Positions 1 to 56,890 are shown, counted from the first letter of the stretch. The stretch is 56,890 nt of DNA from an uncultured Collinsella sp. (GCA_900544225.1 UQUD01000001.1:1-56890), one strand, 5' to 3'. Notes: generated from the sequence alone by a model not told the origin. A program made the numbers and translations.

Positions 1-115
1 GGCGGCTGACGCCCATCTGACGCGCGGCCTCGGCGACGCCGAGGCCGGACTCTATGCGCGAGACGAGCGTCTCGCGCCCTCTCGGGGTGAGCCTTGCGTT
101 AGGATGTTGCTCCAT
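1..115 (-). CDS. IS481-family transposase, N-terminal fragment (runs off window)
   Basis: Hand translation gives MEQHPNARLTPRGRETLVSRIESGLGVAEAARQMGVSR. HxNARLTPxGR followed by an HTH is the typical IS481 N-terminus. Not in the ORF track. Confidence 0.85.
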   Translation of the reverse strand, partial: MEQHPNARLTPRGRETLVSRIESGLGVAEAARQMGVSR

Positions 116-214
116 GGGAGGGCTCCTCTGCTGTTCGTCTAGACAACTCACAGCATGTGGGAGCCCTCCCTATTTGTCACTACCCGGGTGTAAACAACCT
201 ATTGGCACAGAACA
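1..214 (-). mobile_element. IS481-family insertion sequence, left end (rest outside window)
   Basis: The minus strand from 214 reads TGTTCTGTGCCAATAGGTTGTTTACA, resembling the IS481 terminus (TGT...CAATAGGTTGT). It is flanked by GCTAGA (215-220), matching the NCTAGN target of IS481. A transposase ATG lies at 115. Confidence 0.8.
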
Positions 215-370
215 GCTAGAACAACCGATGCCGCCTCACTGCGCCGAGAAACCCCGGCGCCGTGAGGCGGGCGGCGGAGTGAGCCAACAGCAAAGCCACG
301 CCGCTAGTAGTAGCCTGTCACCAGCAATCTGCAAGTCACTAGCACCCCACAGCCGTGCCGGCAGCATCCC

Positions 371-400
371 TTGGCCGCCATATCAGCCGCACGGTATAAT
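371..400 (+). promoter_or_regulatory. sigma70-type promoter for the 2-TM/protease pair
   Basis: TTGGCC-18 nt-TATAAT, about 90 nt upstream of the GTG at 491. Confidence 0.5.
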
Positions 401-490
401 CTATCCATCGATATATTGGTTGAACCATGGTGTCTTTGCTGTGACCATAAACCTCCGCAAGACGCTAGGACCTTGTTCTAAGGAGATCTG

Positions 491-1033
491 GTGGAGAAAG
501 GTCAAGAGAACCCACCACAAGACCAGGCGCTTGCCCATAGAGTCAGGTGGGCTGACCTCGACAGCGTATTCGAGCACATGGGCGACAATACTAGCGTTGG
601 AGAGGCAAGTAACGGCATCCACCTCATAAATGACCGGGAGCACGTCGCCGTGCGCCAGGACCACGAGGTTCGCATTCCCAATGAATACCTGCAGGAATCA
701 TACGTCGGACAGCGCGACAGCGACCTGAGAAAAGCAAGGGAGATGCTTCTTCAGGCCAAGCAGGAGCGCCCTTCCTACAAACCTGACATCCTTTTAGGTC
801 TTGCGACAACGTTCCTGGGCTGGTTTCTCGGGGGTTTGTCGTCATCTGTCACTCTCGCATCTTTGCCCGGTATCTTGATGCTCTGCGTAGCACCGTGTGG
901 CGCAGTAGGACTCTTTGTCGCTTTTATCTTTATCCGAAAAGAAGAGAAGCAGGGCAAATCTGATCTGGCCGAGCGCGTCCTAGAACACCTGGCGGATCCC
1001 GATGACAAGGAGACCAAGACCGATGAACATTAA
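491..1033 (+). CDS. hypothetical membrane protein (two C-terminal TM helices)
   Basis: AAGGAG RBS before a GTG start. Hydrophilic N-terminus, then two hydrophobic segments (ILLGLATTFLGWFLGG; GILMLCVAPCGAVGLFVAFIFI). Confidence 0.75.
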   Translation: MEKGQENPPQDQALAHRVRWADLDSVFEHMGDNTSVGEASNGIHLINDREHVAVRQDHEVRIPNEYLQESYVGQRDSDLRKAREMLLQAKQERPSYKPDILLGLATTFLGWFLGGLSSSVTLASLPGILMLCVAPCGAVGLFVAFIFIRKEEKQGKSDLAERVLEHLADPDDKETKTDEH

Positions 1034-1787
1034 TGATACGAGCACACAGCTGCTCTTTACCACGGTCCCCATCGTGGGCATTACTACCGAAGGCACGGGC
1101 GTCTCGGGTACAGGATTCTTCTTTTCCTATGACCTTGAAGACGGGCGAAACGTGCCCCTGCTCATTACCAATCACCATGTCCTCAAGGATGTGATTCAGG
1201 GTCGCTTCGTCATCAATCTAGCCGAAGGTGACGCCCCGTCACGCGAGACCATCAGCGTGAACTTCGACAAGTCATTCATCGAGGGGAAGAAGCTCGGAGA
1301 GCTCGACTTGGTTGCGATGCCGGTGGCCCCTGTTCTCAGCATGCTTGAAGAAAACGGGAAGAGGCCCTTCTACCGATCCATCGACTCTGGACTCATCCCG
1401 AAGAAGAGTGTGCTGGACAATTTGGCGGCGCTCGAGCAAATCACCTTTATCGGATACCCCAGCGGGCTCTATGACGACTACAACAAGACCCCCCTCATCA
1501 GGCAAGGCTGGACTTCCACGCCCGCTTGGAACGACTACAAGGGTAAGCGCGAGTTCCTCGTTGACGCATCTGTATTCGAGGGCTCCAGCGGCAGTCCCGC
1601 CTTCATCCTCAATCAGGGCAGCTATCCCACGACCGACGGAATTGCCATCGGCTCCAGGCTGCTGTTCATGGGCGTAATCACTCAGACGATTACGAAGGAG
1701 AAGAGTGAGCACCTCGATTTAGGTACAGTCATCAGAAGCGACGCGATGCTCGACAAGCTCAAACCTTTCGTGGAAGGTCTACTGTAG
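1023..1787 (+). CDS. trypsin-like serine protease (Trypsin_2 type), no signal peptide
   Basis: Motifs GTGFF, LITNHHV (catalytic His), LDLVA (Asp), IGYP, FEGSSGSP (catalytic Ser). ATG at 1023 overlaps the end of the upstream gene. Confidence 0.85.
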   Translation: MNINDTSTQLLFTTVPIVGITTEGTGVSGTGFFFSYDLEDGRNVPLLITNHHVLKDVIQGRFVINLAEGDAPSRETISVNFDKSFIEGKKLGELDLVAMPVAPVLSMLEENGKRPFYRSIDSGLIPKKSVLDNLAALEQITFIGYPSGLYDDYNKTPLIRQGWTSTPAWNDYKGKREFLVDASVFEGSSGSPAFILNQGSYPTTDGIAIGSRLLFMGVITQTITKEKSEHLDLGTVIRSDAMLDKLKPFVEGLL

Positions 1788-1955
1788 CTAAGAGCACCGT
1801 CAAAAGCAGTGACACCCCTTTGCTCCTTTCCCTAGGATGAGGTGACTGAGCTCGGCATGCTGGTTGACATCTGGTTCCCCAACGGCTCATAGTACAGACA
1901 CATGGAAAGCCTTCGGGTTTTGTAAGGGCGGGACCCACTGGGCCTCGCTCTAGTT

Positions 1956-3107
1956 TTACTGTTCGGTTAACGCTGCGGATCGTTTTGGAAGGCTTACGAG
2001 CATCACGGTCCCGTTCTCGGAACTTGTTTCGACCTCTACCGTGCCACCGTGAAGCGCTGCAATCTCCCAAACAAGCGCTAGTCCGAGTCCTGCGCCGCCG
2101 TATGCCCTGCTGCGGGATTTGTCTAGGCGAAAGAACGGTTGGAAGATACTCTCACGGTACTGCTTGGGTATTCCCGGGCCCTCATCTTTGACTCGCAGGA
2201 GCACATGGCTGTCGCTGTCGCTGATGGAGACGTTGACAGTCGAGCCGGAGCGGCTGTAACGGATGGCGTTTTCGACCAGATTAAACACCAGCCGATAGAG
2301 GAGCGTATCACTTCCGATTGTCAAAGCGTCTCCAGCACAATTGAGGGCTATGCCCTTATTTTCGGCAAGTGGCGCAAGGTCGGTGAGGACCTCTTCGGAC
2401 AGGGGACCGAGTTCAACAGCGTCCCCGCAAGGAACGCTGCGGAGCTCACTCATCTCGAGCAATACCTTGGTCATTCGAGACATGCGCTCGGTTTGTTCTT
2501 GTAACAGGCCGAGCAGCTCGGCTGTTTCGGGTTGCAAACCGGAGTGCTCGGAGATGAATAGTTCAATCTGTGCTTGCATAAGGGCGAGCGGGGTGCGCAG
2601 CTCGTGTGCGGCGTTGCCGGTAAACTGACGCTGTGCAGAGAACCCTTCGCCAAGACGGGCGATCATGTCGTTGAAAGAGGTGCTGCATCGTTGTAGCTCG
2701 GTGGGCACATCTTCGCTGAGTCTGATTTCGCTTAGGTTGTCAGGCTGCACACGCTCAACCTGGGCTGCAAAAGCTCGTAGCGGTTTGAGTGCACGGCCGC
2801 TCACAAAGTATGCCAGCACGCCGCCAAGTAGCGTGACTCCAGCCGTGATGTACCAGGTTGTCGTGCCAAAAGACTCCTGTGCGTCGTTTACGACGATCGT
2901 GACCTCGTCATCGAGGGCTGCTTTTGTTGGGTCAAACGCCTGGGGCGAATCCGCGCCGGCAGCGTTAAAGGCCGAGATGTCGCTGCCGATGGCATCCATG
3001 TAGCGCATGCCCGTATAGCCGACCAGGCTGTTCGTCAGCACGCACGCTGCGCACGTGAGCAGCGCCGTCATGATCGTTATGCGCCATTGCAGCGAAAGCC
3101 TTTTCAT
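1956..3107 (-). CDS. HAMP-domain sensor histidine kinase
   Basis: Two TM segments, HAMP, H-box AAHELRTPL, N-box NLVENAIRY, G boxes DEGPG and GAGLGL. Confidence 0.95.
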   Translation of the reverse strand: MKRLSLQWRITIMTALLTCAACVLTNSLVGYTGMRYMDAIGSDISAFNAAGADSPQAFDPTKAALDDEVTIVVNDAQESFGTTTWYITAGVTLLGGVLAYFVSGRALKPLRAFAAQVERVQPDNLSEIRLSEDVPTELQRCSTSFNDMIARLGEGFSAQRQFTGNAAHELRTPLALMQAQIELFISEHSGLQPETAELLGLLQEQTERMSRMTKVLLEMSELRSVPCGDAVELGPLSEEVLTDLAPLAENKGIALNCAGDALTIGSDTLLYRLVFNLVENAIRYSRSGSTVNVSISDSDSHVLLRVKDEGPGIPKQYRESIFQPFFRLDKSRSRAYGGAGLGLALVWEIAALHGGTVEVETSSENGTVMLVSLPKRSAALTEQ

Positions 3108-3778
3108 TCGCTATCCTCCATAACGTAGCCCTCTCCAATCCGATTGCGAATCGGGTCGTATCCCAAAGCGTTGCGTAGCTTTTTGCGGAGTGACGAGATG
3201 TGAACGCGGGTCGCGTTGCTAAAGCTGTTCACGCTGCTATCCCAAACGTGCTCTATAAGCTCCTCTTGGCTTACCGGTCGCCCCTGATTAAGCATCAGGT
3301 ATTCCAAGATTCCCGTTTCCTTGCGCGTAAGAGATAGGGCCTCACTGTCCACGGAAGCGATGCGCGCCTTGGTGTCAAAGTTGAGCTTTCCGCAGGTTAA
3401 TACTATGTCGCTTTGTGCGAAGCGCCTGAGGGTAAGGCTGCGGATCCTTGCCGCAAGCTCGTCAAGATGAAACGGCTTGGTAAGGTAATCGTTGGCGCCG
3501 GCATCGAGTCCGGCGACCTTGTCGGCGACCTCGCCGCGTGCGGACAGAATCAGTACCTTGGTCTCGCAGTCGGTTTTCCTAAGTTCCCTGAGCACGGTCA
3601 TGCCATCGATACGGGGAAGGTTGAGGTCGAGTACCACGAGGTCAAAGACTTCGACGCCCAGCAGGTCGAGCGCCTCCTGTCCGTCGTGGCAGCAGTCGAC
3701 GCTGTACGCCAAGTTTCGCAAGCTGCGCGCGATTGCATCGCACAGCGCTCGCTCGTCTTCGACGATCAAAATACGCAT
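3104..3778 (-). CDS. OmpR-family response regulator
   Basis: MRILIVED, LDLNLP, KPF, C-terminal wHTH ending RIGEGY. AAGGAG RBS before ATG 3778. Confidence 0.95.
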   Translation of the reverse strand: MRILIVEDERALCDAIARSLRNLAYSVDCCHDGQEALDLLGVEVFDLVVLDLNLPRIDGMTVLRELRKTDCETKVLILSARGEVADKVAGLDAGANDYLTKPFHLDELAARIRSLTLRRFAQSDIVLTCGKLNFDTKARIASVDSEALSLTRKETGILEYLMLNQGRPVSQEELIEHVWDSSVNSFSNATRVHISSLRKKLRNALGYDPIRNRIGEGYVMEDSE

Positions 3779-3868
3779 AACAGTCTCCTTGCACATTCCA
3801 AATCGCGCTTAACACGGATTTTATAGTCGATATGGTCCAATGGTCGCGTAACGAAAGGAGTGGTCAGG

Positions 3869-4015
3869 TTGTTCAAAGCGGTAAAGCCCGTGGTACAGGT
3901 CGCTTTGTTGATCGTCGGAATTGCCATGGTGTGCTTTGGTGTTATGCGTGGCGAGGCGGATGCCGTGCTGGCCAAAGCGATTAGGCTGTGCTTGGAGTGT
4001 ATCGGAATTGGATAA
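3869..4015 (+). CDS. small CxxC membrane protein (CD1871A-like family)
   Basis: AAGGAG RBS then TTG. Hand translation: MFKAVKPVVQVALLIVGIAMVCFGVMRGEADAVLAKAIRLCLECIGIG*. The C-terminal CLECIGIG is the family signature. Below the ORF-track cutoff. Confidence 0.85.
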   Translation: MFKAVKPVVQVALLIVGIAMVCFGVMRGEADAVLAKAIRLCLECIGIG

Positions 4016-4910
4016 AAGAGAAAACACTGCGTCGCATGTTTTGGCCCGATTTCGCGGATTCATTCAGGCGGCGGCGACGCTGGTCACCAACATTCACCTG
4101 CCAAACTTTGCCAAAGGCGGCATCTATCAGGGCGCGGGAAAAACAGTCTGCGTACCTGGACTTAATTGCTATTCGTGCCCCGCGGCATCGGGTGCGTGCC
4201 CCATCGGGTCGTTCCAGTCGGTGGTAGGTTCATCCAAGTTCAACTTTTCTTACTATGTTACCGGTACGCTCATTTTGCTCGGCGTGCTGCTGGGACGCTT
4301 TGTATGCGGCTTTCTGTGCCCGTTTGGCTGGCTGCAGGAGCTGCTTCATAAGATTCCCGGAAAAAAGTTCTCCACGAAAAAGCTTAAGCCGCTCACGTAC
4401 ATCAAGTACGTCGTGCTGCTGTTTGCCGTGGTGCTGCTGCCCGTCTTGATGGTTAACGACGTGGGCATGGGCGACCCGTTCTTTTGCAAGTACATCTGTC
4501 CGCAGGGTGTGCTCGAGGGCGCCATTCCGCTGGCCATCGCCAATGCCGGCATTCGATCTGCGTTGGGACATCTCTTTACTTGGAAACTTGCCGTTCTCAT
4601 TGCCGTGGTAGTGCTGAGCGTTTTGTTCTACCGCCCCTTCTGCAAATGGATTTGCCCGCTCGGTGCATTCTATGCGCTTATGAATAGGGTGTCCCTACTG
4701 GGGATTCGGGTTGACGCATGCAAATGTGTCTCGTGCGGCAAGTGCTCAAAGGTTTGTCAGATGGACGTTGATGTGGTCCGCGCGCCCAATCATGCCGAAT
4801 GCATCCGGTGCGGAAAGTGCATCGGGGCCTGTCCCGTCGATGCCATCAGCTATCGCTATGGCCTGGATGTGTCGGCGGAAAAGCTCCCCTTGACCGCCGA
4901 TAAAAAGTAA
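4008..4910 (+). CDS. 4Fe-4S binding membrane protein (NapH/polyferredoxin-like)
   Basis: CYSCP, CGFLCP, CKYICP, CKWICP and two CxxCxxCxxxC ferredoxin motifs. TTG start overlaps the small CxxC gene; start position uncertain. Confidence 0.9.
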   Translation: MDKRENTASHVLARFRGFIQAAATLVTNIHLPNFAKGGIYQGAGKTVCVPGLNCYSCPAASGACPIGSFQSVVGSSKFNFSYYVTGTLILLGVLLGRFVCGFLCPFGWLQELLHKIPGKKFSTKKLKPLTYIKYVVLLFAVVLLPVLMVNDVGMGDPFFCKYICPQGVLEGAIPLAIANAGIRSALGHLFTWKLAVLIAVVVLSVLFYRPFCKWICPLGAFYALMNRVSLLGIRVDACKCVSCGKCSKVCQMDVDVVRAPNHAECIRCGKCIGACPVDAISYRYGLDVSAEKLPLTADKK

Positions 4911-4933
4911 ACAAGCTTCGACAAAACGGAGGA

Positions 4934-5911
4934 ATGACCATGAAGCTTTCTAAGATTGCGGCCCTGTTTATGGTGCCGGTACTGGCCTTGTGCCTTGTGG
5001 CGTGCTCGGCACCCGGTGGCAATGCGAGCGAATCTGCGGGCTCCGATCCTGAGATCGCAGAACTCACTGCGCAGAAGCCGACCAATGCCGACGAGGCCGC
5101 CGAGCTGTATGCAAAACTCATGCAGAAGGAGAACGAGATCTTTTCGAGTGATAACGCGCTGTGGGAAAAGGTATTCAACGCGGCAAATAAAGACTCGACA
5201 ATGATTGAGGACGGCAGCAATTACGGCGATTTCCTGCTCAAGACCATCGACGGCGCCAAGGATGAGTTCACGGCGGATGAGCTTAAGACGCTCAAGGCCG
5301 GTGCGCAGCAGATCAAGGAGATCGAGGACAAGCTCGAGAGCCTGGAGAAGGAGTTCCCCGGCTGTGGAAGCACGCCGAACGCAGGCGAGAGCGTCGACGC
5401 TTCGACCGCTGGCATGACGGCTGGTGCCAATGCTTCGAGCGAGGCGACGAAGTTCCCCAGCTTTACGGGCAAAGACCTGGATGGCAACGACGTGAGCAGC
5501 GACGAGCTGTTCTCTAAGAACAAGGTCACCGTCATGAACTTCTGGTTCACCACTTGCAAGCCGTGCGTGGGTGAGTTGGGCGACCTTGAGGACCTGAATA
5601 AGGAGCTTGCCAAGAAGGGCGGCCAGGTCGTGGGCGTCAATTCCTTTACGCTCGATGGCAACAAGGGCGAGATTGCAGATGCCAAGGACGTGCTGAGCAA
5701 GAAGGGCGTGACGTATAAGAACATCTGGTTCAAGTCGGATAGCGAGGCCGGTAAGTTTACGTCAAATTTGTTCTCGTTCCCGACAACGTATGTCATCGAT
5801 CAGAATGGCAACATCGTAGGGGATCCCATCGTGGGAGCCATCAGCTCCGCCGAGCAGCGCGCAGCACTCGACAAGCTTATCGACCAGGCGATTGCGAATA
5901 GCGAGCAGTAA
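4934..5911 (+). CDS. TlpA/ResA-like thiol-disulfide oxidoreductase lipoprotein
   Basis: Lipobox LVAC, NFWFTTCKPCVGE active site, FPTT cis-Pro motif. Confidence 0.9.
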   Translation: MTMKLSKIAALFMVPVLALCLVACSAPGGNASESAGSDPEIAELTAQKPTNADEAAELYAKLMQKENEIFSSDNALWEKVFNAANKDSTMIEDGSNYGDFLLKTIDGAKDEFTADELKTLKAGAQQIKEIEDKLESLEKEFPGCGSTPNAGESVDASTAGMTAGANASSEATKFPSFTGKDLDGNDVSSDELFSKNKVTVMNFWFTTCKPCVGELGDLEDLNKELAKKGGQVVGVNSFTLDGNKGEIADAKDVLSKKGVTYKNIWFKSDSEAGKFTSNLFSFPTTYVIDQNGNIVGDPIVGAISSAEQRAALDKLIDQAIANSEQ

Positions 5912-5990
5912 AAAACGCGTAAAGCATGGCGAAGCTCGTGCGCCGCTGTGCGGAGTAGTCCGCTGCCTTTCAAGATAATCTCCACCATAT

Positions 5991-6018
5991 AGAGGTCCCG
6001 CTCGGGACCTCTTCTTTT
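5991..6018 (+). terminator. intrinsic terminator-like hairpin
   Basis: AGAGGTCCCG-CT-CGGGACCTCT followed by TCTTTT. Confidence 0.55.
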
Positions 6019-6165
6019 GGGCGCCGTCCCGTTCGTTTTTTGGCGCGGTTTGTTACATTCCTCACTGGTGTCGGTGAAAAATGGGGATAGAGTAGGACAA
6101 ACGCGTCGAATACGAACGGCGGAGGAGAGCGGGTGAACGTGCCCGCGCGGGAGAGGTTGCCGTCC

Positions 6166-9100
6166 ATGCTGGAGCTCAAAGGTATTTGCAAAAGGTACGT
6201 CACGCAGTCGTTTACGCAGGTGGCGCTCGATAACGTGAGCCTGGCTTTTCGCGATAACGAGTTCGTGGCCATTCTGGGTCCCTCGGGCTCGGGCAAAACT
6301 ACGATGCTCAACGTTATCGGCGGACTCGACCACTTTGACTCGGGCGACCTGCTGATCGATGACATCTCGACCAAGGACTTTCACGATCGCGATTGGGATG
6401 CCTATCGCAACAACCGCATCGGCTTTGTGTTCCAGAGCTATAACCTCATTCCGCATCAGACCATTTTGGAAAACGTGGAGCTGGCGCTTACGCTCACGGG
6501 CGTGGGACACGCCGAGCGCCGTCAGCGTGCGCGCGAGGCGTTGGAGAAAGTCGGCCTGGGCGAGCACGTTAACAAGCGCCCGAGCCAGCTTTCGGGCGGG
6601 CAGATGCAACGTGTGGCCATCGCCCGCGCCCTGATCAACGATCCCGAGATTGTGCTGGCCGACGAGCCTACCGGGGCCTTGGACTCAACGACGTCCGTGC
6701 AGGTCATGGATTTGCTCAAGGACGTTGCGCGCGACCGCCTGGTCATCATGGTCACGCACAATCCCGACCTGGCGTACCAGTACGCCACGCGCATCGTTAA
6801 CCTGGCGGACGGCAAGATCACCGACGATTCCGACCCCTTTGATGTCGCTGACGCCACGCGCCGCGAGGCCAAGCCTACGCGCAAAACCTCGATGAGCTTT
6901 GTGACAGCGCTGGGGCTTTCTGCCCGAAACCTCATGACCAAGAAGGGCCGCACGGCCATGACGGCCTTTGCGGGCTCGATTGGCATTATCGGTATCGCGG
7001 CGATTCTGGCGCTGTCCAACGGCGTAAACGGCTACATCAAAAAGGTCGAGGAGGACACGCTCTCGAGCTACCCGCTCACTATCTCCAAGCAAGATTACGA
7101 TTTGTCGTCCATGATGGGCGGACATGGGGCTGCGGATGAGGAGGTGTCCAACGGCGAGGATTTATCCGACGGTGGCACCGACGGCAAAGCTAAGGGAATC
7201 GATAAGATTCCCGTGGTCACGGCCGTAAAGGATATGTTTGCAAGCGTTAAGTCCAACGACATGACGAGCTTTAAGGCATGGCTCGATGCCGGTGGCGACG
7301 GCATCGATAAAGAGGTCAACGCTATTCAGTACGGCTATGGCGTAACGCCGGTTGTCTATCGTGCGGGTAAGGGTGACGAGAAGCCCGTGCGTCTGGTGCC
7401 CAATGCCATGACCGAGGCCATGAGCGGAGGCGCGAGCTCGGCGGCAACGGTGAGCATGGAGTCCATGGGAACCTCGGTCTTTAACGAGATGATTGACGAC
7501 CAGAGCCTGCTCGACGGCCAGTACGATGTCGTCGCCGGTCATTGGCCCACGTCTGCCAACGAAGCCGTGATGGTGCTTTCGAGCCGCGGCACGGTGGGCG
7601 ACTACACGCTCTACAGCATCGGTGCGCTGGATATCAATGAGCTTAACAATCTGGTTAACAGCGCCATGACGGCTGACGGTGGGGTCGAAACGCCCGAGAC
7701 CGGTGCCGACTTTACCTACGACGATGCGCTGTCCACGACGTTTAAGGTGCTGTCGCCGGCCGATGCGTATCGCAAAAACGAAGAGACCGGCATGTGGACC
7801 GATATGTCTGGCGACACTGACTTTATGGCCGCCAAGGTTGCCGACGGTATCGACGTGCACATTGTGGGCGTGGTGCGACCCAACGAGACGGCCAACGCGA
7901 GCGCGTTGTCCCCGGGCATTGCCTATACGCATGCGCTGACTCGCCAGCTTATGGAGCGCGCTGCCGATTCGCAGATTGTGCAGGAGCAACTCGCCCACCC
8001 CGAGACGGATGTCTTTACGGGCAAAACCTTCGACGAACTGCAAGGCGAGGCCAAACAAGGCGTGGATCTGAGCAGCATGTTCAGCGTGGACGAGGCGGCG
8101 CTCAAGAGCGCGTTCTCGTTTGATGCGTCTGCACTTTCGGGTGCGGCCGGCGGTATGGACCTTTCTGGTATCGACTTATCCGGGTTGGACATTGACCTCT
8201 CGGACGTTGGCAAGGACATCGACTTCAGCGACATCATGGCAAAAGCACCGGCTCCAGATTTCTCGGGCATCTTTGACGGTCTGGAGCTCACGCCCGAGCA
8301 AATGCAGCAGGTGGGAATGCTTGCCAACCAACTTTTTGAGGGCTTTTTGCAGTCTGATCAGTTTGGGGCGCTGTCACCCGAAGATCTTAAAGACGCGTCA
8401 AAGCTCGCTGCCGCATTCTCGACGTATCTTGAGAATGATGCCGCAGCCCAGCAATGCCTGGCTCAGCTCAAGGCCCTCGGCGGCGACGCCCTAGCAGAGC
8501 GTCTCCAGCAGGCGATGACCGACTATGTGCAAAAGCAGCTGGCTCCGTATCTGCAGCAGGCTATGGATCAGGTGACGAAGACGATCAGCGATCAGATTGC
8601 GGCGACGGTGTCAGCTCAGCTCAAGGCAGGCGCGGCAGGGCTCATGGACCAGATGGCGACGCAGGTGTCTTCGAGTTTTGCTAACCTGGCAAGCGCCATG
8701 CACGTGGATGCGAGCGCCTTTGCCCGTGCCATTCACTTCAACATGGACGCCGAGGACCTGAGCTCGCTCATGATGAGCTATGCCAAGGCGTCGAAGCTCA
8801 CCTACGACAACAATCTGACCACATTGGGCTATGCGGACGAGGCGGACCCCATCTCGGTCAAGATTTTCCCACGTGACTTTGAGGCCAAGGAGCGCGTACT
8901 CGATCACATCGATGCGTATAACAAGCAGGTCAAAGCCGCCGGCCACGATGATCGGGCAATTACGTACACCGACTACATGGGCATCATTATGGGTTCGGTG
9001 ACCGACATTGTGAACACCATCAGCTTGGTGCTCATCGCATTCGTGAGTATCAGCCTGGTGGTGAGCTCCATCATGATCGGCATCATCACGTATATCAGCG

Positions 9101-9420
9101 TGCTGGAGCGCAAAAAGGAGATTGGCATTCTGCGTGCGATTGGCGCGTCGAAGCGTAACGTGGCAAACGTGTTCAACGCCGAGACCTTTATCGAGGGCCT
9201 CATTGCCGGCGTCTTTGCTGTTGTCGTCGTGGTGGCCGTGAGCTTCCCGGTCAATGCTTGGGCGCTTGCGGCCAAACAGGTCCCCAACCTAATGAGTCTG
9301 CCCGTGCAGGATGCGCTGGTGCTCATTGCAATTTCGGTGCTGCTGACGGTCGTTGCCGGTCTACTGCCTGCCCGCAGCGCATCCAAAAAGGACCCCGTGG
9401 AAGCCCTGCGCTCTGAATAA
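6166..9420 (+). CDS. fused ABC transporter ATPase/permease (MacB/FtsX-like)
   Basis: [23 protein letters not shown], large extracytoplasmic domain, C-terminal FtsX TMs with [14 protein letters not shown]. Confidence 0.93.
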
Positions 9421-9423
9421 TGC

Positions 9424-9446
9424 GACAAAGGGACAGTTCCTTTGTC
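9424..9446. repeat. REP-like palindrome, GACAAAGG...CCTTTGTC family
   Basis: GACAAAGG-GACAGTT-CCTTTGTC; related copies at 36904, 40633, 41885. Confidence 0.8.
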
Positions 9447-9473
9447 ACGTCCGTTGATATGAGAGAAGAGTAG

Positions 9474-10427
9474 ATGATCCTTTCGTTGGCCCCTATGGAG
9501 GGGATTGCCGGGCATGTGTTCCGTCGCGTGCATGCGGAGTGCTTCGGTGCGCTCGATTGCTATTACACGCCGTTTTTGCCGCCGCCGCGGGTGGGAAACC
9601 GCTTTGGCGGCAAGGTGTTTAAAGAGGTCGACCCTGTCAATAACCAGGGGCTCAACGTAGTGCCTCAGCTGATGTCCAAGAACGCGGACGAGTTTGTGTG
9701 GGCGGCACAGGTGCTCGCCGACATGGGCTATCGCGAGGTCAATCTCAACTTGGGTTGTCCTTCGGGAACGGTTGTCGCCAAGGGCAAGGGCTCGGGTTTC
9801 TTGCGCAATCTCGACGAGCTCGAAGTGTTCTTGAGCGATGTGTGCGAGCGGTCGCCGTTGCCGGTATCGGTAAAGACCAGGCTGGGGCTGGAGGGCGATG
9901 ACGAATACGAGCGCGTGCTCGATCTGTATTGCCGCATGCCGCTGGCAGAGCTGATTGTGCACCCGCGCGTGCAAAAGGACCGCTATACGGGATCGCCGCG
10001 CAAGGAGTTTTACGGCGAGACGCTGGGGCGTGCGCCGTTCCCCGTGGCCTATAACGGCGACATTTTCGATCTTGAGGATATGGATGCGCTGGTGGAGGCC
10101 TATCCCGGGACGCGCCATGTGATGCTGGGGCGTGGCTTGCTTGCGAACCCCGCGCTCGCTCGCATGGTCAAGGGCGGTCCCGCTGCCACGGCAGCCGAAC
10201 TGCAGCGTTTCCACGACACGCTGTTTGCGGCCTATGCAGAAGAGATTGGCGGCAACGCGGTCTTTCGCATGAAGGAGTGGTGGTTCTACGCCAAGTGCGC
10301 CTTCGCCGACCCCGCTACCGTTCACAAGCTCGTGCGCAAGACTAAAAAGGTCGACGAATACCGCGCCGCCGTCGATCGTGTCTTTCGCGAACAGCCGCTT
10401 GCGCCCATAGTCCGCTTCCACGGCTAG
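9474..10427 (+). CDS. dus: tRNA-dihydrouridine synthase family protein
   Basis: LAPMEG, NLNLGCP, VSVKTRLG, VHPR, YNGDI, VMLGRG. Confidence 0.92.
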   Translation: MILSLAPMEGIAGHVFRRVHAECFGALDCYYTPFLPPPRVGNRFGGKVFKEVDPVNNQGLNVVPQLMSKNADEFVWAAQVLADMGYREVNLNLGCPSGTVVAKGKGSGFLRNLDELEVFLSDVCERSPLPVSVKTRLGLEGDDEYERVLDLYCRMPLAELIVHPRVQKDRYTGSPRKEFYGETLGRAPFPVAYNGDIFDLEDMDALVEAYPGTRHVMLGRGLLANPALARMVKGGPAATAAELQRFHDTLFAAYAEEIGGNAVFRMKEWWFYAKCAFADPATVHKLVRKTKKVDEYRAAVDRVFREQPLAPIVRFHG

Positions 10428-10428
10428 T

Positions 10429-10484
10429 TAGCCGTTGGGGACGTTCTTTAACGACTAGTCATTTAAGAACGTCCCCAACGGCTA
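10429..10484. repeat. REP-like palindrome, TTGGGGACGTTCT...AGAACGTCCCCAA family
   Basis: TAGCCGTTGGGGACGTTCTTTAACGACTAGTCATTTAAGAACGTCCCCAACGGCTA; copies at 17310 and 31096. Confidence 0.9.
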
Positions 10485-10491
10485 TGTTGCA

Positions 10492-10737
10492 CTAGAGCAG
10501 GTTTTCCTGCACCCATGCGATGATGTCGCTTGACTCGTAGAGCGGCTTGCCGTCGATGAACAAGCAGGGAACCTGGCGTTTTCCGCCGACGGCGATGAGT
10601 GTCTGCTCGGCTTCGGTATCGGTCGAGATATTGCGCTCGGGAATGGTCACGCCGTTATCGGCTAAAAAGCGCTTGACCTTTATGCAATACGGGCAGCCGG
10701 TCATAACGTAGAGCACGAGCTCGTGATCAGTAGTCAT
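10492..10737 (-). CDS. glutaredoxin/NrdH-like protein
   Basis: CPYC, QVPCLFIDG, YESSDI; GGAG RBS before ATG 10737. Confidence 0.9.
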   Translation of the reverse strand: MTTDHELVLYVMTGCPYCIKVKRFLADNGVTIPERNISTDTEAEQTLIAVGGKRQVPCLFIDGKPLYESSDIIAWVQENLL

Positions 10738-10788
10738 AGGTCTCCAATCGGTTGCGGTTTTGATTGAAATACCCAAAGCCGCCGCGGT

Positions 10789-11616
10789 CTATGCGCGGAC
10801 CAGTGACGACTCGATGGCTTGGACCAGAAACGCCGTGGCTCCGGTGCCGCAGGGCTTGTCGTAGTGGTCAACAAAGCGCTGATCGGCAAGATAGCCATGG
10901 GCGAGCCCCAAGTACGCCTCGTCTTGGGGCTCGTGTCCCCAGTTAAGGGCAATCCATCGACGGTGCATTGCGACAAGTTTGTGGGCCTCGTTGCTCTCTG
11001 GGTCGCCAATGCCCATGGCAATCGAAAGCTGGCCCAGAACAGCGCGTTCAAGTTCCTTCATGTCGTTCCATGTCTCGGGGTCCATGTCCAGCAGCGCTTC
11101 ATTTGCTGCATCGATAGCCTCATCGCCATAGCGTGCCCGCGCTTCGGCGCCGTAGCGCTCCTCGTTTTCCTGCACGGTGCGCCAGCGCTCCAGTTGCGGC
11201 AGGACGGCGCCCATGAGCGAGACGGCTTCGTCGAGCGACATGCCGGTGTTTTGCGCCAGCCGCGGGGCGCAATCCTCAATCATCGCCTCCATGGTGGTGT
11301 CGTAGGTGTACTTGCCGTGGTCGTAGCACCACTTGCAGTAATGGTCGGTCGTGGCGCCCGTGGCATCGGTGCCGCAGTCGTCGGGCGTGAGTATCATGCC
11401 GCAGCTCTGGCAATAATGCTCGGGTATTTCGAGCAGGTGGGACAACGGCTCTCCGGTTACGGCGGCAATGAGCTTCATCATGTCGATGCCCGGGGTGACC
11501 TCGTCGCGCTCCCAACGGCTGACGGCTTGGCGTGTGACGAAGAGTTTGGCGGCGAGCTGCTCTTGGGTAAGGTGATGGGCGCGACGGATGGCAATGAGCT
11601 TTTCTGCAAAGGCCAT
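10789..11616 (-). CDS. XRE HTH + zinc-ribbon + TipAS-like domain regulator
   Basis: LTQEQLAAKLFVTRQAVSRWE; CQSCGM...YCKWCY; C-terminal EARARYG...GLAHGYLADQRF TipAS-like region. Confidence 0.8.
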   Translation of the reverse strand: MAFAEKLIAIRRAHHLTQEQLAAKLFVTRQAVSRWERDEVTPGIDMMKLIAAVTGEPLSHLLEIPEHYCQSCGMILTPDDCGTDATGATTDHYCKWCYDHGKYTYDTTMEAMIEDCAPRLAQNTGMSLDEAVSLMGAVLPQLERWRTVQENEERYGAEARARYGDEAIDAANEALLDMDPETWNDMKELERAVLGQLSIAMGIGDPESNEAHKLVAMHRRWIALNWGHEPQDEAYLGLAHGYLADQRFVDHYDKPCGTGATAFLVQAIESSLVRA

Positions 11617-11757
11617 AGTGGCTCCTTTCTGCTGGTTGATGGCTTAAGCATACGCGGCGGCAGGCGCCCTTCCAAGCAACCGTTGGTTGCACGACAGGAG
11701 TCCACGGCGAAGAATTGCGCGCAACGCCCCACGCCTCCATGCCGTACAATGACCGGC

Positions 11758-12495
11758 ATGGAACCTATTGCACACATACATACCGACCTGCCGCAGAAGT
11801 TCGGCATTCCGCGCAACAGCTTTTTGGCGCCTCATCTGCAGGGACGCATCGTTTTTGAGCCGGAATTTGCCTCCAATGCAGCGGTTGAGGGTCTGGACTC
11901 CTTCTCTCACCTGTGGCTGCTGTGGCGCTTCGAAAACGGAACGCCCGGCGGCACGGCTAAGGACATAGCCGCCGATGCCAAAACGCAGGACAGGTCCGGT
12001 ACCAACGCAAAATGGTCGAAGACCGTGCGTCCGCCGCGCCTGGGTGGAGCCGAGCGTGTGGGCGTCTTTGCCACGCGCAGCCCGTTTCGCCCTAATCCCA
12101 TCGGTCTCACCTGCGTCAAGCTCGATCGTGTCGAGCTCACCGACGATGGCCCCATCATCTATGTGCTGGGGGCCGATCTGCGCGACGGCACGCCCATCTA
12201 CGACATTAAGCCCTACATTCCGTTTGCGGACTGCCACTCGGATGCGACCGGCGGCTGGATCGAGGATGCTCCGTGGCAAGAGCTCGATGTTAAGTTTCCG
12301 CAAGCACTGCAGGATATGGTCCCGCCCGCAAAGCTCCCCGGCTTGGTCGAGGTTCTACGCCAAGATCCGCGCCGCGCGGGCAGCAAGCACGAACCAAACC
12401 GCGTCTACCATCTGGCCTACGCCGGGCTCGACATATCGTTTACGGTCGACGAAACCCAGCTAACCGTAGTCGCCGTCAACGACGCGCAAGACTAA
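11758..12495 (+). CDS. tsaA: tRNA (N6-threonylcarbamoyl-A37) methyltransferase TrmO
   Basis: MEPIAHI, KFGIPR, VRPPRLGG, GVFATRSPFRPNPIG, DGTPIYDIKPY. The true start lies within the 558-aa ORF of the track. Confidence 0.92.
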   Translation: MEPIAHIHTDLPQKFGIPRNSFLAPHLQGRIVFEPEFASNAAVEGLDSFSHLWLLWRFENGTPGGTAKDIAADAKTQDRSGTNAKWSKTVRPPRLGGAERVGVFATRSPFRPNPIGLTCVKLDRVELTDDGPIIYVLGADLRDGTPIYDIKPYIPFADCHSDATGGWIEDAPWQELDVKFPQALQDMVPPAKLPGLVEVLRQDPRRAGSKHEPNRVYHLAYAGLDISFTVDETQLTVVAVNDAQD

Positions 12496-12603
12496 CCATC
12501 CGTCCGTATCCGTCAAAAACAACGCCAAACCCCATGCCAAAACCGCCCACGCTGGTGGACAATAACGCCTATCGAAACAGTCTACTTTGCATGGGAGCTC
12601 AGC

Positions 12604-13818
12604 ATGAAGTACGACTTTAGCTCGCTTATCGACCGCCACGGCATGGACTCCATCGCCGTTGACTCCTGGGGCGAGATCCCCGGTATGGCTCCGAACGCAC
12701 CCGACGAGGGCTTCGACCGCATTCCCATGTGGGTGGCCGACATGAATTTTGCCACGGTGCCCACGGTCCAGGAGTACATCATTCAGCGCGCTCAGCATCC
12801 CATGTTTGGCTACTTTAACCCGCGCGCCGAGTACTTCGACCGCATCATCGAATGGCAGAGCCGCCGCAATGGCGTCGAGGGCCTGCGCCCTGAACATATC
12901 GGCTACGAAAACGGCGTGCTGGGCGGTGTCGTGTCGACACTGCGTGCGTATGTTCAGCCGGGCGATGCGGTGCTGGTCCACAGCCCCACCTACATCGGCT
13001 TTACCAAGTCCATTGAGGCCGCGGGCTATCGTATTGTCCACAGCCCGCTTAAGCTCGACGACCAGGGCGTGTGGCGTATGGACTTTGAGGACATGGAGCA
13101 CAAGCTCGCCCAAAACCACATCCATGCCGCGGTGTTCTGCTCGCCGCACAATCCCTGCGGCCGCGTATGGGAGCGTGACGAGATCGAGCGCGCCATGGAC
13201 ATCTATCGTCAGCACGATTGCGTGGTGATCTCGGACGAGATTTGGTCCGATATCATCCTGCCGGGCCACAAGCATATCCCGACGCAGTCGGTGAGCGAGG
13301 ATGCTCGCATGCGCACGGTTGCCCTCTACGCGCCCAGCAAGACGTTCAACCTGGCGGGCCTGGTCGGCAGCTACCACATCATCTATAACGAGACGCTGCG
13401 CGACCGCGTGTGCGCCGTGTCCAACAAGACCCACTACAACGAGATGAATGTCCTCTCCATGCATGCGTTTATCGGTGCCTACCAGCCGCAGGGCTATGAG
13501 TGGGTGGACGAGCTCAATCAGGTGCTTGCCGGCAATATCGAGTACTTCTGCAATTACGTGGACGAGCATTTTGAGGGCGTGTCCTATTCGCGTCCGCAGG
13601 GCACGTACATGGTGTTTCTGGACTGCACCGAGTGGTGCCGCGAGCATGGCCGCGATATTCAGTGGTTGCTCGACGAGGGGGCGCGCGTGGGCGTTGGCTA
13701 CCAGGATGGCCGTCCGTTCCACGGGCCCTGCCACATTCGCGTGAATCTGGCGCTGCCGCTTTCGCGCGTGAGGGAAGCGTGCGACCGCTTGGATCGCTAC
13801 GTTTTTAATGCACGGTAA
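12604..13818 (+). CDS. MalY/PatB family PLP enzyme (cystathionine beta-lyase-like)
   Basis: PMWVADMNF, CSPHNPCGRVW, SDEIW, APSKTFNLAG. Confidence 0.92.
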   Translation: MKYDFSSLIDRHGMDSIAVDSWGEIPGMAPNAPDEGFDRIPMWVADMNFATVPTVQEYIIQRAQHPMFGYFNPRAEYFDRIIEWQSRRNGVEGLRPEHIGYENGVLGGVVSTLRAYVQPGDAVLVHSPTYIGFTKSIEAAGYRIVHSPLKLDDQGVWRMDFEDMEHKLAQNHIHAAVFCSPHNPCGRVWERDEIERAMDIYRQHDCVVISDEIWSDIILPGHKHIPTQSVSEDARMRTVALYAPSKTFNLAGLVGSYHIIYNETLRDRVCAVSNKTHYNEMNVLSMHAFIGAYQPQGYEWVDELNQVLAGNIEYFCNYVDEHFEGVSYSRPQGTYMVFLDCTEWCREHGRDIQWLLDEGARVGVGYQDGRPFHGPCHIRVNLALPLSRVREACDRLDRYVFNAR

Positions 13819-13913
13819 GCGCGCACTGCATGCGGAGCCTTCTGCCAAGTCGGCTAGAAGGCCCCGTGTGGTAAGGCATCTGTAACCATTGGGCGCAGAC
13901 CTGCTGCGGAGGT

Positions 13914-14393
13914 TTATTTTTCTTGAATCTGCTTACCGCAGAGATGCTCAATCGTAATCTCGTAGAGCTGGACGCCCTTGATGTCCTTGGCGATTTCCTC
14001 TTCGACTTCTTCGGCAGAAGGGTAGTACTTAAGCGCGAGCTGGCGGACTTTGTCCTCGATGAATGCAGGCGCCTCTTCAACCAGGCGACAACGGCCAAAG
14101 ACGACGGTGCTCATAACGTAGGGAGCCCAGTCGCCGTCCTGGTACCACTCGTTGCCGTAAACGGTAAAGCAGACCTTGTCATCGCGCTTGAGTGCGTCGA
14201 CCTTGTGGCCGGCCTTGGCGCCATGGAAATAAATCTTGTCGTGCTCGGCGTCAAAGAAGTAGTTGACGGGAATGGCGTACGGGTAGCCATCGTCACCGTT
14301 GACGGCAAAGACGCCGCGCTTGCAGGTGGCGAGCAGTTTGCGCGCTTCCTCGTCGGTGATGGCGCGTTTCTTTCGACGTAAGGGCCTAAACAT
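13914..14393 (-). CDS. pyridoxamine 5'-phosphate oxidase-like (NimA-like) flavin-binding protein
   Basis: MFRPLRRKKR, GYPYAIPVNY, YFHGAKAGHK, KVCFTV, STVVFG. Confidence 0.85.
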   Translation of the reverse strand: MFRPLRRKKRAITDEEARKLLATCKRGVFAVNGDDGYPYAIPVNYFFDAEHDKIYFHGAKAGHKVDALKRDDKVCFTVYGNEWYQDGDWAPYVMSTVVFGRCRLVEEAPAFIEDKVRQLALKYYPSAEEVEEEIAKDIKGVQLYEITIEHLCGKQIQEK

Positions 14394-14433
14394 CGTTGGC
14401 TTCCTTTCTGGTCGTGCGTGGTTGCTGCAAAAA

Positions 14434-17271
14434 CTATAGCGAAACGGATCCGTTTTTCTTGATGCGGGCGAGTATGTTTTTGAGCTTGTTAAAGTCGAGC
14501 GGTTTGGACAGATGGGCGTTCATGCCGGCGTCGTGTGCCGCCTTGGCGTCCTCGGCAAAGGCATTGGCGGTGAGCGCGATGATGGGGATATCGGCTGCAT
14601 CGACCTTCTCGCTCAGACGAATCGCGCGGGTTGCCTCATAGCCGTCCATGCCCGGCATCATGATGTCCATCAGAATCGCATCGAAGCTGCCGGCGGGATG
14701 TGACAGGTACAGATCGACGACTTCGTTGCCGTTGGCGGCGCGGGTGACCACGACGCCCTCGGATTCTAGCAGCGCCTGGGCAATCTCGGCATTCAATTCG
14801 TTGTCTTCGGCGAGCAGCACGTTCATGTCGGCGAGCGAGCAGTCGGGCGCCCTCTCGACCGTATCTGCTCGCGCCTGGGGGTTCTTGTCGATATCGAGCG
14901 GAATCTCCACGTAGAACGAGGTGCCCACATGGAGCTCACTGGTGACTTCGATGGTGCCGCCCATCAGTTCAATAAGGGACTTGACGATTGGCATGCCCAT
15001 GCCGGTTCCTTGGAACTTGCTGCGCGCATTGTTACCTTCTTGGGCAAACGGTTCATAGATATGCTTTAAAAACTCGGGAGCCATGCCAATGCCGGTATCC
15101 GAAACGCTAAAGCAAAAGAGCGCGCGCCCGTTATCGAGTGGCTTGGTCTTTGAGCTAAAGGTGACGGAGCCGCCGCGTTTGTTGTACTTAATGCTATTGT
15201 CTAACAGGTTGATCATGATCTGTCGGATATGGGTGGGACTGCCGATCATGTATGGTCCCGTGGCGTACGGCAGACTATTGTCCTGCATGGTGATGCAGTT
15301 ATCGGATGCGCGGAGCTTGCACAGCACCAGCGTATCGTCACAGAGCTCTTTGAGGTTAAAAGGCACATGTTCCAGTGTTAGCTTGCGGTCTTCGATTTTG
15401 CCCATCTCGAGGATATCGTTGATCAGTGAGAGCAGGTGATTGGCGGCAACGCGCGCCTTGGCACGGCTCTCGCGGGCGACCTGGATATCGCCTTCCTTCA
15501 ATTCCTCGATCTCGATAAGGCCCAGGATGCCGTTGAGCGGCGTACGGATGTCGTGGCTCATGCGCGTGAGGAATGCCGTCTTAGCGGCGTTGGCGGCATC
15601 GGCTTTTTTGCGCTCGGTTCGAGCGCGCACGAGCGCCCAGATGAGCAGGACGATGCCGACCGACAACATACCGATGAGGGTGGCTGCAATGGCGGTGCGG
15701 TTGCGATAAAGGAATTGAAGCGCGTTGGATTCCTGGGCCGTGTACGACGTGGAGGAGAAATTGCTTGCGGAGAGCGATTCTCCGGCATTGATGATGCCCT
15801 TGTTGATGATTCCCAGCAGCTCGGGCTTTCCGCGCGAAATCCAGCACGAGAGCTCACAGGTGTCAGGGAGCTCGACCGTCTCGCAGTCCTCGAGATCGTA
15901 ACGGTCGCCAATGGTTTTTACGCGTGAACTGGGAGCGACGATGCAGTGCGCCGTTCCCTTCCTGAGGGCGTCGAACACTTCATCGTCGGATTGGTATTCA
16001 GTTACGGTCGCTGTGGGGAACAGACTTTCAAGTGCATTTTTGTTGATAAACGATGATTTGGTACAGGCGATGTTCTGGAGGTCTTTGTTCAGGTTGCTGC
16101 CGGTGTGGATGGCGGTGAGGGACATGGTCCCCAACGATACCGACTGCACAACGCCTATTTGCTCGGCAAACCAGTAATCTCGGTATACCGGCAGCGCAAC
16201 GTCTATGCTTCCCTTTGACAGGGCCTTTGACATCATCTTGTAGCTATCAAAGGCGACGGTTTTGACCGTAATGCCAAATTTATCGTGCAACGTTGTCGCA
16301 AGCGATGCGAGCGAGCCTTCCATTTTGCCGTCTTCGTCTTCGTTGCAGTAGGGGAGTTTGCCCGTAATGTAGCCGAGTGTGATGGTGTTGTCATTTGCTT
16401 TGAGCCAGGAACGTTCGGGGCCGTTGAGCGATGATGAACCGCTGTTTTGGGTCGAGTAGTTAGATTTGACTTCGTCGTTATAGCGTGGGTTGACGCGGGC
16501 GATTGCCGTCATGGCAGCATTGATGTCGTTCATCAGGTCGGGGCGGCTTTTGGGAACGGCAAAATAGTAGTCGCTCGAGCCGATGTAGAACATGGGGGAG
16601 GCACTGGGCGACGAGGTCGTGTCGTTCATGATGACGGCATCGACTTCGTCGTTTGCGAGCGCGTCAAAGAGATCGGATCCTCCGTCATACTCCCTGTATG
16701 TGCAGGTGACTCCCTCGTTGGCGAGCCACTGCTGGCCAACGAAGGTTTGCATAACGCCAGGGTTGTAGCCGATAGTGAGACCTTGGAGTGCTTGAGGGTC
16801 ACCCTTTGCGAGGTCGTCACGGTCGGGCCTGGCGTAGATGTAGTAGCGCTCGGTGCCCTCGGGGTTCGAGGAAAAGAGCAGCTTTTGGGCGCGTTCCTCG
16901 GAGTAGGAGATGTTGGGCATGAGGTCGATTTCGCCCGCCTCGAGCATGTCCATAAGCTCGGTGAAGGTGCCAGAGACGTATTCGTACCGCCAACCGGGCG
17001 TGTAGTACGATAGGGTCTGGAGGTACTCGTAGCCCCATCCCGAGAGACGCTCGCCGGGGGTGCCGTCCTGGAAGCCCTCGTTGTTGACGAGCCAACCAAC
17101 GCGGGCCGTCTTGACCTGCTGATCGGATTCGGCGGCAAAGGCGGGGGCGGGTATGACGGCGCTCAGTACGGCGAACGCAGCAAGCGCGACGGCCAGGGTG
17201 CGACATATAACTGAACGAAGGACAGCGGAAGCTCTCACGTGCAATCCTAACGAATCGAGACAATACCGCAT
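14434..17271 (-). CDS. hybrid sensor kinase (two periplasmic-binding-like domains, HisKA, HATPase, receiver)
   Basis: N-terminal hydrophobic segment, PBP-like repeats, MSHDIRTPLN, NLLDNSIKY, GTGMGM, LLAEDN...MDIMMP...KP. Start uncertain. Confidence 0.9.
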   Translation of the reverse strand: MRYCLDSLGLHVRASAVLRSVICRTLAVALAAFAVLSAVIPAPAFAAESDQQVKTARVGWLVNNEGFQDGTPGERLSGWGYEYLQTLSYYTPGWRYEYVSGTFTELMDMLEAGEIDLMPNISYSEERAQKLLFSSNPEGTERYYIYARPDRDDLAKGDPQALQGLTIGYNPGVMQTFVGQQWLANEGVTCTYREYDGGSDLFDALANDEVDAVIMNDTTSSPSASPMFYIGSSDYYFAVPKSRPDLMNDINAAMTAIARVNPRYNDEVKSNYSTQNSGSSSLNGPERSWLKANDNTITLGYITGKLPYCNEDEDGKMEGSLASLATTLHDKFGITVKTVAFDSYKMMSKALSKGSIDVALPVYRDYWFAEQIGVVQSVSLGTMSLTAIHTGSNLNKDLQNIACTKSSFINKNALESLFPTATVTEYQSDDEVFDALRKGTAHCIVAPSSRVKTIGDRYDLEDCETVELPDTCELSCWISRGKPELLGIINKGIINAGESLSASNFSSTSYTAQESNALQFLYRNRTAIAATLIGMLSVGIVLLIWALVRARTERKKADAANAAKTAFLTRMSHDIRTPLNGILGLIEIEELKEGDIQVARESRAKARVAANHLLSLINDILEMGKIEDRKLTLEHVPFNLKELCDDTLVLCKLRASDNCITMQDNSLPYATGPYMIGSPTHIRQIMINLLDNSIKYNKRGGSVTFSSKTKPLDNGRALFCFSVSDTGIGMAPEFLKHIYEPFAQEGNNARSKFQGTGMGMPIVKSLIELMGGTIEVTSELHVGTSFYVEIPLDIDKNPQARADTVERAPDCSLADMNVLLAEDNELNAEIAQALLESEGVVVTRAANGNEVVDLYLSHPAGSFDAILMDIMMPGMDGYEATRAIRLSEKVDAADIPIIALTANAFAEDAKAAHDAGMNAHLSKPLDFNKLKNILARIKKNGSVSL

Positions 17272-17309
17272 AAGGATACCAGCTCAGCCTGCCCAGTCGG
17301 CAGCTGGTG

Positions 17310-17361
17310 GTCATTGGGGACGTTCTTAAACGACTAGTCATTTAAGAACGTCCCCAATGAC
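17310..17361. repeat. REP-like palindrome, TTGGGGACGTTCT family
   Basis: GTCATTGGGGACGTTCTTAAACGACTAGTCATTTAAGAACGTCCCCAATGAC. Confidence 0.9.
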
Positions 17362-17433
17362 TAGTTCCGTTTGCGGGGGAGGCGTGGGACAATACCGAGC
17401 GAACGTGATTGGTTGTCCGTGGAAAGGGTCGCG

Positions 17434-17859
17434 ATGAAAAAGCTCAGGACGCTTGCCGATGTGCTGCGACAGGCTGGCTTTGCACGCATTACGGGCCTGT
17501 TTCTTATTTTCTATCTGCTTTGCTCGACGGCTGTCTGGCTGTCCGAGCCCACGACCCTCACGTTTGGCGATGGTCTCTGGTTTAGCTTTGAGACGGTCTC
17601 GACGATTGGCTTTGGCGACATTCCGGCCGAAACGCCGGTCGCCCGTGTCATCACGGTCGTCCTGAGCGTTATCAGCATTTTTTACATTGCCATGCTCACG
17701 GGCGTTGCGGTGAGCTACTGCAATACGCTCATCAAGATGCGCCAAAAGGACACCATGGCGCGCTTTATGGATGATCTGGAGCATTTGGAAGAGCTCGATC
17801 GCGACCAGCTCGCCGATCTGTCGCGCCGCGTGCGCGAATATCGGCGCCGCCAACGCTAG
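17434..17859 (+). CDS. 2-TM potassium channel family protein
   Basis: LWFSFETVSTIGFGD pore/selectivity filter between two TMs. Confidence 0.88.
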   Translation: MKKLRTLADVLRQAGFARITGLFLIFYLLCSTAVWLSEPTTLTFGDGLWFSFETVSTIGFGDIPAETPVARVITVVLSVISIFYIAMLTGVAVSYCNTLIKMRQKDTMARFMDDLEHLEELDRDQLADLSRRVREYRRRQR

Positions 17860-17895
17860 AGCGGGCGCCACGCATCACGATGAGGGGGACTGAAT

Positions 17896-18429
17896 ATGAA
17901 TATCACCGTGTATCTGGGTGCCAGCGCCGGCAATGACCCGGCGTTTCTGCCCGCGGTGCAGGAGCTGGGCAATTGGATTGGCGCCAACGGACACGCGCTC
18001 GTATACGGCGGGTCCAAATCGGGACTGATGGGCGCGCTCGCCGATAGCGTACTCGAGGCAGGCGGACATGTGACGGGTGTGGAGCCGAGCTTTTTTATCG
18101 AGGCAGAGTTTCAACACGACGGAATCGACGACCTTATCGTGACGAGCGACATGGCCGAGCGCAAAGCCAAGATGATCGAGCTCGGTGATGCGTTCATCGC
18201 ATTTCCGGGCGGCACGGGCACGCTCGAGGAGATTGCCGAGGTTATGTCCGCGGTGTCGTTGGGGCACCTGAGCTCTCCGTGCATCCTGTATAACCTGGAC
18301 GGTTACTACAACGACCTCAAGGCGTTGCTCGGGCACATGATTGATAAGGGGCTTTCGAGCCCGAGGCGCCAGCACGGCATCTACTTTGCCGACGATTTGC
18401 GCGAGATTGCCTCGATTATCAACGGATAA
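17896..18429 (+). CDS. LOG family (TIGR00730-like) protein
   Basis: LVYGG, GLMG, MAERK, PGGTGTLEE. Confidence 0.92.
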   Translation: MNITVYLGASAGNDPAFLPAVQELGNWIGANGHALVYGGSKSGLMGALADSVLEAGGHVTGVEPSFFIEAEFQHDGIDDLIVTSDMAERKAKMIELGDAFIAFPGGTGTLEEIAEVMSAVSLGHLSSPCILYNLDGYYNDLKALLGHMIDKGLSSPRRQHGIYFADDLREIASIING

Positions 18430-18554
18430 GTCTTGAGCCTGCCCCACTATGGCTCCCAATGGTGCCGTTTGCGGCGCAGGTGGTTGGCTCGTTCGGGCAA
18501 CGCTCGCTCTACAATAAAACGTATCTATGTCGACTTTGACCGCGGGAGGACCCG

Positions 18555-19859
18555 ATGGATAACCTTGCCAAACCCACGAACCGAGCGCTGTTTTTGGTCA
18601 GCGTTGCCGTGACCGGTGCACTCGCGGGTGCCGCAGTCTGGCTGTTCTTTTTTGCGATGGAGCACGGTATCGACTATCTGTGGACCGAGATCCCCCACAT
18701 GCTGGGCGCGGCGTCGCCCGAACTCGCCAGCGGCCCGTTTGGCTTTTTGCCGTACCCGTTTTTCGTCTGCCTGCTGGGCGGCCTGTTAATCGGTCTGTAC
18801 GAAAAGATGACAGGCACCAAGACCGATGACCTCAACCAGGTGATGGCTAAGGTTAAGCAAGACGGGCGCTACCCGTACGACAAACTGGGCAAGCTTTCGC
18901 TCGCGGCATTGCTGCCGCTGCTGTTTGGCGGAAGCATTGGACCGGAGGCCGGCCTGACCGGCGTTATCGCTGGTCTGTGCAGCTGGGTCGGCGACCGCAT
19001 GCGTCGCTTTGGCGCCGAGTTTAGGGAGCTTACGCTGCTGGGTACCCAGGCTGCCCTGACGGCGCTCTTTACCGCGCCCGTCTTTGGCTTTGTGGCACCG
19101 CTTGCCGGTAGCGCCGATGGCCAGGGCGAAGACGCCGACGATGAGTCCGCGTCCGGCGAGATCACCATCAAGTTGCCCAAGGCGCAAAAGACGGTGGTCT
19201 ACGGCATCGCGATTGCCGGCGGTCTGGGCACCTACCTGCTGCTTGGCCAGCTTGTGGGCGGCGGCATGGGCATGCCCAGGTTCGAGTCCGCCGAGGTGGG
19301 CAATCTGGAACTTGTCTGGCTCATTCCGCTGGCGTTGGTCGGCACCGTATGCGGTTGGCTGTACTTTGTCTCCGAGCATGCGAGCGAGGCACTGTCACAT
19401 GCAATAGGGGAGCGTCCTGTCGTCAAGGCCATGCTAGCCGGTTTGGCGCTTGCTATCTGCGGCACGGTCCTGCCCTACACCATGTTTGCTGGCGAGACCC
19501 AGGCCGACGTGCTCATGGAAACCTATCTGACCATTCCTGCCGGCGTGCTTATCGCGACCGGTCTTGTTAAGGCCATGCTGACGCCCGCCCTCATCAGCCT
19601 TGGCTGGCGCGGCGGCCACTTCTTCCCGGTTATCTTCTCGGGCGTAAGCCTGGGCTATGGCCTTGCCATCCTCACCGGCGCAGATCCGGTCTTTTGCGTC
19701 GCCGTCTGCACGGCATCGACGATGGGCGCCGTCATGCGCCAGCCCGTCATGGTCGTGGGCCTGCTGCTCATGTGCTTCCCGCTCAAGGGCATCGTCTGCA
19801 TGATCATTGCCGCAGCCATCGCCGCCGGCATTCCGCTGCCCAAGCCGCTGCGCAAGTAG
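18555..19859 (+). CDS. ClC chloride channel family protein
   Basis: GGSIGPEAG, GWRGGHFFP, multiple TMs; GGAGG RBS. Confidence 0.85.
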   Translation: MDNLAKPTNRALFLVSVAVTGALAGAAVWLFFFAMEHGIDYLWTEIPHMLGAASPELASGPFGFLPYPFFVCLLGGLLIGLYEKMTGTKTDDLNQVMAKVKQDGRYPYDKLGKLSLAALLPLLFGGSIGPEAGLTGVIAGLCSWVGDRMRRFGAEFRELTLLGTQAALTALFTAPVFGFVAPLAGSADGQGEDADDESASGEITIKLPKAQKTVVYGIAIAGGLGTYLLLGQLVGGGMGMPRFESAEVGNLELVWLIPLALVGTVCGWLYFVSEHASEALSHAIGERPVVKAMLAGLALAICGTVLPYTMFAGETQADVLMETYLTIPAGVLIATGLVKAMLTPALISLGWRGGHFFPVIFSGVSLGYGLAILTGADPVFCVAVCTASTMGAVMRQPVMVVGLLLMCFPLKGIVCMIIAAAIAAGIPLPKPLRK

Positions 19860-19953
19860 CACGGCAGCGCGCGGTCAGTACAAACATCTCAAGTCCGGTG
19901 CGGGCGCTGTGTCACGGATTTGCGGGTGGACTGGATTTCGTTCGGTATCGGCG

Positions 19954-20829
19954 CTACTTCCAAATTGCAAGCGCGGCGGTGCCCAGTACGATGAGGGCGA
20001 GACCGATGGCGCTGCGGCGGGAGAGTTTTTCGTTGAATGCCAGGCGCGCAAATAGCATCGATACGACAATCGATAGTTTGTCGATCTGCACCACGACACT
20101 CACCTGGCCTGCAGCGATGGCATAGTAATAGAGCAGCCACGATGCTCCAGTCGCGATGCCCGATGTTGCGAGAAATGTGAGTTCGCGCCGGTCAACGTGC
20201 GCGACCTGCTCCAGTTTTCCCTTGGCTGCCACGATTGCGCATGCCATAACCAGTACCACGCAGGTGCGGATTGCCGTGGCCAGGTTTGACTCAACGCCTT
20301 CGATGCCGATCTTGGCGAGGACGGAGGTGAGTGCCGCGAACACGGCGGCGCCGAGGGCGTAAGCGAGCCAGGTTCGGTCTTGCTGCTGCTCGGGTTCGGC
20401 GGACTGCTTCTTCTCGATCATTAAAAACGTGCCGAGGGTGATGACAGCGGTTCCCACGAGCTTAACCGCAAGGTTGCTCGTCTCGTCAAAAAGCGCGATG
20501 GCGACCAGCGCGGCGAGCACGGTGCTCATCTTGTCGACCGGTACGACCTTATTGACATTTCCGATGCTCAACGCCTTAAAGTAACAGATCCACGAAGCAC
20601 CGGTAGCGAGTCCCGAGAGGACGAGAAAGAGCCAGGATCTGGGTTCGATGCTGCCAATGGTTCCAATGGATCCAGAAATGCCCGCCATTGCCCAGGCGAA
20701 AACGAGCACCACGCAGGTGCGAATGGCCGTCGCGACATCGGAGTCGGTCTGCTTGATGCCGCATTTGGCCAAGATGGATGTGATGCCGGCAAAGAATGCT
20801 GACGCAAATGCTGCGACAACCCACGACAC
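19954..20829 (-). CDS. EamA/DMT family transporter
   Basis: Two internal EamA repeats (AILAK...ATAIRT...SGLATGASW...DK). Confidence 0.9.
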   Translation of the reverse strand: MSWVVAAFASAFFAGITSILAKCGIKQTDSDVATAIRTCVVLVFAWAMAGISGSIGTIGSIEPRSWLFLVLSGLATGASWICYFKALSIGNVNKVVPVDKMSTVLAALVAIALFDETSNLAVKLVGTAVITLGTFLMIEKKQSAEPEQQQDRTWLAYALGAAVFAALTSVLAKIGIEGVESNLATAIRTCVVLVMACAIVAAKGKLEQVAHVDRRELTFLATSGIATGASWLLYYYAIAAGQVSVVVQIDKLSIVVSMLFARLAFNEKLSRRSAIGLALIVLGTAALAIWK

Positions 20830-21103
20830 GGGTGCGGTACCTCCTTGGATAATGGGTTTATCCTGCGAGTTTTATGGACATGAGGATACCGCCCCACCAT
20901 GAAGGTTTGATATGGCCGCGGCGAGACGGGGGCCATGTTCCGGGGAACCATTTGGTTGAGGCTCGAATTGTCGATATGCTGTCGGCTTCTCTTTGGTTGC
21001 CAAGATTTAAACGGCATGCCGTGAAGGGCGGTAGCGACGTTGTCGCTGCTTCGTCTTATCTAGTAAATGAGGTGGCGTGCAGCCCAAGCCCTTTGGCTGT
21101 CGA

Positions 21104-21802
21104 TTACAGGTCGCGTGCCCGATAGACCTTGGTGCTGACGGCGCAGCTGATTGCACATAGCGCGAGGGCAAGTGCGGCGATGCCTGCACACAGACAGCTC
21201 AGAACGGCAGGATCGGGATTCGCTCCGGCAATCGACATGAGCCAGTTGCTGATGGGGTTGGAGGAGCTCAGCGTGGCCATGGTGCCGCAACCAAGCAGGG
21301 CAAACAGGCCAACGGATAGGCGCAGCGCCTCCATGTGACCAAATCGAAAGAACAGCGGCTGCGCCAAAAACACCATCATGAGGGAGATGAGCATTGATGC
21401 TGCTGAGGCTATTGCAATCTCAAAGACGATCTGTCCCGTCAACGGGATACCCGCGCTGTTGAAGAGCGGGAAGGAGACGATGCTCAGAAGCGCGGCGGCG
21501 CACGCCATGACGGCGGAGAAGACAATAACGCTCAGGTAGCGTGCGCGGATGATGTCTTTGCGCGAGAAGGGCAGCGTTGCCCGGTAGCGCTCCCAACCGT
21601 TTTGATTGTCGAAGCCGGCCAGCGAGCTCATGACCATGATGGGTGACATGGCACTGACCGCGCAGGCGCCAGCGCTCATGCCGGAATCGCCGTCCGATGC
21701 GTTGGCAAGGGTCAGCACGACGAATATGAACAAGCCGACACCCGCAATGCTTGGGGCAAGCGAGCGAACGATGGCGAGCTCGGACATAAGGGCGCGTTTC
21801 AT
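21104..21802 (-). CDS. ABC-2 type transporter permease
   Basis: GWERYRATLPFSRKDIIRARY, six TMs, coupled to the ATPase gene. Confidence 0.85.
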   Translation of the reverse strand: MKRALMSELAIVRSLAPSIAGVGLFIFVVLTLANASDGDSGMSAGACAVSAMSPIMVMSSLAGFDNQNGWERYRATLPFSRKDIIRARYLSVIVFSAVMACAAALLSIVSFPLFNSAGIPLTGQIVFEIAIASAASMLISLMMVFLAQPLFFRFGHMEALRLSVGLFALLGCGTMATLSSSNPISNWLMSIAGANPDPAVLSCLCAGIAALALALCAISCAVSTKVYRARDL

Positions 21803-22680
21803 TTCGAAGCCCCTTTCAGCGTGAGGCGAAGATAGTCATCAATGGTTGCCCGATCGCAGGGAATCTCGGGAAAGGCCTCGAGCGCTTCGTGACGGTTGGG
21901 CACGAGCACGTCCACGCTATAGGCGTGGTGGGCGGCACGGGCGCCTTCGACGCAAGCCATAAGCTCGGCGGCCTGTGCTTGGGTGCAGTGGGCGATGCCG
22001 GCGCGGTCGGTAATGTCCTCGCGCGGCAGGTCAAAAATAATCGAGCCATTTTCGATGCAGATGACGCGATCAGCGGTGCGATCGAGGTCGGACGTAATGT
22101 GGCTCGAGAGTAACACGCTGTGCTGGCCGTCGGCGACAAAGGCAAGCAGCTCATCAAGCAGTTCCTCGCGTGCCATGGGATCGAGGCCCGCGGTGGCTTC
22201 GTCCAAAACGAGCAGCTTGGCATTGTGGCTGAGTGCACAGGCAAGCTGCAGTTTCATGCCCATGCCGCGGGAGAGGTCCTTGACCTTTGTCTTGGGATCG
22301 AGGCCAAATCGGTTGATGAATCCGGCGAACGTTTCGCGGTCCCATGTGGGGTACGCCGGGCCTACGAGCGACTCGATCTGGCCCACCCTGAGCGTGGAGG
22401 GGAAGGGGCACGTGTCCAGGACAAGACCGACGCGGGAGCGTAGATGGCGTTGCGATTCATCGGGCGCGTCGGCGCCACAGCGCTGCCCAAACAGGTGCAC
22501 CTCGCCGGCATCGAGCTTTATAAGCCCGAGCGCGGCGCGAATGGTCGTTGTCTTGCCGGCGCCGTTTGCGCCTACAAAGTCAACGATCTGGCCGGGCTCC
22601 ACAGCGAGCGTGACGTCGCGTAGTGAAAAGCGGTCGCTCACACGGCGTGAGATGCCTTTGAGTTCTAAAAGGTTTTGCAT
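21799..22680 (-). CDS. ABC transporter ATP-binding protein
   Basis: GANGAGKTT, LSRGM, LDEATAGLD, SSHI. Confidence 0.92.
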   Translation of the reverse strand: MQNLLELKGISRRVSDRFSLRDVTLAVEPGQIVDFVGANGAGKTTTIRAALGLIKLDAGEVHLFGQRCGADAPDESQRHLRSRVGLVLDTCPFPSTLRVGQIESLVGPAYPTWDRETFAGFINRFGLDPKTKVKDLSRGMGMKLQLACALSHNAKLLVLDEATAGLDPMAREELLDELLAFVADGQHSVLLSSHITSDLDRTADRVICIENGSIIFDLPREDITDRAGIAHCTQAQAAELMACVEGARAAHHAYSVDVLVPNRHEALEAFPEIPCDRATIDDYLRLTLKGASK

Positions 22681-22703
22681 GGTATAGCCTTTCTTGCAGA
22701 TGG

Positions 22704-23084
22704 CTACTGCATGGTTTCGGGGGCTACCAGGTCGAGCATCTCGTGCAGTTTGTCGCGCGTGACGCCCAGGGTTTCGGCTTGGCTCGCCGCTTTCGCAAGT
22801 AGCTCTTCGATATGGCAGAGCTGGTTTTCGCGCAAGAGTTCCTGGTTGCCCTCGGCGACAAAGCAGCCCTTGCCCTGCACGGTGCAGATAAACCCGAGTT
22901 GCTCTAGGTCGGCGTAGGCGCGCTTGGTGGTGATGACGCTCACACCCAGGTCGCTCGCGAGTGCACGGATGCTGGGGAGTTTGGCTCCCGCAGTGAGCGT
23001 GCCCGAAAGGATTTGAGCTTTGACCTGCGAGGATATCTGTTCGTATATGGGCTTATCGCTCGAGTTGGATAGGATGATGTCGAC
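22704..23084 (-). CDS. GntR (YtrA subfamily) regulator with non-canonical GTC start
   Basis: Hand translation (V)DIILSNSSDKPIYEQISSQVK...LPSIRALASDLGVSVITTKRAY. AAGGAG lies 5 nt before GTC, with an in-frame TAA directly upstream. Confidence 0.8.
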   Translation of the reverse strand, partial: VDIILSNSSDKPIYEQISSQVKAQILSGTLTAGAKLPSIRALASDLGVSVITTKRAYADLEQLGFICTVQGKGCFVAEGNQELLRENQLCHIEELLAKAASQAETLGVTRDKLHEMLDLVAPETMQ

Positions 23085-23110
23085 AGCGGCTCCTTAGCTG
23101 TTGGCTACAC

Positions 23111-23161
23111 GTGTATATAACCGGTAAGCACAGTATATATACACTATGCACAGTTATGCAA
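23111..23161 (-). promoter_or_regulatory. promoter and YtrA-type operator of the gntR-ABC operon
   Basis: Minus strand TTGCAT-18-TATACT; inverted repeat GTGTATATA (23111-19) / TATATACAC (23136-44). Confidence 0.6.
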
Positions 23162-23209
23162 GAGCTAAATGTGGAATAGCCCATCGACGCCGCGCTTGCT
23201 CCAAAACAA

Positions 23210-23504
23210 TCTCAATCTGTAACATCTGGGTCCGTTTTTGGTCGCCAGCTGTTACAGATTGAGATGTTATTTTCCCGCCTGCCTATTTGTCTCAATCTGT
23301 AACAGTAAGAGTCGATTTGCGCGGCTAGATGTTACAGAACGAGACATTGGCTGCCTGCCTTTCCGTTTATCTCGATTTGTAACAGCTAGACCCAATTTGG
23401 GCGGTCAGGTGTTACAGATTGAGATTGTGCCGGCGGACAAGTTCGTTTGTCTCAATCTGTAACATCTGGGTCCGTTTTGAGTCGCCTGCTGTTACAGATT
23501 GAGA
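23210..23504. repeat. array of eight 15-bp repeats in alternating orientation with 25-bp spacers
   Basis: TCTCAATCTGTAACA at 23210, 23290, 23370 (2 mismatches), 23450. Reverse complement at 23250, 23330 (2 mismatches), 23410, 23490. Confidence 0.95.
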
Positions 23505-23649
23505 CAGTCTGCTGCAGAATACTTTCGATAACTAGCCGTTCACGTTCTGACTGATGAATTTGTCCTGATAGGCGCCCTAGAGCGGGATTTCGCGGCTACA
23601 ATAGTGCGGTTACAACGACGTAATGCACTCAATGCAAGAAAGGATCCGC

Positions 23650-25263
<1,614 letters not shown>

Positions 25264-25268
25264 CGCAT

Positions 25269-25303
25269 CGGCGCGGTGGCCCTGCGGGGCTGCCGCGCCG
25301 TTT
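25269..25303 (+). terminator. prfC terminator
   Basis: CGGCGCGGTGGCCC / GGGCTGCCGCGCCG hairpin followed by TTT. Confidence 0.7.
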
Positions 25304-25305
25304 GC

Positions 25306-25334
25306 TTGCCTGATGCCGTGTGAGCGGCTATCAT
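25306..25334 (+). promoter_or_regulatory. sigma70-type promoter
   Basis: TTGCCT-17 nt-TATCAT upstream of the VUT leader. Confidence 0.55.
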
Positions 25335-25363
25335 ACCCACCGTCGTCTCAAGACCGGGGCGTC

Positions 25364-25413
25364 CGAGCAGTTCGGGTCCGATATCCTGCTCGTTAAACCT
25401 AAAACCAAAGGAG
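25364..25413 (+). promoter_or_regulatory. candidate preQ1-type riboswitch
   Basis: Stem CGAGCAG/CTGCTCG, loop TTCGGGTCCGATATC, A-rich tail TTAAACCTAAAACC running into AAAGGAG RBS; upstream of a VUT-family transporter. Confidence 0.5.
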
Positions 25414-25419
25414 TACATA

Positions 25420-26142
25420 ATGATCAAGAAGGTCATGGAGGACTACAAGGTCCTGTTGCGGAGCATTCCCGCGGCAACGGTTTCGCTGTTTTTCGTGAGT
25501 GTCATCATGATGAACCTGCTGGCCAACAAAGAGCTCATCAGCCTGCCGTATCTGGCACTCGATTGCGGCTTTGTGGTGAGCTGGGTTTCGTTTTTGTGCC
25601 AGGACATGATCTGCAAGCGCTTTGGCGCCAAGGCATCCATCAAAATCTCTATCCTCGCGCTGTTGGTCAACCTGGCCGTGAGCCTGTGCTTTTGGGCATG
25701 CTCGCTCACGCCCGGTATGTGGGGCGCCTACTACGACACCGGCATGATCGAGGTCAACACTGCCCTTAACGCCACCATCGGCGGCACCTGGTACGTGGTG
25801 CTGGGCTCTTCGCTGGCAATGCTCGTTTCTGCCGTGGTTAACTCCACGCTTAACCAGTCGCTCGGCCGCATGCTCAAGAAGAATAACTTTGCGAGCTTCG
25901 CCTTCCGTTCCTATGTGTCCACGGGTGTTGGCCAGTTTATCGACAACCTGGTCTTTGCCATTGTAGTGAGCCACACGTTCTTTGGTTGGACCTGGGTGCA
26001 GGTTCTTATGTGCTCGCTGACCGGCGCTGTTGCCGAGCTACTGTGCGAGGTCTTCCTGAGCCCCGTGGGCTACAAGGTCGTGCGCGGCTGGGAGCGTGAG
26101 AATGTGGGCTCCGAGTACCTCGAGCGCCACGCAACCGCCTAA
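25420..26142 (+). CDS. VUT family (YhhQ-like) queuosine-precursor transporter
   Basis: MNLLANKE, SFLCQDMICKRFG, RSYVSTGVGQFIDNLVF; six TMs. Confidence 0.85.
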   Translation: MIKKVMEDYKVLLRSIPAATVSLFFVSVIMMNLLANKELISLPYLALDCGFVVSWVSFLCQDMICKRFGAKASIKISILALLVNLAVSLCFWACSLTPGMWGAYYDTGMIEVNTALNATIGGTWYVVLGSSLAMLVSAVVNSTLNQSLGRMLKKNNFASFAFRSYVSTGVGQFIDNLVFAIVVSHTFFGWTWVQVLMCSLTGAVAELLCEVFLSPVGYKVVRGWERENVGSEYLERHATA

Positions 26143-26151
26143 GGAGCAAGT

Positions 26152-26832
26152 ATGCGGGTTTTGATCACGGGTGCTTCGGGCGGTATCGGAGCCGCATGCG
26201 TGCAGCGCTTTTTGGACGAGGGCCACGAGGTCGCGGGCTTTGATCTGCTGCCGGCGGCAATCGAACACGAGCGCTACCGCCATCTGATCGTTGATGTCCG
26301 CGAACCGGACTCGTTTCCAGACGACCTTGAACCACAGGTAATCGTAAACGTTGCCGGTACGCAGGATTCGGCCGACGATATCGCCGCCAACCTGTGTGGC
26401 ACCATCAACGTGACCGAGCGCTATGCCTTTGTGGGGGAGGGGCTTGCCGCCAAGCCGGCGCCGACAATTCGCTCCGTGGTCAATGTGGGCTCGGCGAGCG
26501 GCCATACGGGATCGGAGTTTCCCGCCTATGCCGCCAGCAAGGGCGGCGTTATCGCCTACACCAAGAACCTTGCAAACCGTCTGGCGCCGCAGGCCATCGC
26601 CAACAGTGTGGACCCGGGCGGCGTTATCACGCCGCTCAACCGTTGCGTGATGGAAGACGAACACCTGTGGAGCCAGATTATGGAGCTCACGCCGCTTAAA
26701 CGCTGGGCCACCGCCCAGGAGATCGCCGAGTGGATCTACTTTGTGGGCCTGACCAACCGGTTTATGACCGGGCAGAGCCTGCTGATCGATGGCGGCGAGG
26801 CCGGCCGCACACAATTTATTTGGCCCGAATAG
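26152..26832 (+). CDS. short-chain dehydrogenase/reductase
   Basis: TGASGGIG, VNVAG, NVGS, YAASKGG, PGGVIT. Confidence 0.92.
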   Translation: MRVLITGASGGIGAACVQRFLDEGHEVAGFDLLPAAIEHERYRHLIVDVREPDSFPDDLEPQVIVNVAGTQDSADDIAANLCGTINVTERYAFVGEGLAAKPAPTIRSVVNVGSASGHTGSEFPAYAASKGGVIAYTKNLANRLAPQAIANSVDPGGVITPLNRCVMEDEHLWSQIMELTPLKRWATAQEIAEWIYFVGLTNRFMTGQSLLIDGGEAGRTQFIWPE

Positions 26833-26882
26833 GAAACGCGTCCGATGGAAAGCTGTCGGGCGCGCTTTTGATATATCGATTA

Positions 26883-27608
26883 TTAGCCGAGACAAGTCCA
26901 GTTGACGGGGGTCGAGCCGTGCTGTTCGAGTAGCCGATTAGCAGCGGAGAAGGGACGCGACCCCATAAAGGCGGGGAGTTCTGCCGTGGCACGGTTGGCC
27001 GAAAGCGGCGAGGGGTGCGTGGAGGCCAGGCAGAACTTGCCGGCTGCCTTTCCCGCACCAGTTGCGACGAGCTTGCCTTCGACCATCTGCTGGGCAAAGC
27101 GACCCCATGCCAAAAAGACTACCGGCTGGGGCAGCTGACAACAGCGTTCGATAACGTAGTCGGTGAGCGTGCTCCAGCCCAGTTTGGCGTGCGAGTTCGC
27201 GGCATGCTCGCGCACGGTGAGCGTAGTGTTGAGGAGCAGGACGCCCTGTTGTGCCCATGGGGTTAGGTCTCCCGTGGCGGGAATGGGGCAACCCAGATCG
27301 GCTTTGAGTTCCTTATAAATGTTGCGCAGGCTCGGCGGCAACTTGGTTTGCGTCGTGGGGACCGAAAACGACAGCCCCATGGCCTGGTTGGGTCCGTGAT
27401 AAGGATCTTGACCCAAGATGACAACCTTGACCTGGTCGGCCGGCGTGTAGGCGAGGGCATTGAGGATGTCGTCTTGTGCCGGGTAGATGGTTTGCTCGGC
27501 ACGCAAAAGGGCGATGCGCTCGAGCAGCTGGTTCGTAGTGTCACGTACCGGCTGCGGTGCATCGCCCAACCAAGTTGCTATGTTGCGGTCGCGGGTCGCG
27601 GCGTCCAT
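26883..27608 (-). CDS. ung: uracil-DNA glycosylase (family 1)
   Basis: GQDPYH, GLSFS, PPSLRNIYKEL, GVLLLN, HPSPLS. Confidence 0.96.
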   Translation of the reverse strand: MDAATRDRNIATWLGDAPQPVRDTTNQLLERIALLRAEQTIYPAQDDILNALAYTPADQVKVVILGQDPYHGPNQAMGLSFSVPTTQTKLPPSLRNIYKELKADLGCPIPATGDLTPWAQQGVLLLNTTLTVREHAANSHAKLGWSTLTDYVIERCCQLPQPVVFLAWGRFAQQMVEGKLVATGAGKAAGKFCLASTHPSPLSANRATAELPAFMGSRPFSAANRLLEQHGSTPVNWTCLG

Positions 27609-27696
27609 GGGGCTCCTTTACGTCAGATGCTCTGTTGACATCTATTGTAAAGGCGCACCGGTTGCCTTTATGCCACGGCTGTATGAGGAGTGGGGT

Positions 27697-28599
27697 CTAC
27701 GAGACGTGCTCGGGCGCTCCTGCCATGCGAGCCTGTCCATGTGCGCGAAGGTGCGGAAGTTCGACGGTTGCCACCATGACGCCGGTGAGGATGAGGGCGG
27801 CGCCAAAGAAGGCGATGGGGCTGAGGACCTCGCCGACCAGGAAGAACGAGAAGACGGCGGAGCATACCGGCTCGAGCGAGAAGGCGAAGCCGGTGGTCTC
27901 GGCAGGCACGTGGGGCTGCACGAGCGTTTGGGTGATAAAGCCATAGGCAGAGCAGATGAGTGCGAGCGCGACGACAACGACAATCTCGCTAGGCGTGCCG
28001 GGAAGCGTGAAACCGCCAAAGGTGAATGCGGCGATACCCGAGAATAAGCCGCCGAAGCCCAGCTGCCAAACGCCCAGAGCAAGCGGATCGACTTCCTCGA
28101 CAAAGCGCTTGGCCACGATAATGTGGCTGGCATAGATAAAAGCCGAGAGCAGCATGATGATTGCGCCGGGATTCAGGCTGGTAAAGTCGGCGCCCGAGAG
28201 CAGCAGCATGCCGCAGGTGACGATGGCGGTGCCGACGAGCACCTTGCGCTCGGGGGCGCGACGCAGCAGGGCTGCGTTGGCAAACGGCACGATTACGACT
28301 GTCAGGCTCTGCAAAAAGCCGGCGGTGGAGGCGGAGGTGAGGCTGGAGCCCAGGCACATGCACGTGAGCTCGGATGCCATGATGGCACCGATGATGGCGG
28401 CGCGAACCATAAGGTCGCGGTTGATGCGCAACGCGTGCTTGTGGAAGAGCAGCAGACAGGCCGCAAAGGCGATGATGCAGCGCAGCGCAACGATGCTCGT
28501 GGCGTTCATGCTGTCCATGCCGATCTTCATGAGGGGATACGAAAAGCCCCATGCGACGGGAACGGAAAATGAGAGCGCGATTGCTTTTTTGCGATCCAT
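27697..28599 (-). CDS. DMT/EamA family transporter
   Basis: WGFSY, ALR, SLEPV; ten TMs; divergent from LysR. Confidence 0.88.
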   Translation of the reverse strand: MDRKKAIALSFSVPVAWGFSYPLMKIGMDSMNATSIVALRCIIAFAACLLLFHKHALRINRDLMVRAAIIGAIMASELTCMCLGSSLTSASTAGFLQSLTVVIVPFANAALLRRAPERKVLVGTAIVTCGMLLLSGADFTSLNPGAIIMLLSAFIYASHIIVAKRFVEEVDPLALGVWQLGFGGLFSGIAAFTFGGFTLPGTPSEIVVVVALALICSAYGFITQTLVQPHVPAETTGFAFSLEPVCSAVFSFFLVGEVLSPIAFFGAALILTGVMVATVELPHLRAHGQARMAGAPEHVS

Positions 28600-28757
28600 G
28601 GGACTCCTTTTGTTACAGAACGGTTTCGCACAAAGGATTCTGCTCTCAGATGTGGATGTAGTAAAGCGAATGTATCTTCAGTATGATTAAGAAATGCTAA
28701 AGTATGTGCGAAAAGCGCTGGCAAAACGTTTTACGGCTGCATTGATGTGGAGGCACG

Positions 28758-29624
28758 ATGGCATCGCGGTATCAGATTGTTTGTATGGTGGTCGATCGCG
28801 GCAGTCTGAAACGTGCAGCGGACGAGTTGGGCTATACGCAAAGTGCGGTGAGCCAGGCCGTCAAGGCGCTCGAGCGCGAGCTGGGCACCACGCTTATCGA
28901 GCGCGGAAAGCAGGGCGTTTCGCTTACGCGCGATGGCAAGCAGTATCTGCCGTACCTGCGCCAGATTGTGACCGCCGAGGCCGAGCTCGAGGGCAAGCGC
29001 CAGGAGCTGCTGGGGCTTTCGTCGACCGATATTCGCATCGCGACGTTTACCAACGTGAGCCGTACCGTGCTGCCGCGTGTGATCCGCGACTTTGGTACGC
29101 TGCACCCGGGCGTACGCTTTACCCTCAAGCAGGGCGATTACACGCGCAACGCTCAGTGGGTGCACGACGGCGTGGTGGATTTTTGCTTTACGGCGCGCGG
29201 GTTTACCGCAGGCCTCGAGAAGCGTGTGGTCTATCACGACGAGTTGGTGGCGCTGCTGCCGGCTGCGCATCCGCTGGCGGCAAAGGAAAAGGTGACGCTC
29301 GCCGACCTGGCGTCCGAGCCCTTTGTGCTGCTGGATGAGGGCGAACAGAGCCTGGTGCTCGATGCATTTGCGACACATGGGCTGTCGCCGCACGTGACGA
29401 GTGAGGTGACTGACGACTACACCATCATGGCGATGGTGGAGGAGGGCCTAGGCGTGAGCATGCTCTACCGTCGTACTGTGGAGGGCATGCGAGCCGATAT
29501 TCGTGTGCGACCCATCGTGCATGCTCCCTCGCGCGACGTAGTGGCAGCTTGGCGCAGCTGGGATACCATGCCTATCGCCACGAGGCGCTTTATCGACTAT
29601 ATGAGCTCGCATATTGTCAATTAA
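28758..29624 (+). CDS. LysR family regulator
   Basis: AADELGYTQSAVSQAVKALERELG; LysR substrate-binding domain. Confidence 0.93.
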   Translation: MASRYQIVCMVVDRGSLKRAADELGYTQSAVSQAVKALERELGTTLIERGKQGVSLTRDGKQYLPYLRQIVTAEAELEGKRQELLGLSSTDIRIATFTNVSRTVLPRVIRDFGTLHPGVRFTLKQGDYTRNAQWVHDGVVDFCFTARGFTAGLEKRVVYHDELVALLPAAHPLAAKEKVTLADLASEPFVLLDEGEQSLVLDAFATHGLSPHVTSEVTDDYTIMAMVEEGLGVSMLYRRTVEGMRADIRVRPIVHAPSRDVVAAWRSWDTMPIATRRFIDYMSSHIVN

Positions 29625-29651
29625 TGACTGGCGTGGCGTTGAGTGCGGTGT

Positions 29652-31034
29652 CTAGCGGGCTGTCGCTTTGGCTTGGGTGGCGCGATAGGTGCGTGCCGGG
29701 TGGCAAAGTAGTACCGCCACGACCATAAAGAACGCCGTGGTGCCCAGGCTGATGGGGTAGACCATCATGATGTTCGCAAAGGTGCGGAAGTGCGGGAACA
29801 CGCAGAACACCCAATAGAAGCGGATGCCGCAGACGCAGATCATGGTGATGAGGGCGGGCGTGAGCGAGATACCAAAGCCGCGTAGGTAGCCGGACATGTT
29901 TTCGTAGAACATGCTAAAGGCGTACGCCGGGAAGATCGAACACACGCGGATATAGCCGATCGAGACGATGTTGGGATCGCTGTTGAACAGCGACAAGATC
30001 TCGCGCCCCAGGCCGACAATAACGATGATCGTGGTGAGTGCAACGATACCGCCTTCGACCAGGCAGACCTTGAGCGTTTTGGTGCAGCGGTCGATCTGGC
30101 GGGCACCGTGGTTTTGTCCCACAAAGGTGGTGCAAGCCTGGCTAAAGCTGTTGAGCAGGTTGTAGCATACGTACTCCAAGCTCATAGCGGCGCTCGATGC
30201 CGCCATGACCTCGGTGCCCAGGCTGTTGATAGCAGACTGGATGATGATGTTGGCGACGGCAAAGACGGCGCTCTGGATGCCGGCGGGCAGGCCGATCTTG
30301 ACGATGCGCTTGAGGGCGACGGGGTCGATAGCCAGGTCGCGCGGGGTGACGCGGACGACGGAGTCGGTCTTGAGCAGGCGGATAAAGAGCGTAGCGGCGC
30401 TGACGGTGTAGGCGATGGCGGTGGCGATGGCGACGCCCGCGACGCCCCAGTGGAGTACGGGGACAAAGATGAGGTCCAGGCCAATGTTGAGGACGGTGGA
30501 CACGGCAAGCGCCTGCAGCGGCATGCGGGTGATGCCGACGGAGCGGAAGATCGCGGCCTCAAAGTTGTAAAGCAAGATCGAGGGCATGCTGAGCAAAAAG
30601 ACGCGTAGGTAGAGCGAAGCGAGCGGCATGGTTTCGGCGGGAACGTTGAGCGCGGCGAGCATGGGCTCGGCAAAGATCTCGCCCAGTGCGATGACGACAA
30701 AGCCCACAAGTGCCATAAGAATCGAGGTATGGACGGCGCGTTTGACCATGTTCTGATCGTTGCGGCCGATAGCGTTGGCGATGACCACGTTGGAGCCAAG
30801 CGACATGCCAATAAACAGGTTGAGCATAAGACTGGTAAGCGGAACATTGGAGCCGACCGCCGCCATGGCGAGGGTTCCCTGGTCGCCCGAGAAGTTACCG
30901 ATGATGACCGTGGCGATGAGGTTCGACAGTTGCTCCAAGATGCTCGTGGCGGCCACAGGGAAGGCGAACAGGGGAACATTGCGCCACAGCGATCCGGTGG
31001 TCATGTCAATGTGCTTAGATACGGTGTCAGCCAT
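29652..31034 (-). CDS. MATE family efflux transporter
   Basis: DMTTGS, NIGLDLIF, GVAGVAIAT, FVGQNHGA; 12 TMs. Confidence 0.93.
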   Translation of the reverse strand: MADTVSKHIDMTTGSLWRNVPLFAFPVAATSILEQLSNLIATVIIGNFSGDQGTLAMAAVGSNVPLTSLMLNLFIGMSLGSNVVIANAIGRNDQNMVKRAVHTSILMALVGFVVIALGEIFAEPMLAALNVPAETMPLASLYLRVFLLSMPSILLYNFEAAIFRSVGITRMPLQALAVSTVLNIGLDLIFVPVLHWGVAGVAIATAIAYTVSAATLFIRLLKTDSVVRVTPRDLAIDPVALKRIVKIGLPAGIQSAVFAVANIIIQSAINSLGTEVMAASSAAMSLEYVCYNLLNSFSQACTTFVGQNHGARQIDRCTKTLKVCLVEGGIVALTTIIVIVGLGREILSLFNSDPNIVSIGYIRVCSIFPAYAFSMFYENMSGYLRGFGISLTPALITMICVCGIRFYWVFCVFPHFRTFANIMMVYPISLGTTAFFMVVAVLLCHPARTYRATQAKATAR

Positions 31035-31095
31035 ACGCTCTCAATCTCTAACATGCTCTTTTGTGCTTATTTGCGCAGACGATGATACTCCTAAT

Positions 31096-31159
31096 CGCCT
31101 AGTCATTGGGGACGTTCTAAAACGATTACTCATTCAAGAACGTCCCCAATGACTAGGCG
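31096..31159. repeat. REP-like palindrome, TTGGGGACGTTCT family
   Basis: CGCCTAGTCATTGGGGACGTTCT...AGAACGTCCCCAATGACTAGGCG. Confidence 0.9.
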
Positions 31160-31212
31160 GGGAAGGCGTGCGACAATGGTGGGCGTTGTGTTGTTCGCGC
31201 TAAGGAGTTGCC

Positions 31213-32028
31213 ATGTTGTTGTGTCCCGTTTGCCATGAGCCGCTGGTGGATGACGAACGCGGTGCTGCATGCGCGGGTGGGCACCGGTTTGACCGTGCGC
31301 GCGAGGGCTATCTATATCTCCTGCGCTCGTCCAAGAGCGGCGACTCCATGGGCGATCCCAAGTCGCAGGCACGCAGCCGTCGCGACTTTCTGAACCGCGG
31401 TTACTATGCGCCGTTGCGCGATGCGATGGTCGAGCTGGTGCACGAGCGGGCGGCAGAGCACGGGGCGTATACGGGCAAGCAGCTGACCTTGCTCGATATT
31501 TGCTGCGGCGAGGGCTACTACACCAGCGCCATGGGCGCGGTGCCGGGCGTGGATGCTTACGGCTTTGACCTGGGCAAAGAGATGGTGCGCCTTGCCGCCA
31601 AGCGCGGCGATGCGACCTACTTCGTGGCCAACATGAAGGACATCCCCGTGGCCGATGGCGCCTTCGATATGGTGACCGAGCTCTTTGCTCCCTTTAACGA
31701 GCGCGAGTTTGCCCGCGTGCTGGCGCCGGAGGGCTCGCTCTACACCGTGGTGCCGGGTGCCCGTCATCTGTTTGGGCTTAAGGAAGTGCTCTACGATACG
31801 CCGTACCTTAACGACGAGAAGCTGCCGAAGACTACCGAGCTCGAGTTGGTCGGAACGCAGCGGGTATCTGCGAATATTACGCTCCAGACCCAGGCCGACA
31901 TCGAGGCGGTGTTCCAGATGACGCCGTACTACTACCGCACACGCCCTGCCGACAAAGAGCGCCTGGCAAATTTGGACACGCTCCAGACCGATATCGACTT
32001 CATCATCGCCGAGTACCGCCACTGCTAA
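31213..32028 (+). CDS. rlmA: RlmA-like 23S rRNA m1G methyltransferase
   Basis: CPVC...C...HRFDRAREGY zinc finger, RRDFLNRGYY, LDICCGEGYY, MTPYYY. Confidence 0.85.
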   Translation: MLLCPVCHEPLVDDERGAACAGGHRFDRAREGYLYLLRSSKSGDSMGDPKSQARSRRDFLNRGYYAPLRDAMVELVHERAAEHGAYTGKQLTLLDICCGEGYYTSAMGAVPGVDAYGFDLGKEMVRLAAKRGDATYFVANMKDIPVADGAFDMVTELFAPFNEREFARVLAPEGSLYTVVPGARHLFGLKEVLYDTPYLNDEKLPKTTELELVGTQRVSANITLQTQADIEAVFQMTPYYYRTRPADKERLANLDTLQTDIDFIIAEYRHC

Positions 32029-32062
32029 CCTACCAAAAAGGGACAGGTTTATTTTGGCAGGT
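32029..32062. repeat. REP-like palindrome, CCTRCCAAAAAGGGACAGG family
   Basis: CCTACCAAAAAGGGACAGGTTTATTTTGGCAGGT; near-identical copy at 52623. Confidence 0.85.
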
Positions 32063-32079
32063 TTTATCTGGGCAAACGC

Positions 32080-32117
32080 AAAGGGCCGACCGCGGAGATG
32101 CGCGATCGGCCCTTTTT
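32080..32117. terminator. bidirectional terminator
   Basis: AAAGGGCCGA...TCGGCCCTTT with A/T tracts, between convergent genes. Confidence 0.7.
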
Positions 32118-32153
32118 AGTTGCTTGGCTGCAGAGGTTATGAGAAGCGAGCGC

Positions 32154-32555
32154 TTACAGGCGGTCCTTGTTCTCGGCCTTAACGGCGTGTGCCTGCTGAA
32201 CAAAGAACAGGTCGTACACCACGATGACAAAGGCGACGATATTGACGGCGCTGCCGCCGAGCGCGGGAAGCGTGAGCGCGGCCTGCGCAATCGTGGCGAT
32301 TGCGGCAACGATGCCGAGCTTAAACGCAGCATCCACCTGCGAAGGCTTGTTGGCGCCCTTGATGCCCGCAACACCTGCGGCGAGATCGATGAGGCCCTTG
32401 GCGACCAGCACGACCGCGGCGAGCATGGCGTTCGACCCGTACGTGGAATCGAGGTTGCCGGTCGCGATGCCGGCGATTCCAATGACGAGACTGGCGATGC
32501 CCAGAACAAAATAAATCAGGGCAAGGATTTTGAGTGTCTTGCGAGCGGCGCTCAT
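32154..32555 (-). CDS. hypothetical 4-TM membrane protein
   Basis: AAAGGA RBS before ATG 32555; four hydrophobic segments; terminator downstream. Confidence 0.75.
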   Translation of the reverse strand: MSAARKTLKILALIYFVLGIASLVIGIAGIATGNLDSTYGSNAMLAAVVLVAKGLIDLAAGVAGIKGANKPSQVDAAFKLGIVAAIATIAQAALTLPALGGSAVNIVAFVIVVYDLFFVQQAHAVKAENKDRL

Positions 32556-32784
32556 AGCTGGTCCTTTCGATGCGGGCGCGGAGAATCTGTCGCACCCAGG
32601 TTGCGGCACATATCGTGAAGTACATTGTAGTTCAACGGGGCGATGCATGCGTTTGAAAGCGTCTCTTGCCTGTACGGTCCAACCTTTCAAAAAGGAAAGC
32701 TGGACGTAAGCCAAATCGATGGCAGCCCATGTGCGGCGCTGCGATGATGAGGCCGTAACAAGGAGCTGGTCTCAAGGAGGAGTC

Positions 32785-32928
32785 ATGATGTACGGAGCAG
32801 GGCAAGTGCGTGAGCCGCAGTCGTTGGGAAGGCGCATGGGTGATTCTGTGATCGCTGCCGTGTGCACGGGATTGATGGCGGTGCTTTGCATTGCGATGCT
32901 GTGGACCATGTCGCATGTGGGACAATAG
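32785..32928 (+). CDS. small single-TM protein (47 aa)
   Basis: AAGGAGG RBS; MMYGAGQVREPQSLGRRMGDSVIAAVCTGLMAVLCIAMLWTMSHVGQ. Confidence 0.5.
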   Translation: MMYGAGQVREPQSLGRRMGDSVIAAVCTGLMAVLCIAMLWTMSHVGQ

Positions 32929-32991
32929 CGGACGGTTGGGTGCTGGCATAAACGGCACTCGCGTATTCGTTTTGCTTGCTAAGGAGTGCCC

Positions 32992-33696
32992 ATGGGCGTC
33001 GTCGATCCCTTTTCTGTTGCTCGGGCCGCGGGGCTTGAGCTGATCGGGAAGTCCGAGGGCCTCACGCTCACCGACGGCACGATGGAGCTGCGTGCCGATT
33101 TTGACCGCATGCTTCCGCGGCTCAAGCAGGGCCGTCTGCAGCAAGAGCTGTTGGTAAAGGCTGCGCGCGCAAAAGGCATCGAGTGCCCATGGGCGATTGA
33201 TGCCACGGCAGGCTTTGGCGAGGATTCGCTGCTGTTGGCGGCCGCGGGCTTTACCGTCGATCTGTATGAGCAGGATTGCGTGATCGCGGCGCTCCTCAAG
33301 GATGCCCTGGATCGCGCGGCAGATGATCCGGCGCTTGCGGCTGCCGTGTCGCGCATGCGCTTACATGCGGGCGAGGACAGCATTGCCGGCCTTCGCCATA
33401 CGGCTGAGCTGATCGGGCGGGGCGAGCTTGCCGCCCCCGACGTGGTATATCTGGATCCCATGTTTCCCGAGCGCACCAAGAGCGCGGCGGTGAAAAAGAA
33501 GTTCCAACTCTTGCACCATCTGGAGCAGCCGTGCGCCGATGAGGAGACGCTGGTCGAAGCTGCGCTTGCGGCGCGCCCGCGCAAGGTCGTTATCAAGCGG
33601 CCGGTGAAGGGGCCGCTGCTTGCCGGCGTTAAGCCGAGCTATCAACTTGCGGGCAAGGCCGTTCGCTACGATGTGTTGGTGCCGCCGCGCCCGTAG
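32992..33696 (+). CDS. rsmJ: RsmJ/YhiQ-like SAM-dependent methyltransferase
   Basis: IDATAGFGEDS, VVYLDPMFP, VVIKRP, VRYDV. Confidence 0.85.
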   Translation: MGVVDPFSVARAAGLELIGKSEGLTLTDGTMELRADFDRMLPRLKQGRLQQELLVKAARAKGIECPWAIDATAGFGEDSLLLAAAGFTVDLYEQDCVIAALLKDALDRAADDPALAAAVSRMRLHAGEDSIAGLRHTAELIGRGELAAPDVVYLDPMFPERTKSAAVKKKFQLLHHLEQPCADEETLVEAALAARPRKVVIKRPVKGPLLAGVKPSYQLAGKAVRYDVLVPPRP

Positions 33697-33744
33697 CTTG
33701 CGTGCGATGGCTGGCGCTCCGTCAATGCCGTGCCGATGCGGCGC

Positions 33745-34041
33745 CTATTTCCAAGGGTGCGACGTCAAGTGCCAGCCGCCGCAGTATTCGCATTTGTAGC
33801 AGGCCAGCCCGCGGCGTCCGCGGTTTTCGCAGTCGGCCATAACTGCCTCGGCCTCGGCGCGCGTGTCGTAACGGTTTTTGCGCTCGCACGATTTGTAGCG
33901 CCAGGCTTCATCGCGCTCGGCGTCCAGGGCGTCGCGGCGCTCGTCCTCGCGTGCAAACAGGTCGCTCATATCGCCGCCGGTAGCAGCGCTCAAAAACTCG
34001 CTTTTGGCCTTTGACCAGGCGGCTCGCTTTTTGCTTCCCAT
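33745..34041 (-). CDS. hypothetical protein with C-terminal zinc-ribbon-like motif
   Basis: C..KNRY...AEA...YKCEYCGGWHLTS. Confidence 0.7.
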   Translation of the reverse strand: MGSKKRAAWSKAKSEFLSAATGGDMSDLFAREDERRDALDAERDEAWRYKSCERKNRYDTRAEAEAVMADCENRGRRGLACYKCEYCGGWHLTSHPWK

Positions 34042-34115
34042 CTGCTTCGCGCCCTTCTCCAAACGTTGGTATCATTGCTCAATCAAAGTGATACCAATAA
34101 ACGTGAGGTCGCCGC

Positions 34116-34607
34116 GTGATGATCAGAAAAACCCTCGATACCGACATTCCCGCCGTCATGGCCATCTATGACGCGGCCCGCGCCTTTATGCGCGCACATG
34201 GCAACACGACGCAGTGGCCCGAGGGCACGCCTTCGGGCGAGCAGCTGGCTGCCGATATCGCCGCCGGTGGCAGCTATGTGTGCGAGGAAGACGGACGCGT
34301 GGTGGCGACGTTTGCCATTCTGCCGGGGCCGGACAGTTCCTACGATGTGATCGAGGGCGGCCAGTGGCGCAGCGACGCCCCGTATGCTGTGCTGCACCGT
34401 GTGGCGTCCGATGGCACCGCGCACGGTATCGCGGCTGCGATGTTTGCCTTTGCCAAGGAACGCGCCGATCACCTGCGCATCGACACGCATCAGGACAACC
34501 TACCCATGCAGGGAGCCATCGCCAAGGCCGGGTTTAAGCGCGCCGGTATCGTATATGTGTCGGACGGTACGCCGCGCGTCGCGTTTGATTGGCTGCGCGA
34601 GGCATAA
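34116..34607 (+). CDS. GNAT family acetyltransferase
   Basis: QWPEGTP, VLHRVAS, LRIDTHQDNLPMQ, GF. Confidence 0.88.
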   Translation: MMIRKTLDTDIPAVMAIYDAARAFMRAHGNTTQWPEGTPSGEQLAADIAAGGSYVCEEDGRVVATFAILPGPDSSYDVIEGGQWRSDAPYAVLHRVASDGTAHGIAAAMFAFAKERADHLRIDTHQDNLPMQGAIAKAGFKRAGIVYVSDGTPRVAFDWLREA

Positions 34608-34625
34608 AGGCCGAGCCACATACCA

Positions 34626-34673
34626 GCGTTTTACCAAAAATGGCCCCGAGTGGGGCCATTTTTGGTAAAACGC
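34626..34673. repeat. perfect 22-bp inverted repeat
   Basis: GCGTTTTACCAAAAATGGCCCC-GAGT-GGGGCCATTTTTGGTAAAACGC. Confidence 0.9.
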
Positions 34674-34722
34674 GTTGTTGTGGGGCTCGCGTTGTTATCG
34701 CCCCAGATGAGCCCGGGCAGAC

Positions 34723-34833
34723 AAAAAGGGGAGGTGCCGGCTTTCGCAAGGCGCGAACCTACGAAAATCGCTGCGCGGCAACGCGGGGCGATGAGCTCGG
34801 TCGGGGGATAGGGCTCGCTTCGCCCGCCGGCCC
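34723..34833 (-). ncRNA. candidate small structured RNA (rod with central bubble)
   Basis: TGaTACAAT extended -10 at 34838-34846 (minus). Nested pairings GCCGGC/GCCGGC, GCGAGCC/GGTTCGC, ATCGC/GCGAT, CGCG/CGCG. Ends in CCCCTTTTT. Confidence 0.5.
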
Positions 34834-34907
34834 GTACATTGTATCATCCAGTTTGGAACGAGGATGCCCGTTGCCGCGTGCGATGGGCTTGCAATAAGAG
34901 GAGAGCC

Positions 34908-36911
34908 ATGTCGAAGCAAGCGGTCGTTGGAATCTTGGCGCATGTCGATGCCGGCAAGACCACGCTGGCCGAGGCCATGTTGTTCAACGCGGGTCGCATT
35001 CGCAAGCGCGGCCGCGTGGACGATGGCGATTCGCATCTGGACACGAACGCGATCGAGCGTGAGCGTGGCATTACGATCTTCTCGTCGCAGGCCGTGCTCG
35101 ACCATGGCGATACCCACGTCATGCTCGTGGATGCACCGGGGCATGTCGATTTTTCGGCCGAGGCGGAGCGCACATTGCGCGCGCTGGACTACGCGATTTT
35201 AGTTGTGGGCGCCAACGACGGCGTGCAGGGGCACACCGAAACCCTGTGGCGCCTGCTTGCGCGCTATGACATCCCGACGTTCATCTATATCAATAAAATC
35301 GATTTGGAGAATCCCGGCCGCGATGTTTTGCTGGCACAACTTGGGCAACGTCTCTCCGAGGGCTGCTTGGATGCCAGCGAACTGCTGGCGGGCGGGGCCG
35401 TTCAGGAGGACGCTGCCGCGTTAGACGAAGAAGCGCTCGAGGAGTTTCTTGAGGCGGGCGAGCTTTCTGTCGCAACGCTGTCGCGCATGGTTGCCGAGCG
35501 CAAACTCTTTCCCTGCTTTGCCGGGTCGGCGCTCAAGGACCAAGGCGTGGACGAGCTGCTGGACGGCATATGCGCGCTGATGCGTGAACAGGCATGGCTT
35601 CCGGAGTTTGCCGCGCGCGTCTATCGTGTCAGCCGCGGGGATCGCGGCGAGCACTTGGCTTGGGTTAAAGTGACCGGCGGCACGCTGCATGCCAAGCAGA
35701 TGATTGACGGACGTTCCGGCGCCGAGGCATGGGAGCAGAAGGTCGATCAGGTACGCATCTATAACGGCGAAAAGTATGAGCTTGCCCAAGAAGTTGCTGC
35801 TGGCGGTATTTGTGCTGTGACGGGTCTTGCGCATGTTCGCCCAGGGGACGCCCTGGGCGCGGAGCCCGCGGGCGATGCGCCCGTCATTGCGCCGGTTCTC
35901 ACCTATACGGTGCTTCCGGGCGAACACGATGTCCATGCGGTGTTCAAAGCGTTGACTGAGCTGGCGGACGAAGATCCCATGCTCGGCGTAAGCTGGAATA
36001 CGCATCTAGAGCAGATTCATTTGCAGTTGATGGGCGCTGTGCAACTCGAGGTCGTGCAGCGGGTGTTGACCGATCGTTTTGGCCTTTCGGTTGCGTTTGA
36101 GTCTGGCGGCATTCTCTATAAGGAGACTATTTCGCAGCCGGTCGAGGGCGTGGGCCACTTTGAGCCGCTGCACCACTATGCCGAGGTGCATCTGCGCCTG
36201 GAGCCGTTGGCAGCGGGTTCGGGCGTGCAGTTTGGCACCGTGACCTCGACCGACGAGCTCGATCTTAACTGGCAGCGTTTGGCGCTCACCAACGCCATGG
36301 AGCGCGACCACCTGGGCGTGCTGACGGGCTCGCCCATCACCGATGTGCGCATTACACTCACGGGCGGCCGCGCGCATGCCAAGCACACCGAGGGCGGTGA
36401 TTTTCGCCAGGCCACGTATCGCGCGATTCGCCAGGGGCTCATGCAAGCGAGTGAGGCCGGCGCGGCGGTGCTGTTGGAGCCGTGGTATCGCTTTGAGCTC
36501 GAGGTGCCGGGGGAGTGCGTGGGCCGGGCGCTCTCGGATGCCACGCGCATGGGTGCCGAGTACGAGCCGCCGACGATGGCGGGAGACCGGGCGAAGCTTA
36601 TGGGTCGCGTGCCGGCATCCGAGGTGCAGGATTACGCGCTGGAGGTGGCTGCCTACACGAGCGGTCGCGGACATCTGTACCTGGAGTTTGCCGGCTATGC
36701 GGCTTGCCATGATGCCGAGCGCGTAATCGAGACTGCCGCTTATGAGCCCGAGGCCGATCTGCCCAACACGCCCGACTCGGTCTTTTGCTCTCACGGCGCC
36801 GGTTACACGGTCAAATGGTACGACGTGCCCGCCGCGGCGCACGTAAAGATCGATCCCGCCACCTTCCGCCCCTGGCGAGCAGCAGACGCCGAGTTTTTCG
36901 GCCACATGTGA
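34908..36911 (+). CDS. EF-G/TetM-like translational GTPase
   Basis: GILAHVDAGKTT, ERERGITI, DAPGHVDF, NKID, YKETI, LLEPW; GAGGAG RBS. Confidence 0.9.
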   Translation: MSKQAVVGILAHVDAGKTTLAEAMLFNAGRIRKRGRVDDGDSHLDTNAIERERGITIFSSQAVLDHGDTHVMLVDAPGHVDFSAEAERTLRALDYAILVVGANDGVQGHTETLWRLLARYDIPTFIYINKIDLENPGRDVLLAQLGQRLSEGCLDASELLAGGAVQEDAAALDEEALEEFLEAGELSVATLSRMVAERKLFPCFAGSALKDQGVDELLDGICALMREQAWLPEFAARVYRVSRGDRGEHLAWVKVTGGTLHAKQMIDGRSGAEAWEQKVDQVRIYNGEKYELAQEVAAGGICAVTGLAHVRPGDALGAEPAGDAPVIAPVLTYTVLPGEHDVHAVFKALTELADEDPMLGVSWNTHLEQIHLQLMGAVQLEVVQRVLTDRFGLSVAFESGGILYKETISQPVEGVGHFEPLHHYAEVHLRLEPLAAGSGVQFGTVTSTDELDLNWQRLALTNAMERDHLGVLTGSPITDVRITLTGGRAHAKHTEGGDFRQATYRAIRQGLMQASEAGAAVLLEPWYRFELEVPGECVGRALSDATRMGAEYEPPTMAGDRAKLMGRVPASEVQDYALEVAAYTSGRGHLYLEFAGYAACHDAERVIETAAYEPEADLPNTPDSVFCSHGAGYTVKWYDVPAAAHVKIDPATFRPWRAADAEFFGHM

Positions 36912-36938
36912 CAAAGGGACAGTTTCTTTGTCACATGT
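36904..36938. repeat. REP-like palindrome, GACAAAGG family, overlapping a stop codon
   Basis: ACATGTGACAAAG-GGACAGTTT-CTTTGTCACATGT. Confidence 0.85.
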
Positions 36939-36940
36939 TA

Positions 36941-36970
36941 TTGGTATAACTCGGTATAAGTTGGTATAAC
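36941..36970 (+). promoter_or_regulatory. three 10-bp direct repeats upstream of the AAA ATPase
   Basis: TTGGTATAAC TCGGTATAAG TTGGTATAAC. Confidence 0.7.
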
Positions 36971-37004
36971 TATTACCAGGGTTTGCCAATCCGAGGAGAC
37001 CGAC

Positions 37005-38123
37005 ATGAATCCAAATCCCTTTAAGCCCACGGCTGGCAAGCGGCCTCCGATACTCATCGGTCGCGAGTCGGTCATCGAAGATTTTGCGGAAGGGCTCGAT
37101 AACGGCGCCGGAGCGCCGGGCAGGCTCATGCTCATTACGGGAAACCGCGGCTGCGGCAAGACAGTTCTCCTGCGGGAGCTGCAACGTCTGGCCAGCGAGC
37201 GCGGATGGGCGGTTGTCTCCGATTCCGCTTCGCTTGGCTTATGCGACCGCTTGGCCGACGCGCTTCGCTCGAATAAACCCGTTGTAACGTCAATGGAGTT
37301 CGGTCCGTCGTTTGGGCGGATGTCAGTCGAGGCGGCGCGAGCAAAGGGCGAGACGTTGCGAGGGCTGGTCAACGAGCGCCTCAAGAAGCTCGGTCCAGGC
37401 AAGGGCATACTGTTTGCGATTGACGAGGCTCAATCTGCGTCTATCGAGGAGCTGGCGGCTCTTGCCGTTCTCTATCAGCAGGTGCTCGGAGACCAGGATG
37501 CCACGGGCTTGTCCGATAGCGACCAGCGCGGCCTTGCGCTTGTTTTTGCCGGCTTACCCAGTATGGTTGACGATCTGCTCGAAGAGCCGAGCGTGACGTT
37601 TTTGCGGCGTGCCCAGCAGCGTACGCTGGGGGCGATATCTTTGCCCAAGGTGCGCGATTCGTATATCCAGACGGTCAAAGACGCTGGTCTTTACGTTGAC
37701 GCGGAGACGGCGGACCTTGCGGCGCGCAAAAGCATGGGGCATCCCTATATGGTTCAGCTGGTGGGCTATTACATGTGGCGGTCTGCTGTCCGGCGCAACT
37801 CGCAAGTCATTGAAAGGCGCGATGTCGAGGCTGGCTACGCCGATGCCGTCTCCGAGTTCTATGAAGCGGTCGACGCTCCCTTGTATTACGGGTTGCGCAG
37901 TCCGCAGCGCCTCTTTATCGAGGCCATGGCGGCTGACGAGGGTAAACCGACGCGAATGGCGGACATCATTGAGCGCTGCGATCGCACTCAGAGCTGGGCG
38001 AGTAAATATCGCGCAAGCCTGATTCGCGAGCGCGTCATCGAGGCTGCCGGATACGGCCTCGTCCGGTTTACCGTGCCCATGCTGGGCGCGTACGTTCGCG
38101 ATCGAGTTTTATGGCATGAGTAG
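37005..38123 (+). CDS. AAA (archaeal-type/AAA_16-like) ATPase with C-terminal wHTH
   Basis: NPFKP, LIGRE, GNRGCGKT, FAIDEAQ, FLRRA, GHPYMVQL. Confidence 0.85.
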   Translation: MNPNPFKPTAGKRPPILIGRESVIEDFAEGLDNGAGAPGRLMLITGNRGCGKTVLLRELQRLASERGWAVVSDSASLGLCDRLADALRSNKPVVTSMEFGPSFGRMSVEAARAKGETLRGLVNERLKKLGPGKGILFAIDEAQSASIEELAALAVLYQQVLGDQDATGLSDSDQRGLALVFAGLPSMVDDLLEEPSVTFLRRAQQRTLGAISLPKVRDSYIQTVKDAGLYVDAETADLAARKSMGHPYMVQLVGYYMWRSAVRRNSQVIERRDVEAGYADAVSEFYEAVDAPLYYGLRSPQRLFIEAMAADEGKPTRMADIIERCDRTQSWASKYRASLIRERVIEAAGYGLVRFTVPMLGAYVRDRVLWHE

Positions 38124-40629
38124 GGTGATAAAGGTGACGGAACAGAAGATGAGCCCGCAGGCTATCGAGGTGCGTGGCGCGCGCGTCCATAACCTTAAGG
38201 ACATCGATATCGATATTCCGCTGGGAAAGCTTGTGGGCATTGCCGGCGTGTCGGGTTCGGGCAAGAGTTCGCTGGCGCTGGGGGTTCTTTATGCCGAGGG
38301 CTCGCGCCGTTACCTGGAGGCGCTCAGCACCTATACCCGCCGTCGCCTGACGCAGGCCGAGCACGCTCAGGTGGATGAGGTATTGCACGTGCCGGCGGCA
38401 CTCGCATTGCATCAGCGCCCCAGCGTGCCGGGCGTGCGGTCCACTTTTGGCACCATGACTGAACTCAACAATAGCCTGCGTCTGCTCTTTAGCCGTTGCG
38501 CCCATCATGTGTGCCCGCATTGCGGGGCGCGTGTGGAGCCGAGCCTTAACGTTGCCGCAGGCCTGTCGCTCGCGTGTCCTGCATGCGGTCGTGAGTTCTA
38601 CGCGCCGAGCGCCGAGGACCTTGCGTTTAACAGCGGCGGCGCGTGCTCTACCTGCGGCGGCACTGGTGTCATGCGCGAGGTGGACGAGGCGAGCCTGGTG
38701 CCCGACGAGGCAAAGACCATCAACGAGGGCGCGGTCCTTCCCTGGGGTACGCTCATGTGGGATCTGATGAAGCAGGTAGCCGGCGAGATGGGCGTACGCA
38801 CCGACGTGCCGTTTAACCAGCTCACGCCTCAAGAGCGCGACATCGTGTTCCATGGTCCAGCGGTTAAAAAGCACATTCTCTACGTTCCAAAAAACGGCGA
38901 GGGCGCCACGCCGCTCGACTTCACCTATTACAACGCCGTCTATACCGTCGAGAATGCGCTCGCCAAGGTTAAGGACGACAAGGGCCTCAAACGCGTTGCG
39001 CGCTTTTTGCGCGAGGGGCCATGCCGCGACTGTGGTGGTACGCGTCTTTCCGAGGCTGCGCGCCAGCCCCAGGTGCGCGGTATCAATCTGGCGCAGGCGG
39101 CGGCCATGACGCTGGGTGAGGCGATTGAGTGGGTGCGCGGGGTGCCCGCATCCTTGCCAGCCGAGATGCGGCCCATGGCGACGGATATCTGCGATTCGTT
39201 TTTGAGCGCGGCCCGCCGCCTGGTCGACCTGGGTCTCGATTATCTTTCGCTCGATCGCGCCGGTGCCACGCTCTCCACGGGTGAGCGCCAGCGCGTGCAG
39301 CTTGCCCGCGTGGTGCGCAACCGATCGACAGGCGTGCTCTATGTGCTGGACGAGCCCTCGATCGGCTTGCATCCTGCCAATGTCGATGGCTTGGTGGGCG
39401 TGATGCGCGATCTGGTGGATGACGGCAACACCGTGGTTGTTGTCGACCACGACACGCGCGTGCTGGCGGAAGCCGACTATCTGGTCGAGATGGGCCCCGT
39501 TGCCGGAGCAGGCGGCGGTAACGTGATCGCTGCCGGTACGGTAGACGAGGTCGAGCAATCGCAGGACAGCCGCATCGCACCGTTTTTGCGCGCAGATCCC
39601 AAGCGCTTGCGCCCGCAGGTGACTGACGAGGAAATGTTTGATCAGGGCCACATCCGCATGGCAACTAATGCCATCCATACCGTCAAGCCGCTCGAAGTCG
39701 ATATTCCGCGCGGCCGTCTTGTCGCGGTGACGGGCGTTTCGGGTTCGGGCAAGACGACGTTGGTGCTCGAGACGCTCATTCCGGCGCTTAGAGCCCAGGC
39801 AGCTGGCGAGCGCCTGCCAAGCCATGTGCGCTGGGTCGACGCCGAGGGTATCGCACGCGCCAACCTGATTGACGCCACGCCTATCGGCGCCAACGTGCGC
39901 TCGACGGTGGCGACCTATGCCGACATCCATGATGAGCTGCGCCGCGCCTTCGCCCGTACGCCCGAGGCCAAGGCAGCCGGCTACAAGGCGGGTGCCTTTA
40001 GCTACAACACTGGCGCCTTGCGCTGCCCTACGTGCGATGGCACGGGCTCGATATCGCTCGACGTGCAGTTTCTGCCCGACGTCGAGATCGTCTGCCCGGC
40101 ATGTCGTGGTTCGCGTTATGCAGACGCGGCTTCGCATATCCATCGCGAGGGCAAGGACGGGAGTCTGCTTACGTTGCCGCAGCTCATGGACATGAGCGTG
40201 GACGAGGCCATCGACGCCACACTGGGACTCAAGAAAGTTCAGACGCGCTTGCAGACCTTGCACGACCTGGGATTGGGTTATCTCACGCTTGGTGAGCCCA
40301 CGCCGGCGCTTTCGGGCGGCGAGGCGCAGCGCCTTAAGCTTGCGAGCGAGATGGGCCGCGTGCAGGACGATGCCGTATTCGTATTTGACGAGCCCACGAT
40401 CGGACTACATCCGCTCGATGTTCAGGTGCTGTTGAACGTGTTTGACGGCCTTGTTGCCAAGGGCGCCACGGTTGTCGTGATCGAGCACGACCTCGATCTT
40501 ATCCGTAACGCCGATTACGTGATCGACATGGGCCCGGGCGGTGGCGACGCGGGCGGGCAAATCGTCTGCGCCGGCACGCCGGGCGACATCGCGGCCTGCT
40601 CCAAGAGCATTACCGGCCGCTATCTATAG
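38116..40629 (+). CDS. UvrA-like protein (class II/UvrA2, DrrC-like)
   Basis: GARVHNLK, GVSGSGKSSLA, zinc fingers, LSTGERQR, second GVSGSGKT, LSGGEAQRLKLA; shorter than canonical UvrA. Start may be 38149. Confidence 0.9.
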   Translation: MSRVIKVTEQKMSPQAIEVRGARVHNLKDIDIDIPLGKLVGIAGVSGSGKSSLALGVLYAEGSRRYLEALSTYTRRRLTQAEHAQVDEVLHVPAALALHQRPSVPGVRSTFGTMTELNNSLRLLFSRCAHHVCPHCGARVEPSLNVAAGLSLACPACGREFYAPSAEDLAFNSGGACSTCGGTGVMREVDEASLVPDEAKTINEGAVLPWGTLMWDLMKQVAGEMGVRTDVPFNQLTPQERDIVFHGPAVKKHILYVPKNGEGATPLDFTYYNAVYTVENALAKVKDDKGLKRVARFLREGPCRDCGGTRLSEAARQPQVRGINLAQAAAMTLGEAIEWVRGVPASLPAEMRPMATDICDSFLSAARRLVDLGLDYLSLDRAGATLSTGERQRVQLARVVRNRSTGVLYVLDEPSIGLHPANVDGLVGVMRDLVDDGNTVVVVDHDTRVLAEADYLVEMGPVAGAGGGNVIAAGTVDEVEQSQDSRIAPFLRADPKRLRPQVTDEEMFDQGHIRMATNAIHTVKPLEVDIPRGRLVAVTGVSGSGKTTLVLETLIPALRAQAAGERLPSHVRWVDAEGIARANLIDATPIGANVRSTVATYADIHDELRRAFARTPEAKAAGYKAGAFSYNTGALRCPTCDGTGSISLDVQFLPDVEIVCPACRGSRYADAASHIHREGKDGSLLTLPQLMDMSVDEAIDATLGLKKVQTRLQTLHDLGLGYLTLGEPTPALSGGEAQRLKLASEMGRVQDDAVFVFDEPTIGLHPLDVQVLLNVFDGLVAKGATVVVIEHDLDLIRNADYVIDMGPGGGDAGGQIVCAGTPGDIAACSKSITGRYL

Positions 40630-40632
40630 GCG

Positions 40633-40662
40633 ATGCGACAAAGGGGCACCCCTTTGTCGCAT
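40633..40662. repeat. REP-like palindrome, GACAAAGG family
   Basis: ATGCGACAAAGGGG-CA-CCCCTTTGTCGCAT, between convergent genes. Confidence 0.85.
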
Positions 40663-40668
40663 TGACTT

Positions 40669-41769
40669 CTATTTCACGCATTGAGCTGCGAGATAGTCGC
40701 GGAAGAATGGCAATTCAAATGCGACGAGCCCTCGTCCTCGCTCCCCGATGATGCCGGCGTCTATCATGCGGCGTCGGTAGCGGGAGACCTGCTGCGGCGA
40801 ACGCTTAAGGCGCTCGACAAGGTCAGCGGTGGTGGACTCTTCCTCGTCATCGAGCATGGCGATGAGGAATCGCTTGTCCTCTGCCGTGAGTTCCCGATAG
40901 GTTGCCGCGAGGATTCGGTCGTCCATCTCGTCGCGCGCGATTTTGATTCCCAGGTCAAAGTCGCGTGACGAGATTTCCTTCGAATCGCTTGTGAGGTCCC
41001 AGGCACGGTAGCCTACGAGTTGCAATAGGAAGGGAAAGCCAGAGATCGAGCGAACGGCTCGATCGATTCCCTCAGCATCTGCCAGGCGATCGTTTTCCTG
41101 GATTGTGCGAATCAAGGCCTCGCGCACGTCATAGTCGGCAATGCGGCCCAGATGATATTGTTGGGCGCGGCGAAGGAACGAGACCGTCTTGTGGTTCAGT
41201 AGCGTCGATACGTTGTTGGGAAGTCCCGCCATGAGCAGGGCGACGCGTTTCCCATCGGTCACAAAGTGCTGATACGTCGCTGCGAGCTGAATCATCTCGT
41301 TGAGTGTCGGGTCCACCTCGTCAACCGTGACGAGCAGACCGGTGCCCGCCTCGTTGAGCTGGTCGATGATGTCGCTCATGCGATAACGCCAGGTTGAGGC
41401 ATCGTGAACGCGATTGACCTCGATGCTGCCGAGCGGTGCAATTCCGAGACCGGTGACTTCGAAGTGGCTGGACGAGTCGATGAGATGGGCTGCGGCGCGT
41501 TTCGCCCCGAACTCGATTTCCTCAAGCATTCCCGGGAGCGCGGTCGTCTTTACGGCTATCCAGCCGTGGGATTCCGCCCTTGTCGCGAGCGACGACATGA
41601 GAGCGGTTTTACCGGTTCCACGCGCGCCTGAGAAGATCGAGGTCAATTCTGGGCGCCTGCGCTGGCTCAAGAAGGCGCGGTCCAAATCCCGAATAATCTG
41701 TTGTCTGCCAGCGAGATGGGCAGGAACCTCGCCAAAACTGGGGGTAAATGGGTTCTCGAGATATTTCAC
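40669..41769 (-). CDS. AAA (archaeal-type/AAA_16-like) ATPase with C-terminal wHTH
   Basis: NPFTP, LAGRQ, GARGTGKT, VTVDEVD, FLRRA, GFPFLLQL; paralog of 37005..38123. Confidence 0.85.
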   Translation of the reverse strand: MKYLENPFTPSFGEVPAHLAGRQQIIRDLDRAFLSQRRRPELTSIFSGARGTGKTALMSSLATRAESHGWIAVKTTALPGMLEEIEFGAKRAAAHLIDSSSHFEVTGLGIAPLGSIEVNRVHDASTWRYRMSDIIDQLNEAGTGLLVTVDEVDPTLNEMIQLAATYQHFVTDGKRVALLMAGLPNNVSTLLNHKTVSFLRRAQQYHLGRIADYDVREALIRTIQENDRLADAEGIDRAVRSISGFPFLLQLVGYRAWDLTSDSKEISSRDFDLGIKIARDEMDDRILAATYRELTAEDKRFLIAMLDDEEESTTADLVERLKRSPQQVSRYRRRMIDAGIIGERGRGLVAFELPFFRDYLAAQCVK

Positions 41770-41884
41770 AAGGCTCTCCTTTCACACCGCCGTTTAATTT
41801 CATTTTACTTTAGTTAATTCTGATTAAAAGTGACGGCTCGTTATCTAGAGCATTAATTAGGTGTGTGCCGTCGGCGTGGCGCTT

Positions 41885-41919
41885 GAATGTGACAAAGGGA
41901 CAGCCCCTTTGTCACATTC
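41885..41919. repeat. REP-like palindrome, GACAAAGG family, overlapping trmL stop
   Basis: GAATGTGACAAAGGG-ACAGC-CCCTTTGTCACATTC. Confidence 0.9.
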
Positions 41920-42511
41920 CCGGAAAGCCTGTTTGGCGCAGCGCCTCGTAGAGGACGATGGCGGCGCTGTTGGAGAGGTTGAGTGCGCTGATACGATAGT
42001 CGTCCGGATTGACGAAGTTGCCGCAGATATCCTGCTGAAGGATGGCCTCGTGGCTGTCCTCGGTATGCCCGAGCGATTCCTCGTGAGCTTCCCAAGCTTC
42101 GGCGTTATCGAGTGAGTCGCAATCGCGCAGCATGGGGATGCGCTCGCAGCGCTCGGGCGCCGCGGCAAGCAGTGGCTCGGGAATGCCCGAGCTCTCGCTG
42201 CCAAAGACCAAATAGTCACCGTCGCGGTAGGTGCTTTGCGCATAGGTGCGGCGTGCCTTTTTGGTCAGCAGATGCAGGCGGCCATCGGCGGGGGAGAGGC
42301 CGTTGCGCGCAAGGAAATCCTCCCAGTCGGCATAGGTCGTCACGTCCAAGTTTTGCCAGTAGCCCAGGCCGGCGCGACGTACCGTCTTGTCGTCGAGCGA
42401 AAAGCCCAGTGGCTCCACCAGATGCAGACGGGCGCCGGCGACCACGCAGGTACGGCCGATATTGCCCGTATTGGCCGGAATCTCGGGCGCATACAGCACG
42501 ATATTGAACAT
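41912..42511 (-). CDS. trmL: tRNA (cytidine/uridine-34-2'-O)-methyltransferase TrmL with internal insertion
   Basis: MFNIVLYAPEIPANTGNIGRTC, RRAGLGYW, FGSESSGIP, LNLSNSAAIVLYEALRQ; AAGGAG RBS. Confidence 0.9.
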   Translation of the reverse strand: MFNIVLYAPEIPANTGNIGRTCVVAGARLHLVEPLGFSLDDKTVRRAGLGYWQNLDVTTYADWEDFLARNGLSPADGRLHLLTKKARRTYAQSTYRDGDYLVFGSESSGIPEPLLAAAPERCERIPMLRDCDSLDNAEAWEAHEESLGHTEDSHEAILQQDICGNFVNPDDYRISALNLSNSAAIVLYEALRQTGFPGM

Positions 42512-42534
42512 GAATCTCCTTGGCTCAGAACGAA

Positions 42535-42573
42535 AAACCACCACGAAGGGGACAGGCACCTTCGTGGTGGTTT
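42535..42573. repeat. REP-like palindrome with GGGGACAG tag
   Basis: AAACCACCACGAAGG-GGACAGGCA-CCTTCGTGGTGGTTT. Confidence 0.8.
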
Positions 42574-42612
42574 GGCGGTTACGTAGGCGGAAAAATACCC
42601 GCTTGGATAAAC

Positions 42613-43743
42613 CTAGGCGCGGTGCCAGTCGGTCAGGCAGGCATCGAGGGAGGCGATGAGCGCATCCTTGTCCATGTGACGGCCGATGATGCACAGGCTC
42701 GTCATGCGGTCGCCCGTCTCGTCGTCCCAAATCTGCATGATTTCGGGGTTCTCGTCGATGATCTTCTGCTTCTCGCCCTCGGGCGCCGAGTCGACAAACA
42801 GGCCGTTCTCCATCAGGCGCATCTGGTGGCCGGCCTGCTCAAACATGTAGCACATGTCCGGATCGCCAGTCTGCCACAGCGGACCTTTGACGCGGATGAC
42901 CTCGTCGGGCCACTCCTGCTCAACAAAATCGGTGAACTTCTGCAGGTCAAACGGCTTGCGGCGCGAGTACACAAAGGTCTCGATGTCGTACTCGAGCACC
43001 TCGGGGTCGTCGTGCTCTTCGGGATGCTCCATGGCCTCGATCCAGGCGGCGGAGTTGTAGGCGCGCATAAAGTCGAAGCGGTCGGTATCGAGCAGCTCCT
43101 CCATGGGGACCTCGCCGTTTTGGGCCTCGACGATCACGGCGTCTTTCTGCAGGCTGCGCACGATGGCCTTGAGCTCGGCGATCTGCTCAGGGCTCACGGT
43201 ATCGGTCTTGTTGAGGATCAGCGTGGAGCAAAACTCGATCTGCTGGATGAGCAGGCTCTCGATGTCGTCCTCGTCGATATCCTCAGCCAGCAGGTCGCGG
43301 CCGCCGTTGAACTCGTCGTACATGCGGGCGCAGTCGACCACGGCCACGATGTTGTCGAGCGCGAGCTTGGGCTCGCCGCCCACCTTGGCCTCGTCGCAGA
43401 AGCTCGAGATGGTGTAGGCGATGGGGATAGGCTCGCAAATGCCCGAAGCCTCGATGATGATGTAGTCGAACTTGCCCGAATCGGCGATGCCCTGCAGCTG
43501 GTTAGCAAGGTCGTCCGAAAGCGTGCAGCAGATGCAGCCGTTGGTGAGCGGGATGAGGTCGTCGGTCTCGGAAAGGCCGCCGTCGGCGATGAGGCTGGCG
43601 TCGACGTTGATCTCGCCGATATCGTTGACGATCACGGCGGCGCGGATGCCGCCGTCGTTAGCGAGGATGTGGTTGAGCAGCGTGGTCTTGCCGGCACCGA
43701 GGTATCCGGTAAGCATGATAATCTTCACGGGTTTGTTGGGCAT
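42613..43743 (-). CDS. COG0523/CobW-family metal-chaperone GTPase
   Basis: TGYLGAGKTT, VNDIGEINVD, NGCICC, IEASG, LNKTD, RVKG. Confidence 0.93.
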   Translation of the reverse strand: MPNKPVKIIMLTGYLGAGKTTLLNHILANDGGIRAAVIVNDIGEINVDASLIADGGLSETDDLIPLTNGCICCTLSDDLANQLQGIADSGKFDYIIIEASGICEPIPIAYTISSFCDEAKVGGEPKLALDNIVAVVDCARMYDEFNGGRDLLAEDIDEDDIESLLIQQIEFCSTLILNKTDTVSPEQIAELKAIVRSLQKDAVIVEAQNGEVPMEELLDTDRFDFMRAYNSAAWIEAMEHPEEHDDPEVLEYDIETFVYSRRKPFDLQKFTDFVEQEWPDEVIRVKGPLWQTGDPDMCYMFEQAGHQMRLMENGLFVDSAPEGEKQKIIDENPEIMQIWDDETGDRMTSLCIIGRHMDKDALIASLDACLTDWHRA

Positions 43744-43829
43744 GTGCCCTCCTTTGTTAGACATGGCTTACAGTTAAATCTTATGCCAAACGCCTGCTCT
43801 TATACCCACGAGCCGGCAAATAACACAGG

Positions 43830-44171
43830 CTACTCCCAGGCTCCCCATACATCAGGGCAATAACCGACGGTGGCCTTTTTGCCGTTGCGCACGATGGGCT
43901 CGGCTAGAACCTGCTGGTTTTCGAGCAGTTTGTCGAAGCGCTGGCTAGGGGTGAGGTGCTGGATGAGCGCGAGCGTCTCCTCGTCCTTGGCCTTGGGGTT
44001 GAGCAGCTTGTCGATGTCGCCGACCACCTGCATCACGCTCGTGAGTTCGCCCTTGCTCATCTCCTTTTCCCTAAGGTCAATAAACTGCACCTTAATGCGG
44101 CGCTCCTTAAAATAGCGCTGGGCCTTCTTGGTATCGAAAGACTTTTTGGTTCCAAAAATCTGGATATTCAT
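43830..44171 (-). CDS. ArsC/Spx family protein
   Basis: MNIQIFGTKKSFDTKKAQRYFKER, PIVRNG. Confidence 0.85.
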   Translation of the reverse strand: MNIQIFGTKKSFDTKKAQRYFKERRIKVQFIDLREKEMSKGELTSVMQVVGDIDKLLNPKAKDEETLALIQHLTPSQRFDKLLENQQVLAEPIVRNGKKATVGYCPDVWGAWE

Positions 44172-44182
44172 GCTCCGCCGCT

Positions 44183-44809
44183 CTATCGAATGAAGTTGGT
44201 CGTTGCTCGATCTGCCTCGGGTGCGTTGATACCGGCGGCCTGTCCTGCCTCGATACAGCGCAGGAGCCAGGCCATGTTTTTGCCGATGTTTCGCATGGTG
44301 GCAAGGCCCTCGGCATCCCCATCGGCGTCGCCGGGCACGCGGCCAAACACGTTGTTCCAGTAGGTGGAGGCAACCACAGGCATTTGCTTAATGGTGAAGT
44401 ACTTGTTGAGCACATCGAACGTGGTCGACGTGCCGCCGCGACGGGCGACGGCGACCGCGGCGCCGGGCTTGTGCTCAAAGGCATGCCCGCCTGCATAGAA
44501 GGCGCGATCGAGGGCTGAGAGGATGCGTCCGCTGGGATGCGCATAGTAGACGGGGGAGCCAAAGACAAAGCCATCTGCCTGCTCGGCGGCAGCGATGAGC
44601 TCGTTCACCACGTCGTCGTCAAAGGTGCAGCGACCGCCAAGCTTGCCGCACTGGCCGCAACCGATGCAGTCGCGAATGGGCTTGGCGCCCAGCTGGAACA
44701 CCTCGGTATCGATGCCCTCGGCGTTGAGTTGCTCGGAGACCTCGGCGAGTGCGCGGGCGGTATTGCCGTTTGCCTTGGGACTGCCATTGACCAAAAGAAC
44801 CTTCATCAC
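44183..44809 (-). CDS. iron-sulfur flavoprotein/NADPH-FMN reductase family
   Basis: NGSPKANGNT, CIGCGQC...C, GSPVYY. Confidence 0.9.
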   Translation of the reverse strand: MMKVLLVNGSPKANGNTARALAEVSEQLNAEGIDTEVFQLGAKPIRDCIGCGQCGKLGGRCTFDDDVVNELIAAAEQADGFVFGSPVYYAHPSGRILSALDRAFYAGGHAFEHKPGAAVAVARRGGTSTTFDVLNKYFTIKQMPVVASTYWNNVFGRVPGDADGDAEGLATMRNIGKNMAWLLRCIEAGQAAGINAPEADRATTNFIR

Positions 44810-44880
44810 AAACTCCCTCTGCTGTTGGTGACTTCTGCAGAGGATTATCGCACGATGGGGGAGGCGGTGCGGGCGCGGTG

Positions 44881-46410
44881 CTAATCCAGTTTGGTACCTG
44901 GCACCTGCACGGCTTTACCGAGCAACGCTTTGAGCTCGTTCAAAATGGAAACGGGCTGTCGATTGACAGCGTCCAGATGAAGCGTCGCCACACGAATGGG
45001 CGGCTGATATTCAAGCGAGCCGATGAGCACGGGAGAACCCAGGAACCGCTCGATTTCGTCTGCGATCGCATCGGTCTCTTCGGGATCAAAGTCATCGAAA
45101 AGCGCCACGAACATTGGTCCCGTCGAGCGGAACAAGCGACCCTTGCCGCGCGAACAGTCCATGAGGCAGGCGGCGCTTTCGGCGAGCACGCGGTCGCCTG
45201 CATCGAATCCAAAGCGGGCATTGACTTCGGCGATATCGTCGACCTTAATGGCAATAAAGCCTGCCTCGCGCGCCACGCGGCGCATCTCTCCAATAGCGTT
45301 GACCAGCGCGTGGACATCGCCCAGGCCCGTTACCGAGTCGGTCGTATCTGCCAAGCTTCGGTTGATGATAATGCCCACATACATGCTGGGCTCGGTATCG
45401 GTGCCGTCCAAACGGTAGCCCGTGCAGTCGCAAAGCACGTATTTTCCGGTGGCATCCATTACGCGATACTGCATGTAATGGAAGTGCCACGTGCCGTTTA
45501 TCACCATGTCGAGCTCGGCGCGTACGTTGTCGCGGTCCTCGGGATGAACGCGGGCGAGCCACATGTCGAGTGAGTTAAAGGGGTGCTGGGAGGGCAGGTC
45601 AAAATCGCGCACGGCGTTAACCGACCATTGCGATTCTCCCGTATCGAGGTTAAGGATGAACGGATAGCGTGTCTCGGAGCTCATGGAGATCGCTTGGAAC
45701 ACCCGGTCGTTGCAGGGAAGCTGATCGACGATTGGGCGTTGCGGCGCGTCATTGTCTTTCGGTTGCTGCACACGATGCATAAGCTTATAGCGATACATCT
45801 TGCGATCGGCATCCATCGTCATCTGGCGACGCGTGTCGCCGGCAAGTGGATCGACGCGCGAGCAGCCAAAGCTAAAGCTGGCGATCATGGGCGCCTTGCC
45901 ACCTGAGCTCGCCTCGATCAGCCCGGCACGTACCCGCTCCAAGCGCTGCTCGAGTTCGGTCTCGTTTGCGGAGAGCGAGATGAGCACAAACTCGTCTCCA
46001 CCGATACGGAACAGCATCTCATCGTGCTCCATGGTTTCGGAGAGCGTGCGGCAGATGCTCAGAATATAGCGATTGCCTTCGGCGTGGCCAAACCTATCAT
46101 TGCAATGTTTGAGATGGTCGATGTCAATATAGGCGCAGGTGAAGGGGTCACCTTTGTGCCAGAGTTGCTCGACGTGACGGTCGAGTCCGCCGCGGTTGCC
46201 CAAGTTGGTGAGCGGGTCGATATAGGCGTTGCTCTCAAGCAGCCGGCGCTCTTGTTGCAGGATGGCATGCGTCTTTTGCAGTTGCTCGCCAACGGCGCGC
46301 AGCTCAGCAGGCAGCGCGGCAACATCGAGTTCGGCGGTCGAGATGCCATTCGCAAGTCGCTGAAGATAGGCAATAATCGATTGCTCGCCCAGGCGATATG
46401 ACTCGTTCAT
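44881..46410 (-). CDS. GGDEF-PAS-degenerate GGDEF diguanylate cyclase
   Basis: DPLTNLGNR, DIDHLKHCNDRFGHAEG, RIGGDEF, VHPED; AAGGAGG RBS. Confidence 0.88.
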   Translation of the reverse strand: MNESYRLGEQSIIAYLQRLANGISTAELDVAALPAELRAVGEQLQKTHAILQQERRLLESNAYIDPLTNLGNRGGLDRHVEQLWHKGDPFTCAYIDIDHLKHCNDRFGHAEGNRYILSICRTLSETMEHDEMLFRIGGDEFVLISLSANETELEQRLERVRAGLIEASSGGKAPMIASFSFGCSRVDPLAGDTRRQMTMDADRKMYRYKLMHRVQQPKDNDAPQRPIVDQLPCNDRVFQAISMSSETRYPFILNLDTGESQWSVNAVRDFDLPSQHPFNSLDMWLARVHPEDRDNVRAELDMVINGTWHFHYMQYRVMDATGKYVLCDCTGYRLDGTDTEPSMYVGIIINRSLADTTDSVTGLGDVHALVNAIGEMRRVAREAGFIAIKVDDIAEVNARFGFDAGDRVLAESAACLMDCSRGKGRLFRSTGPMFVALFDDFDPEETDAIADEIERFLGSPVLIGSLEYQPPIRVATLHLDAVNRQPVSILNELKALLGKAVQVPGTKLD

Positions 46411-46537
46411 GATGGATAACCTCCTTGGGCGGAACAACGGTTTGTATCATATCCCCAATTCGGTTTGAACTGGGGATATAAGTTAGCTAATGGAGACAAA
46501 TGCCCCCTTCGGCGGTGGCGTTTTGCGCGCGAGCGTA

Positions 46538-49255
46538 TCAGTTGTTATTGCCGCCATCGAGCAATGCCTCAAAATCCTTCGCCGGCATGGGGCGGTAGTA
46601 GAGGAAGCCCTGAGCGTAGCGGGCACCCATGTGGCGTAGCATGTTTGCCTGCTCATCTGTCTCGACGCCTTCGATTACAATGGGCAGATGGAGCGACTGC
46701 GCCATCTCGAGCATCGATGACACGATCTGCGCGCTGCGGCCTTGATCGCGGTCGGTGGGCACAAAGGTGCGGTCGAGCTTGATGACGTCGACATTGACGT
46801 TCTTGAGCATCGCGAGCGTGGACTGACCGGTGCCAAAATCGTCCATATAGGTCGAGAAGCCGCGGGTGTGCAAGTCGGCTGTCAGTTTGTCCACGGCTTC
46901 GGACTCTCCCGTATAAGCCGTCTCGGTGATCTCGATGCGCATGAGCTCGGGCGGCAGGTTGTATTGGGCGGCGAGCGATCCCATATGCTCGGCAACGTCG
47001 CAGGCAAGAATGTCCACGCGAGACACATTAAGCGAGACCGGAACCACGCGAAGACCGCGATCGAGACGCTCGCGAAGCCATATGGCGACACCCTGCCAAA
47101 TGTACTTGTCGAGCGTCACCACAAAGCCGCTTTCCTCGAGTGCAGGGATAAACGTTGCGGGCGAAATGAGAGAGCCGTCCTTGTCAATCCAGCGCGTAAG
47201 TGCCTCGGCGCCAATGATCTCGCCGGTTTCCATATCGACCTGGGGCTGCAGGTAGTACGTGATGCGGCCATTTGAGAGCGCGTACTGGAACTCGGTCAGC
47301 GTGCGGTGGAACGCAATCTCGTGTTCATATTCTTCGGGGCGGAAAATAGCAATGCGCTCCTTGAAGTCGTTTTTGGCGCGTCGATTGGTAAACATGGCCT
47401 TTGCCTGCGCATCGATGGTGATCTCCTCATTGGAGTCGATGGGGTAAATGCCCATGGACGGCCAAAAACCTACGCCGTCATCATGCCTGGCTACTGCCTC
47501 GCGAACGCGGTTGTAGATTTGATGGACGGTGATGTGCTTAAAGGGGATGAGTACGCAAAAGTCATCTTGGCCCCAGTACCCTGCGACGCCCATATCGGCA
47601 TTCTCGATGTCCTTGAGGACCGTGCCCACATCGGCGAGTACGCGGTCGCCCTCGGCCTGGCCGTGCCATTCATTAAACAGGCGCATGTGACCCATGTCGA
47701 CGGTGGCGATGCACCAGGTGTCGTCGCGCCTTGCCTCGAGAAATGCGTTGGCGCGCCGCATAAACTCGCTGGGTCGATAGAGGCCCGTGAGCGAGTCGAT
47801 ACGTTCGGCGATGGCGCTTTTGCGCTCCGCCTCGGGTATGGGGAGGCTGTCGTTGGGAACAAGCCCGCCGGCCGTGCGAAGGCGACGGTCGAGTTCGCCT
47901 AAAACGGCGGTCGCTTGATGGGCTAAGTGCTCGTAAAAGGCCGGGACGACAAGGCAGACGGGAGTAATGGTGTCGCCTGCGATTTGAACAGGAGCGAAAA
48001 CGGCCTCTTTAAGGTGGCGGGTCAGTTGCTCGAATGCCTCGTGGTCCAAATCGTTGCTGAGCACGACGAACTGGACGCTTCGTGAACGGAAGACCCGGCT
48101 TCTGCCGCGGGTGATCGACAGCATGCGGCCTGCGTATTCGGCAAGCATGTTGTCGACAGCCTCGGCCCCGTAGAGCTCGTTGAGATTCGCCGTGCCACGA
48201 ATGCGCACCGCTATAAGCCCCGTCTCGCAGCGGTCGCGACGGCAGGCATCGATAGCGTTGACCAGCATGCGCTGCGTTCCGAGGCCTGTGGCGGCATCGA
48301 CGGTTTCGGCAAGCGAGTGGTTGACGAGTTCGCCGACATAGAGCGAGGGGACATTTCCGTCGCCGTCGATGCGAAACCCGCGAGCACGGCAGAGAACGTA
48401 GTCACCCGCGGCATTGCGCATGCGGTACTGCATGACGCGGCGGTGTTTGGAGCCGTTAAAGATCTGGTTGATGTCGTTGGCGTAGGCCTCGAGGTCATCG
48501 GGATGGACGCGCGTCTTCCAGAAATCGCGGCAGCTGTCTATGTGCTCCGAAGGAAGACCGAGATTGCGCAAGGCACCTTGCGACCAAAGGGTGCGGTCCT
48601 TGTCCAAGTTCTCGATAAAGAAATAACGGCCCTCGTTGAGCATCGAAAAAGCGTCGAAAATACGATCGCTTATTTCGAAGTCGTCGGCGTGGACTTGCGT
48701 AATATTGCGCCGATCGAGGTGCATGGCATGACGTAGCTTGTAGTCGTACATGCGATGGTCGGCATCGAGTGTCATGCGATTGGAGGCTTCGCCCAGGGCG
48801 GGGTCGGCGTGTGCCACTCCGTAGCTAAACGAGTGGGGCATCTCGGAATCGTTGTTTTTGAGCAGGATCGTTCGGCAGTGTTCCAGACGTTCGGCGAGGT
48901 CGTCCTCGGTCGCAATCGTAGATAGGATGGCAAACTCGTCGCCTCCCAGACGAAATGCCGCCTCGTCTACCTTCATATACAGCTTGAGATAAAGGCTTAC
49001 CTGCAAGATATAGCGGTTGCCCTCGTCATGGCCAAAGACATCGTTGCAGTGCTTGAGATTGTCGATATCGATGAACGCCATGGTAACGGGGGCGTCCTGC
49101 TCCCAGAGCTCCTCGAGGGAGCGGGCAAAGCCGCCGCGGTTGCCAAGTCCGGTAAGCTGGTCGGTAAAGGCGGTCCTAATCAGATCATCCTGACGCTCGA
49201 GAAGGTCGCGGACGGTCTTTTCGAGCGTTTCGGTGTAATTGCTGACAGTATCCAT
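46538..49255 (-). CDS. GGDEF-PAS-GGDEF-GGDEF-EAL protein
   Basis: RLGGDEF, VHPDD, two degenerate GGDEF domains, GAEALTRW, MDDFGTG, IEGVET. Confidence 0.9.
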   Translation of the reverse strand: MDTVSNYTETLEKTVRDLLERQDDLIRTAFTDQLTGLGNRGGFARSLEELWEQDAPVTMAFIDIDNLKHCNDVFGHDEGNRYILQVSLYLKLYMKVDEAAFRLGGDEFAILSTIATEDDLAERLEHCRTILLKNNDSEMPHSFSYGVAHADPALGEASNRMTLDADHRMYDYKLRHAMHLDRRNITQVHADDFEISDRIFDAFSMLNEGRYFFIENLDKDRTLWSQGALRNLGLPSEHIDSCRDFWKTRVHPDDLEAYANDINQIFNGSKHRRVMQYRMRNAAGDYVLCRARGFRIDGDGNVPSLYVGELVNHSLAETVDAATGLGTQRMLVNAIDACRRDRCETGLIAVRIRGTANLNELYGAEAVDNMLAEYAGRMLSITRGRSRVFRSRSVQFVVLSNDLDHEAFEQLTRHLKEAVFAPVQIAGDTITPVCLVVPAFYEHLAHQATAVLGELDRRLRTAGGLVPNDSLPIPEAERKSAIAERIDSLTGLYRPSEFMRRANAFLEARRDDTWCIATVDMGHMRLFNEWHGQAEGDRVLADVGTVLKDIENADMGVAGYWGQDDFCVLIPFKHITVHQIYNRVREAVARHDDGVGFWPSMGIYPIDSNEEITIDAQAKAMFTNRRAKNDFKERIAIFRPEEYEHEIAFHRTLTEFQYALSNGRITYYLQPQVDMETGEIIGAEALTRWIDKDGSLISPATFIPALEESGFVVTLDKYIWQGVAIWLRERLDRGLRVVPVSLNVSRVDILACDVAEHMGSLAAQYNLPPELMRIEITETAYTGESEAVDKLTADLHTRGFSTYMDDFGTGQSTLAMLKNVNVDVIKLDRTFVPTDRDQGRSAQIVSSMLEMAQSLHLPIVIEGVETDEQANMLRHMGARYAQGFLYYRPMPAKDFEALLDGGNNN

Positions 49256-49579
49256 GTTCTAAGCGGCTTTCTTAGGTCGGGGCGGATTGCGTCGGGCGAG
49301 CTCGTTGTGTACACGCGTCGTTACTCGGCGTCTTGCGTGTATCCAGGCCCCCGTCTTGCTGCGTTGTTGGGTTACTTTGCCGACGAATGTTCGCTGTTGA
49401 TAACTGCTGAGTAGTATAAACAACAGTGCAAAATTATATAGGGGTGCACATGCTGTGGGTGGCTATTATTCGACAAACGGCAGCGCGATGATGCGATGTT
49501 CGATAAAAATGCGACTGGGGCGGTATATGTTGATGGGTATACTTGTCCCGGTTAAAAACGCAGGAACGGAGATGGTCGC

Positions 49580-50449
49580 ATGGCACAGTCAAATATGACG
49601 CGCACGGTGGGGCTCGCGCTCGAGGGAGGCGGCTACCGCGGTATGTATACGGCGGGCGTGCTCGACGTTTGGATGGAGCACGGTTTGACCTGCGACCATA
49701 TGGTGGGCGTCTCGGCGGGCGCGGCGTTTGGCTACAATTTTAAATCGCGCCAGATCGGCCGTGCCATTCGCTATAACAAGGCCTATTGTGCCGATAAGCG
49801 CTATGCGGGTGTAGCAAGCTGGCTGCGGACCGGCGATATGTTCAATGCCGATTTTGCCTATCACGAGGTGCCTATCGAGCGCGATCCCATTGACTTGGAG
49901 GCGTATCGCGCCTGTCCCATGCGGTTTACGTGCGTGTGCACCGATATCGAGACGGGCAAGGCCGTCTACCATGACCTGCCTTATGGCGACGAGCGGGATA
50001 TCGAGTGGATCCGGGCATCGTCGGCGATTCCCGTGGCGACGCGTCCCGTTGCTATTGACGGGCATAAGTATCTGGATGGTGGCGTGGCTGATTCTATTCC
50101 CAGTGCATGGCTGTTTGCGCAGGGGTATGACCGCAATATCGTGGTACTCACGCAGCCGGCGGGCTTTGTGAAGCAGCCCAACAGCGTGATGCCCATGCTG
50201 CGTCGCGTGTTCCGTCACTATCCGGAGTTTGTCTCAGCGCTTGAGCATCGGCATGAGGTTTACAATGCCACGCTCGATGACCTGGCACGTCGCGAGGCTG
50301 CCGGCGAAATCTTTGTGGTGCGTCCGAGCGAATCGGTGAAAGTGCCGTCGCTGTGCCGCGAGCCCGATGAGCTCGAGCGCATCTATCAGATCGGTCGTCG
50401 AGATGCGGAGGCGACTTTGCCGGCGTTGGAGGCCTACCTAGCGGGGTAG
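49580..50449 (+). CDS. patatin-like phospholipase
   Basis: EGGGYRG, GVSAG, YLDGG. Confidence 0.92.
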   Translation: MAQSNMTRTVGLALEGGGYRGMYTAGVLDVWMEHGLTCDHMVGVSAGAAFGYNFKSRQIGRAIRYNKAYCADKRYAGVASWLRTGDMFNADFAYHEVPIERDPIDLEAYRACPMRFTCVCTDIETGKAVYHDLPYGDERDIEWIRASSAIPVATRPVAIDGHKYLDGGVADSIPSAWLFAQGYDRNIVVLTQPAGFVKQPNSVMPMLRRVFRHYPEFVSALEHRHEVYNATLDDLARREAAGEIFVVRPSESVKVPSLCREPDELERIYQIGRRDAEATLPALEAYLAG

Positions 50450-50471
50450 AGCAAACTGCCGCGGACTCGGC

Positions 50472-50517
50472 GGAAAGCGCATCCCGGAATGGAGGTCCAA
50501 ACTGGGATGCGCTTTCC
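50472..50517. terminator. hairpin between convergent genes
   Basis: GGAAAGCGCATCCC / GGGATGCGCTTTCC 14-bp stem. Confidence 0.6.
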
Positions 50518-50561
50518 ATTGCTAAAGATGTGAGGCTGCGGATCAGCTGCTCGGCTTATGC

Positions 50562-51257
50562 CTATGCCTGCTGCCAGGTGTCGACGAGCTCCTTGGCTGC
50601 GGCGTGGGGGTCGTCGGCACTGCAGACGGCGCTCACCACAAAGAAGCCATCGACGCCGGTGGCCTTGAGCTGCGGCAAGTCGGCTGTCTTGACGCCGCCG
50701 CCCACCACGATGGGCACGGGGCTTGCCGCGTGGAGTGCGGCCAGATCCTCAAAGCTTTTGGTGATGATAGAGCCATCGGCTGCGCGTCCGCAGTCGCGCT
50801 TGGTCTCGGTCTCGTGGAGTGGGCCGATGCCCAGGTAGTCGACTAGACTCATATCGGCGGTCTTGACGTACTCGAGCATCTCCTCGCAGCGGGCCGAAAG
50901 TCCCACGATGGCATCGGGGCCCAGAATCTTGCGGCAGACCTCGACGGGAATATCGCTCTGACCCACGTGCACGCCGTCGACAGCAATACCCTGCTCGCGC
51001 GCGGCGAGTACGCAGTCCAGGCGGTCGTCGATTAACAGGGCGACCTGACCGGTCTTGCCGGCCTGCGCGATTGCCTGTGCGGCGTCGCCGGTCAGCGCGA
51101 TGATCTCGCGGGCACTTGCCACCTTGGAGCGCACCTGGATGCAGGTAAAGCCGGCGTCGAGCGCCTGGGCCACCACATCGCCCACGGGGCGTCCGAGGGT
51201 GTTTTCGGGGCCGAGTACCAGATAGGCCGAGATATCAAGGTTGTCGCGGATGCTCAT
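50562..51257 (-). CDS. thiE: thiamine phosphate synthase
   Basis: IQVRSK, IDDRLD, GVHVGQSD, GPLHETETK, VVSAV; in the TPP-controlled operon. Confidence 0.92.
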   Translation of the reverse strand: MSIRDNLDISAYLVLGPENTLGRPVGDVVAQALDAGFTCIQVRSKVASAREIIALTGDAAQAIAQAGKTGQVALLIDDRLDCVLAAREQGIAVDGVHVGQSDIPVEVCRKILGPDAIVGLSARCEEMLEYVKTADMSLVDYLGIGPLHETETKRDCGRAADGSIITKSFEDLAALHAASPVPIVVGGGVKTADLPQLKATGVDGFFVVSAVCSADDPHAAAKELVDTWQQA

Positions 51258-51595
51258 CGTGCTTCCTCCTGCTTCTTGATCTGTGCTTCCATACGCTCGA
51301 GCTTGCCAGTCATGGTGTCGGTAAATCCGGGCCGAATATCGGCTTTGAGCACGACTTCGGTGCGGATGCCCTTGCTCGCCAACACAAAGGTTGCGTCGCG
51401 CACGACCTGCATGACCTCGTCCCAGTCGCCCTCGATCTCGGTGAACATCGAGGTGGTGCGGTTGGGCAGGCCGCTCTCGCGAATGACGCGCACGACTTCG
51501 GCGACCTCGGCGGAGAGCTCATCGCCGGTGCCGCACGGGGCAATGGCCACGGCGACGAGCGTGTTCATGCCGGCATTGGTTGCGGGCTCGGACAT
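51254..51595 (-). CDS. MTH1187/YqgV-like thiamine-binding protein
   Basis: AVAIAP, SGLPNRTTSMFTEIEGDWDEV, KADIRPG. Confidence 0.88.
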   Translation of the reverse strand: MSEPATNAGMNTLVAVAIAPCGTGDELSAEVAEVVRVIRESGLPNRTTSMFTEIEGDWDEVMQVVRDATFVLASKGIRTEVVLKADIRPGFTDTMTGKLERMEAQIKKQEEAR

Positions 51596-51598
51596 AGC

Positions 51599-52438
51599 TT
51601 ATGCCTCCTCGAGCTCGAGTCGGTTATCGGCGATGTCCTGGGCGGTTGCGCGGTAGAGCTCGTCGATAAAGGCGACCTTAAAGCTTGCCGGGGCATCGGC
51701 GACAGCGGCGGCACGCGTGCCGGCAACGTTGTAGACGGCGGTGCCGCAGATGGCTGCCGTAAACGGATCGGCAGCGCAGGCGTACAGAGCCAGCACGCCA
51801 CCCTGCGAGCAGCCGCAGCCGGTGATCTTGGACATGAGCGAACTGCCGCCGTGGGACTTGGCCACCGTCGTGCCGTCGGTAATCAGGTCGACTTCGCCCG
51901 AGACCACTACGGCTCCGCCGGTGTAGCGGGCGAGCGCCACAGCGGCATCGCGGGCGGCGTCGACCGTGTCGGTGGTATCGACACCGCGCACGCGGCTCAG
52001 ATCAGCTGCCTCGCCCTCAAGACCCCACAGGCCGGCGAGTGCGATGATCTCGGAGGCGTTGCCGCGCACGATGGCAGGCTTGTACTGCTTGAGCTCGTTT
52101 ACCAGCTGGGTTCGCAGGCTACCGATGCCCAGGCCCACCGGATCGAGCACCCAGGGCTTGCCGGCGTCGTGTGCCGCCTTGGCCGCGCGGGGAATCGTCT
52201 GCTCGTAGATGGGGAAGAGCGTGCCCATGTTGAGATAGATGGCGCCGCCGCCGGCAACGAGCGCCTCGCCCTCGTCGGGCAGATAGACCATGGCGGCCGA
52301 ACCGCCCACGGCGAGCTGAGCATTGGCGACAAAGTCGATCGTCACCGTGTTGGTGATGGAGCCGGCCATCGGATTGGTGGCGCGAATCTCCTCCACGGCC
52401 TTGACCACATGTTGCTTAAGCTGTTCCGAATCAATCAC
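51599..52438 (-). CDS. thiM: hydroxyethylthiazole kinase
   Basis: ITNTVT, ANAQLAVGGSAAM, VLDPVG, RGNASEI, ITGCGC; GTG start 8 nt after AAGGAGG. Confidence 0.93.
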   Translation of the reverse strand: MIDSEQLKQHVVKAVEEIRATNPMAGSITNTVTIDFVANAQLAVGGSAAMVYLPDEGEALVAGGGAIYLNMGTLFPIYEQTIPRAAKAAHDAGKPWVLDPVGLGIGSLRTQLVNELKQYKPAIVRGNASEIIALAGLWGLEGEAADLSRVRGVDTTDTVDAARDAAVALARYTGGAVVVSGEVDLITDGTTVAKSHGGSSLMSKITGCGCSQGGVLALYACAADPFTAAICGTAVYNVAGTRAAAVADAPASFKVAFIDELYRATAQDIADNRLELEEA

Positions 52439-52460
52439 TGCACATGCCTCCTTGGCATAG

Positions 52461-52491
52461 AAAAGGGGCGCTGTGCATAGACAGCGCCCCT
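52461..52491 (-). terminator. riboswitch expression-platform terminator
   Basis: Minus strand AGGGGCGCTGT-CTATGC-ACAGCGCCCCT followed by TTT. Confidence 0.8.
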
Positions 52492-52502
52492 GTAAAGGCG
52501 GC

Positions 52503-52594
52503 ATGCTCCCTACGCCAGCATTAACTGACAGGTTCAAAGGATTGGGCCCCATGCCCTCTCAGCCTTGTGGTTTGTACCGCCGGCACTCCCGCAT
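52503..52594 (-). promoter_or_regulatory. TPP riboswitch
   Basis: Minus strand GGGAGTGC...GCTGAGAG...CCTTTGAACCTGTCAGTTAATGCTGGCGTAGGGAG, upstream of thiM. Confidence 0.93.
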
Positions 52595-52621
52595 CGAATC
52601 TGTTGTTCCCTATACTAGCGC

Positions 52622-52656
52622 ACCTGCCAAAAAGGGACAGGTTTATTTTGGCAGGT
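52622..52656. repeat. REP-like palindrome, CCTRCCAAAAAGGGACAGG family
   Basis: ACCTGCCAAAA-AGGGACAGGTTTA-TTTTGGCAGGT. Confidence 0.85.
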
Positions 52657-52693
52657 CGTTACAATAGGTAGGACCGATACGAATGGGGGCCTT

Positions 52694-53602
52694 ATGATTA
52701 AACTTGTGCTGACCGATATGGACGATACGCTGATTCCAGCCGGGCATGACGGAGCCAGCGACTACGCCATCGAGGGTATTCATGCCATGCAGGCGGCGGG
52801 TCTGCACTTTGGTCCGGTTTCGGGTCGTCAGCCGTCCGCGATGGGCTGGATGTTCAAAAACCGTTCCGAGTGTTTTTCGACCGGTGCGTTTTGTAACGGC
52901 CAGGTGATGTTTGTCGACGGCGAGGTTGTTGCCTCCCGTGCGAGCGACAACGGTGCCCTCATGCGTCTTGCCGACTATCTTGAGCAAGAGACCGACGATA
53001 CGTACCTGAAGGTCTACAGCCTGGGCGATGACTTTTGGGGTAACGATGCCTACTGCGTGACGAGCGACCCCGAGCGCGTACGCCGCGCCATGGAGTCGGG
53101 CGGCAACGCGTGGCTCAAGGGCGAAGAGGCCCCGTGCCGTCCTGTTGTCGATGATGCCCCGGTGTTCAAGGCGAATATCTGGAGTGCCCGTTCACGTGAG
53201 GAGCTCGTGGAGCTACGCGAGCGCGTTGCCGCCGAGGTGCCGGAGCTCTCGCTTGTGTTTCCCAACAACCGCGTGCGCCTGTTTGACATCCTTCCGGCCG
53301 GTTGGGACAAGGGCCGCGCTGCGCTGGAGCTTGCGCGCGCTTTGGACCTGACGCTCGACGAGGTGGCCGTGTTCGGTGATTCCGATAACGATCTGCCCAT
53401 GATCGATGCCGTTCCCAACTCCGTTGCAGTCGCCAATGCCAACGAGGCTGTCACGGCTGCCGCGCGCTGGCATATCGGCGCTGCGGCAGACGATGCGGTT
53501 GCCGGGGCTCTGCATCAGATTGCCGCCTGTGCCGCGACGGGGGAGATGCCGCCGTTTATGCGTCAGATGGATGCGACGGGTTTCGACGTCACGAACGTCT
53601 AG
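52694..53602 (+). CDS. Cof-type HAD hydrolase
   Basis: LTDMDDTL, SGR, CNG, DKG, FGDSDNDLPM. Confidence 0.92.
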   Translation: MIKLVLTDMDDTLIPAGHDGASDYAIEGIHAMQAAGLHFGPVSGRQPSAMGWMFKNRSECFSTGAFCNGQVMFVDGEVVASRASDNGALMRLADYLEQETDDTYLKVYSLGDDFWGNDAYCVTSDPERVRRAMESGGNAWLKGEEAPCRPVVDDAPVFKANIWSARSREELVELRERVAAEVPELSLVFPNNRVRLFDILPAGWDKGRAALELARALDLTLDEVAVFGDSDNDLPMIDAVPNSVAVANANEAVTAAARWHIGAAADDAVAGALHQIAACAATGEMPPFMRQMDATGFDVTNV

Positions 53603-53612
53603 GGAGAAAGCT

Positions 53613-54509
53613 ATGAAGCTTCAGCAGCTCAGGTATGTCGTCAAGGTTGCCGAATGCGGCAGTATCACCGAGGCCTCGCGCCGGCTCTTTGTGTCGCAGC
53701 CTTCGATTACCGCATCGATCCGCGATCTCGAAAACGAGATGGGTGTGCACATCTTTGAGCGCACCAACAAGGGCGTCATTGTGTCCGAAGAGGGCGAGAC
53801 CTTCTTGGGCTACGCGCGACAGGTGCTTGACCAGGCCGATCTGCTCGAAGGTAAGTACAAGGGCGCGTCCGAGCAGGTGCCGCACTTTAGTGTGAGTTGC
53901 CAGCATTATTCCTTTGCCGTTAATGCGTTTGTCGATGTGATTCGTGAGTTTGATGCCGCGCGCTACGACTTTACCCTGCGCGAGGAGCAGACTCACGAGA
54001 TTATTGAGGACGTCGCGCATATGAAAAGCGAACTAGGCATCTTGTACTTGTCCGAGCACAATCGCGAGGTTATCGAGCGCATGCTGGCGGCCAACGAGCT
54101 CGTGTTCGAAGGGCTCTTCTGCGCCACGCCGCACGTTTTTGTGTGTGCTGACCATCCGCTGGCGGGCCGCTCCAGCGTGACGCTCGAAGACCTCGAGGAC
54201 TACCCATTTTTGTCCTATGAGCAGGGTAGCTACAATTCGTTTTACTATTCCGAGGAGCTGACCTCGACCTTTGAGCGCCGCAAGAATATCCGCGTGCGTG
54301 ACCGTGCGACGTTGTTCAACCTGGTCATGGGCCTCAACGGCTACACGGTGTGTTCGGGCGTGATCAGCCATGAACTTAACGGCCCCGGTATTATCTCCAT
54401 TCCGCTCGATGTAGACGAGTACATGGAGATCGGCATTATCACACGCAAAAATACGACGCTCACGCGCTATGGACAGGCCTATATCGACGCGATTCGTCAA
54501 CATATTTAG
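53613..54509 (+). CDS. LysR family regulator (MtaR/MetR-like)
   Basis: MKLQQLRY, FVSQPSIT, FSVSCQHYSF; upstream of a MetE-like gene. Confidence 0.92.
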   Translation: MKLQQLRYVVKVAECGSITEASRRLFVSQPSITASIRDLENEMGVHIFERTNKGVIVSEEGETFLGYARQVLDQADLLEGKYKGASEQVPHFSVSCQHYSFAVNAFVDVIREFDAARYDFTLREEQTHEIIEDVAHMKSELGILYLSEHNREVIERMLAANELVFEGLFCATPHVFVCADHPLAGRSSVTLEDLEDYPFLSYEQGSYNSFYYSEELTSTFERRKNIRVRDRATLFNLVMGLNGYTVCSGVISHELNGPGIISIPLDVDEYMEIGIITRKNTTLTRYGQAYIDAIRQHI

Positions 54510-54554
54510 CCGCTGCGTTCTGCACGGGTCAAATCTCTTTATGGCAGTCCCAAC

Positions 54555-54577
54555 TGATATAGGAAGCATCTATATCA
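54555..54577. promoter_or_regulatory. LysR (MtaR-type) binding palindrome
   Basis: TGATATAG-GAAGCAT-CTATATCA (TATAG-N7-CTATA). Confidence 0.65.
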
Positions 54578-54663
54578 AACTGTTATAAACGTATATTTTG
54601 CGATGGCTATATGAGCGCTCATACTTTGTCCCAGTAAAGCAACCAATGCAAAGGGAGATATCT

Positions 54664-55797
54664 ATGAGTGCTTTAACCACGCTGAACGCGCCGTTTCGCG
54701 CCGATATCGTCGGCAGTTTTCTTCGTCCTCAGGCCGTGAAGGACGCCCGTGCCGCCTACGCCGCGGGCACGCTTGATGACGACGGCCTTAAGGCCGTCGA
54801 GGACGATGCCATTCGCGATTTGGTGGCAAAGCAGAAGGCCGCCGGCCTGCAGGTCATCACCGATGGTGAGTTTCGCCGCAGCTACTGGCACCTCGATTTT
54901 ATGTGGGGCCTTAACGGCATTGAACGCCGTACCTCGCGTACGGGTTATATGTTCCACGACGAGGAGACCACAGCCGACACCGCAGTGGTAACCGGCCCCA
55001 TTAGCGGCGAGAACCATCCGTTCGTCGAGCACTTTAAATTTGTCAAGGTGCTCGAGGGGGAGGGCCAGGTCGCGCGGCAAACCATTCCGGCGCCGATCCA
55101 GACGTTCTCCGAAGTCACGCTCGACCGCTGCGACGGCCAGCAGGAGAGCCTGCGCGCTGTCTATAAGACCGATGAGGAACTTGCCGACGCCATCGCAGCC
55201 GCTTATCGCACGGTGATCGCCGACCTGTACGCAGCAGGCTGCCGCAACATCCAGTTTGATGACTGCACCTGGGGCATCTACTGTGATACTGACTTTGTGT
55301 CCAAGACCGGCATGAGCCCGGTCGACCTGCAAAGGGTAAGCGAGCTGGGCGTGGCGCTCAACAATGCCGCCATCGCGGACAAGCCCGACGATCTGGTCAT
55401 CAACACGCATGTGTGCCGCGGCAACTACCACTCCACCTATGCCTTCGAGGGCGGCTATGACCCCATCGCGCCGTACCTGTTCGCAAACGAGGATGTCGAT
55501 GCATTTTACCTGGAGTTCGATACGCCGCGCGCCGGCGGTTTTGAGCCGCTCAAGTACGTTGCCCCCGGCAAGAAGGTCGTGCTGGGCTTGGTAACCACCA
55601 AGGCGGCAGAGCTCGAGAACGAGGATGTTATCGTCGAGCGCATCCGTGAAGCCGCAAAGTACGTGCCGCTCGAGAACCTGTATCTGTCGCCTCAGTGCGG
55701 CTTTGCCAGCTGCGAGATTGGCAACAAGCTGACCGAGGATGAGCAATGGGCAAAGATCGCGCTGGTCAAGCGCATTGCCGAGCGCGTTTGGAAATAG
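54664..55797 (+). CDS. cobalamin-independent methionine synthase II family (short MetE-like)
   Basis: RADIVGSFLRP, TDGEFRRSYWHLDF, HVCRGN, LEFD, LSPQCGFAS. Confidence 0.9.
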   Translation: MSALTTLNAPFRADIVGSFLRPQAVKDARAAYAAGTLDDDGLKAVEDDAIRDLVAKQKAAGLQVITDGEFRRSYWHLDFMWGLNGIERRTSRTGYMFHDEETTADTAVVTGPISGENHPFVEHFKFVKVLEGEGQVARQTIPAPIQTFSEVTLDRCDGQQESLRAVYKTDEELADAIAAAYRTVIADLYAAGCRNIQFDDCTWGIYCDTDFVSKTGMSPVDLQRVSELGVALNNAAIADKPDDLVINTHVCRGNYHSTYAFEGGYDPIAPYLFANEDVDAFYLEFDTPRAGGFEPLKYVAPGKKVVLGLVTTKAAELENEDVIVERIREAAKYVPLENLYLSPQCGFASCEIGNKLTEDEQWAKIALVKRIAERVWK

Positions 55798-55919
55798 CGC
55801 TAGTGTTTGCAGGTGGCGGCGCGTGCGAGGCATAGTGTATCGCGTACAATGGTTCGGATCGTATCGTTCGGGCAGGTTATCCGATATGCCTGATCGCCCT
55901 TCCATTCGAAAGGACATCC

Positions 55920-56890
55920 ATGTCCCAGTCCTCGACGCCCGCCGTCAGCGATGCCATCTACGACGCATCGTCGCTCGGCCGCCCGCGCATGTTCCTGCTC
56001 GGCCTACAGCACCTGTTTGCCATGTTTGGCGCCACCGTGTTGGTGCCCGTGCTCACCGGCCTCTCGGTATCGGCAACGCTTTTGTTTGCCGGCTTGGGCA
56101 CGCTGCTGTTCCACTTCCTGTCGCGCGGTAAGGTGCCGGCATTTTTGGGCTCATCGTTTGCCTTTATTGCCGGTTATGCCGCAATCGCGCCCAACGGCGA
56201 GACCGAGCTTTTGCCCTACGCCTGCCTGGGCGTAGCTTGTGCCGGTCTGCTCTATCCGGTGCTGGCGGCCCTGTTCCGCGCGTTTGGCGCCAAGCGCGTT
56301 ATGCGCTTCTTCCCGCCGGTGGTGACTGGCCCCATCGTCATTTCGATCGGTCTGATCCTGGCGAGCTCCGCTATTGCTAACTGCCAGACCAACTGGCTTG
56401 TGGCTGTTATTGCCGTGGCTGTGATCGTCATCTGCAACATCTGGGGCCGCGGTATGGTCAAGATCGTGCCGATTTTGCTGGGCGTTGTGGTGAGCTATGC
56501 CGTTGCGGCTGCGCTCGGCGAGGTTGATTTCTCGGGCGTTGCCGCCGCTCCGTGGGTCGGTCTGCCCATCGTGTGGGACAACACCGTGTTTGCACTCTTT
56601 GGGCCGCAGTTCGATAGCGGTCTTGCCACGACGGCCATCATCACCATCATGCCGCTGGCCTTCGCGACCATGATCGAGCATATCGGCGATATCTCTGCTA
56701 TCGGTTCGACTTGCGAGCGCAACTACATTGCCGATCCCGGTCTGCATCGCACGCTGCTCGGCGACGGCCTTGCCACGATTCTGGCTTCGCTCTTTGGCGC
56801 TCCGGCCAACACTACGTATGGTGAGAACACCGGCGCCTTGAATATCAACTTCATCCGAACACCTCCCACATTCATCCGCACATGTGCGGA
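55920..56890 (+). pseudogene. NCS2/UraA-like uracil-xanthine permease, probably interrupted near 56835
   Basis: Hand translation: LGLQHLFAMFGATVLVP, FLGSSFAF, FPPVVTG, EHIGD, TTYGENTG, then non-family sequence. No stop in the window, so absent from the ORF track. Confidence 0.7.
56839..56890 (+). mobile_element. possible IS terminus (IS21-like)
   Basis: Starts with TG, carries the direct repeat TTCATCCG(A/C)ACA twice and the palindrome TCCGCACATGTGCGGA; replaces the expected permease sequence. Confidence 0.45.

Follow-up and report, generated by a model that had tools for sequence, protein, structure and literature searches.

A probable REP/REPIN-like palindrome family of Collinsella, seen through a strictly phased array between gntR and prfC

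Introduction

Between a gntR-family regulator gene and prfC of an uncultured Collinsella sp., a 15-nt sequence and its reverse complement alternate eight times in strict register, which raises the question of what kind of element this is and what preserves its order. We addressed the question starting from a stretch of 56,890 nucleotides (GCA_900544225.1, UQUD01000001.1:1-56890; "the window" below always means this whole stretch), of which a sequence-only reading had been made. That reading took the feature for an orphan array of a trans-acting system, for example a BIME/REPIN-like element spread by a nuclease, a set of invertible recombination sites, a phased protein-binding scaffold, or a multi-hairpin RNA processed into short units. 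Our analysis favours an element of the BIME/REPIN-like class: with a probability of roughly 0.7, the array is one cluster of a Collinsella-wide family of REP/REPIN-like extragenic palindromes that occur in BIME-like clusters.

Results

The array consists of four palindromic units

Eight copies of TCTCAATCTGTAACA lie within positions 23210-23504 of the window, starting at 23210, 23250 and so on up to 23490, on strands + - + - + - + - and with an exact period of 40 bp. As the sequence-only reading had described, the orientation alternates and all seven spacers measure 25 nt; six copies are exact, and those at 23330 and 23370 carry two mismatches each. When up to three mismatches are allowed, the window holds nine matches to the 15-mer, compared with a mean of 0.76 in 100 dinucleotide-preserving shuffles, none of which reached nine. 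The array can be described as four palindromic units of 55 nt (a 15-nt arm, a 25-nt centre and a second 15-nt arm) separated by 25-nt linkers (Table 1), and a repeat finder indeed returned four copies of a 55-nt palindromic unit placed 80 bp apart. Tandem Repeats Finder gave no report on the array region, because the 80-bp units are merely 71-95% alike. The resemblance between spacers 1 and 7 noted earlier was also reproduced, at 22 of 25 positions (0.88).

The regulator gene is the first of an ABC-transporter operon (ABC ATPase and ABC-2 permease, minus strand), and both gntR and prfC are transcribed away from the array, leaving a gap of 560 bp between them. These are the neighbours that the sequence-only reading had named, and we agree with it that no nuclease or recombinase gene adjoins the array.

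Table 1. Parts of the array and the genes on either side of it, in window coordinates.
Feature	Position	Strand	Domain evidence
Whole cluster: four palindromic units and three linkers, 80-bp period	23210..23504		
Unit 1: arm 23210-23224, 25-nt centre, arm 23250-23264; central T-run on the + strand	23210..23264		
Linker 1, 25 nt: T-rich beside the left unit, ..TTTG end beside the right unit	23265..23289		
Unit 2: right arm 23330-23344 with two mismatches, at variable arm positions 4-6	23290..23344		
Linker 2, 25 nt	23345..23369		
Unit 3: left arm 23370-23384 with two mismatches	23370..23424		
Linker 3, 25 nt	23425..23449		
Unit 4: centre 22/25 identical to the centre of unit 1	23450..23504		
Short GntR-family (YtrA-like) regulator gene, context	22704..23093	-	PF00392, 59.3 bits
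prfC (peptide chain release factor 3), context	23650..25263	+	GTP_EFTU, RF3_C

The unit recurs throughout the genome and the genus

In the genome to which the window belongs (1.99 Mb in 159 contigs), the 15-mer was found 126 times at up to two mismatches, as opposed to 0 and 1 matches for the reversed control pattern. All but four of these copies (122 of 126) sit in hairpin units, of which there are 62, distributed over 21 clusters of one to five units each and always present as whole units. The start-to-start distance is 40 or 41 nt with alternating orientation in all 21 clusters. Same-strand steps of 32 and 8 nt, which appeared in five cluster rows, are off-register three-mismatch matches inside ordinary units. 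No identical centres and no near-identical units were found at unlinked loci of this genome.

By a simple, crude ORF- and GC3-based gene calling, all 21 clusters fall outside called genes, except that 13 nt of one reach into the end of an 87-aa ORF call; eight lie between convergent genes, seven between tandem genes, three, including the gntR-prfC array, between divergent genes, and three at contig ends. Clusters often start 7-76 nt past a stop codon, and 15 of the 18 clusters for which both neighbours were called are downstream of at least one gene.

The unit is also widespread among relatives. Of 24 congeners, 22 carry it, as against none of 16 genomes taken from the same order but other families; on a larger scale, it is carried by 349 of 369 sampled species of the same genus as compared with 0 of 29 genomes from five sister genera. 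Carrier species hold 12-62 exact units, save three with one or two, and we refer to the 369 species as repeat-rich (346), low-copy (3) and repeat-free (20). Nearly all named genome records with the unit are Collinsella, C. aerofaciens isolates included. The repeat-free species are deep outgroups, their prfC being about 84% identical as opposed to 97-99% within the repeat-rich set, and a search for a diverged version of the unit in the first 400 kb of one of them (G396, GC 49%) found nothing related. Other MITE-like repeats are present in the same 400 kb. A comparison with phage and plasmid data, which the sequence-only reading had suggested for the spacers, found nothing in 50,697 phage records, and on the plasmid side the matches were to a 900-kb C. 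aerofaciens replicon (29 places), along with weak ones at chance level. Ten IMG/VR contigs carry units, mostly near contig ends. Inheritance of the family has been vertical, through hundreds of species. Given 126 copies in 21 clusters of one genome and a unit shared by 349 of 369 congeners, the supposition that the array is an orphan does not hold, whereas the proposed BIME/REPIN-like class fits what we found, namely dispersed, extragenic, palindromic elements in alternately oriented clusters.

Spacing is near-absolute and unit orientation appears free

To obtain a consensus, 54 units of the window's genome were oriented by their central A-run and aligned. The arm consensus is TCTCRATCTGTAACA, with 13 of 15 positions nearly invariant; arm position 5 is A or G at about 50:50 throughout the family, and position 4 is variable as well. 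A unit thus reads TCTCRATCTGTAACA, a 25-nt centre, and the reverse complement of TCTCRATCTGTAACA, and the palindrome is often extended, outwards as TTTG...CAAA and inwards as nCTAG...CTAGn. The inner 15 nt of the centre are GC-rich on either side of three to five consecutive A (or T). Linkers have a weak, oriented consensus, T-rich beside GAGA, GC-rich in the middle, and GTTTG beside TCTC.

Lengths were counted over distinct units and linkers pooled from all loci collected. Among 388 distinct units, the centre measures 25 nt in 381, 24 nt in two and 26 nt in five, and among 259 distinct linkers the length is 25 nt in 162, 26 nt in 86 and another value in 11. With 25 nt in 381 of 388 centres and 25-26 nt in 248 of 259 linkers while the sequences drift, the view of the sequence-only reading that the geometry is under selection holds up well. 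A unit may occur singly, or as many as five may follow one another head to tail across linkers of 25 or 26 nt, and such runs produce the 40-bp alternation that first drew attention to the locus.

At centre positions 12-14, 96-98% of the 189 distinct 80-bp units have A or T, on either strand. A-run and T-run centres are found at a ratio of 28:26 in the window's genome, both kinds within single clusters, and the orientation of linkers is independent of that of centres. Similarly, the CAAA-extended arm is distributed 18:18 over the two strands of the one-contig genome G212, and in the window's genome the A-run is on the G-rich strand in a ratio of 31:25 and on the dominant coding strand likewise in a ratio of 31:25 (p 0.50). 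A 19:6 bias of the A-run in tandem-gene settings, obtained by counting by eye, was gone in a fuller count. Unit orientation therefore appears to be free. In the A/T content of centres and linkers, period 10 has nominally the largest amplitude (0.102, as compared with 0.03-0.09 for seven other periods); across the unit as a whole, this harmonic does not dominate.

The orthologous interval gains and loses whole modules

Anchoring on both genes by blastn, we recovered 47 gntR-prfC intervals, with flanks about 90-100% identical to the window at all 47 loci. No unit is present at 21 loci (interval 98-100 nt), one unit at one locus (210 nt), two at two loci (273-274 nt), three at four loci (353-356 nt), four at 18 loci (427-450 nt), and five at a single locus (553 nt). 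The sequence-only reading had reserved a different interpretation for a single invariant locus; other copies exist, and this interval itself holds anything from 0 to 5 units. When centres and linkers are clustered by similarity, the arrays turn out to be built of a limited set of modules, and they differ by deleted unit-plus-linker modules, one replaced unit, and mosaics of two architectures. Clusters thus change by the gain, loss and replacement of whole unit-plus-linker modules. Comparing the interval between strains for gain, loss and inversion had been proposed earlier, and the comparison yielded the first two; in the 26 orthologous arrays that hold units, no module changes its orientation from one species to another. 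Unit 4 of the window is a copy of unit 1 that arose by module replacement in the lineage of the window, since the genomes of two close relatives (loci L038 and L039) have another centre at this position. A search for the donor of a replaced centre found it once in G021 and not at all in three other genomes. Between empty and filled alleles, neither a target duplication nor a clean boundary was seen at gntR-prfC or at a tRNA-Ser locus; the boundaries are ragged, in that 379 bp stand opposite 28 bp in the former case and a block of 139 bp is involved in the latter.

The arm core is constrained, and pairing is not compensated

We compared variable sites within two groups of species, each sharing one array architecture. 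Only 6 of 208 sites are variable in the arm core (2.9%), as compared with 7 of 32 at arm positions 4-5 (22%), 38 of 199 in centres (19%, one replaced unit counted in), 23 of 151 in linkers (15%) and 75 of 287 in the flanks (26%). The difference is significant by Fisher's test both against centres plus linkers (p = 6e-8) and against flanks (p = 1e-13). Purifying constraint acts on all spacings and on 13 of the 15 arm positions; centres and linkers are left to drift. That old units have held their arm core in place amid such drift requires either purifying selection or very local gene conversion, and turnover from master copies does not explain it. Biased gene conversion, as opposed to functional selection, could contribute to the conservation of the arms.

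The sequence-only reading had pointed to a compensatory T-A to C-G change in copies 4 and 5 as a sign of pairing across the even spacer. This change falls at arm position 5, where agreement between arms amounts to 35 of 62 across centres (p 0.45) and 15 of 41 across linkers (p 0.12; Fisher), i.e., there is no covariation; because the A/G polymorphism at this position is common, the apparent compensation is a coincidence. Other departures from the arm consensus tell the same story, with 2 compensated as against 42 uncompensated across centres, and 0 matched as against 29 unmatched across linkers. Inside the centre, pairing between symmetric positions does not exceed chance, and for pairs 1-25 and 4-22 it falls below expectation. 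Among 144 position pairs, Watson-Crick combinations are in excess at the nested positions 6-18 (z 3.7) and 7-17 (z 4.1), which hints at a very short inner helix formed by the A-run strand. The arm core, being invariant, speaks neither for nor against pairing and leaves room for a role as a single-stranded DNA or RNA hairpin. The array is predicted to fold strongly, both as DNA (z -10.9) and as RNA (-148.5 kcal/mol, z -12.7), with many alternative pairings in competition because all arms are alike.

RAYT-like genes and the question of present-day mobility

REP and REPIN elements are associated with RAYTs, so we considered what the genome offers in this respect. The window's genome encodes three Y1 (HUH) RAYT-like proteins of 263-270 aa each (C5, C9 and C80 types), all with a C-terminal helix-turn-helix region. 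All three exceed the Pfam cut-off of 23 bits for Y1_Tnp (44.4, 30.6 and 26.6 bits), and all three stay below the 80-bit cut-off of NCBIfam NF047646 (REP-associated tyrosine transposase; 59.9, 55.0 and 30.5 bits). A profile of the three proteins and six Collinsella homologues matched E. coli TnpA-REP (PDB 4ER8) at E 0.007, in an alignment where the HUH and Tyr motifs line up.

One could therefore imagine that the units are selfish, non-autonomous elements that are being copied at present by an active Y1 transposase, with the conservation of the arms reflecting continual replacement from master copies and not selection at the level of the host. Inverted-pair doublets, clustering, extragenic sites and the scarcity of singlets form the REPIN pattern, the number of exact units varies from 12 to 62 among species, and the C5- and C9-type proteins have kept their HUH and Tyr motifs. 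Moreover, the systems described in the portion of Bertels and Rainey drawn on here (PMC5581495) combine single-copy, vertically inherited RAYTs with long-lived REPIN populations. The association by which such systems are defined is nevertheless absent, as the 15-mer neither flanks any of the three genes of the window's genome nor turns up within ±1.5 kb of a Y1 gene in the 20 neighbourhoods inspected from 14 repeat-rich species. The C9-type gene is instead bracketed by inverted copies of another repeat family (starting GGTAG, about 17 copies), in the manner of a TIRYT, and it has no orthologue in 40 genomes tested, its best match there being 57% identical. C5-type orthologues occur in just 11 of 15 repeat-rich species, two of the copies being broken, and in 0 of 25 repeat-free or low-copy genomes. 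Further points against current mobility are the lack of near-identical units at unlinked loci of the window's genome, the replaced centre without a second copy in G021, the missing target duplications and clean boundaries, and orthologous units that are old by position and keep their arm core while centres and flanks diverge. We regard ongoing copying of this kind as unlikely.

The C80-type gene is a different matter. It is a single-copy gene (G000:C80:4143-4952), never located beside a unit, and its orthologues (E ≤ 1e-60, 71-100% identical) are found in 336 of 369 species of the genus and in 0 of 29 genomes of other genera. All 336 of these species are repeat-rich (out of 346), and neither the 20 repeat-free nor the three low-copy species have the gene. 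Purifying selection acts on it, to judge by a median dN/dS of 0.21 (44 pairs, 253 codons). Nine of the ten orthologues examined lack the HUH histidines, the catalytic tyrosine or both, with G212 keeping both; in the protein from the window's genome, Y-V-D replaces HUH and Ser replaces Tyr. The C80-type protein is accordingly no present-day mobilising nuclease in the species that have lost these residues. Ten of the 346 repeat-rich species are without the gene and yet hold 19-37 exact units, and three of these ten have no detectable homologue to the C80-type query. Since the repeat-free species are deep outgroups, the co-distribution of gene and repeat amounts to about one evolutionary event, and any clade-specific gene would share it. 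We consider the C80-type gene a lead as to the partner of the repeat, and a doubtful one, not a finding. In short, the spread by a nuclease proposed by the sequence-only reading is not supported, in that no cognate enzyme could be tied to the repeat, none of the Y1 genes examined being flanked by it.

RNA function and other alternatives

If the element acted at the RNA level, the hairpins would lie in UTRs as terminators, as stabilisers of mRNA or as a processed multi-hairpin RNA. The frequent location of clusters shortly past a stop codon (15 of 18 downstream of at least one gene), the strongly negative predicted folding energy, and the slight covariation that the A-run strand shows at two positions of the centre are in keeping with this. 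It is at odds with the asymmetric centres and linkers, which face either way relative to the flanking genes and are mixed within clusters, with the three clusters, the gntR-prfC one included, between divergent genes, and with the changes in the arms, which go uncompensated (42 as against 2). No U-tract is present, and the interval 22900-23800 contains no site resembling an intrinsic terminator, i.e., a GC-rich stem followed by a T-run, and no promoter-like site. No family of Rfam 15 reached its threshold, the best match scoring 24 bits as opposed to a gathering score of 80, and all matches were generic hairpin matches to microRNA models. As regards transcription, RNA-library contigs of 19.7 and 12.8 kb from "organism A" (two studies) reach from gntR across a related array into prfC, a length that may reflect DNA in the library, and short RNA-library contigs from "organism B" end at 23037 and restart near 23566, leaving the array uncovered; these contigs speak neither for nor against transcription. 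An RNA-level element seems improbable, and a processed multi-hairpin RNA is unlikely in particular because the asymmetric centres face both ways within one array.

A very improbable reading would be that of a MITE-type element. The unit does end in inverted arms of 15-24 bp that enclose a short, variable core, and the same genomes hold other MITE-like families. However, the flanks extend the palindrome (TTTG...CAAA or AANA...TNTT) and direct target duplications are absent. Only four copies are found outside units, and no copy is located at the end of a transposase gene. A strict unit length and phased tandem clusters are likewise not typical of MITEs.

Inversion of the 25-nt segment between inverted 15-mers by a site-specific recombinase, another proposal of the sequence-only reading, would preserve lengths and would give centres and linkers in both orientations independently, as observed. 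Yet the 26 orthologous arrays are without a single inverted module, no recombinase recurs nearby, and 25 nt is very short for an invertible segment, so that we find this proposal hardly credible.

That the array serves locally as an operator of the divergent gntR-ABC operon, of prfC or of both, as might be suggested by the position between two divergent genes and by the TGTnACA inverted core of the arm, a shape common in operators, has next to nothing left to recommend it, considering that 20 other clusters adjoin unrelated genes and that 21 of 47 orthologous intervals lack the array between flanks that are 91-100% identical.

Short conserved repeats and variable spacers of constant length are also reminiscent of CRISPR. 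Unlike CRISPR repeats, however, the Collinsella repeats alternate in orientation, and the spacers share a family consensus, are inherited as orthologues and match none of the 50,697 phage records; there is also no adjacent cas gene. We thus concur with the rejection of CRISPR in the sequence-only reading.

Discussion

Three properties of the family stand out, namely the near-absolute spacing, the constraint on the arms without compensation of pairing, and the co-distribution with a RAYT-like gene that is catalytically dead in most species examined. The family fits the description of REP, REPIN and BIME elements but lacks what characterises RAYT-linked families, i.e., the tag and the flanking RAYT. 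As in the REP and BIME elements of E. coli and other Proteobacteria, its members are high-copy extragenic palindromes, often located just downstream of genes. BIMEs are presented in a passage of Nunvar et al. (2010; PMC2817692) as alternating, regularly spaced clusters of REPs, and the Collinsella clusters resemble them in regular spacing, alternating orientation, two kinds of linker, and a unit number that varies between strains. There are also differences. A REP is itself an imperfect palindrome of 20-40 nt, whereas the Collinsella 15-mer has only an inner TGTnACA symmetry and the palindrome is formed by the pair, over 55-63 nt. In place of the GTAG or CGTC tag of the REPs treated in the relevant part of Di Nocera et al. 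(2013), the Collinsella foot is (TTTG)TCTC...GAGA(CAAA), with no tag. The Collinsella elements also keep their spacing much more strictly, 98% of centres being 25 nt long, they occur in an actinobacterium, and no cognate RAYT flanked by the repeat was found. BIMEs are bound by host proteins, among them IHF, gyrase and Pol I.

With the REPIN-RAYT systems of Pseudomonas and Enterobacteria the family shares the inverted doublet around a spacer, the rarity of singlets, the clustering, the long vertical persistence, and a single-copy RAYT-like gene of the same phyletic range. The RAYTs of those systems, going by the section of PMC5581495 cited above, are flanked by their repeats; the Collinsella RAYT-like gene is not flanked by units, lacks catalytic residues in nine of ten orthologues and has an additional C-terminal HTH, and old units are conserved in place instead of being turned over. 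Another parallel may be TnpA-REP subclass 2.1, which according to an excerpt of Quentin et al. (2018; PMC6006769) combines a Y1 HUH domain with a C-terminal DnaA-C/HTH-like region and is encoded by genes with no REP-like sequences adjoining. The three Collinsella proteins share the combination of a Y1 HUH domain with an HTH-like C-terminal region, a likeness that extends to domain make-up only.

What, then, might preserve arms and spacings while all else drifts? We propose that each arm is a putative recognition site, read in a sequence-specific manner by a protein, and that the paired, phased geometry and the strand-indifferent central A/T tract would be requirements of this protein or complex. 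Recognition of double-stranded DNA has somewhat less than even odds, and recognition of single-stranded DNA hairpins is possible, with somewhat less in its favour. A reader of double-stranded DNA would fit best because of the constraint on each arm, the exact spacings, the strand-indifferent A/T tract and the free orientation; a reader of single-stranded hairpins would come next, and a function as RNA would fit worst. The phased protein-binding scaffold of the sequence-only reading therefore remains a live reading.

As to origin, the family may have been spread by a RAYT-type HUH (Y1) enzyme, for which the C80-type RAYT-like protein would be the best candidate. By extension, a REPIN-RAYT-type system might have passed from transposition to a host function, with a dead but maintained RAYT-like HTH protein now binding the 15-mers, although we see this as rather improbable in that specific form. 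The binder would be the catalytically dead RAYT-like HTH protein or another conserved factor; pairs of 15-mers placed 40 bp apart around an A/T tract, in phased runs of 80 bp, would then serve to build a wrapped or bridged nucleoprotein structure in intergenic DNA, for example a topological or transcriptional insulator. If true, such a structure would account for the preservation of arms and spacings over hundreds of Collinsella species despite drift elsewhere. A role of the local array specific to its neighbouring genes is not evident, since 21 of 47 orthologous loci do without it.

In a full-text literature search the family was not found described. The passages found that name both Collinsella and REP concern other matters, and the supplement of a structured-RNA survey (PMC8040213) could list the hairpin as a palindromic candidate. 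The Collinsella repeat family thus appears to be undescribed so far. It would extend REP/BIME-like architecture to the Coriobacteriia, in a genus that is among the most species-rich and medically discussed of the human gut. For the question of what such repeats do, it offers a clean case, with about 20 clusters per genome, natural alleles of 0 to 5 units, a constrained arm core and exact spacings, and a candidate partner whose catalytic residues are mostly lost but retained in at least one species. On the practical side, the clusters can be used as variable-number markers for strain typing, and they are likely sites of assembly breaks and false structural-variant calls in metagenomes.

Genomic setting of the repeat units

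At one locus of the window's own genome (L096, G000:C30:11300-14000), a gene for an AAA/STAND-like ATPase of 368 aa is flanked on both sides by direct repeats, each copy of which holds one of the 55-nt palindromic units (see table). The arrangement looks like insertion or duplication of the ATPase gene via recombination at the repeats. Pairs of units spaced 1.2–1.5 kb also recur in other Collinsella records.

In a second locus (L098, G000:C12:21900-26100) a single unit shares its surroundings with a tRNA-Ser gene; this region is 100% identical between species across 1.2 kb and 98.5–99% identical across 4.2 kb. In the species with near-identical L098, the gntR-prfC region is just 86–87% identical to the window. 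This suggests that the L098 region was transferred between species recently.

In G212, a repeat-rich Collinsella genome on one contig (C1, 2.31 Mb), dnaA sits at 1.75 Mb, and of the 17 cluster loci 15 are no more than 700 kb away from it (rough binomial p ~0.014, for a count made post hoc); there are none at +300 to +920 kb from dnaA and none past −700 kb.

The GntR-family gene next to the array

The GntR-family reading frame (window 22704-23093, minus strand) is open for 129 codons. No ATG, GTG or TTG occurs in it from the upstream stop to residue 50, and two ATC codons are preceded at 11–14 nt by a good AAGGAG site, which points to either a non-canonical start or an error in the sequence. 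As a putative GntR operator, the AT-rich inverted repeat listed in the table is more likely than the 15-mers.

Other repeat families

The arms of a long palindrome in the window are similar to a second repeat family of G000, which begins with GGTAGTCAATTTGGGACGGGGC and has ~17 copies. Copies of this family bracket the RAYT-like gene at G000:C9:17340-18149, a likeness to TIRYT elements (Quentin et al., 2018). A third family in G000 forms hairpins of CCACCACAAAGG, a loop of ~8 nt and CCTTTGTGGTGG; its arms have 63 matches when up to 2 mismatches are allowed. At 6 of the 21 clusters, such a hairpin lies no more than ~60 nt away.

Coordinates of repeat features
Feature	Position	Remarks
AT-rich inverted repeat (…ACACGTGTATATA … TATATATACACT…)	window 23093-23150	immediately upstream of GntR gene, outside array
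Long near-perfect palindrome	window 31094-31160	arms ~22 nt, spacer ~22 nt
Direct repeat, 129 nt, 95% identical	L096 796-924 / 2218-2346	one unit in each copy
Direct repeat, 66 nt, 97% identical	L096 985-1050 / 2326-2391	one unit in each copy
CCACCACAAAGG/CCTTTGTGGTGG hairpin, example sites	G000 C11:17892, C15:25984-26001, C30:12314, C30:13655	
CCACCACAAAGG/CCTTTGTGGTGG hairpin, further example sites	G000 C39:15298, C43:15606, C43:15976	

G000 also has additional small repeat families, and a word around AAAATAAACCTGTCCCTTTTTGG was found 9–10 times in its first 409 kb. In G396, a congener of 49% GC that is free of the 15-mer repeat, we observed MITE-like elements of ~170 nt with related ends (TTTTGACAGAAACGGGCAATTTGGCAG) in C1:1-400000.
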